Below, one piece after another: positions 1 to 64,000 of a stretch of DNA of 64,000 nucleotides (position 1 is its first letter; every line of letters begins with the position of its first letter). The translations under genes were made by a program, and so were the position numbers. The notes under the pieces were generated by a model. It searched no databases and was not told the DNA's origin. It saw nothing but the letters and a program-made list of their open reading frames with translations. The DNA is from Octopus vulgaris (lineage: Eukaryota). The DNA lies in contig OX597816.1 of the NCBI GenBank assembly GCA_951406725.2, forward strand, positions 75,206,001 to 75,270,000. The letters are read 5' to 3'.

Positions 1-380
1 TTTCTCAAAATGCAATGATATTCTGATGTATGCGCAAAGAGTTGTAGTACTGACTACATTACAAAAATGTGTATTGCAGTAGTTCCACAGCAAACACCCA
101 GGAATGTCAAGGATGAAAGTACTTTGAGAAATTTAACATGAGTAAAAGCAAGAAAGTATTTACATTTTCATCAAAATATGCTACTGGCTTCAGTCACTTA
201 AAAAGATGATTTAGTCATGCTGAAATAAATGGAAAAATAAATAAAAATTTCATTATATCAGGTTCTGGAAGTTCACATGTTTTCCTTACAAAAATTACAT
301 TGTGCTGTTTCATTTCCTTCTGATTGTTGCTGGGTCATAGTGGTAGTAGCAGCAGCAGGAGACTCCTGATATTGTCCTTT

Positions 381-1648
381 TATCAGGTCATCCCATAAGT
401 TCTGGCCGATTTTACCTTTTTTTAAAATTGAATGAAATTTAATAGTATTTTAGAATGTTTAATGGAATTAAAAATTATTTTTATGCATTTGTATACATTT
501 AAACTAATTAAATATTATTTTACAGAATAATAGATTAACAATTTCTTTGATTAAAACCCTTTCTAACATGGAAGTATCCAAAGAGTATTTGAGGCACATA
601 ATGCTTTATGAGTACAAAAAAAGGAAATTCTGCAGCCAAAGCAACTTGAAACATACACTCAGTTTATGGGAAAGAATGCTTGAATGAAAGAACTTGCAAA
701 ATTCAGTAGTGGAGATTTCAGCCTTGAAGATGAAGATCGAACAGGACGTCCAGTTGATGATAAGCTCCTTGAGGCATTACTTGAAGAAAATCCTGGATTA
801 TCAGTTGAAGAATTGGCAATAAAGCTTAGTTCAAACCATACAACTGTTCATCATCATCTTCAACAACTTTGAAAGGTTCCTAAACTTGGAAAATGGGTGC
901 CTCATGAATTGTCCAAAAGCAACTGCAAATCCCAAGTTGACATCTGCTCTTCTCTCCATTCTTGTGAACTCATTTCACCCTTTTTGGATAGACTTGTGAC
1001 TGGTGACTGAAAATGGATCTTCTATGGAAATGTTAAACATCATAAACAGTGGCTTGGTAAAAGGAAAAAAGTTCAACCACAACCAAGAAGGGAACTTCAT
1101 GGGAAAAAGGTTCTTTTCTCTATCTGGTGGGATTGCAAAGGAGTAATTCACTTTGAATTGTTACCACCTAATTCAACAATCAATGCTCAAGTCTACTGTC
1201 AGCAATTAGAGTGTTTGAACCAAGCTTTAAAGAAAAGAAGACCTGCTTTAGTGAATCGAAAAGGATGGTGTTTCATCAGGACAATGCGCGACCCCACACT
1301 GCAAAGATCCCATCACAGAAGATCGAAGAGATTAGTCGGGAAAAAATTCCTCATCCACCTTATTCTCCCAACCTTGCTCCTTCAAACTACCATTTGTTTT
1401 GTAGTTTACAGAATCATTTGGGGTACATAACTTTCGCAAGTCAGGAGGAGGTTGAAATTGACATTTCAGAGTTCGCTTTGAAACCAAAAGAGTTTTACAT
1501 TGATGGGATTAAAAAGCTTGTAAATAGATGGAAGGAAGTCATAGATAATCAGGGAAAGTACATTGATTAAATTTCAATTAACTATAACATTTGATCACTT
1601 GTTTTACTTTATTCAAAATTTGGACAGAACTTATGGGATGACTTGATA
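381..1648 (+). mobile_element. Full-length but decayed mariner (Tc1/mariner) DNA transposon
   Basis: Terminal inverted repeats tatcaggtcatcccataagttctg (381) and cagaacttatgggatgacttgata (to 1648). Frameshifted transposase pieces: HIMLYEYKK, FSSGDFSLEDEDRTGRP, WVPHELS, FHQDNARPH, HPPYSPNLAPSNYHLF, LVNRWKEVIDNQGKYID. Several stops and frameshifts. Confidence 0.93.
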
Positions 1649-2209
1649 ATACAGTAAGTCCTTAAGAGATGTTATCTCAGGACAAATACTGTAGTAACTA
1701 GCCTTTCAACAGTGTTTATATATTAAGTATGATACCTAAATGGCTACTTTAATTAAATACTGCCTCAACCTGTTATACTGTTCATTTTTTTTTTTTTTTT
1801 TTACTTCATCTTCACATTTAAAAAAAATTTTTGTCTTACTTAAACACACTTGTTCTTAGAAGAAATTGTTTTAGTAATCTACATTTTGTCTTCTGATTTT
1901 ACTGATTTACATATTAAATGAAAATATTGAAGTGTATTGTTACAATAAAACTATGATTTTGGGGGACTATTAATATCATTTTTGAGATGAAAAGACTTTC
2001 AAAACATACACTATATGTTTCCATCAGTTTGATCGTCAACGAAAAATAATTCAGATATAAATATTAAACATTTTCTATTTCTAAAGAAGTTTACAGTTCA
2101 AAAACATTATAACCATATTAATACCAACTCATTTATGATATATATACATTTACTGTCACTTGAAGTTGTATTTTTATGTATTTATCATTGTTTCTTTGTT
2201 AACATTCAG

Positions 2210-2328
2210 GAATGTCTTTCCATGACCTCTACCAGCGTTGCCGAGAATCATTTTTAGTAAACAATGATATTGCTTTGCGATCACAGTTGACAGAGTTCAG
2301 AGACCATAAGCTGATTAAATCTAAGAAG
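2210..2328 (+). CDS. ORC2: ORC2 (origin recognition complex subunit 2), penultimate coding exon
   Basis: Acceptor tttctttgttaacattcAG at 2208-2209, donor GTaaaa at 2329. Translates (G)[39 protein letters not shown], matching the conserved ORC2 C-terminal motif ([22 protein letters not shown]). Upstream exons are presumably outside the window. Confidence 0.93.
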
Positions 2329-2384
2329 GTAAAATTTAATTCTTTACATTTTATAATTGGAAATTGGTCATGCTCAATATGCAG

Positions 2385-2720
2385 ATAGTAACTCCATAAC
2401 TATGAACCCAGTACAAGCAATGGGTACACAAAAGATGACATAGAATCTCAGGCAGACTGACAGAGGAGAATTCCATATGTAATAAATGCATAGGAGTAGC
2501 TTGTAATAAGGGCACACAAGAACAGATGTCTCTCAATTGTTCTGAAGACTTCTTAGAAGTAGTTGGTAACTCCTGTTACCTAGGTGACCAATCAGTGGTG
2601 GAGGTGGGTGTCACAAAAGAATACCATGCAATTCCATTGTAGCAAGACATGGGCTCTGAATTTCGAAAATATGTGAAGACTGGAAAGAAATCTTGTGATA
2701 AGCTACATGAAGTTGATGAA
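2385..2720 (+). mobile_element. Degenerate RTE-type LINE fragment
   Basis: Similar to the RTE copy at 38.6-39.1 kb (acccagtacaagcaatgggtacacaaaagatg; ttagaagtagttggtaactcctgttacctaggtgaccaa). Confidence 0.6.
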
Positions 2721-3005
2721 GATGACAAATGGAGAAATATATTTTATTTTTATGTCTGCTTTCCTTGCCAGCACAGGTTCAAATGGTGTGTTATAGTTCA
2801 ATATGTTCTCATTTAAAGTTACTGCCCTCCAGATATTTTAATTTAGGTTTGGTTTCCTAATGCCAATCATTAAAGAGTGTACTAGGTGCATTTTATTGTG
2901 GTACCAACACTAGAGAGGTTTCTATGTCCTCAACAGACCAAATGCTCTCAACCTTATGTTGGTTCTGTTTGTTTGCCACCTACTTATCCAGATGTTTAAG
3001 CTGTG

Positions 3006-3545
3006 AAGGTCCAGAAAGTCGACCTCGACGGAATTTAAACACCGAATGTAAAGACCGGTGAAATATCACTATGCATTTTATGGCGGAATGCTAACGATTC
3101 TGCTAGCTTACTGCCTCAAAGTCCAGAAATATTAGTTTTAGATTTTGGCACAAGGCCAACATGTTTGCTGGAGGGGATAAGTTGCTGTAATCAACCCCTA
3201 GGGCACAACTGACACTTATTTTATCAACACCAAAAAGATGAAAGGAAAAGTCAACCCCAGCAGAATTTGAACTCACAACATAAAGACAGACAAAATACTG
3301 TTAAGGATTTTGCCCAGCATGCTAACAATTCTGCCAGTTTGCCACCTTAAGGTCCAGAAATATTAGTTTCAAATTTTGGCATAAGGCCAGCAATTTTGGG
3401 GAGGTGGACCCTGAAAGGATGAAAGGTAAAATTGACCTTGGCAGAATTTGAACCCAGAACATAACAATGGGCAAAATGCCACTAAGCATTTTGCCCAGTG
3501 TGCTAATGATTCTGCCAGCCCACCACCTTAAGGTCCAGAAATATT
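3006..3545 (-). mobile_element. Three tandem tRNA-derived SINE copies (Meta-domain-like core) separated by a repeated target sequence
   Basis: Core aaaggatgaaaggcaaagtcgacctcggcggaatttgaactcagaac in each copy (the first is truncated). aaggtccagaaa recurs at 3006, 3118 (one mismatch), 3349 and 3530. Confidence 0.8.
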
Positions 3546-4364
3546 GATAGCAACTTTATCATACTAAACAAACTGAAGGACTGAAATGTAAATATAGAAA
3601 TCTTTAAATTAGAACACAATCAGGTTTCCATGTCGATGCAGGTATGTGTAGATAAATTCACTTTGCAATGGTTCCATGTTTAATCCTATTACATGGTTCC
3701 TATGGTCTTTTACCAGCATATATTTTGTGAGTAAAACTAGGTAGAAGGAAACTGCGTGGATTCTTGTAGGATGGACCTGCACTGTTTTTGATTGTTGGAT
3801 CTAGCCCATCATTTGTTTAGCATGGCCACTCAATCTTGGTTGCCTTCAGCAAAGTGCATTAGCACCTGAGCAGTTATATTGTTATGTAGTCATAGTCAGC
3901 CACATAGTCTGTTGAGCAATTGAGTGTGCACTATAGAGCCAATTCTTGCAATATATTACACGCCTCTACCTGGTTGTTGTGGTTTAGCCTCACCAAATCA
4001 TCTTGATCAAGCAGATCTATGATTGAAAGTGGCCCAAGTCTAACCATTTCATCTGTTTGTATATCAAGGCTACTTTGTTTAAAATGTTCTCTTCCTTTAA
4101 GATACGAGGATGAGATTTGAAAGAGACTTTGGCTACTGTTTCTAGCAGGTCAAACGACTACATAGAGGTAGAGACTCAGTAGTACCAAGAAAAGAACCAT
4201 TACATTTTACTCAACCTGCTAGAAACAACAGCCAAATTTCCTGTTGTATTACTGTCTTAAAATAACTCAATATTTACGTCTCAATCTTTTAGTTTATGTA
4301 GTAGTCTAGAGAGTAACATTAACAGTCACTAACTTCTTTATGCTCTGTTGTAAATAAAAGAAAC

Positions 4365-4555
4365 CTTATCATCACCATTTAACGTCTGTTTTCCATGCTG
4401 GCATGGGTTAGACAATTTGACTGCAACTGGTAAGCCAGAGAGCTGCACCAGGCTCCAGTTGTCTGTTTTGGCTTGGTTTCTACAGCTGAATACCCTTCAT
4501 AACATCAACTACTTTACAATGTACTGAGTGTTTTTTATGTGTCCCTGGTATTGGC
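4365..4555 (-). mobile_element. Short RTE 3'-tail fragment
   Basis: atcatcaccatttaacgtctgttttccatgctggcatgggtt is the reverse of the LINE 3' end at 39880-40050. Confidence 0.7.
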
Positions 4556-4729
4556 AAAGACCACGTATGTGGTATATTATGAATTTAGTGTTAGTATAGT
4601 AGCTTAAATCTTTAGCATATTATATAATATTGATTGTAAATTATTTTAATTGTGACTTTTATTCATATTGAAATTTTGTTTTGAATACACTTAAATCTGA
4701 ATTGTAGACTGGGAAATAATCACAGAATT

Positions 4730-7615
4730 CATCATCATCATCATCATCGTTTAACGTCCGCTTTCCGCGCTAGCACGGGTTGGACGGTTTGACCGGGTCT
4801 GGGAAGCCAGGGGCCGCACCAGGCTCCAGTCTGAATCTGGCAGAGTTTCTACGGCTGGATGCCCTTCCTAACGCCAACCACTCCGTGAGTGGATTGGGTG
4901 CTTTTTACGTGCCACCTGCACAGGAGCCGGAGGGTCCGGCATCGTCACGATCGGTTCGAGCATTTTAACGTGTCAGCGGCACGGGGGCAACGAGGTCCGG
5001 GGTACTTTGGGGATCCAGGGTACTTTGGGGATCTGGGGTACTTAGAATGAGTAGGGGGTATGTGGAATTGCTGCAGAAAGCAGCCCAGGTCTTTGTAGTC
5101 ACAGCATTTATCGTCACTGAGTAAGGAAGGGTTGGTGTAGGTTCCTAAGAAATAAAGACATTCGTTATCGTCACTGAGTAACGTTATTAGGTAGAGGAAA
5201 GAATACAGATATTCTAGAGTTGAGTTGGGGAGGGGGGTCCAGTTGAGGTGGGTAATATAGGGGAGCAACCAGTGGGGAAGGTTGGGGTAAGGAGGAACGA
5301 TGGCAGGAAGGGTTGGTGTAGGTTCCTAAGAAATAAAAACGTAGGATATTACGAGGCGGGAGGGTGCTAAAGGGGGATAGTCGGAATGAAGCAGTGTCCG
5401 GAGGAAGCGTAAGATCGGTGGGCAGTTGATGAGCTATGGCGCTAGCAGCTTGTCTTTTCACAGTGAAAGCATATGAGGAGAAGGGGTAGTGGGGGGAGGA
5501 GGAGGGAGTAGGGCTTACCCGGTGTAGATGAGTAAGGCGTATCCGGTGTAGATGGTGAGGACAGGGTATACTGGTATTGGTGGTGGGGGTGAGGAACAGT
5601 GTTCACCAGTATTGGTGGTGTTGGCGGTGAGAACAGTGTTCACCGGTATTGGTGGTGGGGGTGAGAACAGTGTTCATCGGTATTGGTGGTGGGGGTGGGG
5701 GGCGGGGCGCACCGCCAATGGCTGAAAGATGGCTGAAAGATGGGAAGAGATGGGAAGAGATGGGATTACGGCTTGAGGTAGCCTCGCCTAAGGTTAAATT
5801 TTGTAGAGAGAGAGATAGAAAGATAAATCAAGTTATGGCGAAGGCTTGAAAGTAGCCTTAAAAGGTTAAATTTTCGTAACAATGTATGAATAAACGTAGT
5901 AACAACGAATGGAAATATTAAGATAAATTTTTAAAGAACTTGCTGCGGACATCGATCGGGAGTTGAAATTTAAGAAGTAAGTTAGTTGAATTGGGAATTT
6001 AAATTGTAGAATCGTAATGGTAAGAGGAGGCAAAAAAAGACCGCCAATGGCTGAAAGATGGCTGAAAGATGGGAAGAGATGGGAAGAGATGGGATTACGG
6101 CTTGAGGTAGCCTCGCCTAAGGTTAAATTTTGTAGAGAGAGAGATAGAAAGATAAATCAAGTTATGGCGAAGGCTTGAAAGTAGCCTTAAAAGGTTAAAT
6201 TTTCGTAACAATGTATGAATAAACGTAGTAACAACGAATGGAAATATTAAGATAAATTTTTAAAGAACTTGCTGCGGACATCGATCGGGAGTTGAAATTT
6301 AAGAAGTAAGTTAGTTGAATTGGGAATTTAAATTGTAGAATCGTAATGGTAAGAGGAGGCAAAAAAAGACCGCCAGTGGCTGAAAGATGGCTGAAAGATG
6401 GCTGAAAGATGGGAAGAGATGGGAAGAGATGGGATTACGGCTTGAGGTAGCCTCGCCTAAGGTTAAATTTTGTAGAGAGAGAGATAGAAAGATAAATCAA
6501 GTTATGGCGAAGGCTTGAAAGTAGCCTTAAAAGGTTAAATTTTCGTAACAATGTATGAATAAACGTAGTAACAACGAATGGAAATATTAAGATAAATTTT
6601 TAAAGAACTTGCTGCGGACATCGATCGGGAGTTGAAATTTAAGAAGTAAGTTAGTTGAATTGGGAATTTAAATTGTAGAATCGTAATGGTAAGAGGAGGA
6701 AAAAAAGACCGCCAATGGCTGAAAGATGGCTGAAAGATGGCTGAAAGATGGGAAGAGATGGGATTACGGCTTGAGGTAGCCTCGCCTAAGGTTAAATTTT
6801 GTAGAGAGAGAGATAGAAAGATAAATCAAGTTATGGCGAAGGCTTGAAAGTAGCCTTAAAAGGTTAAATTTTCGTAACAATGTATGAATAAACGTAGTAA
6901 CAACGAATGGAAATATTAAGATAAATTTTTAAAGAACTTGCTGCGGACATCGATCGGGAGTTGAAATTTAAGAAGTAAGTTAGTTGAATTGGGAATTTAA
7001 ATTGTAGAATCGTAATGGTAAGAGGAGGCAAAAAAAGACCGCCAATGGCTGAAAGATGGCTGAAAGATGGGAAGAGATGGGAAGAGATGGGATTACGGCT
7101 TGAGGTAGCCTCGCCTAAGGTTAAATTTTGTAGAGAGAGAGATAGAAAGATAAATCAAGTTATGGCGAAGGCTTGAAAGTAGCCTTAAAAGGTTAAATTT
7201 TCGTAACAATGTATGAATAAACGTAGTAACAACGAATGGAAATATTAAGATAAATTTTTAAAGAACTTGCTGCGGACATCGATCGGGAGTTGAAATTTAA
7301 GAAGTAAGTTAGTTGAATTGGGAATTTAAATTGTAGAATCGTAATGGTAAGAGGAGGCAAAAAAGACCGCCAGTGGCTGAAAGATGGCTGAAAGATGGGA
7401 AGAGATGGGAAGAGATGGGATTACGGCTTGAGGTAGCCTCGCCTAAGGTTAAATTTTGTAGAGAGAGAGATAGAAAGATAAATCAAGTTATGGCGAAGGC
7501 TTGAAAGTAGCCTTAAAAGGTTAAATTTTCGTAACAATGTATGAATAAACGTAGTAACAACGAATGGAAATATTAAGATAAATTTTTAAAGAACTTGCTG
7601 CGGACATCGATCGGG
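4730..7615 (-). mobile_element. Non-autonomous retroelement: RTE-type 3' tail, G-rich internal region and 5' tandem monomer array
   Basis: (ATC)n tail at 4730-4748, then the RTE 3' end (gtttaacgtccgctttccgcgctagcacgggttggacgg) with intact CpGs. Internally duplicated G-rich segment at 4980-5710, then the 329-bp array. No TSD found, so unity as one element is inferred. Confidence 0.6.
5711..7615. repeat. Tandem array of about 5.8 copies of a ~329-bp unit
   Basis: Units start accgcca(a/g)tggctgaaag at 5711, 6040, 6369, 6708, 7038 and 7366. Near-identical apart from copy number of an 11-mer (atggctgaaag), a 10-mer (atgggaagag) and an A-run. Confidence 0.97.
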
Positions 7616-7698
7616 TAGTAGAAATACTTGTCTCAAGTATTCAAACCAAATACTGAACCAATCAAATACAACTAATTTGTTCAAATTATTTGTTTCAG

Positions 7699-7782
7699 GC
7701 TGCAGATGGCATAGAACATCTCGTCATCCAACTTGATACATCCACATTGAAAGATTATTTTGAGACAGAAGAGGCATCATAA
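7699..7782 (+). CDS. ORC2: ORC2 final coding exon
   Basis: Acceptor tttgtttcAG at 7697-7698, phase 0 matching the previous exon. Translates AADGIEHLVIQLDTSTLKDYFETEEAS* (TAA 7780-7782), like the ORC2 C-terminus (DG.E.L.I..D..TL.DF.E.EE). Confidence 0.92.
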   Translation, partial: AADGIEHLVIQLDTSTLKDYFETEEAS

Positions 7783-7909
7783 AATTGGATGGGGCCATCC
7801 AGTAATTACTTTACAACTGAAGGTTATTTGAAATTTCCACTGTTGTTCAGAAAAAGAATTAAAGAATTTTGTAAGATAGACCATTTTATTTATATATCTA
7901 TTTTGAAAG

Positions 7910-7933
7910 AATAAAGTGTATTTTAAAAATAAA
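7910..7933 (+). terminator. Candidate ORC2 polyadenylation signals
   Basis: AATAAA at 7910-7915 and 7928-7933, about 130-150 nt after the stop. Confidence 0.55.
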
Positions 7934-8229
7934 ATATTTGTAGTTGCAAACAATAATTTAAATCAGTCATGTCAAATTATTTGAGGTTATCAAATATTAA
8001 ACTGATCCTTGATAAATGAGATTTTAGAATCATTTTTCCACACTTGTGTGAATTAATTGATTTTACAAATACAATCATTTATACAATAACCTAGCAGGTA
8101 TCTTTACTACTAGCGCTATCTTCAGAGCTTTGACCATCTTAGTTAGGTAGAGAAACTTACAAAAAGAACATTAAATGAAGCAGTTGTTATTTATTATACA
8201 CAAGTCATCTTCTTAGTTTTTCTTGTCTC

Positions 8230-8800
8230 TTTTCAAGACATCATCACCCCATTCCTGTTTAATCATGAGCAGCACTCAGCTAGTGCCCTCAATATTGTAT
8301 CACCTGTTGGATTTCACTTGATGAAACCACATTGCATTGCAATAGCTGGCCCTTCTCTTCAGTAGCAAAAGGTTCTTCAACCCACGACAATTAATGATAT
8401 TCTATAAAGCTTGGATGAGGCTCACTACAGAATATTGTTCTCACATCTTGGACAGTGCTACTGCTGCTGCACATAGACCCTTTTGACTGTATCCACAAAA
8501 GGCTGCTCAACTGATTAGCATTAAGTCACTAAGATATGTTTCAACCTCTGGCCCACAAGTACCTGTCTCTTCAGACGCTGCTTTTTCTACTGTTACTATA
8601 ATGGCATCTATACCTCAAAGCTGGCTGCACTCATGCCACCTCTACTCAGGCATTCATGTCCCATTCATCTCCAATTTATCAGACCCTGCACTACTCCAAA
8701 TCCTCCCTTTCCAGAACATTCACTCTCTGAAATTTCCTCCATGCTCATATCTTTCCCATGATTGTTCATTTACAAAGGTTTAGGAGGAACATAAATAGCA
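8230..8800 (+). mobile_element. Highly degenerate LINE (CR1/Jockey-like) 3' remnant
   Basis: Decayed motifs resembling L.DR.Q.KA..LI, QPLAH.R and FY.YYNG. No intact ORF. Confidence 0.4.
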
Positions 8801-8959
8801 ACAATCTCACTGATCTTAGAGAATCTGCAGAAGCCAAGGACTGATCTCTCCACATCCAACAAATAAAAAAAAGTCATTAAAGCAGAGTAGCACTGTTTTT
8901 ATTTAGTTTTTCTAAGTAAATATATTAAATTAGTATTATTGGTGTTTGAGAAAACTATT

Positions 8960-9900
8960 TGGTATTGAGTTACATTGCTTTAAATTCTGACCTTAATATC
9001 TTCTGAAGTTAACCTTGTTTTTAGCCCTATAGGGCTGATAAAATAAAGTACCAGTGAAATACTTGGGTCAGTTTAATTAACTATATCCCATCCACCCCAT
9101 CTTTATGGTCTTGTGCCTATATTATTATTATTATTATCAATAATAATAATAATCCTTTCTACTAAAGGCACAAGGCCTGATATTTGTGGAGAGGGGACTA
9201 GTTGATTACATTGACCCCAGTGTTTCACTGATACTTAATTTATCAACTCCAAAAGGATGACAGGCAAAGTTGACCTTGGTGGAATTTGAACTCAGAACAT
9301 AAAAACTGATGAAATGCTGCTAAGCATTATGCCTGGTATGCTAATGATTGTGCCAGCTCACTGCCTTAATAATAATAATAATCCTTTCAACTATAGGCAC
9401 AAGGCCTGAAATTTGTGACCCCAGTGTTTCACTAGTATTTAATTTATTGACCCTGAAAGGATGAAAGGCAAAGTCAACCTTGGTGGAATTTGAACTGAGA
9501 ATGCAGCGATGGGTGAAAAACTAAGCATTTTATCCAGTGTACTAACGATTCTGCTAGCTCGCCACCTTAATAGTAGTAGTAGTAGTAGTAATGAGGTGAA
9601 CTGGCAGAAATGAGTGTCAGAAGTAATACTACAAAGCATTTTGCCCACTGTGCTAATGATTCTGCCAGTTTGCTGCCTTAATAATAATAATAATCCTTTC
9701 TACTAAAGGCACAAGGCCTAAAATTTTAGGGGAGGTGATTAGTCGATTACATTGACCCCAGTTCTCAACTGGTACTTACTTTATTGACTATGAAAGGCAA
9801 AGTTGACCATGGCAGGATTGGAACTCAGAAAGTATAACTGAAAGAAATGCTGTTGAGCATTTTGTCTGGCATGTTAACGATTCTTCCAGCTTGCCGTCTT
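8960..9900. mobile_element. Cluster of Meta-domain-like SINE copies separated by (AAT)n/(AGT)n tracts
   Basis: Repeated aatcctttctactaaaggcacaaggcctga...ggatgaaaggcaaagttgacc...gaactcagaa at about 9150, 9380 and 9690 (minus), plus a + copy at about 8960-9120 facing them. Confidence 0.85.
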
Positions 9901-10546
9901 AACCATTATTAATATTGGCACTGATACATCACTAAGACCACATTTCTGGTAATTTCTATTAATTCTCCACAAGAATTTTCCTAACTGAAGTTGGTGGACC
10001 AGGATCCAGGATCCTAGGGTAAAGCCAGAACTTTCCCCCACAAATGTAGAGGTATATATCAAATGAGAACTTTAACATATTTTCAATCAGCTGAGTTCGA
10101 ATGTTCTTTCAACTATTAGTATCTGAAATTGTTAGACTAAAGTTCTCTGCATATTTTCTCTCCCTTTTATCCATTATCTATACAGATAATGGATATTATC
10201 TATTTAGCGTAGTTTAGTTCTGATTGAACAAACTTTTGATTGATGATGATCATAGCCATGATCATCTTATCAGGGTGTTGTGAACTACATTATCCAAAGT
10301 GCCCTTTGAGAGATCTAGCTATTTCTAGTTGGTAGAAAATCTCAAAGAGACTCTCTTACTGATATGATTAACTAAAAACCCTTGCAGGTGATACCCAATA
10401 TACCAGCAGTTCAGTGGCTGAAACCAGTAAAGGAATTGAGAATTGAAGTAATTCTCATGAAGTTTGGTGTGCTTAGCAAAGAAATATATCTTAGAGTTAA
10501 AAAAATAATTTAATCTTAAATAATTACTAACTGAAGAAGCAATCAT

Positions 10547-10744
10547 TTAACTAAGCTTTTAGCATTTAAACCAGCTACATCCAGCCCAAATATTCAATTG
10601 TTTCGTGTTCAAACTACCCAGATCCAGCCTCTCACACCTACCCTACAATGTCATTCTAAAAATACAAAAATTACATCGTCCAAAATTTTGAAAAAATTAT
10701 GCATGATTAATTCAAAACAAGTTGTTTGAATGCTAAAGAGTTAA
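10547..10744. mobile_element. piggyBac-like MITE (copy 1)
   Basis: TTAA-bounded (tttagcatttaaaccagc...gaatgctaaagagttaa). Homologous to 13690-13916. Confidence 0.55.
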
Positions 10745-10829
10745 AAATATTCCAAACTTAATTTTGTCATCAATACATACAAATGTTGAGTTTTAAATGA
10801 CATGAAAAAAAAATTTATAATTACAAGTA

Positions 10830-10856
10830 TTTATTTTACAATCATTAGCATTTATT
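10830..10856 (-). terminator. Candidate MRPS36 polyadenylation signals
   Basis: TTTATT on + at 10830-10835 and 10851-10856 (AATAAA on -), about 200 nt past the stop. The context is AT-rich, so this is uncertain. Confidence 0.4.
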
Positions 10857-11051
10857 AAAATTAAATGCTGTGATTTTTCAATACTTTTATGTTCCAAATA
10901 AACCTCTCGGAACTGTTAAAACTTGTTTGACAATATGAGAGTTTTTCTTTTCATTTTTTTTTTGTCTAAATCATGGTTATAAGGTCCTTGAGCTTTTATA
11001 ATAAATAAACAACACTAGCATTCTGGCTGTAACTTTCTGGAGATAAATCCA

Positions 11052-11069
11052 TTAGGCTGGGCCTCCTCT
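11052..11069 (-). CDS. MRPS36: MRPS36/KGD4 exon 4 (final coding micro-segment RGGPA*)
   Basis: Minus strand tttctacttcttgtttttcAG|AGA GGA GGC CCA GCC TAA completes the family C-terminus EEMEFIERGGP. Confidence 0.9.
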   Translation of the reverse strand, partial: RGGPA

Positions 11070-12269
11070 CTGAAAAACAAGAAGTAGAAATTAAGACTTC
11101 ATCATCATTGTTTAATGTCCACTCTCCATGTTGGTGTGGGCTGGATGGTCTGACCTGGAGTTGGCTAGCAGGGAGCTGTTCAGACTCCAACTGTTTGTTG
11201 TGGTATGGTTTCTATAGCTAGATTATTATTATTATTTATTATATAATAAACATTTAAAAATATTCGGCCAAACGACACCTTCAGTGAGGAGATGGAGGAG
11301 AACAGGAAGGAGAGATAGGTGTGTGTAGACAGCTGTAGCTTACAATACACATACACACCTACACATTTATGTATTTCAGGTATAACACACAGTCTAGTTC
11401 TGGTTGTTTAAACATATTAAGAAATAAAAAGTAGAGTATTATAAATGTTAAGAGGAAGATATTTAATGTATCACGAGTAAGGGAACCTAGTAAATCTTTA
11501 GATATATATTATTGAAAAGAAAAAAGTGTTTGTGCTGCTGTCACATTAAAAGCACCCAGCACACACTGTAAATGGTTGGCATTAAGAAAGGTATCCAGCA
11601 GTAGAAACCAAGCCTAATTAGACTGGAACTTGGTGCAGCTCTCCTACAGGCAAGCTCTGCTCAAACCATCCAGCCCATGCCAGCATGGAAAACGGATGTT
11701 AAAGGAAGATGATGTAATGTCATTATTGTCTCTGATGACAATTTATCTTGAAGTTTATGCTGTTAACAAGAATCATTGATATTCTATAACCATAACTAGA
11801 AAGTTAGATTAACTGCTGGAGTAGCATGACAACCAGATAAGCACAGTGCTGATGTTATATTTTGGAACTGAAAATGCATTATCTGACTTGGGAAAGGTCT
11901 TCCAACTGTAAAAATACCTTCATAAAATAATTAAAATTTTCAGAACTATCCACAAAATGGCAGAGGACATGCGTAAGACATTAAAAAGTCAAATTCTCTT
12001 CTCAAATCCAAGAGGTTATCAGACATTTATTATTGTGTAATATTATGTAGTAGACATATAAACAGAGAAAATTTAATTATTTCTTCATAGACTGAAAAAA
12101 ATAAACAGCTTCAATTGATTTCTGAACCTCATTAGGTTCTCATCAGATGTCTACACCACTTGGCCAATCCCAAAGAAATAAGTAGCCAGTCTGTTTAAAA
12201 CACAACAAATACTTTATTTAATATCAGCTGCCTGTCAACAGGGATTTCAGTCCATTCAGTAACAAGGTC

Positions 12270-12735
12270 ATCATCATCGTTTAACGTCCGCTTTCCATGC
12301 TAGCATGGGTTGGACGGTTCAACTGGGGTCTGGGAAGCCCAAAGGCTGCACCAGGCCAGTCAGATCTGGCGGTGTTTCTACAGCTGGATACCCTTCCTAA
12401 CGCCAACCACTCCGTGAGTGTAGTGGGTGCTTTTTATGTGCCACCGACACAGGTGCCAGACGAGGCTGGCGAACGGCCATGCTCGGATGGTGCTTTTTAC
12501 GTGCCACCGGCACGGAGGCCAGGCGAGGCTGGCACGGCCATGATCGGATGGTTTTTGTTACGTGCCACCAGCACGGAGGCCAGTTGATGTGGTGCTGGCT
12601 ACGGCCAAGTTCTGATTGTTCTCTTATGTGCTACCGGCACTGGTACCACAAACTACAAATTCCATTGATGTAGATCGATTTCGATTTGATTTTTTGATTT
12701 TCACTTTCCTCAACAGGTCTTCACAAGTAGAGTTA
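12270..12735 (-). mobile_element. Young RTE 3'-end fragment
   Basis: (ATC)n tail plus RTE 3' end with intact CpGs. Terminal part near-identical to 57541-57735. Confidence 0.85.
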
Positions 12736-13043
12736 TGTATGATATAATATATATAAACCTATATAGATGACACATAAACATAGCAGATTTAACTATTTTT
12801 CTGTAGGCTGAAAAAGTGATGAACCACCTCAATTAATTTTTGAACTTTAGCAGGTTTTCATCAGGGATCACTTGAGTAATCCCTAAGAAATAAGTAGCCT
12901 ATTGGTTTATACACACAACAAATCCAGTAGCTTCAAAGAACAGGGGCTGCTAATTTGCATACTATAAGTATTTAATCCTTCTTTTAATATCAACAGCTTG
13001 TCAACAAGGATTTCAGTCCACACAGTATCAAGGTATGATATAA

Positions 13044-13258
13044 TATTGATTTCAAATTTTAGGAAAAGCTAGTAATTTCAGGGTGGTAGGTAACTTGATT
13101 ACATTGACCCCAATGCTCAACTGGTTCTTATCTTATTGACTCTGAAAAGATGCAAGGCAAAATCAACCTTGGTGGAATTTGAACTCAGAAAGTAAAGACA
13201 CTGATAAAATGCTACTAAGCATTTTGCTCAGTGTGCATTCTGCCTGTTTGCCTCCTTA
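13044..13258 (-). mobile_element. Meta-domain-like SINE
   Basis: gattacattgaccccaatgctcaactggttc...aaggcaaaatcaaccttggtggaatttgaactcagaa. Confidence 0.75.
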
Positions 13259-13343
13259 ATGAATGATATTATAAAATATTTGCAAAATATTGTAAAATAT
13301 CCTGTCAATCAGAAACAATAATACACAATCAAAAGACACTTGC

Positions 13344-13504
13344 CTCAATAAATTCCATTTCCTCAGGTGTAAGAGACTTTCTGTGGTACTTGGCTGGTAA
13401 ATCTTCCCATTCTAAACTGGTAGCTAAAGTTATGTTTGTAGATTTGGAAACATTAGGTGAAGCTGATGGTATCATATTTAGTGAAGAAGTAGATTTTACT
13501 ACCC
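13344..13504 (-). CDS. MRPS36: MRPS36/KGD4 exon 3
   Basis: Acceptor tgctgtttcAG. 161 nt, (G)VVKSTSSLNMIPSASPNVSKSTNITLATSLEWEDLPAKYHRKSLTPEEMEFIE, containing the LP.KY.RK....EEMEFI family motif. Donor is GCAAGT (non-canonical GC). Confidence 0.92.
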
Positions 13505-13689
13505 CTGAAACAGCAATACATATTGTATTAAGTCTAGCATAAATTACATTTTCTTATCAGTTATTTGTGAAGGAGTTTACAATCATAAGAAATGTGGTGC
13601 TGAAGTATTTAACATCAGCTCAGTTCAGACAACATTAAGTTATACAAAGAGAAAACAAGATTAAAACCCTTCAGAAAGAAAAGTAAACA

Positions 13690-13916
13690 TTAACCCTTTA
13701 GTATTTAAACCAGCCATATCTGGCCCAAATATTCTACAAATTTAATGTTCTAACTGGCCAGATCTGGCTTCTAATATCTACCCTACAAGGTTATTTTACA
13801 AATAGACAATCACATCATCAAAATATCGAAGCTACAAGATAATGCATGATCAATTAAAAACAATGTGAATAAATAAGCGTTACACTTACAGAATAATTTG
13901 AATGCTAAAAGGTTAA
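13690..13916. mobile_element. piggyBac-like MITE (copy 2)
   Basis: TTAAccctttag...ctaaaaggTTAA: TTAA flanks with short CCC-starting inverted ends. Confidence 0.65.
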
Positions 13917-16900
13917 AGCAGTGATGATGATATTCATCATCTAATTAACTAACTTTCTAAAAACTGGCACAGACATGGTTATGTGGGTGAGAAGCTTACT
14001 TCCCAACCATGTGGTTTCAAGATTAGTCCCACTGTGTGACACCTTGGGCAAGTGCCTTCTACAACAACCCCAAGCAAATGATCAAAGCTTTGTGAGTGGA
14101 TTCAGGCGGTAGAAATAAAAAAACAGCCCACTGTATTATATCATCCTTTTTTCCATGCTGGCATGTGTTGGACAGTTTGACAGAAACAAGTGAGCCAGAG
14201 GATTATACCAAGCTTCAGTATCTGCTTTGGCTTGGTTCCTACAACTTGATGTCCTTCTTAATGTTAAGCACATGTGTGCATGCTTTTCGTGTAGCTTTGT
14301 CTTGACATCATTATGGTTGTAAATGAGAATCACTGTCATACAAGCAATGTTGATCATTTCCTATCTTCCACAGAATATTTATTTTTATTGCATTTTTGGT
14401 TTATTTCACCAGATAACTTTTGATCTATAGTTGCCACTGTAACTGAATCATGTATAGAATATCATCCAATCTCTCTCAATAAGAAACATCATTTGAGCCA
14501 ACAAATATCTTAACTCAATGAAGAAGTCTCAAGAAACTTGCCCAACTACAAATATCCCTCAAATCCTACACTATACCACTTTTGAAATGGAAGGACACAC
14601 TGCATGATGCAGTCTTAGATGCAGTGGAATGATATTCACAGGAATAAATTTGACCATAAATCTAATGAATTCAGCTAAACAACAAAATCAACGTTGACAA
14701 ATACTAAGAGAAATGCATTTAACTAGATACCAAATAGGGGCTAGACAAATTTAAAAGGACTAAATAACTATGCTGGTATAACACTTGCAAAAACATCTTC
14801 AAATTCAGCAAAAAAGAAAATCTGCTTTTACCATATTCAGAGACTAGATCTAGAGAGATTGCCAGTTAGTGCCAGAAACTTGGCACAAGCAAATCCAAAG
14901 ATCAGTCTTCAGTGAGAGAGAGAGAGAGAGAGAATTATGTTCAGAAAACAACTTGTCTATATTGACCATGAATAGAGTGAGACAATCAGACTATTAGGGA
15001 CATCTTTATAGATGAAAAATATTTTAACATTTACATCTATACTACTTTTAACTATTTTCCTGCCTGTGTTTCACATAGTGATAAGCAGGATATATTTCCC
15101 TGGTGTCCATGCATCATATACGATATGGATTCTCATTTTTATTCAACCACCAGAGTAATTTGGGACTTTTGGAAGGAAAGCTTTATATTACTCACAACAT
15201 ACAAAACAAAGCTAACTAAAAGTTTGAAAACAAGCATGGATGTTTAGGGTAAACTTATGATAAGAAAAGAGTTAACTGACTTGATCTCCAGTTATCATCA
15301 GATCACTTCCTCAGTTTGTACACAGTGTTGGACAACTCTTAGTTTAGTTCAAATCCAGCCTGGGACTGTGTACACATCCAAGGCAACTGAAGATAAAACT
15401 GATCAAAACATTAAAAGACTTGTCCAAATAATGACAATTTTATTACCAACTCATGTCAGATATTTAGTGACCACTAAATTTCTTGTGACAGTTTTCTTGT
15501 TGCTCTGGTGTTAGAATTCAACTCTGCTTATGATTTCTCATGTCAAAATCTACACTGAATTACTTTCTCTCAATTTTTAACAATCTGCTACTGTTGAAGT
15601 AATGACTGCTCATTTTTCCCCTACACCATTGAGAGTCAGTCCTTTAACTTATTTCTATCAAGTAGCTAACTTGGTGGTGTACTTTATAGTGCATTAAAGA
15701 CAAATGTAGTGTTTCTAAGACAAGGTAACCAGATGGGGACCATCCCACTCAATGCCATATAATAAAATACTTGCTACTGTAAACAGTGCACTCCCTGCTT
15801 GCAGTTTTATTCCTGTCTTGGACAGTCAGATTTAAATGTCCTTGTATGGTACTAGTGATGGAATGTGAATGATAGGACCTTTGACCAAGAATCTAACATC
15901 CTAATGATTTAGTCAGATGTCTCCCCTGAACTTGTTGACCTTGCACCAAAATTTGAAACCAATATATAAAGAATGGGTTTAATCGGTTAGATCAACCTCT
16001 GTACTTTACTGATAATTAATTGTATCAAACACAGAAGTTGTAAAGGCACAGCTTACTTTCACACTAACCGAAATCCAAGAAGTTAAAGAAGAGTAATTGA
16101 ATACTGAAAATTATTTTGCCTGACTCTGCTATTTCTGCCAACAATTACAAACAGTTAGCATGCCAGACAAAATGCTTAGCAGCATTTCGTCCATCTTTAT
16201 GTTCCGAGTTCAAATGCCACTGAGGTCAACCTTGTCTTTCATCCTTTCAAGGTCGATGAAATAACCTGCCCACAAAATTTCAGGCCTTGTGCCTATAGTA
16301 GGATTATTACTACTGTTGCGTATATCAATATATGGTACTCATGTAGTACAGGTTTTGTAACTTCTATCACAAACCATGCTTACAACCACATTACATCTAG
16401 ACATGAATTAGATGAGCAGCACCCAAACTGCTGGTCACACCCAGTAACAAAACAATTTTAACCCTTTTATCATACATCTGCTTAAATACACTGCCTTTGT
16501 TTCAATTAATTTTGAAAAATAATGAATTTGTTAAAATAATTTTGTCATTATTAAACTAGTATTTGGAATAGAAATTAACATGAAATTTTGGTAGACAGCT
16601 TTAATTTAGATCACTTTAAAACATAGAATTTGTATCATAGAACAAAGGAGGGCTAGTATGAAAAGTGTTACACTAAAGCTGCAAACAGTAATAAACTAGT
16701 AAACTCTACTTTCATGTGGTACCCACTTACAACATGTCATAAAGCACATTGAGCTGAGTGCACAACCATTCAGCTTGTTGACCAATACCTTAACAATTTA
16801 GCTGCACACAGTGCCAAAAGCATTTTTACTGATTTAAATCCAATGGCATCTGCAGTCTTGAAGCATTAGTCTTTGCTTCTAGCTAGACACTATAATTCAA

Positions 16901-17819
16901 TGCCATACCATACCTCCAAACACCATTAATTAATTAATAGTGGATATATCCAGACACCATTAATCAGTGGTATATATCTGGACATTATTAATCAATGCTC
17001 GTCATCGTTATTGCCACAGTTTTAACATCTACTTTTCCATGCTTGCATGAATCTGATGAGAGTACATTGGAGCAGCGTTTTTTTGTTTTTTTTACATCAA
17101 GATCTCCTTATTATCTTGCTTCAGTCTACTGAAGAATAAACAGTCTATTTTATGCAAAAGATTAGAGACAAATGGCACCAGCTGAACGAGCCATTTTTGC
17201 AACATGTCATAAAGCCCAGTCTTGCTTCCATGGTGGGCTGCAAACAAACAACACTGTCAGGAAGTCATTGTTCACAAACCAGTGAATGTGAGGAAATACA
17301 AGCTCACACACATATCATCATCATTTAATATTCATGCTTGCATGGTTCAGATGGAGTTTATTGGAGGTAAATTTTCTTGTCACCAACCCTCACCTGTTTC
17401 CAAGCAAAGTAATATTTCTCTATGGTCAGACATGATCTTGCAGAATATTGGAAATAAATGAGTGACAAATCATTTTACAACTATCAGGTGATGTCAAGAC
17501 AAGGAGACACAAATACATACACTGTCATGCACATATGTATGCAACGGGCTTCTTTCAGTTTCCATCTACTAGACCCACTCACAAGGCTATAGTAGAAGAT
17601 ACTTGCCTAAGGTGTCATGCAGTGGGATTGAACCTGGAACCATGTAGTTGGGAAGCAAGCTTCTTATCACACAACCACTCAAATATCATATCAAGAAACC
17701 GTTAATCAGTGTTACATATGTATCTAGACACCCTTTATCAAGTGGTGTTGATTAATGTTGTTTTTGTGCAATTATAACTGTTGAAAACACAAGATTTAAT
17801 CAATGTTAGTAAGAAATAC

Positions 17820-17871
17820 CTTTTGCTCTTCGGTCAGGAAACTTAATTAAAGGCACATGTGGCTTTATGGC
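17820..17871 (-). CDS. MRPS36: MRPS36/KGD4 exon 2
   Basis: ttttttttgcAG|GCC ATA AAG CCA CAT GTG CCT TTA ATT AAG TTT CCT GAC CGA AGA GCA AAA G|GTattt = AIKPHVPLIKFPDRRAK, the KPH.PLI.FPDRR N-terminal family motif. Phases are compatible with exons 1 and 3. Confidence 0.93.
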
Positions 17872-18344
17872 CTGCAAAAAAAATATATATTTAATGTTAT
17901 ATGAGAAGAGATTTAGATCCTTATGCTAGTGATGGTAATTTGCCAACAAAACCAATAGAGAATGGAGAGAGTCCTTTGTCTTGTGAGGCAACATCTCCGA
18001 TATTAGTACCTTGATATTAGTACCACTCACTCTGTTGCAAGACCCTGACCAAATCAAACAAACAGAACAGTAAATAATAAGTTTGTTCTTGTTATTGTGT
18101 AGTTCTAGGTCGACTCTAATTGAACAAGCAGACATACAGTATATAGGTAATCAGTTGAATGATTAGCTGTGACCAACATCACCAATCCCTTGCTCCAGGT
18201 ACAGCAGGATTTTACTTTTTGAAGGACTATACTGTATACTTCAACATTCAGTGATATATCATATAAGGTACACTGTAGCAATCTCAACAAATATTTTGTC
18301 TACTCTCCACCCTATATCTGACTGTATGTCAGTAGGCTCTAAGT

Positions 18345-18684
18345 TAATGGTTCTCACCTGTTTTTTTTTTACCTATGGACCCGTTTCATTACTATTTTAC
18401 TCTAGTGGATCCCCATTGCTACTCAAAGTTTAAAAACTAATTTTATAGATACTTCTTTCAAAATCCCTATTTTGTTTTTCAGACATTAACTTGTGTAGGT
18501 TGAACTATGTAAAATGTTAGAGGAAGAAATCTGTTTCTTGTCATAAATACATGTAAAGCAACATTTTTTCATGGAACCTTAATATACTACTACAGATCCC
18601 CAATTTACTACTTTGCTTGCATGGACCCCCAAAAATCTTATATGGACCTCTAGGGATCATATGAACCCCAGTTGAGAACTGCTG
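18345..18684. mobile_element. hAT (Charlie-like) MITE
   Basis: Ends taatggttctcac and gttgagaactgctg. 8-bp TSD ctctaagt (18337-18344) / ctctaggt (18685-18692). Confidence 0.75.
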
Positions 18685-20079
18685 CTCTAGGTGATGTCCA
18701 TACCAGGGATATCTTGACAGTGTTATAAGCCCCCCGGAAAAGTAATGCACAAGGGCCTATAGTATTTATTTATTGATAACAAGCTGCAGCTTACATAGAT
18801 AAGCATGGACCCTCTAGATCTCTACCCCCGCCCCACCAGGCAATCGTCTACTGTGCTCATATCTTAAGATGGTACTGGTCTACAACTGATGTGAGCAAAG
18901 TGGACTAAGAATGCAACATTTTAAAAAAGTATGCTTGTTATATATACTATTCAAGATGTGTATCACAAGACAATGTTCAAAGAAAAAAAAAAGAGACAAA
19001 CTCTGACAATCCAAAAGAAACTATAATATAAGCATTAAAAGTTCTTCCAAACTAGTGAACTTGATGTTAATGTTCAGCTTAAATTTTTGTAGATAAAACA
19101 TGGTTTAGAGGGAATTTCCAGAAGACAGTACTTCTAGTAAAGACTGAGAAAATTGTTTAATTAGGGGTTGGAGATGAGACCCAGTACTGATGATATGTAA
19201 CAGAGGCAGAGAGGCTTGGGTATAATGTATGCAGCTTGGTATTTCAAAGAAACAGAAGCTGTAGAACTTGTTGTTTAGCCCCAGGTCAGTCCTGATCAAG
19301 CAGCTCAATAATCATAGCAGATGTCCCATCTCTTTTCTACATAAGGGACTAGTGTTTAATGTGTCTTTGTTTATTTAAAATAGGAGGGCACAATTTGAGA
19401 GAGACTTAACAGCTACTTCTAGTAGGTTGATCAACCATACAGAGAAGAGCAGAGAACCATTCGTTTTAGTACTGGGGGAGAATTGTAGGTGCTTAAGAAT
19501 ATGGTGATGTATCAGGGTTGAGAAAATAATTTTACAAATTCAAAAATAAGTAACTTATATTAAATTACTGTTTTGGCATTAAGGTTTTAACTTTTTTTTT
19601 ACAATGGATTTTTATATACTTCATTAATGAGTGGTTGCACATTTGAATGTGGGCAAAATTCTCTGAGTAAGATGTTGTCCACACCTAGTGTGGAGGTTTA
19701 CACCCAAACTGATCTGTGCAATACTAGAAGATATATAGAAGAGAAACAAAACAATATATTATTAGGTAGCAAAGGCTCGTACATGTGGTATGTTGGAGGT
19801 GAGAAACAGCTAGTATGAGCCATTTTGCAAGTGGAATAGGTAAATCAAAGATGATTAATTCTTCATTTTCAGTGTTTATAAAAAAAAAAACAGGGACAAT
19901 AAACAGGTTTCCAAAGCTAAAGTTTAGCAAGTTAAACTCATACAGAGTCAACTAATGAAAATAAACATCTGAAGGCATCAAGAACTTATACAGGCTTTAC
20001 ATTAAAGGTTAGTAGCAAAAATACATATATAACAAGCATACTTTTTAAAAATCTCACTATTGACCTAATTAACTGGACT

Positions 20080-20691
20080 TTTAGTGTGTGCGCATACGCC
20101 TTTGGTGATTTAAGAAGTTCGCAGACACCTAGAATGATTGCCTAAAAAGTCTATTTTGTCTATTTAATCCGTTATAAACATTAAAAACAACTTTTGTTTA
20201 TATTCCTTAATATCAAGGCGTACAATAATTTATTGATACATTATAGTGAATAATTCATTTGACAATTTCCAAAGAGTTTAAAATCGCATAACATGACATT
20301 GGGATAAAGCAGTTTACTTCGCTCATCCCAAAATTCGGGGAACGAATCCAATGCACACGATACTTGATAAAAAATCTTCTGGAAGAGCCTGGAGTCGACT
20401 AAGCTCTGAGTAAAAAGTGAATAGTCGGAAATTGTATGGGAAGCCCGTCGAATTCGTGTCATTGCTTATTACACTGATAGTTAACCATCAAATTTACTTT
20501 AAGGGATGAAGTGCACGTGGAATGGCCAATCACTTACACTATAAATCGAGTTTGTTGTTCGAAGAACGGGGACATTAATTCGTCGAAAACGATACAAGTT
20601 CAATTCGCCTAAGTACAGCTATGCATCTGAAGCTTGTCATTAATTTTAAGCGTTTTTATTATTTACAAGAAATCATAAGAAATACCAATCC

Positions 20692-20790
<99 letters not shown>

Positions 20791-21099
20791 ACAAAAATAT
20801 CAATATACTCTCTTTAATTCAATAGTTTATTGTTCTGGGTTATAAGAAAAATACATTAAGTTGATTCAATAACTTGCAATAACCTTACGAAATGTGGACT
20901 CAATCCACTGTAAAATAAACCAAAGTATCATTAGTAAAGATAGTTTAAGGTCAAAAAAAAACTCTGAGGAAAACCGGTCTTATCATTTGGCGTCGATAAT
21001 TAAATTGATCGATTGCATCAAGTCTCACCCTCATAAACAATTATACACGCACAAATGTGTACGTGTGTATAATTATATATATATATGTGTAGGGTGGGG

Positions 21100-21134
<35 letters not shown>

Positions 21135-22200
21135 ACATAATTTAACTAAACTTTCACAACTACTTCTATATTTTATATAATAAAAGAAGGGAGGTTCTGA
21201 TGGTTGTAAACATGGACCGTATAGAAAATTGCCCATGTGCATGGTAAAAGTTGACAATGACATCTATTTATTTCGTCATTTTGGTGAAAAGGTAAACAGG
21301 ACAACATGACACGAGTCGGAAGGCAGTTGTTATTTAACCATAGGTTGTCCCTGATGGAGCAGACGTATGCTTAAAGTTATTCCAACAGTTCCATCACATG
21401 TTTTTTCTTACGCGCAGAGAACCTAAAACTACAGTACCCAAGGAGTCCTACCCTAAGACGATGGGGTATATTGTGAGAGGAATTTAGCAGCTGCTTTCCG
21501 CAGATCAAGAAAGCGCGTAAAGATTCCCTCATTGGCTCATAATACAAAGGTCAAATATACAGGTAAATAAGAAAACGGGCATGTCTTAAAGTGGAGTCTA
21601 AAAAAAACTATGAATATACGGTTGTTTATAGAAGGAACGAAGATGAAAAATAAAATAAGTACAACTCTTTATACGATGACGTTCGTTATGCAATAACTCA
21701 CTCTTATCGTCCGGACACCAGATGCTGCCATATTGAGTCGACCTTCTTTACACTCCAAAAGTTATTTCCCTTGTCATTTGGATTGGTGGTGCATGCAAAA
21801 TTTATATCATTTTCAAGGGATTTAATAAAAGATAGATACCTAAACTATATACGAAGCAAAATTTGAACACACACACACACATGTATTTTCGACTGGACAA
21901 ACGCAAGAAGTGGTACTAGCACTCAGCTAATTTGTTTTGGAGTTACTTATATTTTTAATAATAGTTCTGACTGATACCCATTTGACTTAAAGTTTCATGG
22001 CTGCATAGGGTGAACCCAGCTCATCAGGTCCATCCTACGCGCCCACGAAATTTTAAGCCATATGGAATTCAGTCAACGGTTATGAAATATATGTGCGTGT
22101 GCTTAGTGGTTAGGGTAATCGGGTCATTATCGTAAGGTCGTAAGTTCGATTCCCAGCGGCGTGTTGTGTCCTTGAGCAAGACATTTTATTTCATGTTGCT
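20080..22200. promoter_or_regulatory. CpG-retaining region around the MRPS36 start (putative unmethylated promoter and first intron)
   Basis: CG dinucleotides are visibly frequent in unique sequence here and depleted in the surrounding gene bodies. ATTGG (CCAAT on -) at about 21782, upstream of the ATG. Confidence 0.5.
21702..21731 (-). CDS. MRPS36: MRPS36/KGD4 exon 1 (coding part)
   Basis: aatATG GCA GCA TCT GGT GTC CGG ACG ATA AGA|GTGAGT = MAASGVRTIR, with a consensus donor, phase 0. Assembled protein is 86 aa with a basic, acid-free N-terminus compatible with mitochondrial targeting. Confidence 0.85.
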
Positions 22201-22410
22201 CCAGTGTATTCAATTAACACAAATTAGTTGTACCCGTAATTCTAAGGGCCGGTTTTGTCACATTTTGTGTCATGCGGAATCTTCTTGAGAACTATGTTAA
22301 GGATACACATGTCTATGGAGTACTCAGCCACTTTCACATTAATTTCACGAGCAGGCTGTTCTGCTAATTGGATCAACTGGAACCTTTGTCGTTGTAACCG
22401 CTGGAGTGCC
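22100..22410 (+). mobile_element. tRNA-derived SINE with CORE-like body
   Basis: A-box-like tagtggttagg, B-box-like gttcgattccc, then gtccttgagcaagaca...ttgctccagt. Related copies at about 30700-30980 (+), 32900-33100 (-) and 56360-56632 (-). Confidence 0.75.
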
Positions 22411-22791
22411 AGTATATATATATATGTATTTTTTCACTCATTTATTTTTATTCATATATTTGTTTTTATTTATCAAATTATTTACTTGTTTATTTGTTTA
22501 TTTATTTTGATTACTTGTACATATGATTGTAATAAATAAATTAATAAATTGATCCAATGGATGTTGTCGATTGATTATCCTCTCCATTTTCTTATTTGCC
22601 TTATAAATTCTGGGTAAATTTCTGCATTACCCCCACTCATACATATTATTCAATTGCGCTACTGCCCTGCAATAGTAAGCACTTAGATATAAATACGTGG
22701 GTATACATTCAGCAGTATATTGGATATTTATTATCCCTTAGATGGTTGTTTAACCTCTAACTCATACACACACACACACACACACACACAC

Positions 22792-23142
22792 ATATTTTGC
22801 AGAAGTAACAGAGTGACTCAAGGTCTGAGAGTTTTGGTTGTGCCAATGTACAAAACTCTCAAACCTTGTATCACTCTGTTACTTCTGCTAAATATTAATA
22901 AGAGTATACATATACTCATATTTGAGTTCTATTTTTTCCTGTTTGCATCAACATACCTATATATATGTTTTGAGAAGTTAAAAGTTATGACCAGTCATAA
23001 AGTGACCATTGGTTTCACACCTATAAAGCACTTAGCAGTATAGGTGACTCGTCAGATTCAAATGGCTGCATATACAGTCTATAAATTAGGTGCAAGACCA
23101 ATAGTCACTCTATGACCAGCCATAACTTTTAACATCCTAAAA
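22792..23142. repeat. Two adjacent imperfect inverted repeats (MITE-like hairpins)
   Basis: 22792-22895 has ~45-bp arms (atattttgcagaagtaacagagtga / tcactctgttacttctgctaaatat). 22968-23142 has ~55-bp arms (gttaaaagttatga..gtcata / tatgac..cataacttttaac). Confidence 0.85.
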
Positions 23143-23299
23143 AAGTAGATTGCTGCTCTAATGCATTAGAGTGTGCTTTTTTTTCTGATATGTGAACTGC
23201 TGACAATTCATATACCTAAAAGTAACCAGAAACGTTCTCTGTGGGACAAGCCCATTGTAGTTCAGGCTTCCACTGCTAGAAGCCACTTGATGAGACCAT

Positions 23300-24350
23300 C
23301 AAACATAAGTTTGCTGACTGGTGGCAGTGGTTGAGGTTGTATTGAAACTTGGTGTGTCTTTGTGTTGCAGTGCTTCTCCCCTGTTTGTTTGTCGATTTTT
23401 GTGATGGCTGAAATGAAGGAACAGTGTGCTTCCATGAATTTCTGTTTTATGCTGGGGAAAATGGTAGCTGAAAAAGTTGTCATGCTTCAAGCAGCTTACA
23501 AGGACACTGCCATGAGCAAAACACAAGCTTACAAGTGCTTTTCTCGCTTTAAGAAGGGTCACTTGTTGCTTGAAGACCAACTTCATTTAGAGACAACATT
23601 GGCCTCCTGAATGACTGAAAACATCATGGAAATTCATAAATTGATCTTGGAGAACTGTCACCAAATAATCGACAAACTTGTTGATATGACTGGTGTGTCC
23701 TGGAGCTCCTGCTAATAAATTTTGAATGAGGAATTGCAAATGAAAAGAGTTGCAGCAAAATTTGTGCCTTGTTTGCTCAAGGGAGATCAAAAACACTTAT
23801 GATTGAATGTGTGTCGTGAACTGAAAGAACAGTTGGAAGTTGATCCAGACCTTTATTCAAAGGTCGTCACTGGTGACAAAAGGTGATGCTACAGCTACAA
23901 CCTGGAAACGAAGCAGCAATCAAGTCAATGGAAGCATTCAATGTCACCACGTCCCCAAAAAGCGCGTGAAGTGAAATCCAATGTCAGACGATGTTGATTT
24001 GTTTCATTGATGCAAAAGGAACTGTCTGGTCAAGCTGTTAACCAAACATTTTACTTTGCAGTTCTGAACCATTCGTGTGACACGGTGAGACAAAAATGCC
24101 CCTACCTGTGACAAAATAGAGAGTGGTGGTTTCGTCACAACAATGCACCTGCACACAGTGTGAGTCAGTTTGGTTTTTTTTACTAAAAATGGCATGGCCC
24201 CACTTAACCCCCTCTCTATTCACCTGATCTTGCTCACTGTGACATTTTTTGTTCCCCCAAATGAAAAAGTCCTTAAAGGAAAACGTTTTGCAGATGTGGA
24301 AGAAGTGAAGGGGAAAAAACGATGGAGGCGTTAAAAGGCATCACTTCACA
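23300..24350 (+). mobile_element. Decayed mariner transposase (irritans-like)
   Basis: EQCASMNFCFMLGK..MLQAAYKDTAMSKTQAYKCFSRFKKG, AKFVP.LL, VVTGDK, HNNAPAH, YSPDLAHCD motifs with stops and frameshifts. TIRs not defined. Confidence 0.88.
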
Positions 24351-25575
24351 AGTGACCACTGATTCCCCCTTAACCATACCGTAACAATTAGTGACCCCGT
24401 CTAAAAACAATTGCTACCTTCTAATGCGATATAACTACAAATTATAACTACTCGAGGGTGTTTTGGAACAAGTCATCCATATTTGCAGTCTGGGAAAGCC
24501 TGCATGTTTTATAGCCACTGACCCAATCTCTCAGACAAATTAAAAAAAGAAAGGAAACATCCAAAAAACATACTGGTGTATTTCCATACTGATGAAGACG
24601 TGACCTTCATGCACTGTCTTGGGATCATTTTGATCTGTCTCCAAGCTATATTTCTATAGTGGGATTTTATTTCAAGTCATCTTTTGACAATTATTCTAAA
24701 TGAATTTATGTAAGCATGCCCTTTCAAAGAATTATGAAAAGAATTGTTTAGAAATGTCTTTGTAATGCTTTAATTTAATAAAATTGCAAGCCTCAAAACA
24801 TATTTGAACATTAATAGAGATCTCAAAAGCTGTTTGGGACTCAGCTGAGGAAGAAAATGCTGAAATAGAAAAATATTTTAAATGGAACAACATGATATAC
24901 CTTCTTGAACATGAGCTCCAACAGCAATTGCTTGAAATAAAAAAATTGAGGATGGAGTTAATAGAAAACTACCAGACTGTCTTGATAGACAATACTTCCT
25001 GATAATGTGCATAGAAGAATTAACTTGTCAGGAACCATTCTCAAGAAACTGTCACCAACATAGTGCTCCAAAGACTATTGCCAATAGCATTCCAAAGACT
25101 ATTTGAATATATACAGTCAATAGATTTATTTGCTTCCAGTGAGAAATGAGAAAAGTGTTTTGTTTAAGGTCTGATATCTGAGACACAGTAAGGGAAGGTA
25201 GAGAGACATAGGAGCTAGCATACAGGAGGTATACAACTAGCTAAAGACTAGGTTTGCAGCTATATAATGAAGCAAGCTAAATTGGATAGAGATGGCTAAA
25301 ACAGCGACTTAAGTAGATTATAATATTCAGTTTGGTTCCTCAACATACTAATATGAACTTTGCTGTAACTGAAATTGCTTTGTATTATTTTAAAATATTT
25401 AAAATAAGTGTCTGTAGTGAACCAATGTTAATTTAATCAAGTTTACCCATCTATACATATAAATTTGACATAGGTGATTCTTTCTTGCCTTGGGATTCAC
25501 GGTCAAATGGCTGGGTGGAATTGCGCGAAAAATTACCCATATGTAGAATGATCCGGTGGTGTTGCTGGGCTTTGT

Positions 25576-25746
25576 ATTTTTTCATAGCTCCCATGGTTAC
25601 CTAGATAATCTACTATAATAATACTCCTGTGTTTATGAATGAGAAAGGAAGGGGTGATGTCATATTTTTTCATAGCTCCCATGGTTACTGAGATAATCTA
25701 CTATAGTAATACTCTTGTGTTTATGAATGAGAAAGGAAGGGGTGAT
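25576..25746. repeat. 88-bp tandem duplication (2 copies)
   Basis: atttttcatagctcccatggttac...gaaaggaaggggtgat repeated, with catagctc at 25583 and 25671. Confidence 0.9.
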
Positions 25747-27389
25747 ACATGAATAAGGAAGGAAGGGGTGGTGTCATACTTGGTAGTGGGATGATGAAAA
25801 TTGTACGCTGAAAAAATAAATCAAACAGTGTTTCAACTCTGTGTGAATATATGTGTGTGTATGTAAAAGCGGGGTATGTGAGTGTGTATGTGTGTGTGCA
25901 AATGTGTGTGTGCGTGTGCACATACAATGGAAGTAGGATGGTTTATCTTTGTTCGCTTAGTATTTGGGTTTATTTTTTGATTTGGTTGAATCTTGGTTGG
26001 GGTTTTTTTTTGTTGGTCAGTTATTTTTAGCATTTTGACAGAAAAAAGTCATTCTGCATGCCTAGACAAGTTGAATGCTTATACAGAGCAGGTTTTACAG
26101 CCACATCATCCAAACCAACTGGGTGAAACCGGACTTAGCTGCTAGTTTCCTATAAATACTACATATGTAAGTCTGTTGATTATCACACTGTAGAATGTTA
26201 ACTATAAATTGTCAAATAGCTGAGTGTCAGGCTGCAGAATCCTAGAGTATGCAGTGTCATACAGTAGACTGCTAGACAGTAGCATGTTTACTGTAATATC
26301 TATCACTACCTCTCTATTGTCATATTCATATTCATTCACCTGTCTTTTGTCACACTCACCGCCATTTTCTAACCATGCCTGGGACTACCTATATACTATC
26401 ACATCTAGTATCACCAATCTACTCCACAATCTACTACCAACTCTCTCAATACATCTATCACCATGTAGATGTTCACTGTAGTTTTGAAAAGGTGGTGGAA
26501 GTTAAAATTATTGCAAGATTTAAACTCATGGGACCTCTGGATCAATAGGTATTAGAGTCCCTACGATTTTGCTAATTCAAAGCATAAGATAATAAAGAGG
26601 GCTCTAATGAATCTGGAGCCCCTAAAAAGTTTAAAGAGACCCCCAAAAACTTAAAAGAGCCTTGTAGGTTTAGAAGGGTTTAAAGGCTTTTTTGAGTTTA
26701 AAAAGACCCATTAAATCAAAGAAAGCTCAAAAATTCCAAAAGAATTATATTGGATTAAAAAATATTTAAACAAGTAAAAAAATTACGAATTATTTATGTG
26801 TTTGTTGTATATATATTTTTTAGCTTCATGCTTTAGGCTTCTTCAAACTAGCAGGGCTCACACATGAATCCAGCCCTGATGGTACTTCTCATATGAACAC
26901 ACAGAATTCCTCTAATGGTCTAAGGGTACTGTAAACCCTCTTTCTCCGACAAAGGAAATTTTGAAGTCAAATCAGTTTCAGAAGCAGTTTGAGGATATAT
27001 GAATTGCAAGTTCTTCACTTGTGATCTAAAAACAACTTGATCTAAAATCATGGTCTTGTGGCACTAGTATCAATGTAATGTTGTATAATGTAAGAATAAC
27101 TTAGTCTAAACTCACAAACTGTCATCAATTACAAGTAAATTATGCTTTGTCCTATGTGATGTTTGGAGGAGCCGTGTTGATAACTATTAAATTCTTGACT
27201 TTGTTGGCATCCCATCTGTTGAGTGAGAGCACATATGGCTTTCTCTCTATCTCATCCTTGCAATCAGTAATGCAACAAGTAACTTGGGTGGCTTCTGTTG
27301 ATAAACAAAAATTCTTAACCTTCTGTCTAGTTTCAAATGAAAGCTATATACATAAAAATGAAAAAGCTTTGAGATAAGCCATATTATAA

Positions 27390-27745
27390 TAATCCTTTCT
27401 ACTAAAGACACAAGGCCTGAAATTTGGTGGGAGGAGTACAATTGATTACATTGCACCCAGTGTTCAACTGGTACTTTATTTCATCAACCCTGAACGAACA
27501 AAAGGCTAAGTGGACTTCAGTGGATTTTGAACTCAGAATGTAGCAATGAGTGAAATACCTATTTATTTACTACCCACAAGGGACTAAACACAGAGAGGAC
27601 AAACAAGGACAGACAAACGGATTAAGTCGATTATATCGACTCCAGTGCGTAACTGGTACTTATTTAATCGAACCCGAAAGGATGAAAGGCAAAGTCAACC
27701 TCGGTGGAATTTGAACTCAGAACGTAGCGGCATACGAAATACGTA
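27390..27745 (-). mobile_element. Two tandem Meta-domain-like SINEs with different 3' tails
   Basis: The first has the ggcacaaggcctga tail. The second has the actacccacaagg..ctaaacacagagaggacaaacaaggacagacaaa tail, also seen at 47428-47572. Confidence 0.75.
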
Positions 27746-28883
27746 TGGTTTTTAAGGCTGGGTGCCCTTCTTAACAGCTCCAAGGAGGTCACCAAGCAAC
27801 TAGCAAGACAAAGATGCCTCAAGAGGTAAGTATGGTATTGGTGATGCCAGGTGATAAGAGGTTAGAGTATAAGAGAAGAACAGAAATGGGTGTCTTGCTG
27901 AGGAGATACATAGTTACCCCGGCTGGAAAGGAGAAAAAAAAAGAGAGAGAGAGAGCAAAAGTAAGAGAGATAGTGGCAATGTGCCAGGGCATACTTTCAA
28001 GGTAGAAGGTGAATATAAATGGAATGGTAGAATAGTGCTCCACAACTCTTTTTCACTTGCGGCACACTTATATTCTTATCGAAATTCAGTGGCACACCTG
28101 AACTAAAAGTATAGGAGGGAAAATTATATTCAGGTTACACTGCAGCGCACCTAGCATCATCTCATGGTACACCAGTGTACTGTGGCATACCAGTTCTGGA
28201 GCACTGTGGTACAGGACTGCCCAGGGTGCATGAGTAGAGAGTTCACAAAAGTGTGAAAAGAGGAGAGAAGGGTGGGAAAGGGTGGAATGCAAGTGGGTGG
28301 TGAAACATGGATATATGGGAGGGCAACAGGATAGCAATGATACTGTTGGTTGTGAGGAGGACAGGATTACCTGCTGGATTGGGGAGATGATGATATGTAA
28401 CAGTAGAGAGATGGTGATATTTTTGCCAATAGAGAAATGATGTGATAGATGTGACAACAGAGAGATGATTCTGGATATCATAATGAGGGGTGAGTGAGAG
28501 AATAGAGAAGACGTGGTATATGTGACAACCAAATATCCATGTAACAGTAAGGAGATGGTTCTAGATGTAACGGTAGAGAAGAGGTGAGAAATGAGAGTAG
28601 GTGGTAGTAGAATGCATGGAACCTTCGGCTAGTGTTTTCTACTATAGATTCAGGTCGACCAAAGCCTTGCGAGTTGATTTGGGAAAGACTTGCCCCCCTC
28701 CCCCATTTTCTCCCAAATTTGTTTATTTTTGTAATTTTTTTTTTCTTTTTTGTCAAAAACCCCTGTTTTCGGATACGGGGCTTCCGGAAAATTGCCAAAA
28801 ATCGGCATTGTTAAATCCCCCCAAATTCTTCAATTTTAACTTTTTTCCCCAACACTAACCCTAATCCTAACTACAGAACTCTT

Positions 28884-29299
28884 TCTCTTTTACTCTTTTA
28901 CTCTTTTACTTGTTTCAGTTATTTGACTGCGGCCATGCTGGAGCACCGCCTTTAGTCGAGCAAATCGACCCCGGGACTTATTCTTTGTAAGCCCAGTGCT
29001 TATTCTATTGGTCTCTTTTTGCCGAACTGCTAAGTGACGGGGACGTAAACACACCAGCATCGGTTGTCAAGCAATGCTTGGGAGACAAACACAGACACAC
29101 AAACACATACACACACATATATATATACATATATACGACAGGCTTCTTTCAGTTTCCGTCTACCAAATCCACTCACAAGGCATTGGTCGGCCCGGGGCTA
29201 TAGTAGAAGACACTTGCCCAAGGTGCCACGCAGTGAGACTGAACCCGGAACCATGTGGTTGGTTAGCAAGCTACTTACCACACAGCCACTCCTGCGCCT
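28884..29299 (-). mobile_element. Full-length tRNA-derived CORE-like SINE (Octopus OR-like)
   Basis: Head aggcgcaggagtggctgtgtggtaag...ggttcagtc, core cttgggcaagtgtcttctactatagc, internal (TA)/(TG) tract and (AAAAGAGT)n tail. Partial copies at about 13970, 17540, 44630, 46655, 54440 and 55115. Confidence 0.85.
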
Positions 29300-29318
29300 G
29301 TTTTGAAATTTTTGTCCG

Positions 29319-29473
29319 ATTATTTACATTATTTATATTTGATGGATATATGTCCTCATCTTGTTTGTTGTTAACACAATGTTTCTGGTGGTATACCCTC
29401 CAGCCTTCATCGGGTGCCTTGGGGAAATTTCGAACCTGGGTTCTCATTCCTATGGTATTTTTCGATGTTGTTG

Positions 29474-29520
<47 letters not shown>

Positions 29521-29847
29521 CAGGTCACTGCCTGGAATTGAACTTGGAATCTTGGGGTTAGTAGCCCGCGCTCTTAACCACTACGCCATATGCCCGTGGG
29601 CATATGGCATAGTGGTTAAGAGCGTGGGCTACTAACCCCAAGATTCTGAGTTCGATTACAAGCAGTGACTTGAATAATAATAAGGAGAAGAAGAAGAATA
29701 CCAACAACAACATCGAAAAATACCTCAAGAATGAGAACCCAGGTTCAAAATTTCCCCCGATGAAGGCTGGAGGGTATATAGCCAAAATGTGTTAACAACA
29801 AACAAGATGAGGACAAATATCCATCAAATGTAAATAATGTACATAAT
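29319..29847. mobile_element. Palindromic head-to-head element: tRNA-like heads with Penelope-type hammerhead-like tails
   Basis: Inverted arms of about 250-280 bp centred on gccatatgccc-gt-gggcatatggc (29596-29597). Confidence 0.85.
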
Positions 29848-30999
29848 TCCTCATCTCTTAAATATAGAACTGTATTTTTGTCTGAATCATAATGTCCGTA
29901 TTTTTCTGCATATTTAGAAAAATATTCTTTAAAAAAAATTTTACAAAAATTTTGGAAACTTTTTTCAGAATCGTAATCTCTGTATTTTTCCACATTTTTT
30001 TGGAGGGTGGGTGGGTGGGTGGGTGGGGGTCTGAAAAAGGTGAAAAAAAAATTAAGGAAATTGGGGTTGGGGGGATTTAAAACTGCCGATTTTTGCCAAT
30101 TTTTTTTGCAGATTCATATTCCCCATAGCCAAAAAGGGGGGTTTGTTTTGAAAGAAAAAATTTTTTTAATGGGTGTTTTTTTTTTGTGGGGACAGGCGGA
30201 AGTCTTGCCTTGATTCGGTACATGAAAACTGAAATAAGCCTGTTGTATATGTACATTCATAATATATATATATATATATATATATAAAACTGTACAAACA
30301 ATTTACGTATTTATACACAAATGAGGTGACCTTTAACAGGACACCTTACATGCTAGAAAGGGCATATATGTATACTTTCATTTACTCATTCTTTTATATA
30401 TGTGTGTGTCTTTGTGTCTATGTTTGTCCCCACCCCTGCTTGACCACAGTGTTGGGGTGTTTACGTCCCTGTGACTTAGCAGTTCAGCAAAATTACCAAC
30501 AGAATAAGTATCAGGGAAAATACTCTTCTAAGGACAGACAGCGGTTCCTGACTTTCAGTTGAAAGAAAGTATTTGACAAAGTAAAACACACTCAGTAATT
30601 TGGTGATCACTGAGGAAACTAGATATAGACGAATGACTTGTGAAGGCTGTTCAGTCCTCAGTCTTCTCCAGTTCATTATAGTCTTATAGTCCATCGAAGG
30701 TGCATGCCTTAGTGTTTAGGGTATTTGGTTCATGATCATAAGGGTGTGAGTTCAATTTTCTAGTAGTGTGTTGTGTCCTTGGGCAAGATACTTTATTTCA
30801 TGTTGCTTCAGTTGACTCAGCTGACAGAAATGAGTAGTATATGGATTTCAAAGGGCATTTTGTATCACGCTGAATCTCCTTGAGAACCACATTAAAGGAC
30901 ACATGTCTGTGGAGTACTCAGCCGCTTGCATGTTAATTTTACAAGCAGGTTGTTCCATTAATCAGATTAACTGAATCAACAGTCCATCACAGAGGAGAT

Positions 31000-33370
31000 T
31001 AGGACAGGCTATCCATGGGAACCCTTATACGCCGATGGTTTAGTTCCCATAGCTGAATCTAGAGGAATTAGAGAGTAAATTCCAAGCATATATTTACTTC
31101 TCTTAACATTTTAGAGAATAAACTGTAAAAAGAAAATAAATAAAACACACACATAAACTGTCGATTATTTCTTATCTCCAAAACTACATCCTAACAAATA
31201 ACCACCATCATTTTTATTTTCCCAGAGTTAATTTAGGGCTAAATTGACCTCAAGAAACTACGATTCTGACTCTGATCCTCAATTACAGAATCTAAGTGTT
31301 AACTCCTATCCTATAACTTCGTTTTATTACTTATTTTATAAACCTTATTTATCACTCTAGTACCATCCTTCTCTAAAACGAAAAGGATTCTCTCTTCCAA
31401 TTCCACTCACCCTAACAATGAACAAAACTTCAAAGGGTACTTTACTCATAGTAAGAATTAAAGAACATCTCTAAACTTGCCTTTTTAAAATTTTTTTCAC
31501 ATAAATATCAATACAATACAAGTGCTAACTAGATGCCTGATTACTTTCATAAACTCCTTTTCCTGTACAGATTAACTCAAAATAAGATTTTACTAACCAT
31601 TTCTCTTCACAAACTATCACTAAACCTATTCCCACCCTTCAAATGACACCCTCAAGCTAGACACTTTATTAATCCTTAATTTTTCACCTGATCCCACTTA
31701 TCTCCTATGGAGATATTAAATCCTTTACACCTTATACCCTTATATAGCTAAATGGACATGTATAAATCTTGGTAGATATGCAGTCTTACACAACCTCTTT
31801 TCCAATCCTTCTCCTTTATCTTAGTTGTCTGACTACCAAGCTTAAAATGTCTATCTCCATCAAGGTCCTTGTACATTCATTAATCAACCTAAATGCATTG
31901 AAATTAATTACCAGAGTGTTTTAATATAGAGCCTCATACACCACTTGTAATCTTACAATTCTGTTATTAATTTACTACAAACTTCTGATAATTATACTAA
32001 ACTCAGTTATCATACTAATTAGAACATTTCACCTTTCTCTAATCAAATATTCCTACTATAATTCATAAGATAAAAAATATACATATGCCTCCTTTGAGCT
32101 ACATGCTATAGTATTCATAGTAGTTTTAATCAACCACATCTGTTATAAGAAATACCATAATTCTTATTGACCTACCATCCTGTTTGAATCTCTTTTGAAT
32201 AATTAACACTTCTATTTGTATTTTGCCTGTTCATTCTATATTTTGAGACCACAAAGGAGTAAGAATGTTTCCTCTTCACATCATCTGCAAAATGACACTG
32301 GATAAGTGAAACCAGTTTCAAGGAGATGGTTGTGAACAGTCAATCAAATAAGAAAGAGGAGCCAGTCAAACTGTTGATACTTTTATAGACTATGGCCTAT
32401 ACCTTGCTCCTTATGTATGTGTCATGCAGTACTAGGTTTTGGCTTAAGAGAGAAACACTTTATTGATTTTTAACCCAGTTACTGCAGACTTGTTATTAAA
32501 GGTCTTCCTCAATAGTTTTTCTGTTAATTGATCCAGATTTAGTGTATCCAAAATGTCTTTTAGGTTTAGGCTACTTAATAAAATCTTTTGTTGCCAACAA
32601 AGAAAGACAACATCTCTTTGGCCAAGGGAGCCTCTACAGTGTCACTTGATCTGTTAGAAATACCTACCAAATTTCTCTCCAGTCTTACCGTAAGTCTTAG
32701 AAAAAAAGATAGTATATTGGTTAATAGAGACATATCTGAAAGAAAAAAGAAGGAAAGTCATGGATGGAATTTTTCAAATCGTGGGTCAGAGCTGATCTAA
32801 ACAACATTTCTCTCTAAAATACTTCAACTCCTACTTTACCTTAGCTACCTACTTTTGCTATAATCACATGAACTGGTCAGTCTACATTACTCTGTAGGAG
32901 CAGAGGGCTGGTTTCCTGGCATGTATATTCGTCCCTGGACAGGACACCAGTCTGTTACAGGATTACTCATTTTTATCAGCTGAATGAACTGGAGTAATGT
33001 GAAATGAAGTGCTTTCCTCAAGAATCCAATACATTGCCTGGTCCAGAAATTGAAACCACAAACTTATGATCCAACACCCTAACCACTATGCCATGCACCT
33101 CTGAACTCGGTAACAATAACTATCTGCTACACCTACCTAAACAACTCATCAGACACTGAACTCCATTTCATGAATGTTCCTACTGTAGTATATCCTCATG
33201 CATCTAGCTTAGCAAAAGTCCTAACCTGGTAAATTACTAGATTCACAAACTGACTTGCTGTGCAAGGCCATAAATTGGAGGGTCAACTTTAGAAATGAGC
33301 AAGTATCTCCATTGTGCCAAATTTGTATTGGATTTGACAAAACTATTGCTCATATTTATGAATGAATGTC
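31000..33370. mobile_element. Heavily decayed Penelope-like or other retroelement remnants
   Basis: C/T-rich decayed coding-like sequence ending near a degenerate tgac-act..agt-GAAACCAGTT motif at about 32290-32318. No intact ORF. Family assignment tentative. Confidence 0.3.
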
Positions 33371-33377
33371 TTCCACT

Positions 33378-33800
33378 CAGGGCCGGATTAAGACCTATAG
33401 AGGCCCTAATAACTGAGAAGGTTTTGGTACCCTCATATTTAGATGGTTCAAAATGTAAAATGTAATAACCCATCAAGTAAATTTTTATTTTTCAAAATGA
33501 AACAAAATTAATAGTAAGATAGAAAATAATGTTTGTTTTTTTATGCTTCCACTTTATTTATATTTGAAGTTTTCTCCTTTGTTTTTTTTTAATTACAAAG
33601 TCTTCAATAATATTGTTAAAATTAATTTTATGTAAAATTTCTGCTTCTATACTTAGTAGAGATAAGGTATTACAAATATTATTTTAGCAAGTTTAAAGTG
33701 ATTTCTTTCGTGTCATAAACCATTTTCATTTCTGTGATGCCCCCAACCCCTTGATGCCCTAAGCATGTGCTTATTTTGTTTAATGGCTAATCCAGCACTG
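33378..33800. mobile_element. hAT-type MITE
   Basis: TIRs cagggccggatta / taatccagcactg. Perfect 8-bp TSD cttccact (33370-33377 and 33801-33808). A related right end occurs at about 54645-54697. Confidence 0.85.
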
Positions 33801-33809
33801 CTTCCACTT

Positions 33810-34540
33810 GATGTCTTGCAAACAATTTGCACATGCAAGTGCTACCAGTCAAAAGCTCCGTATACCGGAAGCCAGCAAGTGTATGGGGTCATCAGGAGAG
33901 AATGTGCACTGTTTCGGGGCCTACCTCTCGATGGCATCAATGCGCACCAGCCCCCCTCACTGATATGAGGCCCCGCTTGCTAGATCAGCTGGTTATAAAG
34001 TTAAACTCAATATCCTTCTAGCCATCGCTCATCATCTCTTTTTAACCAAATCCAGTGGCTAGCCTTCTCCACTGTAGATTGGATATCAGCCATGGTGGTA
34101 TTGACTTTACGATGAGTTAGGCCTAGCAATAACAACAGTCGTCTCATGCTGTGTCCAACCAACAAACCCTCTACATCCGACTTCAATAGGAAAATGTTCC
34201 GCTTTCCAGCCTGCGTCTTCACATTCCTCGGGGAGGTTTACATAACGGTTCAATTTTCGAGCCTGAGCAGCGTCCATATTATCTTCATGAGGAACCGTTA
34301 GCTCGACTATATTTACAACTTTCTTTCTTTCACACCACATCAAAATATCTGGTTTTTTCGTAACTGGAATAGGAAAGAAAACCTGGCACCCAGGTAAATC
34401 TGCAGTTACCTCCCAATAGCCGTTCCACTTTTCATTTCTCTCAGGAAATTTCTTGATCTTCTTGAAACGGATCCGCTGACCTGGTCGCACGAAGGTAATG
34501 AAATCTCTTGATGGTACTTTCAACATAAGTTGTGGTGATG
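33810..34540 (-). mobile_element. 3' fragment of a Hero-like non-LTR retrotransposon (restriction-like endonuclease domain plus 3' UTR)
   Basis: KPDILMW..RKKVVNIVELTVPHEDNMDAAQARKLNRY..L..EC..AGWK...FPIEVGCRGFV, continuing after one frameshift as ..VEKASHWIWLKRDDERWLEGY*. This is a PD-(D/E)xK RLE signature typical of the Hero clade. Confidence 0.85.
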
Positions 34541-34559
34541 TCATGAAGTAGCAAAAGTT

Positions 34560-34885
34560 GAATAGGAAACTGAAAAGTTGGGGTTAGAGAGAGGCAAGGC
34601 ATGGTATGAACACAAACCACAGAGAGTGACTAAAGCAGAGTCTTGCAGAATTCTGTGGGGTTTGCCAATCCAAATGGACCAGGTGCTTGAGCATAACATG
34701 CTTGACCTAATGGTGGGTATGATAAATGACATGTGCTCTAAAACTGATTCTGTATGCCCATTTGACCCATGAATAGTTGAGAAGGAAAGCAAAAAAATAG
34801 ACAGATGCAATATATCTCATATATGAGATAACTCAACTATGGAAGAGGAAAAAGGTGAAGGTAATGTCAATTATTGTTGGGGTAA
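34560..34885 (+). mobile_element. R4/Dong-like RLE retrotransposon remnant
   Basis: WYEHKPQRVTKAESCRILWGLPIQMDQVLEHN.LDL...CPFD, a degenerate WY.H.P..V.E....ILWD..IQ.D....HN.PD motif. Confidence 0.7.
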
Positions 34886-35831
34886 TTATTTTAATAAAGA
34901 AATCTACCTGATGATGAACCATTTTTCATATGGCCCACTTCTCATAGAACGTTGCATATGCCTGCTTTACATGATCACTCAACTGCTAAAAATAGCAGCC
35001 GAATATCACTCAACTTATATCCTGTCATTTTATATGTAGTATGTTGTAGTCCTATGACACTGACAGTTAAAAAAGGGGAAAAAAACAAGCAAACAGGTTG
35101 GTTATGGTTTGAATGCCTTTAGTCACACGTCTGTTCAATTCAGGCTTGACCTGAGATTGAACGACAGCATTCAAAGTAATGAAATATTATGCAGAATTCA
35201 AGGCATGGTGTGAACCTCACGCCTCCTCTCCCACCACCTCCACAGGAAATTGAGGTGGTAACACTGATGTAATACTAGACTACTAAATAATTCAAAATGT
35301 CTGCATGTAGATATCACAGATAAAAAAAAAGACACTGGGCCATGAAATAGCTTCTTGTATTTAAATTCATTTGTGCATAAAAAAACATATTTTCTATGTG
35401 GCATTGTATGACATACAATACTAAAATCAACAGGCAAGCAATTCTCATAGCTAAAAAAATTAATATGTGACTACTGGTATAAAAATCTAATGATCAAAAT
35501 TTCACTGTGACAAACAAATCAACACAGGACTGCTGACATATGGAGCTAACAGTAAAAAAATCTTTTGTAGGGAGGTCTACGTGATTTCAACAAGTATATA
35601 AGAAACAGCACAAATGCAAATATATTCAATTCTTGGAAATGAGACTGAATGTCAGGAAAAGTTAAATAGTTTAAGAACTTTATAACTTAATGGCTCCAAA
35701 CACAGTAAAAAAGCTTAGAAGAAAATATGAAAAATCTAAAATAAAAAATACAAAACTTGAATACAGTTGTGTATTCAATGAAGTATGTGTGTGTGTGTGT
35801 ATGTGTGTTTGTGCATGCAAGCATGTGTATG

Positions 35832-37557
35832 CATCATCATCATCATCATCATTTAATATCCACTTTCCATGCTGGCATGGGTTGGATGGTTTGGCTGAAA
35901 ACTGGGAGGCTGCACCAAGTTCCGATCTGAATTTGGCAAGGTTTCTATGGCTGGATGCCCTTCCTAACACTAACCTTTCTGAAAGTGTAGGGGGTGTTTT
36001 TATATGTGCCACCGGCATGAGTGCCAATAACTTGACACTGGCATTGGTCATGACTACAGTCTTACTTGGCTTGACAGGTATACAGAAGCACAGTATATCA
36101 CCTGTTATTGCCCCCATGAGGCCCGAAGTTCAAATGGTGCTTTTTATATGCTACCAGTACATGTGCCAGTCAGACAGGACTGGCATTGGCCATGACTGCA
36201 ATTTCAGTCAGTTCAACAGATCTTCACAAGCACAGTATATTGCCCAACAAGTCAGTTACATGACACTGGCATCGGCCACAACTACAATCTCACTTGGCTT
36301 GACATCACAGCTTGCATGAAGCCCAACGCTCGAATAATGTTTTTTACAAGCCACTGGCATGGTGCCAGTCAGACAGCACTAACATCAGCCATGACTACAA
36401 TTTCACTCAGTTTGACAGGTCTTCATAAGCACAACGATTGAAGGGTGCTTTTAATGAGCCAGTTATGTGACACTGGCACTGGTCACAACTATCATCTCAC
36501 TTGGCTTGTAGCATCAGCCATCACTACAATCTCACTTGTTGTTAAGCAACAAGACGGGTAAGGGTGATTAGGTGATGGTCTAGGGCTTAGGGGCGGGAGA
36601 CCCCAGAACTTGAAAAAAAAAAACTTTGGTCATCTTGTAGTTGAGGGCTCTTCGTTGACGCCCAACACCACTGGGAGGTGGCCCTCGAAGTCACTGGAAA
36701 TGGAGATCTCCAGGTCCAAATTCTTGAATGGCTACGATCTCACTTGGCTTCATAGGTCTTCTCAGGCAGGGCATATTTTCAAAGGTCTCAGTTGCTTGTC
36801 ATTGCCTCTGTGAGGCCAAACATTCAAAGATCGTACTTTACCACCTCATCCCATGTCTTCCTGAGTCTACCTCTTCCACAGGTTCCCTCCACCATTTGAG
36901 TGTAACACTTCTTCACACACCTGTCCTCATCCATATGCATCACATGACCATGCCAGTGCAGTCATCTCTTTTGCATACCACATCTGATGCTCCTTATATC
37001 CAACTTTTCTTTCAGGATGCTTACACTCTGTTGTGCATGCACACTAACATTACACATCCAGCGGAGCATACTAACTTCATTTCTTACAAGCCTACGCATG
37101 TCCTTAGCAGTCGCAACCCATGTTTCAGTGCTATGTAGCATGGCTGTTCATACACAGGCATCATACATTCTGCCTTTCACTCTGAGCAAGAGATCCATTG
37201 TTGCCAGCAGAGGTAGGAGTTCTCTGAACTTTGCCCAGCCTATTCTTATTCTAGCAACTACACTCTCAGAGTATCCACCCCTGCTACTGACTTGGTCACC
37301 TAGGTAATGGCTGCTATCAATTACTTCTAGTTTTTTCCCCCTGGCATGTGATGGAATCTATTTTCTGTACATTTTTGGCGTTCATTGTACTTGTGCACTT
37401 TCCACACACAAACTATCTTCCTTGCTAAACTTCCTCTGATATCGCTGTGCCTCTTATATGCCCATAGCTTACACTGATCTTATGGAGTTCCTACCTACGC
37501 CTTTTCCACAGATCAAACAGGGCCATCTGCCTAAAGATATTTGTGATTTGTCCACCA
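35832..37557 (-). mobile_element. RTE-type LINE 3' fragment, older copy
   Basis: (ATC)n tail at about 35832-35852, tandemly repetitive 3' UTR, and reverse-strand homology to the ORF end at 38753-39382. Confidence 0.88.
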
Positions 37558-37609
37558 TCTATGTATGTATGTATGTATGTATGTATATATCTATCTATCT
37601 ATCTATCTA

Positions 37610-37643
<34 letters not shown>

Positions 37644-37880
37644 CACACACACACACACACACACACCAGCATGAACAACGGACATTAAGTGATGATGATA
37701 TATATATATATATATAATGTACATATACACACACATATATGCATATATATGTACATATAAAGAAAATAAGACAAAGTAGAAAATGCTAAAATAATTTTAT
37801 CATGAAATACATTTATATATGCATGTACATATATATATATATATATAAATGATATAAATGATATATATATATATATATAT

Positions 37881-38222
37881 AAAATAGAAGTTGAAAATGC
37901 ACTGAGAATAGTTAAAATTACTTTTTATTAATATATTTAAAGCTTTAACTGGCTTTGCAGTTTACACTTATTTTCAAAAAGTTCATATAGAAATATGTGA
38001 CTTATGTCATAGCTTTCTTGCTTCTGACTACTGTTTGAAACTTGCCCTAAAAATAAGGCAAGCTTCAAACACAAGTCAGAAGCAAGACAGCTGTGACGTC
38101 AGCCACATGCTTCTATTTGAACATTTTGAAAATCATTGTAAACTGCAAAACCGGTTAAAGCTTTAAATATATTAATAAAAAGTATTTTAACTATTCTCAG
38201 TGCATTTTCAACTTATATTTTA
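37881..38222. repeat. ~340-bp imperfect palindrome with degenerate Penelope-type hammerhead motifs
   Basis: Arms aagttgaaaatgcactgagaatagttaaaa..ttttattaatatatttaaagctttaac / gttaaagctttaaatatattaataaaaag..ttttaactattctcagtgcattttcaactt. Centre cttgccc-taaaaat-aaggcaag. Confidence 0.9.
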
Positions 38223-38469
38223 GCTATATTTCTACCTGTGTGGAATAAAATAACTTTGTTTTTTAGATCATCATATATAACCCTCTGGCTGGTAACTGAT
38301 GAAGAATTGGTGACCTTCTGTGTTTTCTGTCCGTCTGTGTCTGTGTCTTTAGTATATGTTCATTTATTTGTTTTTTTAATTATATATATAGGTAGGTCAT
38401 ATTTTCTATTTGTTGTCTTTTTATTTAATCCTGGAAATATATATATATATCACCATCACCATCACCATG

Positions 38470-40050
38470 ACAAACCAGGCTATCAGATGTTGCTACACAT
38501 CGCTGGTCACAATGCGCTTCGCATTGTTTTAGCCTTCAAGTGATGCCACCCCGCTGGCTAAGTAGGAAGGTAGACAAACCATAAACCCTTTCAGGTAGAT
38601 GGCCCTGCTCAATCTGTAGAAAAGGTGTAGGTAGAAACTCTATAAGATGTACCCAGTGTAAGCTATGGACACATAAGAGGTGCAGCGATATCAAAGGAAA
38701 GCTAACTGGGAAGATAGTTTTTGTATGCTCAGGAGCAATAAACACTGTAAAGGTGCAGAGACCAAATTCCGCCACATTCCAGGGAGAAAAACTAGAAGTA
38801 GTTCATAGCTTCCGTTACCAAGGTGACCAAGTCAGTAGCGGGGGCGGGTGCGCTGAAAGTGTAGCTACTAGAATAAGAATAGCTTGGGCAAAGTTCAGGG
38901 AGCTCTTACCTCTGCTGGTGACAAAGGGCCTCTCACTCAGAGTAAAAGGTAGACTGTATGACGCTTGTGTACGAACAGCCATGCTACATGGCAGTGAAAC
39001 ATGGGCTGTGACTGCTGAGGATATGCGTAAGCTTGCAAGGAATGAAGCCAGTATGATCCGATGGATGTGTAATGTCAGTGTGCATACTCGACAGAGTGTA
39101 AGTGCCTTGAGAGAAAAGTTGGACCTAAGAAGCATTAGATGTGGTGTGCAAGAGAGACGACTGCACTGGTATGGTCATGGGGCGAGAACGGATGAGGATA
39201 GCTGTGTGAAAAAGTGCCATACCTTAATGGTTGAGGGAACCTGTGGAAGAGGTAGATCCAGGAAGACCTGGGATGAAGTGGTGAAGCACGACCTTCGAAC
39301 ATTAGGCCTCACCAAGAAAATGACTAGCGACCGAGACTTTTGGAAATATGCTGTGCTTGAGAAGACCCGGCAAGCCAGATGAGACCATAACCTGTGGCCT
39401 ATGCCAGGAGCGTAACCAGCCTGCTTATGCATACCTTTTCCTTCTTTGGTCACTAAACTCTGCTTGCGAAGACCTGTTGAGGCAAGTGAAATCAGAATCA
39501 AAATCAAATTCAATGACTGGCATCCATGCTAGTGGGGTGCAAAGAGCACCATACGAGTGTGATCGTTTGACAGAGCAGCTAACCAGCTTCCATGCCAGTG
39601 GCACATAAAAGGGTACCATTCGAGTGTGATTGTTACCAGCGTCGCCTTACTGGCACTTGTGCCCGTGCTAGTAGGGTGCCAAGAGCACCATCCGAGTGTG
39701 ATCGTTGCCAGAGCAGCTAACTGGCTTCCATGCCGGTGGCACATAAAAGGGTACCATTTGAGCGTGATCATTACCAACATCACCTTACTGGCACCTGTGC
39801 TGGTGGCATGTGTAAAAAGATTCGAGCGAGGTCATTGCCAGTACCGCATTACTGGACCCCGTGCCGGTGGCACGTAAAAAGCACCCACTACACTCTCGGA
39901 GTTGTTGGCATTAGGAAGGGCATCCAGCTGTAGAAACTCTGCCAGATCAAGATTGGAGCCTGGTGCAGCCATCTGGTTCGCCAGCCCTCAGTTAAAATCG
40001 TCCAACCCATGCTAGCATGGAAAGTGGACGTTAAATGATGATGATGATGA
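38470..40050 (+). mobile_element. RTE-type LINE, internally deleted (structured leader plus ORF C-terminus plus 3' UTR and (ATG)n tail)
   Basis: ORF 38753-39382: LEVVHSFRYQGDQV..RIRIAWAKFRELLPLL..KGRLYDACVRTAMLHGSETWA..RRLHWYGH..GRGRSRKTW, an RTE post-RT region. Upstream CTQCKLWTHKRCS zinc-finger-like piece. Confidence 0.92.
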
Positions 40051-40657
40051 TATATACATATATATATGTAAATACATACATATATATATATGTGTATATA
40101 CATATATATATATGTATGTATATACATACACACACACACACACATACATATATATATATGTTGTGTATATATGTATATATGTTGTCTTCAATTTTGTTTT
40201 TTTGTGAATTCTCCCTTTACAAACATGTATGTTTGTATGTATGTATGTATGTATCCATCCATCCATCTGGAGCTCCCGATCCAGATAAATCCATGTGAGT
40301 TAAGTTCATATCATCAGTATGGAAAATTGAAATGTGTGTGCATAATTCACTTTTTCTGAACCAGAATATTTCCTCATATGTAATGGTTTTGTGGAGTTGC
40401 TGTTGTTAACCAAACATACTGATTAGTGAGTCTAAAATGAAGTGATATGCTGCTTGATGCATTTATTATGTGAACCAGGTTATACAAAACAAGCAGTTCA
40501 CTTCACTGAGCATTTTCATTTGTGCCATTCTGATAAAAAAAATAAATAATAAATAAAGCAAGTGAAAACAAGATTTTAGTGATATTAAGTTAATTATTCT
40601 AATGATTTGCATACATATGTATGTGTGTGTGTGTGTGTGTATACATACATACATATA

Positions 40658-40695
<38 letters not shown>

Positions 40696-40739
40696 CATAC
40701 ACACACACACTCACACATATGTGTATATGTGTGTGTGTG

Positions 40740-40771
<32 letters not shown>

Positions 40772-42519
40772 TATATACAGAAGATCACGAAGATATGCTT
40801 TAATATAGATGTACAACACTGGTTTATGCAAGTACATGCATGCAATCACATGTGTGCACACACACATGTACACACAGCAATGTTTTGTTTCTTCATGTCA
40901 GCATATAAATTAGCAATTTGGTAAATATAATTCAATGAAACAAAGAAACAAATAGAGGACTGAAATTAGTAGGAGATGGTGGCATTAATGTGATAGACTA
41001 AAACCTTTGATGGCAAATGCCCCCACCCCCCACCCCCAACAGCATGGTCACAGTCCAATGACTGCAACCAGTGAGAATAAAACAAAAGCATAAAAGTGCA
41101 ACTTCCTCCTAACACCCATTGAAAGTTGATCTCCTTTTAAAATCATATTCTGTTTAACTATACAACTTTTTAACAGTCTTTTATACTTCTGTTTACTTTT
41201 ATTCAAAACCTCACATTTAACCTTACATTTTGTTTCACATGACTTATAATACTATTTCAGTCTGTTCTATTCCAGCCATCTTAGTTCCACTGCTTATTTT
41301 CAAGTCTGCCTGCCTCAATGAAGAAAGCTATTCTTTCTTGTTTGAAGTGGTATGCTGGTTGCATTCATTACTCAAATTGGGTTATAAAAAACATGCAGTT
41401 CACTAGGTCTTTTCATTTGCCATACTTATAAATAAAGATAAGATAAAATTAGGTTTTAATGATATTAACCTACATCAGAACTTGCCACTGTTTTCTATAT
41501 TCCAATCCATCTTTCACTCCATCTTTTCTAGTTATCTATCTGTCTTTTTTTTAATTCCTACTTTTATCTTTCCATTTTTCTATCAGCTTTGCATTTTTGC
41601 ATTTTGCTTTTTTTATATCTTCTTAAATTGAAGAATTTAGACATGCATCAGTCTGAAGCAGCAGGGTGCTAGGTTACCAACTGAAGGACTTATTGTTGTG
41701 TTGATGTGCTACATTAAATGCCAAAACTCTTATATTTTCAGAAATTTACTCTGCCTGACTGTAAACAGAGGAGGAAGAGCAGTACCCATGAGTCCTTTCT
41801 AGGTCTCTGGGTGGAAGGAAGGGAGACTTGGCTCCAATGCTTATAACATCGAAATCTACTAATGGCAATCAATGGCCAGGTGATGGTGATAAACAAGGTG
41901 ATGGATTAAATCAAATTCCCAAGAGCAAAAACTATCCTTTCAACAGGTTTCCACACAATTTCCATCAAACAAATTTCACCCACAAGACTTTGCTTGACCT
42001 GTATCACTGGCAGAAGACGACACACAGTGGGATTGAATGCAAAACTGCATAGTTGAGAAGTGAACTTCTTAATCACATCATCAACTTTGATTAATTTAAA
42101 TGTTCTGAATTAATGACAGTAGGAAAAGTTCAGAAACAGTTTATCAGATATTAATTAACAGACATATAAGTAAAATGGCCATGTTGTTAAAGTAGTTACA
42201 AGACACTTCATGAGATTTGAGTTTAAACATCTAAGAATAAGAATATTTAGGTCAGGGATAGTTAAGCTATGGCACAAAGGAATATTTTATTGTTGTATGA
42301 GAAATACATATCCTTTGTTAGTGATTTTGTATGAGTTTAAACTGCAACCTTTAATTTATCACACTGTCACTTAAGGACTGGATGAATGAGGTATGGGTTC
42401 TATGGTACTTAACTTCAAAACAATAATAAGTCTGAAAAAAAGAAAGAAAAATATTTGAAACTTGCTGAGAGCCACTGAAACCTGCTGAGAGCCACTTTAA
42501 CCTGCTGAGATCCACTGAA

Positions 42520-43495
42520 CCTGCTGAGAGTCACTGACCAGATCTGTGGTTGGTGCAAAGTCCCCTCCCAACCCAAAATAACATGGTGGTGGAACAATGC
42601 TGTTGACAGGGCTATTAGAGAAAAGAGACAGGCTTGGAAGGACTGGAAGAATGGTGGTAGCAGGGAATTGTATCAGACTACCAAAAGAGAAGCTAGGAGA
42701 CAGGTTTATTTAGCCAGAAGGGAAGCAGATAAGAAAAAATTTGCCAATGTTCTGCACCATGAGGACCAAAGACTTGAGGTATTCCGTGTTGCAAGACAGT
42801 GTGAGAGAGAATCGTGATGTGGTAGGAGAGAAATGTGTTCGCATGGATGATGGTTCTTTTGCGCTGAATGAGGATGCAAAGAGAGAGGTTTGGAGACACC
42901 ATTATGAAAGGCTGCTAAATAAGGAAAATGAATGGGATAAAGAGAGTTTACCGAATGCTGACCCAACAGAGGGACCAGCTATCCGAGTTGACAGTTCCTT
43001 AGTAGTTAAGGCAATTAGAAGCATAAAGACAGGGAAAGCCCCAGGCCCATCAGGAATTACTGCAGAGATGCTTAAAATATCTGGTAGTGTCGGCTATAGC
43101 TTAGTCACCCGTATAGTTAACCAGGTGATACACGAAGGAGTCATACCCAATGACTGGTGTAGCAGCATAATAGTCAACTGCTACAAAGGTAAAGGTGACG
43201 CTTTAGATACAAATAATTACAGAAGTATCAAACTGTTGGATCAGGTAATGAAGGTTACGGAGAGGGTCATAGCCCAACTGATTAGGGAGAGAGTCAGCTT
43301 GGATGAGATGCAGTTTGGTTTCGTGCCAGGGAAAAGCACCACTGATGCCATATTTCTGGTGAGACAACTGCAGGAGAAATACCTAGCCAAAGATAAGCCC
43401 CTGTACCTGGCTTTCGTTGACATGGAGAGAGCTTTTGACAGCCCCCCCCCCCCCCCGATCCCTTATCTGGTGGTCAATGAGGAAACTAGGGATAA
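42520..43495 (+). mobile_element. RTE-type LINE reverse transcriptase fragment
   Basis: KAPGPSGITAEMLK, IPNDWCSSIIVNCYKGKGDALDTNNYRSIKLL, QFGFVPGKSTTDAIFLVRQLQEKYL, LAFVDMERAFD. Truncated after RT motif 3. Confidence 0.95.
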
Positions 43496-43828
43496 TAAAT
43501 TTAAAAGATGAGAACTGTAAAGAATGATAAATTTGAACTGGCATTCTTTGCTGTAATATTTTAAGTAAAAAGTTTCTTATTCTTTACTTTACTTGAAGTA
43601 ATAGTTTGTCCTTTATTTTTCATTGTTTATAATCTTAAGAATATTACTTTTCATGCTTGCATTTTTCCATGTAATTACTTTTGTGCCCTAAGTTTATTGA
43701 TATTGTCTGTAATTGACATTATATCATCAAAGAATTGACCCTGTAATTAGTTAAATCTGTTATTTGGTTGTATTGCTTTCAAGGACATTGGTAGACAGGG
43801 TACCCTGATCCAGTATTTCCTCATTTTT

Positions 43829-43912
43829 ATAGTATCTTTGTAAGGAAATGTATTAAAATAGTATCTTTGTAAGGAAATGTATTAAAATAGTATCTTTGTA
43901 AGGAAATGTATT
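43829..43912. repeat. 29-bp minisatellite, about 3 copies
   Basis: atagtatctttgtaaggaaatgtattaaa at 43829, 43858 and 43887. Confidence 0.95.
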
Positions 43913-44874
43913 TACAAAATAAAGTATTTTTTTCATATTTTATTTACTTTTTTTTAGGCTTACAAAGATGTAGTTCAGATACTTAATAATCTTTTGAATT
44001 TTTTGAGATTACAAAGAGAAATACTTAAAAATTGAAAGCAATTGATAATATTATTTAGACAATTATTATAAATGATGTGGTATGTGTTTTGCTCCAGAAA
44101 GCCATAACCAGATACATAAACTAAAAGCAAGTTTATTGCCACTTGGCAATAATTTCAAAGCTAAAGCCTAAACCCCTTAATGGTTTGTGAGGGAGATGCT
44201 TGTCTTTGATGTTGCTGCCTCAAATCATCAGGTCAGCAGACAGGTCATATTTATATTTGGATCAAGTCATCATTTCTGGAAGTAGTCGCTTGATGTTTAT
44301 TTCATCTTCTATCTTCACTACAGGAGGATACTAGAGAGGATACTACAATCTTCTGTTCACAAGAGATTACAAATGTGTTTTTATCTTCAGCTGCGACTAA
44401 CTTCTAAACATTCACAAATGTGAGCGACTGAGTAATGAAGTTCTATGATTGATTAATGAGTGAACAAGTGTGTCTCTGATTGGTTGAAAAATTTGTTTGG
44501 TGGATAATGGAAGTCAACACTTTGTCAGATAATACACTCTATAGAATCTTGTTTTAACTTTGTAAACAATTGCAGCTGCTGAGAAGATAATTTGATGCAC
44601 AAAGAATAATTTATATCTTTTTTTTTTATTATTTGTTTCAGTCATTAAACTGTGGTCATGCTGGGGCACCACCTTGAATTTTTTAGTTGAATGACTTGAC
44701 CCCAGTACTTCTTTTTTTCAGCCTGGTACTTATTCTGTTGGTTGCTTTTGTTGAATTGCTAGGTTACTGAGATGCAAACACACCAACACTGGTTGTCAGG
44801 TGGTGGTAGTGGTGGTGGTGGTGGTGGTGATATAGGCAGAGACAGAAAGATACACACGCATAGATATACATACA

Positions 44875-44904
<30 letters not shown>

Positions 44905-44905
<1 letters not shown>

Positions 44906-45780
44906 TTAGGGGGTAGTGAATAAACTGCTGTCTAAATTACGCAAAAAGAAAATAATACTGACATCTGATTTTAATAGATGTATTTACCAAAATCATTTAA
45001 AAATATCTAGAAAAACTAAAGAGTAAATTTATTCAATAAAATCGCCATTGACTTCAATCACAGCCTCCTGATGACTTTGGAATATCCTGCAACTCTTCTG
45101 GATGGTCCCCTTGTTTAAGTTGGTGAATGCTGCCATAATCCTTGCTTTCAGTTCACTTTTGGTGTTACAAGGAGTTATGTTGATCTCTCATTCAACTGTG
45201 CCCCACATGTAATAATTAAGGGGTTGCAATTTGGGGAGCTTAGATAGCCTGATGTTAGGGGTGATGTGATTGTAGAAATTGTCTGACAGCCCTGATTGGG
45301 TTCTCCTGCTTGTGTAACATGGTGCAGAGTCCTGTTGCCAGACATAGGGTCTTCCAGCAGCCACCCTCTTGACCCAGGGCAGCACTACCTCTTCCAGGCA
45401 CTTGATATAGGCCTCGGTGTTGAATCTGAGGCCATGGAGGCATAACGTCACTATAACTAATGATCACTCCAAACATCATGATGTTGACTGGATGTTTGAT
45501 TTTTATCACTCTCAGTACATCTCGAATTGCCCTGTTCTCAGATTGACACCCAAACACTCTGAAATGTTCATATTGGAACTTCCAGCATGAATGCCAAGCA
45601 GTACAGCATGTCGTTTCCAAATTTCTGGCAGAGAGAATTGTGTCATGGTGCTGTTTTTCTCACAGATGGTGCCCAACTGACCCTGCTATACTGTGTAGTT
45701 GACAAAATCAAAAACAAACAATATGTATGTGTGAAATTAAAAATATCAAATGGCAACAATTTACCCATCGCATCCTATAT
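44905..45780 (-). mobile_element. Internally deleted Tc1/mariner-superfamily element
   Basis: KHPVNIMMFGVI, AYIKCLEEVVLPWVKRVAAGRPYVWQQDSAPCYTSRRTQ, PLNYYMWG. Its 5' part is repeated in inverted orientation at about 46300-46550. Confidence 0.85.
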
Positions 45781-45914
45781 ATCTGATCTAGCTGTAGAAA
45801 CACTGCCTGATCAGATTGGAGCTTGGTGCAGCCTCCTGACTTGCCAGTCCCCAGTCAAACCGTCTAACTCACGCCAGCATGGAAAACAGACATTAAACGA
45901 TGATGATGATGATA

Positions 45915-45971
45915 ATATATATATATATATATATACATACATACATATATATATATATACATACATACATG

Positions 45972-46061
<90 letters not shown>

Positions 46062-46076
46062 CATATATATATATAT
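45915..46076. repeat. (AT)n/(ATAC)n microsatellite, representative of many
   Basis: Other long tracts: (AT)/(AG) 20692-20788, compound 37560-37665, 40050-40260 and 40615-40778, (GT)n 46568-46650, (AG)n 60510-60582, (AT)/(GT) 63690-64000. Confidence 0.98.
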
Positions 46077-46571
46077 CAAAATAAGCAACAGGATCTCAAG
46101 TAGTGATGCAGTGTGACCGTTTCAAGGAGCTCCATTTAATTGAATAATGCAATCATTACATCAATTTAAATGCAGTGCCATCTTCAGCTGCACAAATAAA
46201 TAAACAGAATTTTAACCAGTCGGACACATTAATATAATTTTTCTCAGATATTTTAACAGAGCAAGAAGATGGAAGATATTGATGTTGTCACTATTGTAGC
46301 TATTGTACAATGGGCAAATTGTCACCATTTTATATTTTTAATTTCACGCATGTATATTGTTTGTTTTTGATTTTATCAACTACACAGTATAGCAGGGTCA
46401 GTTGGGCACCATCTGTGAGAAAACAGCACCATGATGCAATTCACTCTGCCTGAAATTTGGAAACAACATGCTGTACTGCTTGGCATTCATGCTCGAAGCT
46501 CCAATAGGAACATTTCAGAGTGGTTGGGTGTCAGTCTGAGGACAGTGCAATCTGAGGAGATGTACTTGTGT

Positions 46572-46651
<80 letters not shown>

Positions 46652-48103
46652 ATATATGACAGGCTGCTTTCTGTTTCGGTTTACCAGATCTACTCACAAG
46701 GCCTGAGGCTATAGTAGAAAACATTTGCCCAATGTGCCATGCAGTAGAACTGAACCTGGAAGCATGTGGTTGTGAAGCAAGCTTCTAACCACACAGCCAA
46801 TTTCCTTTGTAAATTCTATAGCCTTTTACAGTAAACATGCCTTAATTTCTCTTCAAATATCTGTATGTTGTTCTGTGTATTATTATAGCCAGGCCTGCCT
46901 TATATCAGGTAATTATAAAGTTTATGTACTATATAAAAATTATGAACTACTCATGGCCTGAAACTCTCTGTGGGTCAGTTATTCATCAATTATAGGTGAT
47001 AATTATGTGTTGCAAATTGCCACTTGAAAACTATGTAAGCGAGTATGTGCAATTACAATAAATTAACTCATTGTAGTGAATTATGGGTGGAATGTTACAG
47101 TAAGTGAGACATTTTAAAATTGTATTTACCTATTTAGCTTCTTCAGGATGTCAGCTCAACCAGCCATCATCAACAAAAACATTCAAATAAAAGCAGCAGC
47201 AGAAGAGCTTTACAAGAAATATGGTGTGAAAATTTAGTATGATTAAAAATGCGATAAAAAGCATATACAGTAATGTGCAGATGTGCAGGACTTCCTCTTT
47301 AAAGCAACATTACAAAACTGATTCAAGATGAGTTGAACAAAGCACTGAAAGCTAATTAAACTCAACAAGGGACAACATGGTTACTAGGACCTGCTAGAAA
47401 TAACCACCAAATTGCTTTCAAATTCATACCTATTTCTTTACTACCCATGAGGGGCTAAACACAGAGAGGACAAACAAGGACAGACAAAGGGATTAAGTCG
47501 ATTATATCGACCCCAGTGTGTAACTGGTACTTATTTAATTGACTCCGAAAGGATGAAAGGCAAAGTCAACCTACCCTACCATCTTGCACCAAACAAGGAG
47601 CCTTTATATGGTCACTTGATCTATTAGAAATCAGAACTAAATCCCCTTCAAATTACACCCCACTACCCTGAACCAATGAGAGAGAGACTTTACATCAATA
47701 GTTGTCAACCTTTTGTAGCTTAGTTCCCTTTTCACTGAATGGTTTTTTTACAAATGCCCTCTTCCCCAGAGAGCATTCTATCCAATGCCCTACTCGTGTT
47801 TTAACCTTGATAAGAAGTTTTGAAAAATGTGTTTAAAATATAAGTATTGTACTTGCATAGATACTTTATTTCCATGAAAAATCCCAATTCTCCAAACATC
47901 CACATTTGCCATCCCACATTGTGAACTCACATGCTCACAGAAGGGTGCTACTGCCCATGTTAAAAATCACTGTTACTTGACTTGCTAAAAACAGCAACCA
48001 CATCACACACAATATGTTAAGAAACAGATTAATACGTTTGATAATGAAGATTTACACTAAGTCTGACAAAAAAATGAGATGGCCATAACTTGAATGTTTA
48101 GAT

Positions 48104-48250
48104 CAGTCATGGACAACCTGAGAGCCATGGGGCTTTCTGGATGGCATGCCTAATGAATAATTTACCTTGGATTATTTTAGTAGTGTGGACCACTTAATGA
48201 TAAGCTTTGTCTCATGCAGCCTGCTTCTCAAAATGGGTTGCCTATGCTTG
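48104..48250. mobile_element. Short hAT-like MITE
   Basis: Ends cagtcatggacaacc / ggttgcctatgcttg. 8-bp TSD gtttagat (48096-48103) / gtttagac (48251-48258). Confidence 0.65.
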
Positions 48251-49002
48251 GTTTAGACCATAATTCTGTTCAATAAGAGCACATCAAGATAGCTTGAATC
48301 AACTCTAATAATAGTTGAAGTAGCATTCTATTTCATTTCAGTGTAAGCATCTTATAAAATAAATGATTTTTCTAAAATTAAACACAAATGCAGGTTAGAC
48401 AATAAAGCTCTGATGAAAAGTAGGCTCTTCTTGGTGTAGGTCTATGTTTTGTTTAAGAAAAGGGATATACTTGAAGTGGATTTGGCAGCTATATTGACCA
48501 AGTAGTGAGACAACATAAAAGCTTGAATCAACAAGGGAACCTCTATGTGGTTCCTTAACCTGCTAGAAATAATTGCCAAATCTTTCTCAGATCATACCCA
48601 AATATCTCATAAAAGAACACATTGGACAATGCAATCCTAGGCACATTACATCTTCTACAAATGAGGATGGTCTCGAATGGAATGTCTATAAGCAAAGGTT
48701 TTCTGAATCAGGGGTGACCTGGCAGAGACAATAACAATAACAAGAGCTAAACAAAAGTACTGCTGCTCCTAGCTCACATTTGACTGGCAGCCAAATTCAA
48801 GAAGTTACAGTCAATGGGAGTGGGAGAAAATCAATAGATCAACATATTGTACAATGTAGTAACATAATTTATTTACAAAAGAATGTGTAATGGGGAAAAT
48901 AGAAGTTCTTATCCATAATGACTATTTTAACCTGTCCTGCATAAAGAAAGAATGAGACATTTATTTATATGTATGTATGTGTGGATGTATGGATGAATGA
49001 GC

Positions 49003-49050
<48 letters not shown>

Positions 49051-50284
49051 GCATGTATGTGCACACACACACACATGGCTAATAGATACATGTGGTCCAC
49101 AATGCAAGTTACAACTCATTCAAAAATTATGTATTTTTCTCTGAAAGTGCTCAGTAAGAAATTAAAATTTAATTAGATCTAAGACAATAATATCTATCAA
49201 AAGGAAATAGAATGGAGAGAAAGAATCTCAAATATATCATACACATGCACGTGCATGCTCACACACACACACACACACACACACGTATTTACATGGTGGG
49301 CTGCATAGTTTCTCTATTGGTTTTGGATGGCAGGATGGCAAAAAATCAGTATGTCAAACAAAAATATTCACCATATCAAATTGTTTCAATTACCTCCCTT
49401 CACTACTATTTTTAATTTTTCTTTTGTCCTCTCAAGTGAATAAAAATAAGAACTACACAAAGAACTGGGAGCAACACAATCAAAGTTCTTGCTGGCAATG
49501 CTCCAACATTGCTGCAATCGAATGATTAAAACAAATAAAATATTAAAAGGATATATACATATATAATTATGTGTGTATAAGTGTGTGTGTTGTAAGTCCA
49601 TCTGTCACCTATTACCTTCAAATCACATACAACCAAATGGTGCTGTATAGCATGTACATCTTGTCTCAGTTACAGACCATCAGTTGACATGAAGCCATCC
49701 TCTGTATATTTAACATGCATATTATTTCCTTTCCAGCAGTGTGTATTACAAATTGATTAACCCTCTTTTCAATTACTTCTTCCAACACTGTCTCTCCTCC
49801 AATACTCCCTCTCTTAACCCCCTCACACCCAATCACTCAGTGTCTCACAACATACTCTCAGTCCCTTCATCCACTCACTTTTGTTCTTCTGTCATTGCTC
49901 TCACCCTTTTGATTACATTACCTTGAATGAACAGAGAGATTGTAGAATTGTAAAGACTCATTAGTTTTGTAGGGCTCGACACAACCTCATTGTGTAAAAT
50001 GCATGTCTTAAGAAGGGCATCCAACTGGAAAAAAAAAAAACATGTTAAAAATGGAATGAAAAAGTGTGATGTGGTCCTCTTACTGTTTTGTTGGATAGCA
50101 ACTTTGAATAAGGACTAACTCAGACACCTTGACAGTTCATCTACAACTCACACCAGTACAGAAAGTGTGACAACAGCAGCAATGGCAGTGGTTGTAATAG
50201 TAAAAATGGTGATGGTAATGGCAACAACATCAACAGCAGTGGTGGTGTCATTGATGATGATGATGATGATGATGATCTCCATTA

Positions 50285-51000
50285 GCAAGCCCAAAATTCC
50301 TTTTGCTTTTTCCATTCATCAAACTATATCTTGTACCCATATGAGATCACTTGAAATCCTTTCTACTCTTTTCAATATATCCAATCATGTCCCCTACTAC
50401 TACCAAAATTTCCTTGTCATTCATGTTTTCAATCAGCTTCTCTACTATATACAAAAACTTATCCTTCCCTTCAACACTTCAACTTCCCTTTCACCAAGAT
50501 CTTTCCAATCATCCTTTTCACCAGCATCAACCATTCACTCATATTAGTAAAACTTACTACATTGTCTACAAACCCTACCAAAATCAATACACAAAAATGA
50601 TGCATATCTTCAAACACCTTGTCACACAAACTTGTATTTCTGTCCCTACCTTCAGCCCACCATTCCTTTCCATCCCATCTTCCTCTTCCTTTCACACCTC
50701 TTCCTTTCCATCCCATCACCTGTGCACAACATATGTCCACTCTTCCTCTGATCAATGCTTCTACCATTTCCTCTGATCTCCCTATCAATTTCCTCATATT
50801 CCTTAATGGACATCAGGCATTTGGTTACCATAAATGGGCTGAATTACTCTCTTGCTTTCAATCAGATTCCCCATCTATAGTTCTAATGGGAGGTGACAAG
50901 GACCCTAACAAGATTCTTTGGGTGATACCTCACCCATGTATAATCATACTCCATGACAAAGTCTATCATTATATGTGCCTTCTTGAGGCACTGTTTTATG
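50285..51000 (-). mobile_element. Degenerate RTE apurinic-endonuclease (5') fragment
   Basis: LIGRSEEMVEALIRGRVDICCAQVMGWKG resembles the RTE endonuclease N-terminus (L.GRS.E.V.....R.VD.CC.QE..W.G). Confidence 0.65.
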
Positions 51001-51341
51001 GCTGAATGCTACAAATCTAAGGTCCAGAGGGCTCAAGGGCTCTTTTGTTTGAAGAGATAACAATCTTTTTAGAGCTGGTACTAAGATAACATAGACCTAG
51101 TACCCTCTATAAAGTGATTAATAATTGGAAGGTGATCCAGTCACAGAAACAATATCAAAAATGGCGTATACAATTGAAACATATGCTCTGAACCATCTAG
51201 TGGGGGCAGTAACTCCAAATATGAACTGAAGCAGACTGCACATGTAAAGCAGATGTAAATGATGAATAATGATAATGATGATATATAGTCACATGCATAC
51301 ACGCGCACATGCAAACACACACACACACACGTGTGTATATA

Positions 51342-52250
51342 TATAGGGTTATCCCATAAATAATGCAGTTTTTTCAGTTGCATGAACTAAAAGTCAGAGG
51401 GAGACGGTATAAACTACCTGCATCAACTTGTTATAAAAGCAGTTAGTAATTTTATCTTACACTTATTCTTAGTGCAAGTTTTGAAGAGTGCAGTTCAGTT
51501 TTAACAGTTATGTTTTCAAAACTATGATGGAAGTGACAAAAGAGCATATTCGCCATATATAGTTTTAGGAGTTCAATAAAGGCAACAATGCAATGGAAAA
51601 TGCGAAGAATATTAATGCAGTATATGGGGATCAGACAGTAAGCATAATCCAGTGTCAGCGATGGTTCCAGAGCAAGAAACTACAGCCTAGAATATGAGCC
51701 ATGTCTTGGAAGATGTGTAGAGCTCGATGAGGATGTCCTGCAAACCCTGGTGGAACAAAATCCCATCATAACTATTGAGGAACTAGCAGAGAAGCTTGGA
51801 TTTGGTCATTCAACTAGTCATTTAAGCCAGCACTAGAAGAAAAACGACAATCTTTGGTTTCAAGAGGGAGGGTGTTCTTCCATCAGGATAATGCTCAGCT
51901 ACATACAGCGAGGATGACATTCCAGAGGCTGGAGCAGTTTAAATGGGAAACGATGACCCACCCACCATATTCGCTGGACATTACTTCATCTGATTATTAT
52001 TTATTTTGCAGTCCTTTTGGACTGAAAAAATATGAATTTGTAAATGAGGTCAGAACAGTACTGGAGGAGTATTTTTCGTTATGGACAAGTGAATTTTGGA
52101 AGAGGGGCCTTGAAAGTCTACCAGATAGATGGAAGAGCATTGTAGAAAATGAAGGAGAGCATATTTTAGATTAAAAAAGATCTTTGTTTATCTTAATTTT
52201 GGAAAATAAAATAAGTATAAAAAGCACTTTATTTATAGGATGACCCAATA
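51342..52250 (+). mobile_element. Internally deleted mariner
   Basis: TIRs tatagggttatcccataaataa / ttatttataggatgacccaata. MMEVTKEHIRHI, FHQDNAQLHTA, HPPYSLDITSSDYYLF, LPDRWKSIVENEGEHILD. Confidence 0.9.
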
Positions 52251-54795
52251 TATATATATATATATATATATTTGTAAGAAAACATTTTCGAGATACTATC
52301 TTACTGATGTGTAATCTGAATTAGAATAAACAGTAAGAAATAACAGCAATAAATGAAGACAAATATATGAAGAGCAATGGATCTAAAGAACATTAATGGA
52401 ATCTAAAAATATAAACAAAAACTTAATTAAACAACTAGTTTGATATTGTTATATGGGACTAAAAACAAAAAAACATACTCTGTTGTTGGAATCAGCTGCC
52501 CAGTTGATATCAATGTGGTAAAACATAAGGAAGGAAGAAGACAACTGTGGATAGTTAACAAAGAATCTGCAAATTTTGTATCCAATTATTGCAGCTTTAT
52601 ATCCACAATCTCTTTTTTTTTTGGCAGGATATGTGAAGAGCTATCTGAGCCAAAGTATCATTGAATTTGTATTCTTGGAGAAAGAACATAAACTTTGCAG
52701 TTATATATGCTCCGAATGGTCACTGTTTCTCAGGCAATAAAAATCTGTAAGACCTTAAAATTGAAAGGGTAAATGGCTGTACAAAGGATATTGAAAACAA
52801 GACACTTGTTGTGGTGCACCTGAGCACTGTATACAATAATTTCATTATTATTATAACTTTGTTATAACTTTTCTTCACAACCATGTCATTGAGCAAATCA
52901 CTGGTCAAAATAAGCACAAAAAACTTTATCAAGAATAGAATAGAAAATTTTATCAAGAATAGAACAAATAGTTGTATTTATATGCATTCAATCATGAGTT
53001 TATTTGCTATGTATTGTTAGATAAATTAACTAAGAGAGATCATTCATATTTTTTTTAAAGATTACAATTATTTAAACAATTCTTCCCATGCAACATTGTG
53101 CCAGTATTTTCTAATCCATCATCAGGGCAATCTTTAAAAGCCCAGCAGACTATGCATCTCATCTTTTAGATCAATATTATTTTATCAGTGAAACATATGC
53201 AACTGGCTTGTTTCTCACAGAAATATATCAATTCTTAAATACAAAGCAAATAATTAAATTTGATAAGATTTATTTCTTTGTATATTTTCTTCATAAGCTT
53301 TGTCAAACAAAGACACAAGTGTTTTTATACAGGAGACAAAACTAAAGATTTATTTTTTTCTTCATGCTACTTCCAGTAATTTGAAAATTTACTGAGCCAA
53401 CTCTGTTATAATTATGAGTTGAGAAGATATTCAAGCTTCATTTCCAGGCTTCATTTTTCAGTTTAAAATTTCTAATTTATAAAAAACAAACACTTTTCAA
53501 AATTGAAATTTATAAACTGAAAGAAAATGTTGTTTTTTTTAAAACTGAAATCTAAATTTGAACAAACTTGAAATAAAGTTTAATAATAATAAAAAAGAAA
53601 TCTCAGAAATTGGAATTAGAATTTTGAATACTATTACATTTTGTATATGCTTTTGAGGCAGTATTTCTTTAAAACAGCCATCTCTATATCATACTTAAAG
53701 TGATACATAGATGATATGTTGATGGTTATTTTAGTTAAATACTGCCTGAATTGCAGATACAAGATTTTTAATCAGCCAAGCAACTGTTTGCAACATCAGT
53801 GAATGGTTTATTAATTTTTTTCTATATCAGAGATGATGAATTCTTATCCAAGCATGTGACTTACTGTGAGCACATGCCACTGAAAAGCTTCAGAAAGGCT
53901 GAGATGCATCTGGTGTCTTTGTTGGCCACTATTGGGCTGAATTTTCTTCTTTTTCTTATAGTTATTGGCTTTTATAACACAGCAAGGCCATAACAGATGT
54001 TATTGCAGAACAAATACTACAACTAGTCTTAATGTATTCACAGTGAGTATACAAAGATTACTACTACATTTTTTAAAAAGATTTGTTTTTGTTTTGTTTT
54101 GAAGTACAGAAACAGAAGAGGTAAAAACTGAAAAAAGTAACAGAATTGAAAAAAATGAAGAAATAAACTATAATTTTTTTTAAATTTCAAAACAGAAAAG
54201 AATAAAAGAAAATTTCATCCTGTATATAATGACTGGAACAAGTAAAAAAGTGTACATACAAACATACACACTCGAGCATACGTATACCCATTCATTCGTA
54301 CACACATACAAACACACACACACATGTACACCACATGCACACATCCATGCGTACATACACATGTACACGCATGTACACACACAAGCACTCTTATACACAC
54401 ACATGCATGCACTCGCACATGCACACACACCTATATGTTACTCTTTTACTTGTTACAGTCATTTGACTGCAGCCATGCTGGAGCACCACCTTTAGTCAAG
54501 CAAATCGACCCCAGGACTTATTCTTTGTAAGCCTAGTACTTATTCTATCGGTCTCTTTTGCTGAACCGCTAAGTTACAGGGACGTAAACACAAACACGCA
54601 AACATATATACACACATTTACGATTTCCTTGGTGTCTCCTCCTTCCCTTGATGTCCTAAGCATGTGCTTATTTTGCTTAATGGTTAATCCAGTGCTGGTC
54701 TCTTGATATCAAGGAAGGGGTCACAAACACACACATACATACATACATCGTGAATACATACATAAATATGTACATACATACATACACACATGCAT

Positions 54796-54834
<39 letters not shown>

Positions 54835-57540
54835 TACATACATATATGGTGTCATGCAACTGGCACCCATACTGGTGGCATGTAAAAGCACCCATTACAC
54901 ACTTGGACTGGTTGGTGTTAGGAAGGCCATTCAGCTTTAGAAACCATGCCAAATCAGACTGGAATCTGGTGCAGCCCTTACCTTACCAGCCCTGGTCAAA
55001 GCGTCCAACCCATGCAGCATTGACGAATGGATGCTAAATGATGATGATGATGATACACACACACATATATATAAATTTATGTATAAGCATGTGTGTGTGT
55101 GTGTGTGTGTATGATGTGCTCCTTTCAGTTTGCATCTACAAAATCCATTTTTAAAGCTTTGGTCAGCCTAGGGTTATAGTGAAAGACAGTTGCCCAAGGA
55201 GCCACACAATGGGTCCAAACCAGAAAACTCATGGCTGGGAAGCAAATTCCTCAGCTGCACAGAAATGCCTGCTCCTAATAAAAATGAGATGTAATAAAAA
55301 TAGAATCTCTACCTTAATTTAAAATTTGAAATTTCCAAAAGATATGATGATTGATAAATAAATAAACAAAGTAAAATATCCAACTACACCTGTTTATAGA
55401 GATAACATTTGAGTAATACTTTAGTAAGTAAATGTTAGGAGTAAAGGAGGGGATAACTATATTAGAAAGCAAGTGCGAGAGAACAAATAGAGAATGACTG
55501 AGTGAGAGAAAGAATATGAAGTAGTGGGAGAATAGAAATACAGAAAGTGAGATAGAAGGCAAGTAGAAGAGAAGAGGAGGAGAAGGAGAAATAATGAAAG
55601 TGAAAAGGGGAAATATTTGGTGTGAAAGAGAGGATGAGAGAGGGCAACTGAGAAATTATGAGTAATAGTGAGATATAGAATAAAAGAGAAAAAGAAATGA
55701 AAGAGAACAGAGTGAAGGTGGTAGTAATGTCAGAAAGAGTACAAAACTAAGCTAAAGCTGTGAGTCCAAATGAGAATATATGTTTTATTTAATCACTCAG
55801 CAATTCTATTTTCCAATGTACAATCCTGCACATTTTTTACTGTTTTGTTCTTTATTATTTTTGAAAACATGATGAAATTTATGCTTTGCTGAGGAGGTCA
55901 GAATAAGATAAAAACATATCTTGTGTTAACTTTCATACCTGCCGAGAGAAAAAAGAGAAAAGTATTAAACATTGATTAAAAGTGTATGTTTTTCTTCAAG
56001 CATATTAATTTGTAGTCATCCTTTTAATGTCAGGGACAGAGCGAAGGAAGTGGGGATGGCTTGAGAGGCACATGCTCCCCTCAAGAAAAGAAGTGTGCCC
56101 TTCTAAATAATTTTATTATGCCCTTTTCTCCTGGAATTGTATTCCCCTCTGACCTTGTACCCTCCCTTTAAAAAATTCCTGAACGTCTTATGTATAAAAT
56201 ATGATGACACTGAGTTAAATCTATTTTTTATGTGTCTAGTGATCACTAAAAAAATACAAGTTTTCTTATTGAGTGAACCAAATAACCTGGTTGTTTTCCT
56301 TACTGCTAACAAAATTTGTCATTATTTGTTAAAAAAAAGGTCAAGACCCTCTTTGATCATGAATAACCATGGGATTGCACCGAAAAAGTTACTAGGGAAG
56401 ACCAGCAGTCGCCCATGCATACCAGCCTCCCCTCACTACACCACTGATGTTATCCAAGGGAAAAGCATAGGCCGATGTAGCTTCGCATCAGTAATGTCAC
56501 AACTCATTTCTACAGCTGAGTGAACTGGAGCAATGTGAAATGAAGTGTCTTGCTCAAGAACACAGCATTCAGCCTGATTCAGGGATCGAATTCACTACCT
56601 CATGATTGAGCCCTATGCTCTAACCACTGAGCCAAAGAAACATCAACTAACAAGGGATATTAAGGAAAAAATGGAGAGAAGGATAAAGGAAAAAGGTGCA
56701 AAACCAGGAGATAGGGAGAGAAAGTAGAGAAATGGAAACTGAACGACTAAAGGAAGAATGGATAGAAAGTAAGATAAGAATGGTGAGAGAGTAAAGAGAG
56801 GAATGTTGAGAAAGAATGAGACAGACAGAAAGTGAGAGATGCATGGTAAAAAGCAATTAGGGGCAGTGAGGTGTGGTGAATACTCAAGCAAGGAAGAGAG
56901 AGATTTATGTAATCTGTGGAGATTTAGATAATCGGTAAATGAGAAAATATATTCTGTAAAATTTTCTTATGGAAATTCTTATAGTAATACTTGCAAAATA
57001 AATACTACGAATATAGTATAATTATTGAATATAATTAATGGTTGTTTTGTGTGTGTGTGAATGTTGTTTAGACTTCTTAATCCACATGAAAAATGTTGAA
57101 CCAAAAATGGTAATGTTTGTTGACATTCTCTTGTTTGACAAATCTTAAAATGTCTTCTTTTTAAATTTATATATTTTAATTACTTTTTATGTACATACAT
57201 ACATATATATATTATTTACATTTAAATCTTAATTATATTTTAAAATCATGTCTTACTTTTTTTTTGTATGCATGAATAAGCTACTCCACATTGAACCCTG
57301 GAGTGATATTTGATCACTTTTTTGAGTGTTTGGGTGTTGGTTTGGTGTCTGGAGTGGGATAGCTTACCTCATGGGCAGGTAGAAGTTCTTTAACCTTGGT
57401 TGGTAATCTATCTAGGAGAAGGAAATCTCCAAAATAAAACCTGAGGCCTTGGAAGTTTCTGGTTTTATCAATATATCCCTTGTTAGTTGATGTTTCTTTG
57501 GCTCAGTGGTTAGAGCATAGGGTTCAATCATGAGGTAGTG

Positions 57541-57734
57541 AAATCGATCCACATCAATGGAATTTGTAGTTTGTGGTACCAGTGCCGGTGGCACATAAGA
57601 GAACCATCCGAACGTGGCCGTAGCCAGATCTGACTGGCCTGGTGCAGCCTTTGGGCTTCCCAGACCCCAGTTGAACCGTCCAACCCATGCTAGCATGGAA
57701 AGCGGACGTTAAACGATGATGATAATGATGATGA

Positions 57735-57737
<3 letters not shown>
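57541..57737 (+). mobile_element. Short RTE 3' tail
   Basis: Reverse-complement match to both ends of 12270-12735 with an internal deletion. (ATG)n tail. Confidence 0.85.
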
Positions 57738-57778
<41 letters not shown>

Positions 57779-59346
57779 ATCACGTGACCGACCAGACCAT
57801 CAGATGTTGTTACACATTGCTGGTCACAATGCGTTCGCATTGTTTTAGCCTTCGAATGACGCCACCCTGCTGGCTATGCGAGCAGGCCAACAGAAGAAAG
57901 AGTAGGAGAAAGTGTGGTGAAAGAGTACACCAGGGATCACCACCCCCTGCCGGAGCCTTGTGGAGCCCTAACCACTGGGCCATTGTGCCTCCATATATAT
58001 ATATATATATATAGATAGATAGATAGATATAGATATAGATATATAGATATATACTCAACATGCAGGAATTGTATATATATATGTATACTCAACATGCAGG
58101 AATTGAACACATTATCTGTATATCTATAGCTACCTCTGACGAGATTCAACTTTAAAATGATTTTTAATTTCATCAATTAATTTTCTGAAGGTCTAGAATT
58201 GAAACAGCTGTCAGAGATGTTGTCAATTTTTTAATTAACAAATAATTTGTTAATTATCTATTTTCATATATATATATATATATATCTACTACATATGTGG
58301 AAAATCAGTGTGTGTTTGTTTGTGGCATTGTTAGCTAACTCCTACTCGTTTTATTGATTTTGATGAAACTTGACATGTGAGTAGACCTCCTCTCTGGAAA
58401 CCTTGTGACATTCTTAGAGTGTTGAAAAATCGATAGTACGGCCTCTGAAAGGGACCTATATAACTACCTCATATAACTTTATTTTTTGCACCTGTACAAT
58501 ATTTTTTTTAAACATTCAAAGGAAATAACCCATGTCATTGTTTATGTTCAATTACTTTGAATATTGATTTTTTTGCATGTCCTATTTCTAATTTTTACAG
58601 ACAATATTACTTTTATATTTTATTTGACACATAAGTAGAACTCGTGTTAGGAAACCTTGTGACATACTGTTGAAAAAAATCATGACATATTGTTGAAAAA
58701 AATCGATAATAGGGCCCTTCCAATGGATCCTTCTATCTACTACATATTTCTAATATTTCATCTAAACAACCCAAGGGAAATAACCTATACCACCAGCAGA
58801 TTTTAGCAAAGCAATCAATATTTGAGTCCAACAATCAGCCAACCTAATTCTGCATTTCACCACTCACAGTTTTGAAGTGCTAAACATTATTATTTCACTT
58901 CCTTAATTTGAATCTTAAACATTAAAGACTTCATTCATACATTTCTATACATACATACTTTTTTGAATGCCCATTACTCCGATAATTCTGCATTTTTACA
59001 GTTACACTTTTTCCATGACAGTAGATAAATTTTAAATTCCACAACGTATTTGTTGTGCCTTCATGCAGGCATAGCATGGATTCAATGATCGATTGCCAAA
59101 TTTCACTTAACACTTCAACAGCACTTAAACAGTAAAACAATAGTTTTTCTCTGAATGACAGCAGTTATACATTTCCCAGATGCCTTCACTAAGCAGAATG
59201 ATGTCTTTGCCTCTCGCCAACCTCCAACAATCTCTCCCTCCTCCAGCTGACAGTTTTTTGTACATTTTCATGACCTTTTGTGGTAGTTATAACGAAATTG
59301 CTTTCTTATGTCAGAGTAATAAGGCATTTTAATAGTACACCAGCTA

Positions 59347-59402
<56 letters not shown>

Positions 59403-59559
59403 GCAGGCAAACAGACAGGCAGAGACAGACAAACAAAGACAGATAGATACATACATCCTACATGCATACATAGATATGTGTGTAAGCATATGTTGAAGGA
59501 AATTCATAATGCAACAAGAATACAAAATAGTGAATAGGACAGATCTAAAGCTTAGATTT

Positions 59560-60330
59560 GTCATATCTGGTCCAGCATATTCAACTCATTGAGTAAGCAA
59601 CTTTATTGAAATTATTTTGAAACCACAGTGCACTTTCATACCAAGTTTCATTCAGGATGGTATTGATTTCTTGCCCTATCTACCCAAAACAACAGAATCA
59701 AAATTGCTATTGATTAGCTTTGATATAGCAAACTTCTACACAAATATTCCACACAATTTAGGAATAACACCAATCAGATATTGCATTGAAAAACACAGAG
59801 GTTATTCCCAGTAGATTTTCTCTGGACTTCATATCAGACATATATCTTAGTCTAGAGAATAATACATTCTTTGTCAATGGGAAAAATTATCTGCAGATAA
59901 GAGGTACTTCCATGGGAATCAAATTTGCTCAAGTTATATGAACTCAGTAATAGCTATTTGGAACTAAAACTGTACAAAAAAGCAGAGAACAACTATGTTA
60001 ATGATTCTAGAAGATATACAGAGAGCATGTGGAAAACATTTCTTTTGACAATTGTTTGAGATTTGGAGAACTTATACCAAGCTCTGATACTTACAAAGGA
60101 AATGAGTGCCACAAAATTACCATTTCTCAACATAATAATAATTTAAAATGACACCAATGTCCAAACAGTTATATATTATAATAACACAGACATGTATCAA
60201 TACCTGAGCTTCAAAATATTCCACCCAACATATATAAAACATAACATTCCATACTGTCTTGCCAGGAAAATTTTTACTTTTGTTGATGATGTAAATATCA
60301 GAGAAGAACAACTCCAGGGTATTTTTTTTA
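59560..60330 (+). mobile_element. Penelope-like element reverse transcriptase remnant
   Basis: ILKPQCTFIPSFIQDGIDFL..L...LISFDIANFYTNIPHNLGI, LENNTF..NGKNYLQIRGTSMGIKFA: PLE RT motifs with frameshifts. Confidence 0.8.
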
Positions 60331-60503
60331 CCCAGATAGTAAATGGTAAACAAGAGTGAAGGGTGGTCAATGAGGGATGGTAAGGAAGAATAGGTGTCGA
60401 CTGGTAGTGCAGAGAGTGAAGAGCAGCAGAAAAGTAATAATGCAGTGGACAGAGGAAAGACCAGAAAAATGGAGATGATGAGAGAATATGTAAATCACAG
60501 GAA

Positions 60504-60588
<85 letters not shown>

Positions 60589-60759
60589 TGTGTGTGTGTG
60601 TGTCTTCCTATTGTCTTAACAGAGATTACACATGGTAATATAGGCAAGATGTTGGCTTCAGTTGTTCAATCAGTTGTCATTGTGTGAAGTTTGAATGCAT
60701 TAGCAACAGCAGGAATTACATAGGAACAACCATTTTTGGTGATGGTGACATGATGAACA

Positions 60760-61395
60760 TGAATAGACTGTAATCTAAAAGAATAGCAGAAGTTATACCA
60801 CTTTGCCCTTGTGCGTGGATCTGCTAGGCTTAGCATTGTATATACATGTTATCAGTAACCAGAAGCTTGAAGTTCATTAACAGGGCATACCTCTGGTGGC
60901 AAGAATAAGATAAAAATAGATCATTCTTCCTATTGATGGATACTACAGGATGGTGGCATATGTGTTGTTTTTCACGGAAGGAGAGCTGGAAATTATGAAC
61001 ACCAGGTGAATAAGAAGGGTCTCTGTCAAGGAATGTTGGTGAAGTCATTTTGATGATTCCAATGTCTCCAGATAAAGCAGTAGAAGGGAGCCTGAGTTTT
61101 CTTTATCCCTACCTGAAGGAGTGCATGTGTTATGAGTTATTGACTTTTATGTACATGTAATATCGTATAATAAAAATTGTGATTTGCCAGTGGCTCAGTG
61201 GACAATACACTTTGAGCAGCAGTATCCTTCCAATAAGCAGTTAATAGATTTTGGAAGTTACAAGTTAGAGTGTGAGTGGGAGCTGTATAGGTGTGTGCTT
61301 GCATCTATTGTAACATGCAACATTTGAAGTGACATCTAAATATGAGTAGCTAATTTTGATATTATGATGATTAAAGAGCTTACAATATATCTGGG
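60760..61395 (-). mobile_element. Penelope-like C-terminal remnant
   Basis: KLFNHHNIKISYSY resembles the PLE K.FN...K.SYSC motif. The rest is decayed. Confidence 0.45.
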
Positions 61396-61398
61396 TTT

Positions 61399-61613
61399 TA
61401 AGGTGGAGAGCTGGCAGAATTGTTAGCTTGTTGGGCATAGTGCTTAGTGTCATTTCATCCAGCTTTATGTTCTGAGTTCAAATTCTGCCAAGGTCGACTT
61501 TACCTTTCATTCTCTCAGGGTCAATAAAATAAGTACCAGTTGATCACTGGGCTTGATGTAATTGACTTACCCACTCCTCTGAAATTGCTGGGCTTGTGCC
61601 AAAGTGTGAAACC
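61399..61613 (+). mobile_element. Meta-domain-like SINE with TSD
   Basis: aaggtggagagctggcagaattgttagc...gagttcaaattctgccaaggtcgactttacctttcat. Flanked by aatatatctgggtt (61384) / aatatttctgggtt (61614). Confidence 0.8.
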
Positions 61614-63678
61614 AATATTTCTGGGTTCTTGGGAAATGCATTTTAGTTAGCATCAAGAAGCTCCTAGCCATATTAGAGTTCTAAAAACTTCTAGAGAATT
61701 AAACCTGATTATTCTTCTTTTTCTCTCTCTCTCTCTTCAGCTTCAGAATAGGCTTCTCAAAACGTACAAGAAAAACTTGATTATGTATTTTTAATTCTCA
61801 TAAAAGTTTGCTGAACATAAAAGCTTAAGATGACAATGTAACAACCATGAGAGAAAGAATGAAATTTAACCAGTGATATGTCTAGAGTGCTTAATACCAA
61901 AATGCTAGCTATACAGGCAATATATTATGAAAAGTAAATGAAATACAATGTTTAATACTAATAACTGTACTGTATGTCTTTATTCATTTTTCATTCACAC
62001 ACACATGCATGTACACATACACATGCATGTGTGCACACACACACATACACACACACACACACAGAGGCATGGTAATGTATATACCATCAGCATCATCATT
62101 TTACATCTGCACCAGTATCATCATCTTACATACTGATATGAGTTGCACATTGCATATTCAGTGTTGTTATTCTTTAAGATGGGTTAAAGGACCATGTCTC
62201 ACTCATACATTCCATTTGTTTGGTAAGTATTGGACACCCTTTCTAACACCAGCCACTTTACAGAGTGTAGTGGGTGTGTTTTATCATTGCACCAACACTA
62301 GAGAGGTTTGCTTGTACCTTGTACTCTGCACGACAGAAAGAGTTATCATTGTCTTATGTTGTCTCTGTTCATTTAAAGCAATTTGACCAAGTGGGTGAAT
62401 AAAAGAGAGAATGATGACAAACATTGAACTAGAGTGAGAGGGTGAGAGAGGCAAAAATATGGCGGAAGAAATATGAATTAGGTTAAAAGGTAGTAGAAGA
62501 GAGAGTAATGGAGAAGACTGTACCAGAGAGAATATGGAAGCGGTGAGTGACTGCAGTTATAGCAGGGTGTAATGGGAGAGACACAATGATGGCAACTGTA
62601 TAATTGCTGATAAAAGAGAGAACGAGTGAGGAATAGTCATAGAGATAAATGATGGTATAAGTAGAATAATGGATATCAGTAAAGAGTGTCCTGGAAGAAA
62701 AAGAGTCATGGCTAACATGAAGATGGAGTGTATGGAAATGAACAGATCCAATGCAGTCTTTCCCTCTTATAGATTGTGTTGGCAGATATGATTATTTGTT
62801 CAAGCCCCACTACTGCCATTCCTATCTCTCCACTCCCACTCTCTCTCTCCTTTTTCCCTCCCTCCATCATGCTACATGGAGCAAGAGTGATAGGCATGGT
62901 GAGGGGAGATAAATTACTGGTAGATATATTGGTGTCTCGCATTTTATAAGCTGTATGGTTCAGTGAATAGGAAAAAAGGTGAACTGAGAGAGGGTGAGTG
63001 ACAGAGGGGTGAAAAGATATCAAAAAAGATTGGAGAGGTAGCAGATGGGGGCTTAGCATGTACATAATGGCTGAAAGAATCAAATCTAGATATATACATT
63101 ACAATGTCTGTGTGTGCATATAAGTGTATGTACAATGTATAAAAGTGCATGTGCTCCTATATATATGCTGTGCCTCAAGAAGGAGCTAACAATGGACTGT
63201 GATGGCTGATGTTAAGCAATGCTGGATAAGACTTAGTCAGTCAAGCAAGTATGGCAAAGCAAACATTAAAATTGTGGTGTTTTATTTTGCCAGGCTTTCA
63301 TGGGTTGCTGAATTTTATCAAGCATTGCGTATTGATAATTGTCACTGCATTTATCAACACACACACACACACGCACACACACACACACTCAAACACACAC
63401 ACATCTATCAACACATATATGCATGCACCTATGTACCATACATGCATCCATATACCATCATCATCATCATCATCATCGTCATTACCATTGTCATCATCAT
63501 CACCATCATCAATTACTGTTCACTTTTCAATGCTTGCATGGGTCATAAATAGTATACATATATATATATATATGTGTGGATGTACTATTAAATTATTATC
63601 TAGTATATTCCCGGTTATGGCATATATATATGTGTGTGTAAATAGATATAGAGATATATATACATACATACTTACAAG

Positions 63679-63734
<56 letters not shown>

Positions 63735-63814
63735 CACACACACATACATGCATGAATATATATATGTATGTATTATATTGTCGACTAATGTATTCCAGGT
63801 TATGGTGAATATAC

Positions 63815-63873
<59 letters not shown>

Positions 63874-63955
63874 CACACATGCATATCTGTGTTTGTGTTG
63901 TGTGGTGTGGTATGGTGGTGATGGTGTGTGTGTATGAGTGTGTGTGTGTGTGTGT

Positions 63956-64000
<45 letters not shown>

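Follow-up and report, generated by a model that had tools for sequence, protein, structure and literature searches.

The 3' untranslated regions (UTRs) of a Hero-like retrotransposon family in the genome of Octopus vulgaris and of its homologs in metagenome contigs almost certainly share a conserved, covarying hammerhead fold, as judged from comparisons of their sequences. The RNA is very probably a self-cleaving ribozyme that would cut after a GUH triplet, and its predicted fold is that of a type SGC hammerhead closed into a ring, reopened between A9 and G10.1 and extended at this opening by an inserted helix (A) and hairpin (B). On balance, we also think it somewhat probable that this ribozyme cuts tandem transcripts of the element into units, which would be circularised and then reverse-transcribed round the circle.

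The window (the whole 64,000-nucleotide stretch of O. vulgaris DNA analysed here) carries on its minus strand, at 33811..34524, a 717-bp, 5'-truncated copy of a Hero-like non-LTR retrotransposon with a restriction-like endonuclease (RLE). This copy corresponds to positions 3028-3737 of a 3737-bp unit, is 93.2% identical to the young unit in locus L061 and belongs to a repeat family for which a first look at the host genome gave 2372 candidates. A frameshifted remnant of the C-terminal part of the ORF, covering the RLE region, was located at 34007..34524 (-) by translation and alignment with homologs. Its reading frame stops at 34009-34007 and the motif stretch lies 24 nt behind this stop, within the 3' UTR of the element, as the original prediction had placed it. 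The predicted cut lies 119 nt before the point in the 3'-terminal segment (33811..33871, -) at which insertions end and is therefore not the source of the element's 3' end; in tandem copies this segment continues into the 5' UTR.

The full unit has one ORF of 1112 aa, with an N-terminal zinc finger, a reverse transcriptase (RT; RVT_1, E = 5e-19), a CCHC knuckle and PD..(D/E)xK RLE motifs that were read in the alignment. The best PDB matches of the protein are R2 proteins. A single ORF with zinc finger, RT, CCHC and nuclease, together with 5' truncation, is the composition of RLE-type non-LTR elements; the GIY-YIG nuclease and telomerase-like RT of Penelope-like elements were not found, the RT being R2-like and the C-terminal nuclease an RLE. 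A single ORF with RT and RLE is also common to this element, the HERO clade and Zebulon, and the named relatives of the octopus element are from a mollusc (Aplysia), lancelets and one fish. The label 'Hero' as used here is provisional and rests on domain layout and on host range (that of the HERO clade is described in PMC9004415). In the 5' UTRs of the L061 unit and of L069, L075, L103, L107 and L119, short motifs that resemble hairpins and have a GGAAAGAC-type core are repeated and recur across distant families; they could be promoter or cap-independent translation elements.

Several other features of the window were noted in passing. Positions 5711-7625 are occupied by tandem repeats of about 330 bp each, which are 98-99% identical and have a strong G skew. 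Inverted copies (79%) of another retroelement-like fragment lie at 36730-37559 and 38566-39392 and encode a PHD-like finger below the Pfam cut-off, and long self-inverted, MITE-like stretches are present at 29319-29847 (81%) and 37873-38229 (87%).

On the minus strand, the predicted domain is closed by helix A, in which GGGG (33974-33971) pairs with CCCC (33888-33885) directly 3' of CUGAUGA. Helix A begins at the base following A9, which it holds in place, and is 99% paired within 26 representative sequences versus 50% when strands are combined across families. Its outer extension, P0, pairs 33983-33976 with 33879-33872 and in other families continues helix A without interruption (e.g. 13 bp in L066). 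Hairpin B (33955..33970) follows the 5' strand of helix A without a gap and its 3' end runs straight into G10.1 (33954); helices A and B would stack on one another and so keep A9 and G10.1 adjacent. From G10.1 the 5' strand of stem II, GGGGCY (33949..33954), pairs with 33921-33916, and this first pair (G10.1-C11.1) is G-C in 24 and G-U in 2 of the 26 representatives. Helix X, the counterpart of the helix formed by stem I-II interaction in type SGC, pairs 33942..33948 with 33907-33901; its pairing score was 15.7 in-family versus 9.5 +/- 2.7 across families. Helix X is separated from stem III by a 6-nt bulge (33936..33941), in the place where most other families have a k-turn: 25 of 34 representatives show the standard k-turn pattern between III and X, and it is absent in the host genome's subgroup, which has the bulge instead. 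With either bend, k-turn or bulge, the strand could turn back from stem III towards stem I, and the short III-to-I linker should then be no obstacle.

The catalytic parts are distributed over three blocks. The site block (33925..33935) contains a stem III strand (33935-33931), C17 (33930) and a stem I strand (33929-33925), with the predicted cut between 33930 and 33929. The GAAA block (33908..33921) comprises the 3' strand of stem II, G12-A13-A14-A15.1 (33915-33912) and the other stem III strand, down to 33908, two positions of which have decayed in the window copy. The CUGAUGA block (33885..33907) consists of the 3' strand of helix X, stem I (33900-33896), CUGAUGA (33895-33889) and the 3' strand of helix A. 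The letters and coordinates originally given for CUGAUGA, GAAA, the AUC site (33932-33930), GAGAG/CUCUC and CUAGCAAG/CUUGCUGG are correct. The 5' strand of helix II had been misplaced at GGGGCCU 33974-33968. That pairing is not conserved in L066 and L068 and is displaced by helix A and hairpin B; it is possible as a competing fold in the window copy's own family only.

The nested minimum-free-energy fold of the motif stretch is unremarkable (z = -0.33), as is to be expected if the RNA is multiply pseudoknotted, since pseudoknots are invisible to nested folding. In this subgroup, the same nested fold buries CUGA in a rival helix, which counts against a ribozyme. An Rfam search, which had been proposed along with the motif, found no hammerhead at E<=10 and only six chance-level matches.

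Two further observations concern the surroundings of the core. In 18 of 27 representatives (e.g. L072, L073, L090 and L103) the loop of hairpin B is a palindrome of at least 6 nt, built on the hexamers UGAUCA, UGGCCA, GACGUC and AGUACU; the host genome's subgroup has no such palindrome. These palindromes are possible signals for dimerisation by kissing loops. In L084, a tRNA-like segment, read by eye, lies about 55-120 nt behind the RLE match and immediately precedes a variant form of the ribozyme motif.

The window copy has decayed relative to its family. Sister copies have GUC at the site and a perfect 5-bp stem III, and the intact site hexamer GCCGUC, which pairs with GAAACGGC, is present in 575 of 788 exact copies. 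The 6-nt bulge that the original prediction had put into helix III is real and belongs between III and X, while helix III itself needs no bulge. Site, GAAA block and core are all intact in 27 of 53 parsed copies (from a sample of 60). In the window copy the site reads AUC (G16.2 is now A), stem III has two mismatches and the changes at 16.2 and 16.3 are of the CpG-decay type. A strict descriptor of the motif misses this copy, which is probably inactive itself.

We scanned metagenome contigs with an RLE alignment and used the best 80 of 167 homologous loci (33-57% protein identity) to examine conservation; viral contigs yielded nothing of use. The strict descriptor (a UN site, stem I of at least 4 bp, GAAA, stem III of at least 4 bp and CUGAnGA) matched 44 of these 80 3' UTRs (41 of the 71 with at least 150 nt of UTR), whereas it matched none of the 80 reverse complements and none of 1420 dinucleotide shuffles. 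When loci were clustered by coding DNA into 49 clusters, 47 of them evaluable, 33 of the 47 were positive. Most of the other 14 appear to carry decayed or variant motifs that differ by one or two changes and are still recognisable, and CUGAnGA was absent from four of these negative clusters (L095, L106, L127 and L132).

Several patterns in the 33 positive clusters were not imposed by the descriptor. The letter at N17 is C in 13, U in 12 and A in 8 clusters and never G; a GUH site and the G16.2-C15.2 pair are present in all 33, C11.1 in 29, and N7 of CUGAnGA is free to vary. C3 and G8, which form a tertiary pair in the active hammerhead fold as described in PMC11300833, are invariant except in L071 (U3-G8) and in L089 and L098, which fall in one cluster missed by the descriptor and have U3 and A8 in their place. 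We read the U3-A8 combination as a compensatory change in this tertiary pair that arose in a single event.

Covariation was evaluated in several ways. When only A and B were fitted and the start of stem II was then scored, 26 of 34 representatives had stem II beginning at the base that follows hairpin B, and none of ten other offsets applied to more than 2 of 34. In the set of 26 representatives that remained after seven with unclear A/B and L062 were dropped, helices A, II, III and I are 98-100% paired by many pair types, versus 50-79% across families. A structure-blind alignment of 24 of these sequences (L066 and L068 were omitted for their different spacing and two misaligned rows were retained) gave 57 double-sided changes in stems I and III versus 17.8 +/- 3.4 after shuffling (0 of 500 shuffles). 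True partners in stems I and III were 92.8% paired and slid partners at most 47.5%; this percentage is partly due to construction, because the rows were chosen for that pairing, but the variety of pairs is not. The 3' UTRs with the motif have CUGAnGA after stem I, GAAA between II and III, covariation in the three stems (I to III) and an NUH site, as hammerheads do. The original prediction had asked for core conservation and covariation of the helices among homologous 3' UTRs, and its expectation is borne out by the 33 of 47 clusters and by covariation in all helices.

The knotted core was also rightly placed outside types I, II and III: pseudoknots are present, and the block order (site, GAAA, CUGAnGA) is not among the circular permutations that those types represent. 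This order is, however, not without precedent, contrary to what had been supposed. Eckert et al. 2023 (PMC10085705) describe natural non-circular permutations of the hammerhead, among which type SGC was validated and cleaves. The fold examined here shares with type SGC the order of blocks, the pseudoknotted core, a short linker between stems I and II (3 nt in the window), a span of 12-18 nt from site to GAAA and an extra helix (X) that uses the III-to-I linker and the strand 3' of the 5' side of stem II. It differs in that the 5' strand of stem II lies upstream instead of following CUGAnGA, which is followed by helix A, and in that III is joined to X by a k-turn or 6-nt bulge. It also differs in residing in animal retrotransposons, whereas the SGC ribozymes (HRIMA-1 and variants) described in PMC10085705 were identified in metatranscriptomes and in no genome of a known organism. 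Its novelty lies in the place where the chain is opened, A9/G10.1. In all six of the published block orders, stem II is taken to lie within 1-2 nt of CUGAnGA, and the search patterns described there (CUGAUGAG or CUGAUGAUG followed by stem II) cannot match the Hero-like fold because its stem II 5' strand lies upstream.

Two other hammerheads show related flexibility, as far as their descriptions go. Stem II can be a pseudoknot in the PK hammerhead (PMC11300833), and the CChMVd(+) hammerhead, with its extra A10, tolerates one additional base at A9/G10.1 (PMC3705267), where tolerance of single-base insertions depends on the base and some harm activity. Unlike either of these as described, the Hero-like fold has its chain opened at A9/G10.1 with helices inserted there. 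A literature search that covered sources other than subscription journals and Repbase Reports found no report of a hammerhead split at A9/G10.1 and none of a hammerhead, ribozyme or circular RNA for the HERO clade, and the word 'hero' is absent from the main text of a 2026 ribozyme-discovery preprint.

RT run-off at the site would be expected from any templates that have been cut, and a fraction of copies do begin there. Among the first 100 exact copies, an unbiased sample, the site is intact in 77 and mutated in 19, and the other 4 begin at the cut itself. Of 788 copies examined genome-wide with a matched filter, 10 begin at unit position 3619/3618; under the same filter, the true truncations at two control sites numbered 0 of 1115 and 2 of 687 (2 of 1802 combined; Fisher p = 2.3e-4 for the excess at the cut, 6.3e-4 without an internal jump that is one of the ten). 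Eight of the ten begin at the exact base and two have one extra matching base. With the filter allowed for, about 2-4% of copies begin at the cut and about 96-98% read through; a strong RT pause could mimic part of this excess of 5' ends, for which only two control sites were compared. A T usually precedes the 5' junctions of copies. In locus L246 (C13 of the host genome, near 19076363), unit position 2176 is joined directly to 3619, the first base past the predicted cut, and this looks like an RT jump from a cut end.

What the original prediction overlooked is that these elements have no defined 5' end and are inserted head-to-tail. We searched the host genome using nothing but the initial 139 nt of the unit as query, which gave 67 candidates, and scored 30 of 40. 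Of the 30 best loci, 29 have the unit start immediately preceded, at a fixed junction, by the 3' end of the element itself; the 30th is truncated 36 nt inside the unit, before any junction. This layout holds in copies of 76% to 100% identity, and exact 3'/5' junctions number 19 genome-wide. Two of the loci, L160 and L166, look like one duplicated insertion. The upstream parts in the 29 loci are 7-1974 nt long (three short lengths were read by eye): 21 extend past the cut, 8 stop short of it and none ends within 3 nt of it, and 18 contain the whole ribozyme. The ends of five other long copies are scattered within the unit. Self-targeted insertion, which needs solo 5' ends, was considered as a source of the layout and rejected, as no such end was seen in the 29 loci.

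Head-to-tail arrangement is also found outside the host genome, since 9 of 55 metagenome loci with at least 500 nt downstream run into a like ORF start, with assembly artefacts possible among them. Internally deleted, non-autonomous units of about 0.6-1.5 kb in the host genome (L158, L161, L163, L164, L167 and L171-L175) keep the 5' UTR and the ribozyme end in the same layout, and the deleted form is present in one contig of run X1 as well. The tandem layout as such is probably already known from a pufferfish element, because Zebulon of Tetraodon was reportedly characterised, going by the title of Bouneau et al. 2003, as a tandemly structured non-LTR retrotransposon.

Repeats within a locus tend to resemble each other. 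Among 14 tandem pairs, 7 have variants that are common to both repeats and absent from all other sampled copies, and in L200 and L212 repeats are closer within than between loci (the L200 repeats differ by 0.51%, versus at least 1.22% to other loci). Five young pairs give no signal, having no power, and older pairs differ equally within and between loci. Gene conversion could alternatively homogenise neighbouring repeats. At L200 (G000:C2:193236000-193243500) we also observed that the private changes on the sense strand are 9 A>G versus 1 T>C, three of them in both repeats; this excess at a single locus is a weak hint that RNA editing could have been captured in cDNA.

The 3' ends of 72 solo copies in the host genome vary by about 4 nt into the junction in a manner that fits pairing with (AT)n targets, and only L207 runs further, 11 nt beyond the junction. 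Insertions are often in (AT)n tracts, which suggests short pairing between RNA and target. The variable solo ends do not prove internal priming, because the 'end' of such a unit is a matter of definition.

Together, these features can be accommodated by a cycle with a circular RNA template, a template that we consider somewhat better than evenly supported. A locus consisting of a partial 3' copy and a full unit would give a transcript with two ribozymes; both would cut, and the single unit set free in this way would have the final 119 nt of the element at its start. Helices A, II, X and III would bring the two ends of this unit back into the domain and keep the 5'-OH next to the cyclic phosphate, so that an RtcB-type ligase or the ribozyme could join them. 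The element protein would then nick an AT-rich target and start reverse transcription internally, at the 3'/5' junction. RT would mostly stop early, producing ordinary 5' truncation, but passing one full turn would rebuild a source locus with two ribozymes, and templates that were unligated or re-nicked would yield 119-nt copies. We favor the circle because it covers the internal cut site, the absence of a scar, the fixed junction, the lack of a 5' end, the regeneration of two-ribozyme loci and the 119-nt copies. The predicted wiring also suits a circle: the two cleavage products would remain joined by four helices (A, II, X and III), while stem I would lie wholly in the 3' product. The full combination, i.e. 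an autonomous LINE clade with a 3.7-kb circular RNA, an end-clamping permuted hammerhead, an internally priming rolling-circle RLE RT and, in many families, a palindromic dimerising loop, has in our view an even chance of being correct.

Individual steps of this cycle have precedents in other elements. Non-LTR retrozymes, as described in PMC7229834 and bioRxiv 10.64898/2026.07.22.740005, have tandem units with one hammerhead each and circularised monomers and thus provide a model for the cutting and circularisation steps; RtcB is the main ligase that closes their RNAs into circles (Cervera and de la Pena 2020, PMC7229834). Unlike retrozymes, which are non-coding, 150-1000 nt long and equipped with type I or III ribozymes, the Hero-like element is 3.7 kb and autonomous. 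Penelope-like elements, whose pseudo-LTR hammerheads are described in PMC4209133, share with it a partial-tandem layout, a hammerhead in the repeated part and AT-rich targets (PMC11167929). One such element also starts reverse transcription internally according to the same account, as is proposed here. Penelope-like elements differ by their telomerase-like RT, GIY-YIG nuclease and minimal type I hammerheads, compared with the R2-like RT and C-terminal RLE of the Hero-like element. The HDV-like ribozymes at the 5' ends of R2, RTE and L1Tc are likewise self-cleaving RNAs that process a non-LTR transcript, as predicted here, but they cut at and define the 5' boundary as they are described, whereas the hammerhead lies inside the 3' UTR of an element with no defined 5' end.

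The main rival to a circular template is a linear one with a repeated end, in which the ribozyme is active, the upstream copy makes the 5' end and the downstream copy remains uncut. On reaching the 5' end, RT would then use the 119-nt redundancy to switch to a 3' end, either of the same RNA or of one dimerised with it. We consider this rather unlikely, although it predicts the same seamless junction and shared variants as the circle does. R2 RT jumps between template ends, and the junction in L246 (2176 to 3619) would be a jump of this kind from a cut end. The palindrome in the loop of hairpin B (18 of 27, with four hexamers) is also as a dimer signal would be, but it is absent from the subgroup of the host genome. 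Failed switches should moreover have left full units with exactly 119 nt upstream, and there are none among the 29 loci; the scheme further requires two identical ribozymes to behave differently, one being active and its twin silent.

It is quite unlikely that the ribozyme only trims or destabilises read-through RNA while tandems arise from uncut multimeric transcripts of tandem loci. Most copies do read through the site, and in the Penelope-like system studied in vitro, ribozyme mutants still inserted and uncut RNA was the main substrate (PMC11167929, as far as described there). Without regeneration, however, upstream parts could only shrink in each generation, yet the same layout is found at 76% to 100% identity and in distant families, and repeats within a locus have private variants in common.

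Finally, a non-catalytic platform for protein binding that merely has the shape of a hammerhead, an alternative left standing by the original prediction, is highly improbable: RLE proteins do bind pseudoknotted 3' UTRs (described in PMC12222951) and the core is interrupted at A9/G10.1, but an N17 that is never G, a free N7, the U3-A8 swap and 5' ends that fall to the nucleotide at the scissile bond are all predictions of cleavage.

The Hero-like fold extends hammerhead wirings beyond the six-permutation scheme, whose blocks were assumed to be indivisible, and this explains why pattern searches missed a ribozyme that is present in over a thousand copies in the host genome. It also places a non-circularly permuted hammerhead in the genomes of known organisms and gives it a likely job. 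If the circular template that we favor is correct, a branch of R2-like retrotransposons would need no linear RNA with a free 3' end, the textbook cycle of target-primed reverse transcription (TPRT) would have to be revised for them, and LINEs would be linked to Penelope-like elements and retrozymes. A ribozyme that clamps its own products, combined with an internally priming RT, would then also be of interest for RNA circularisation and gene-insertion tools.
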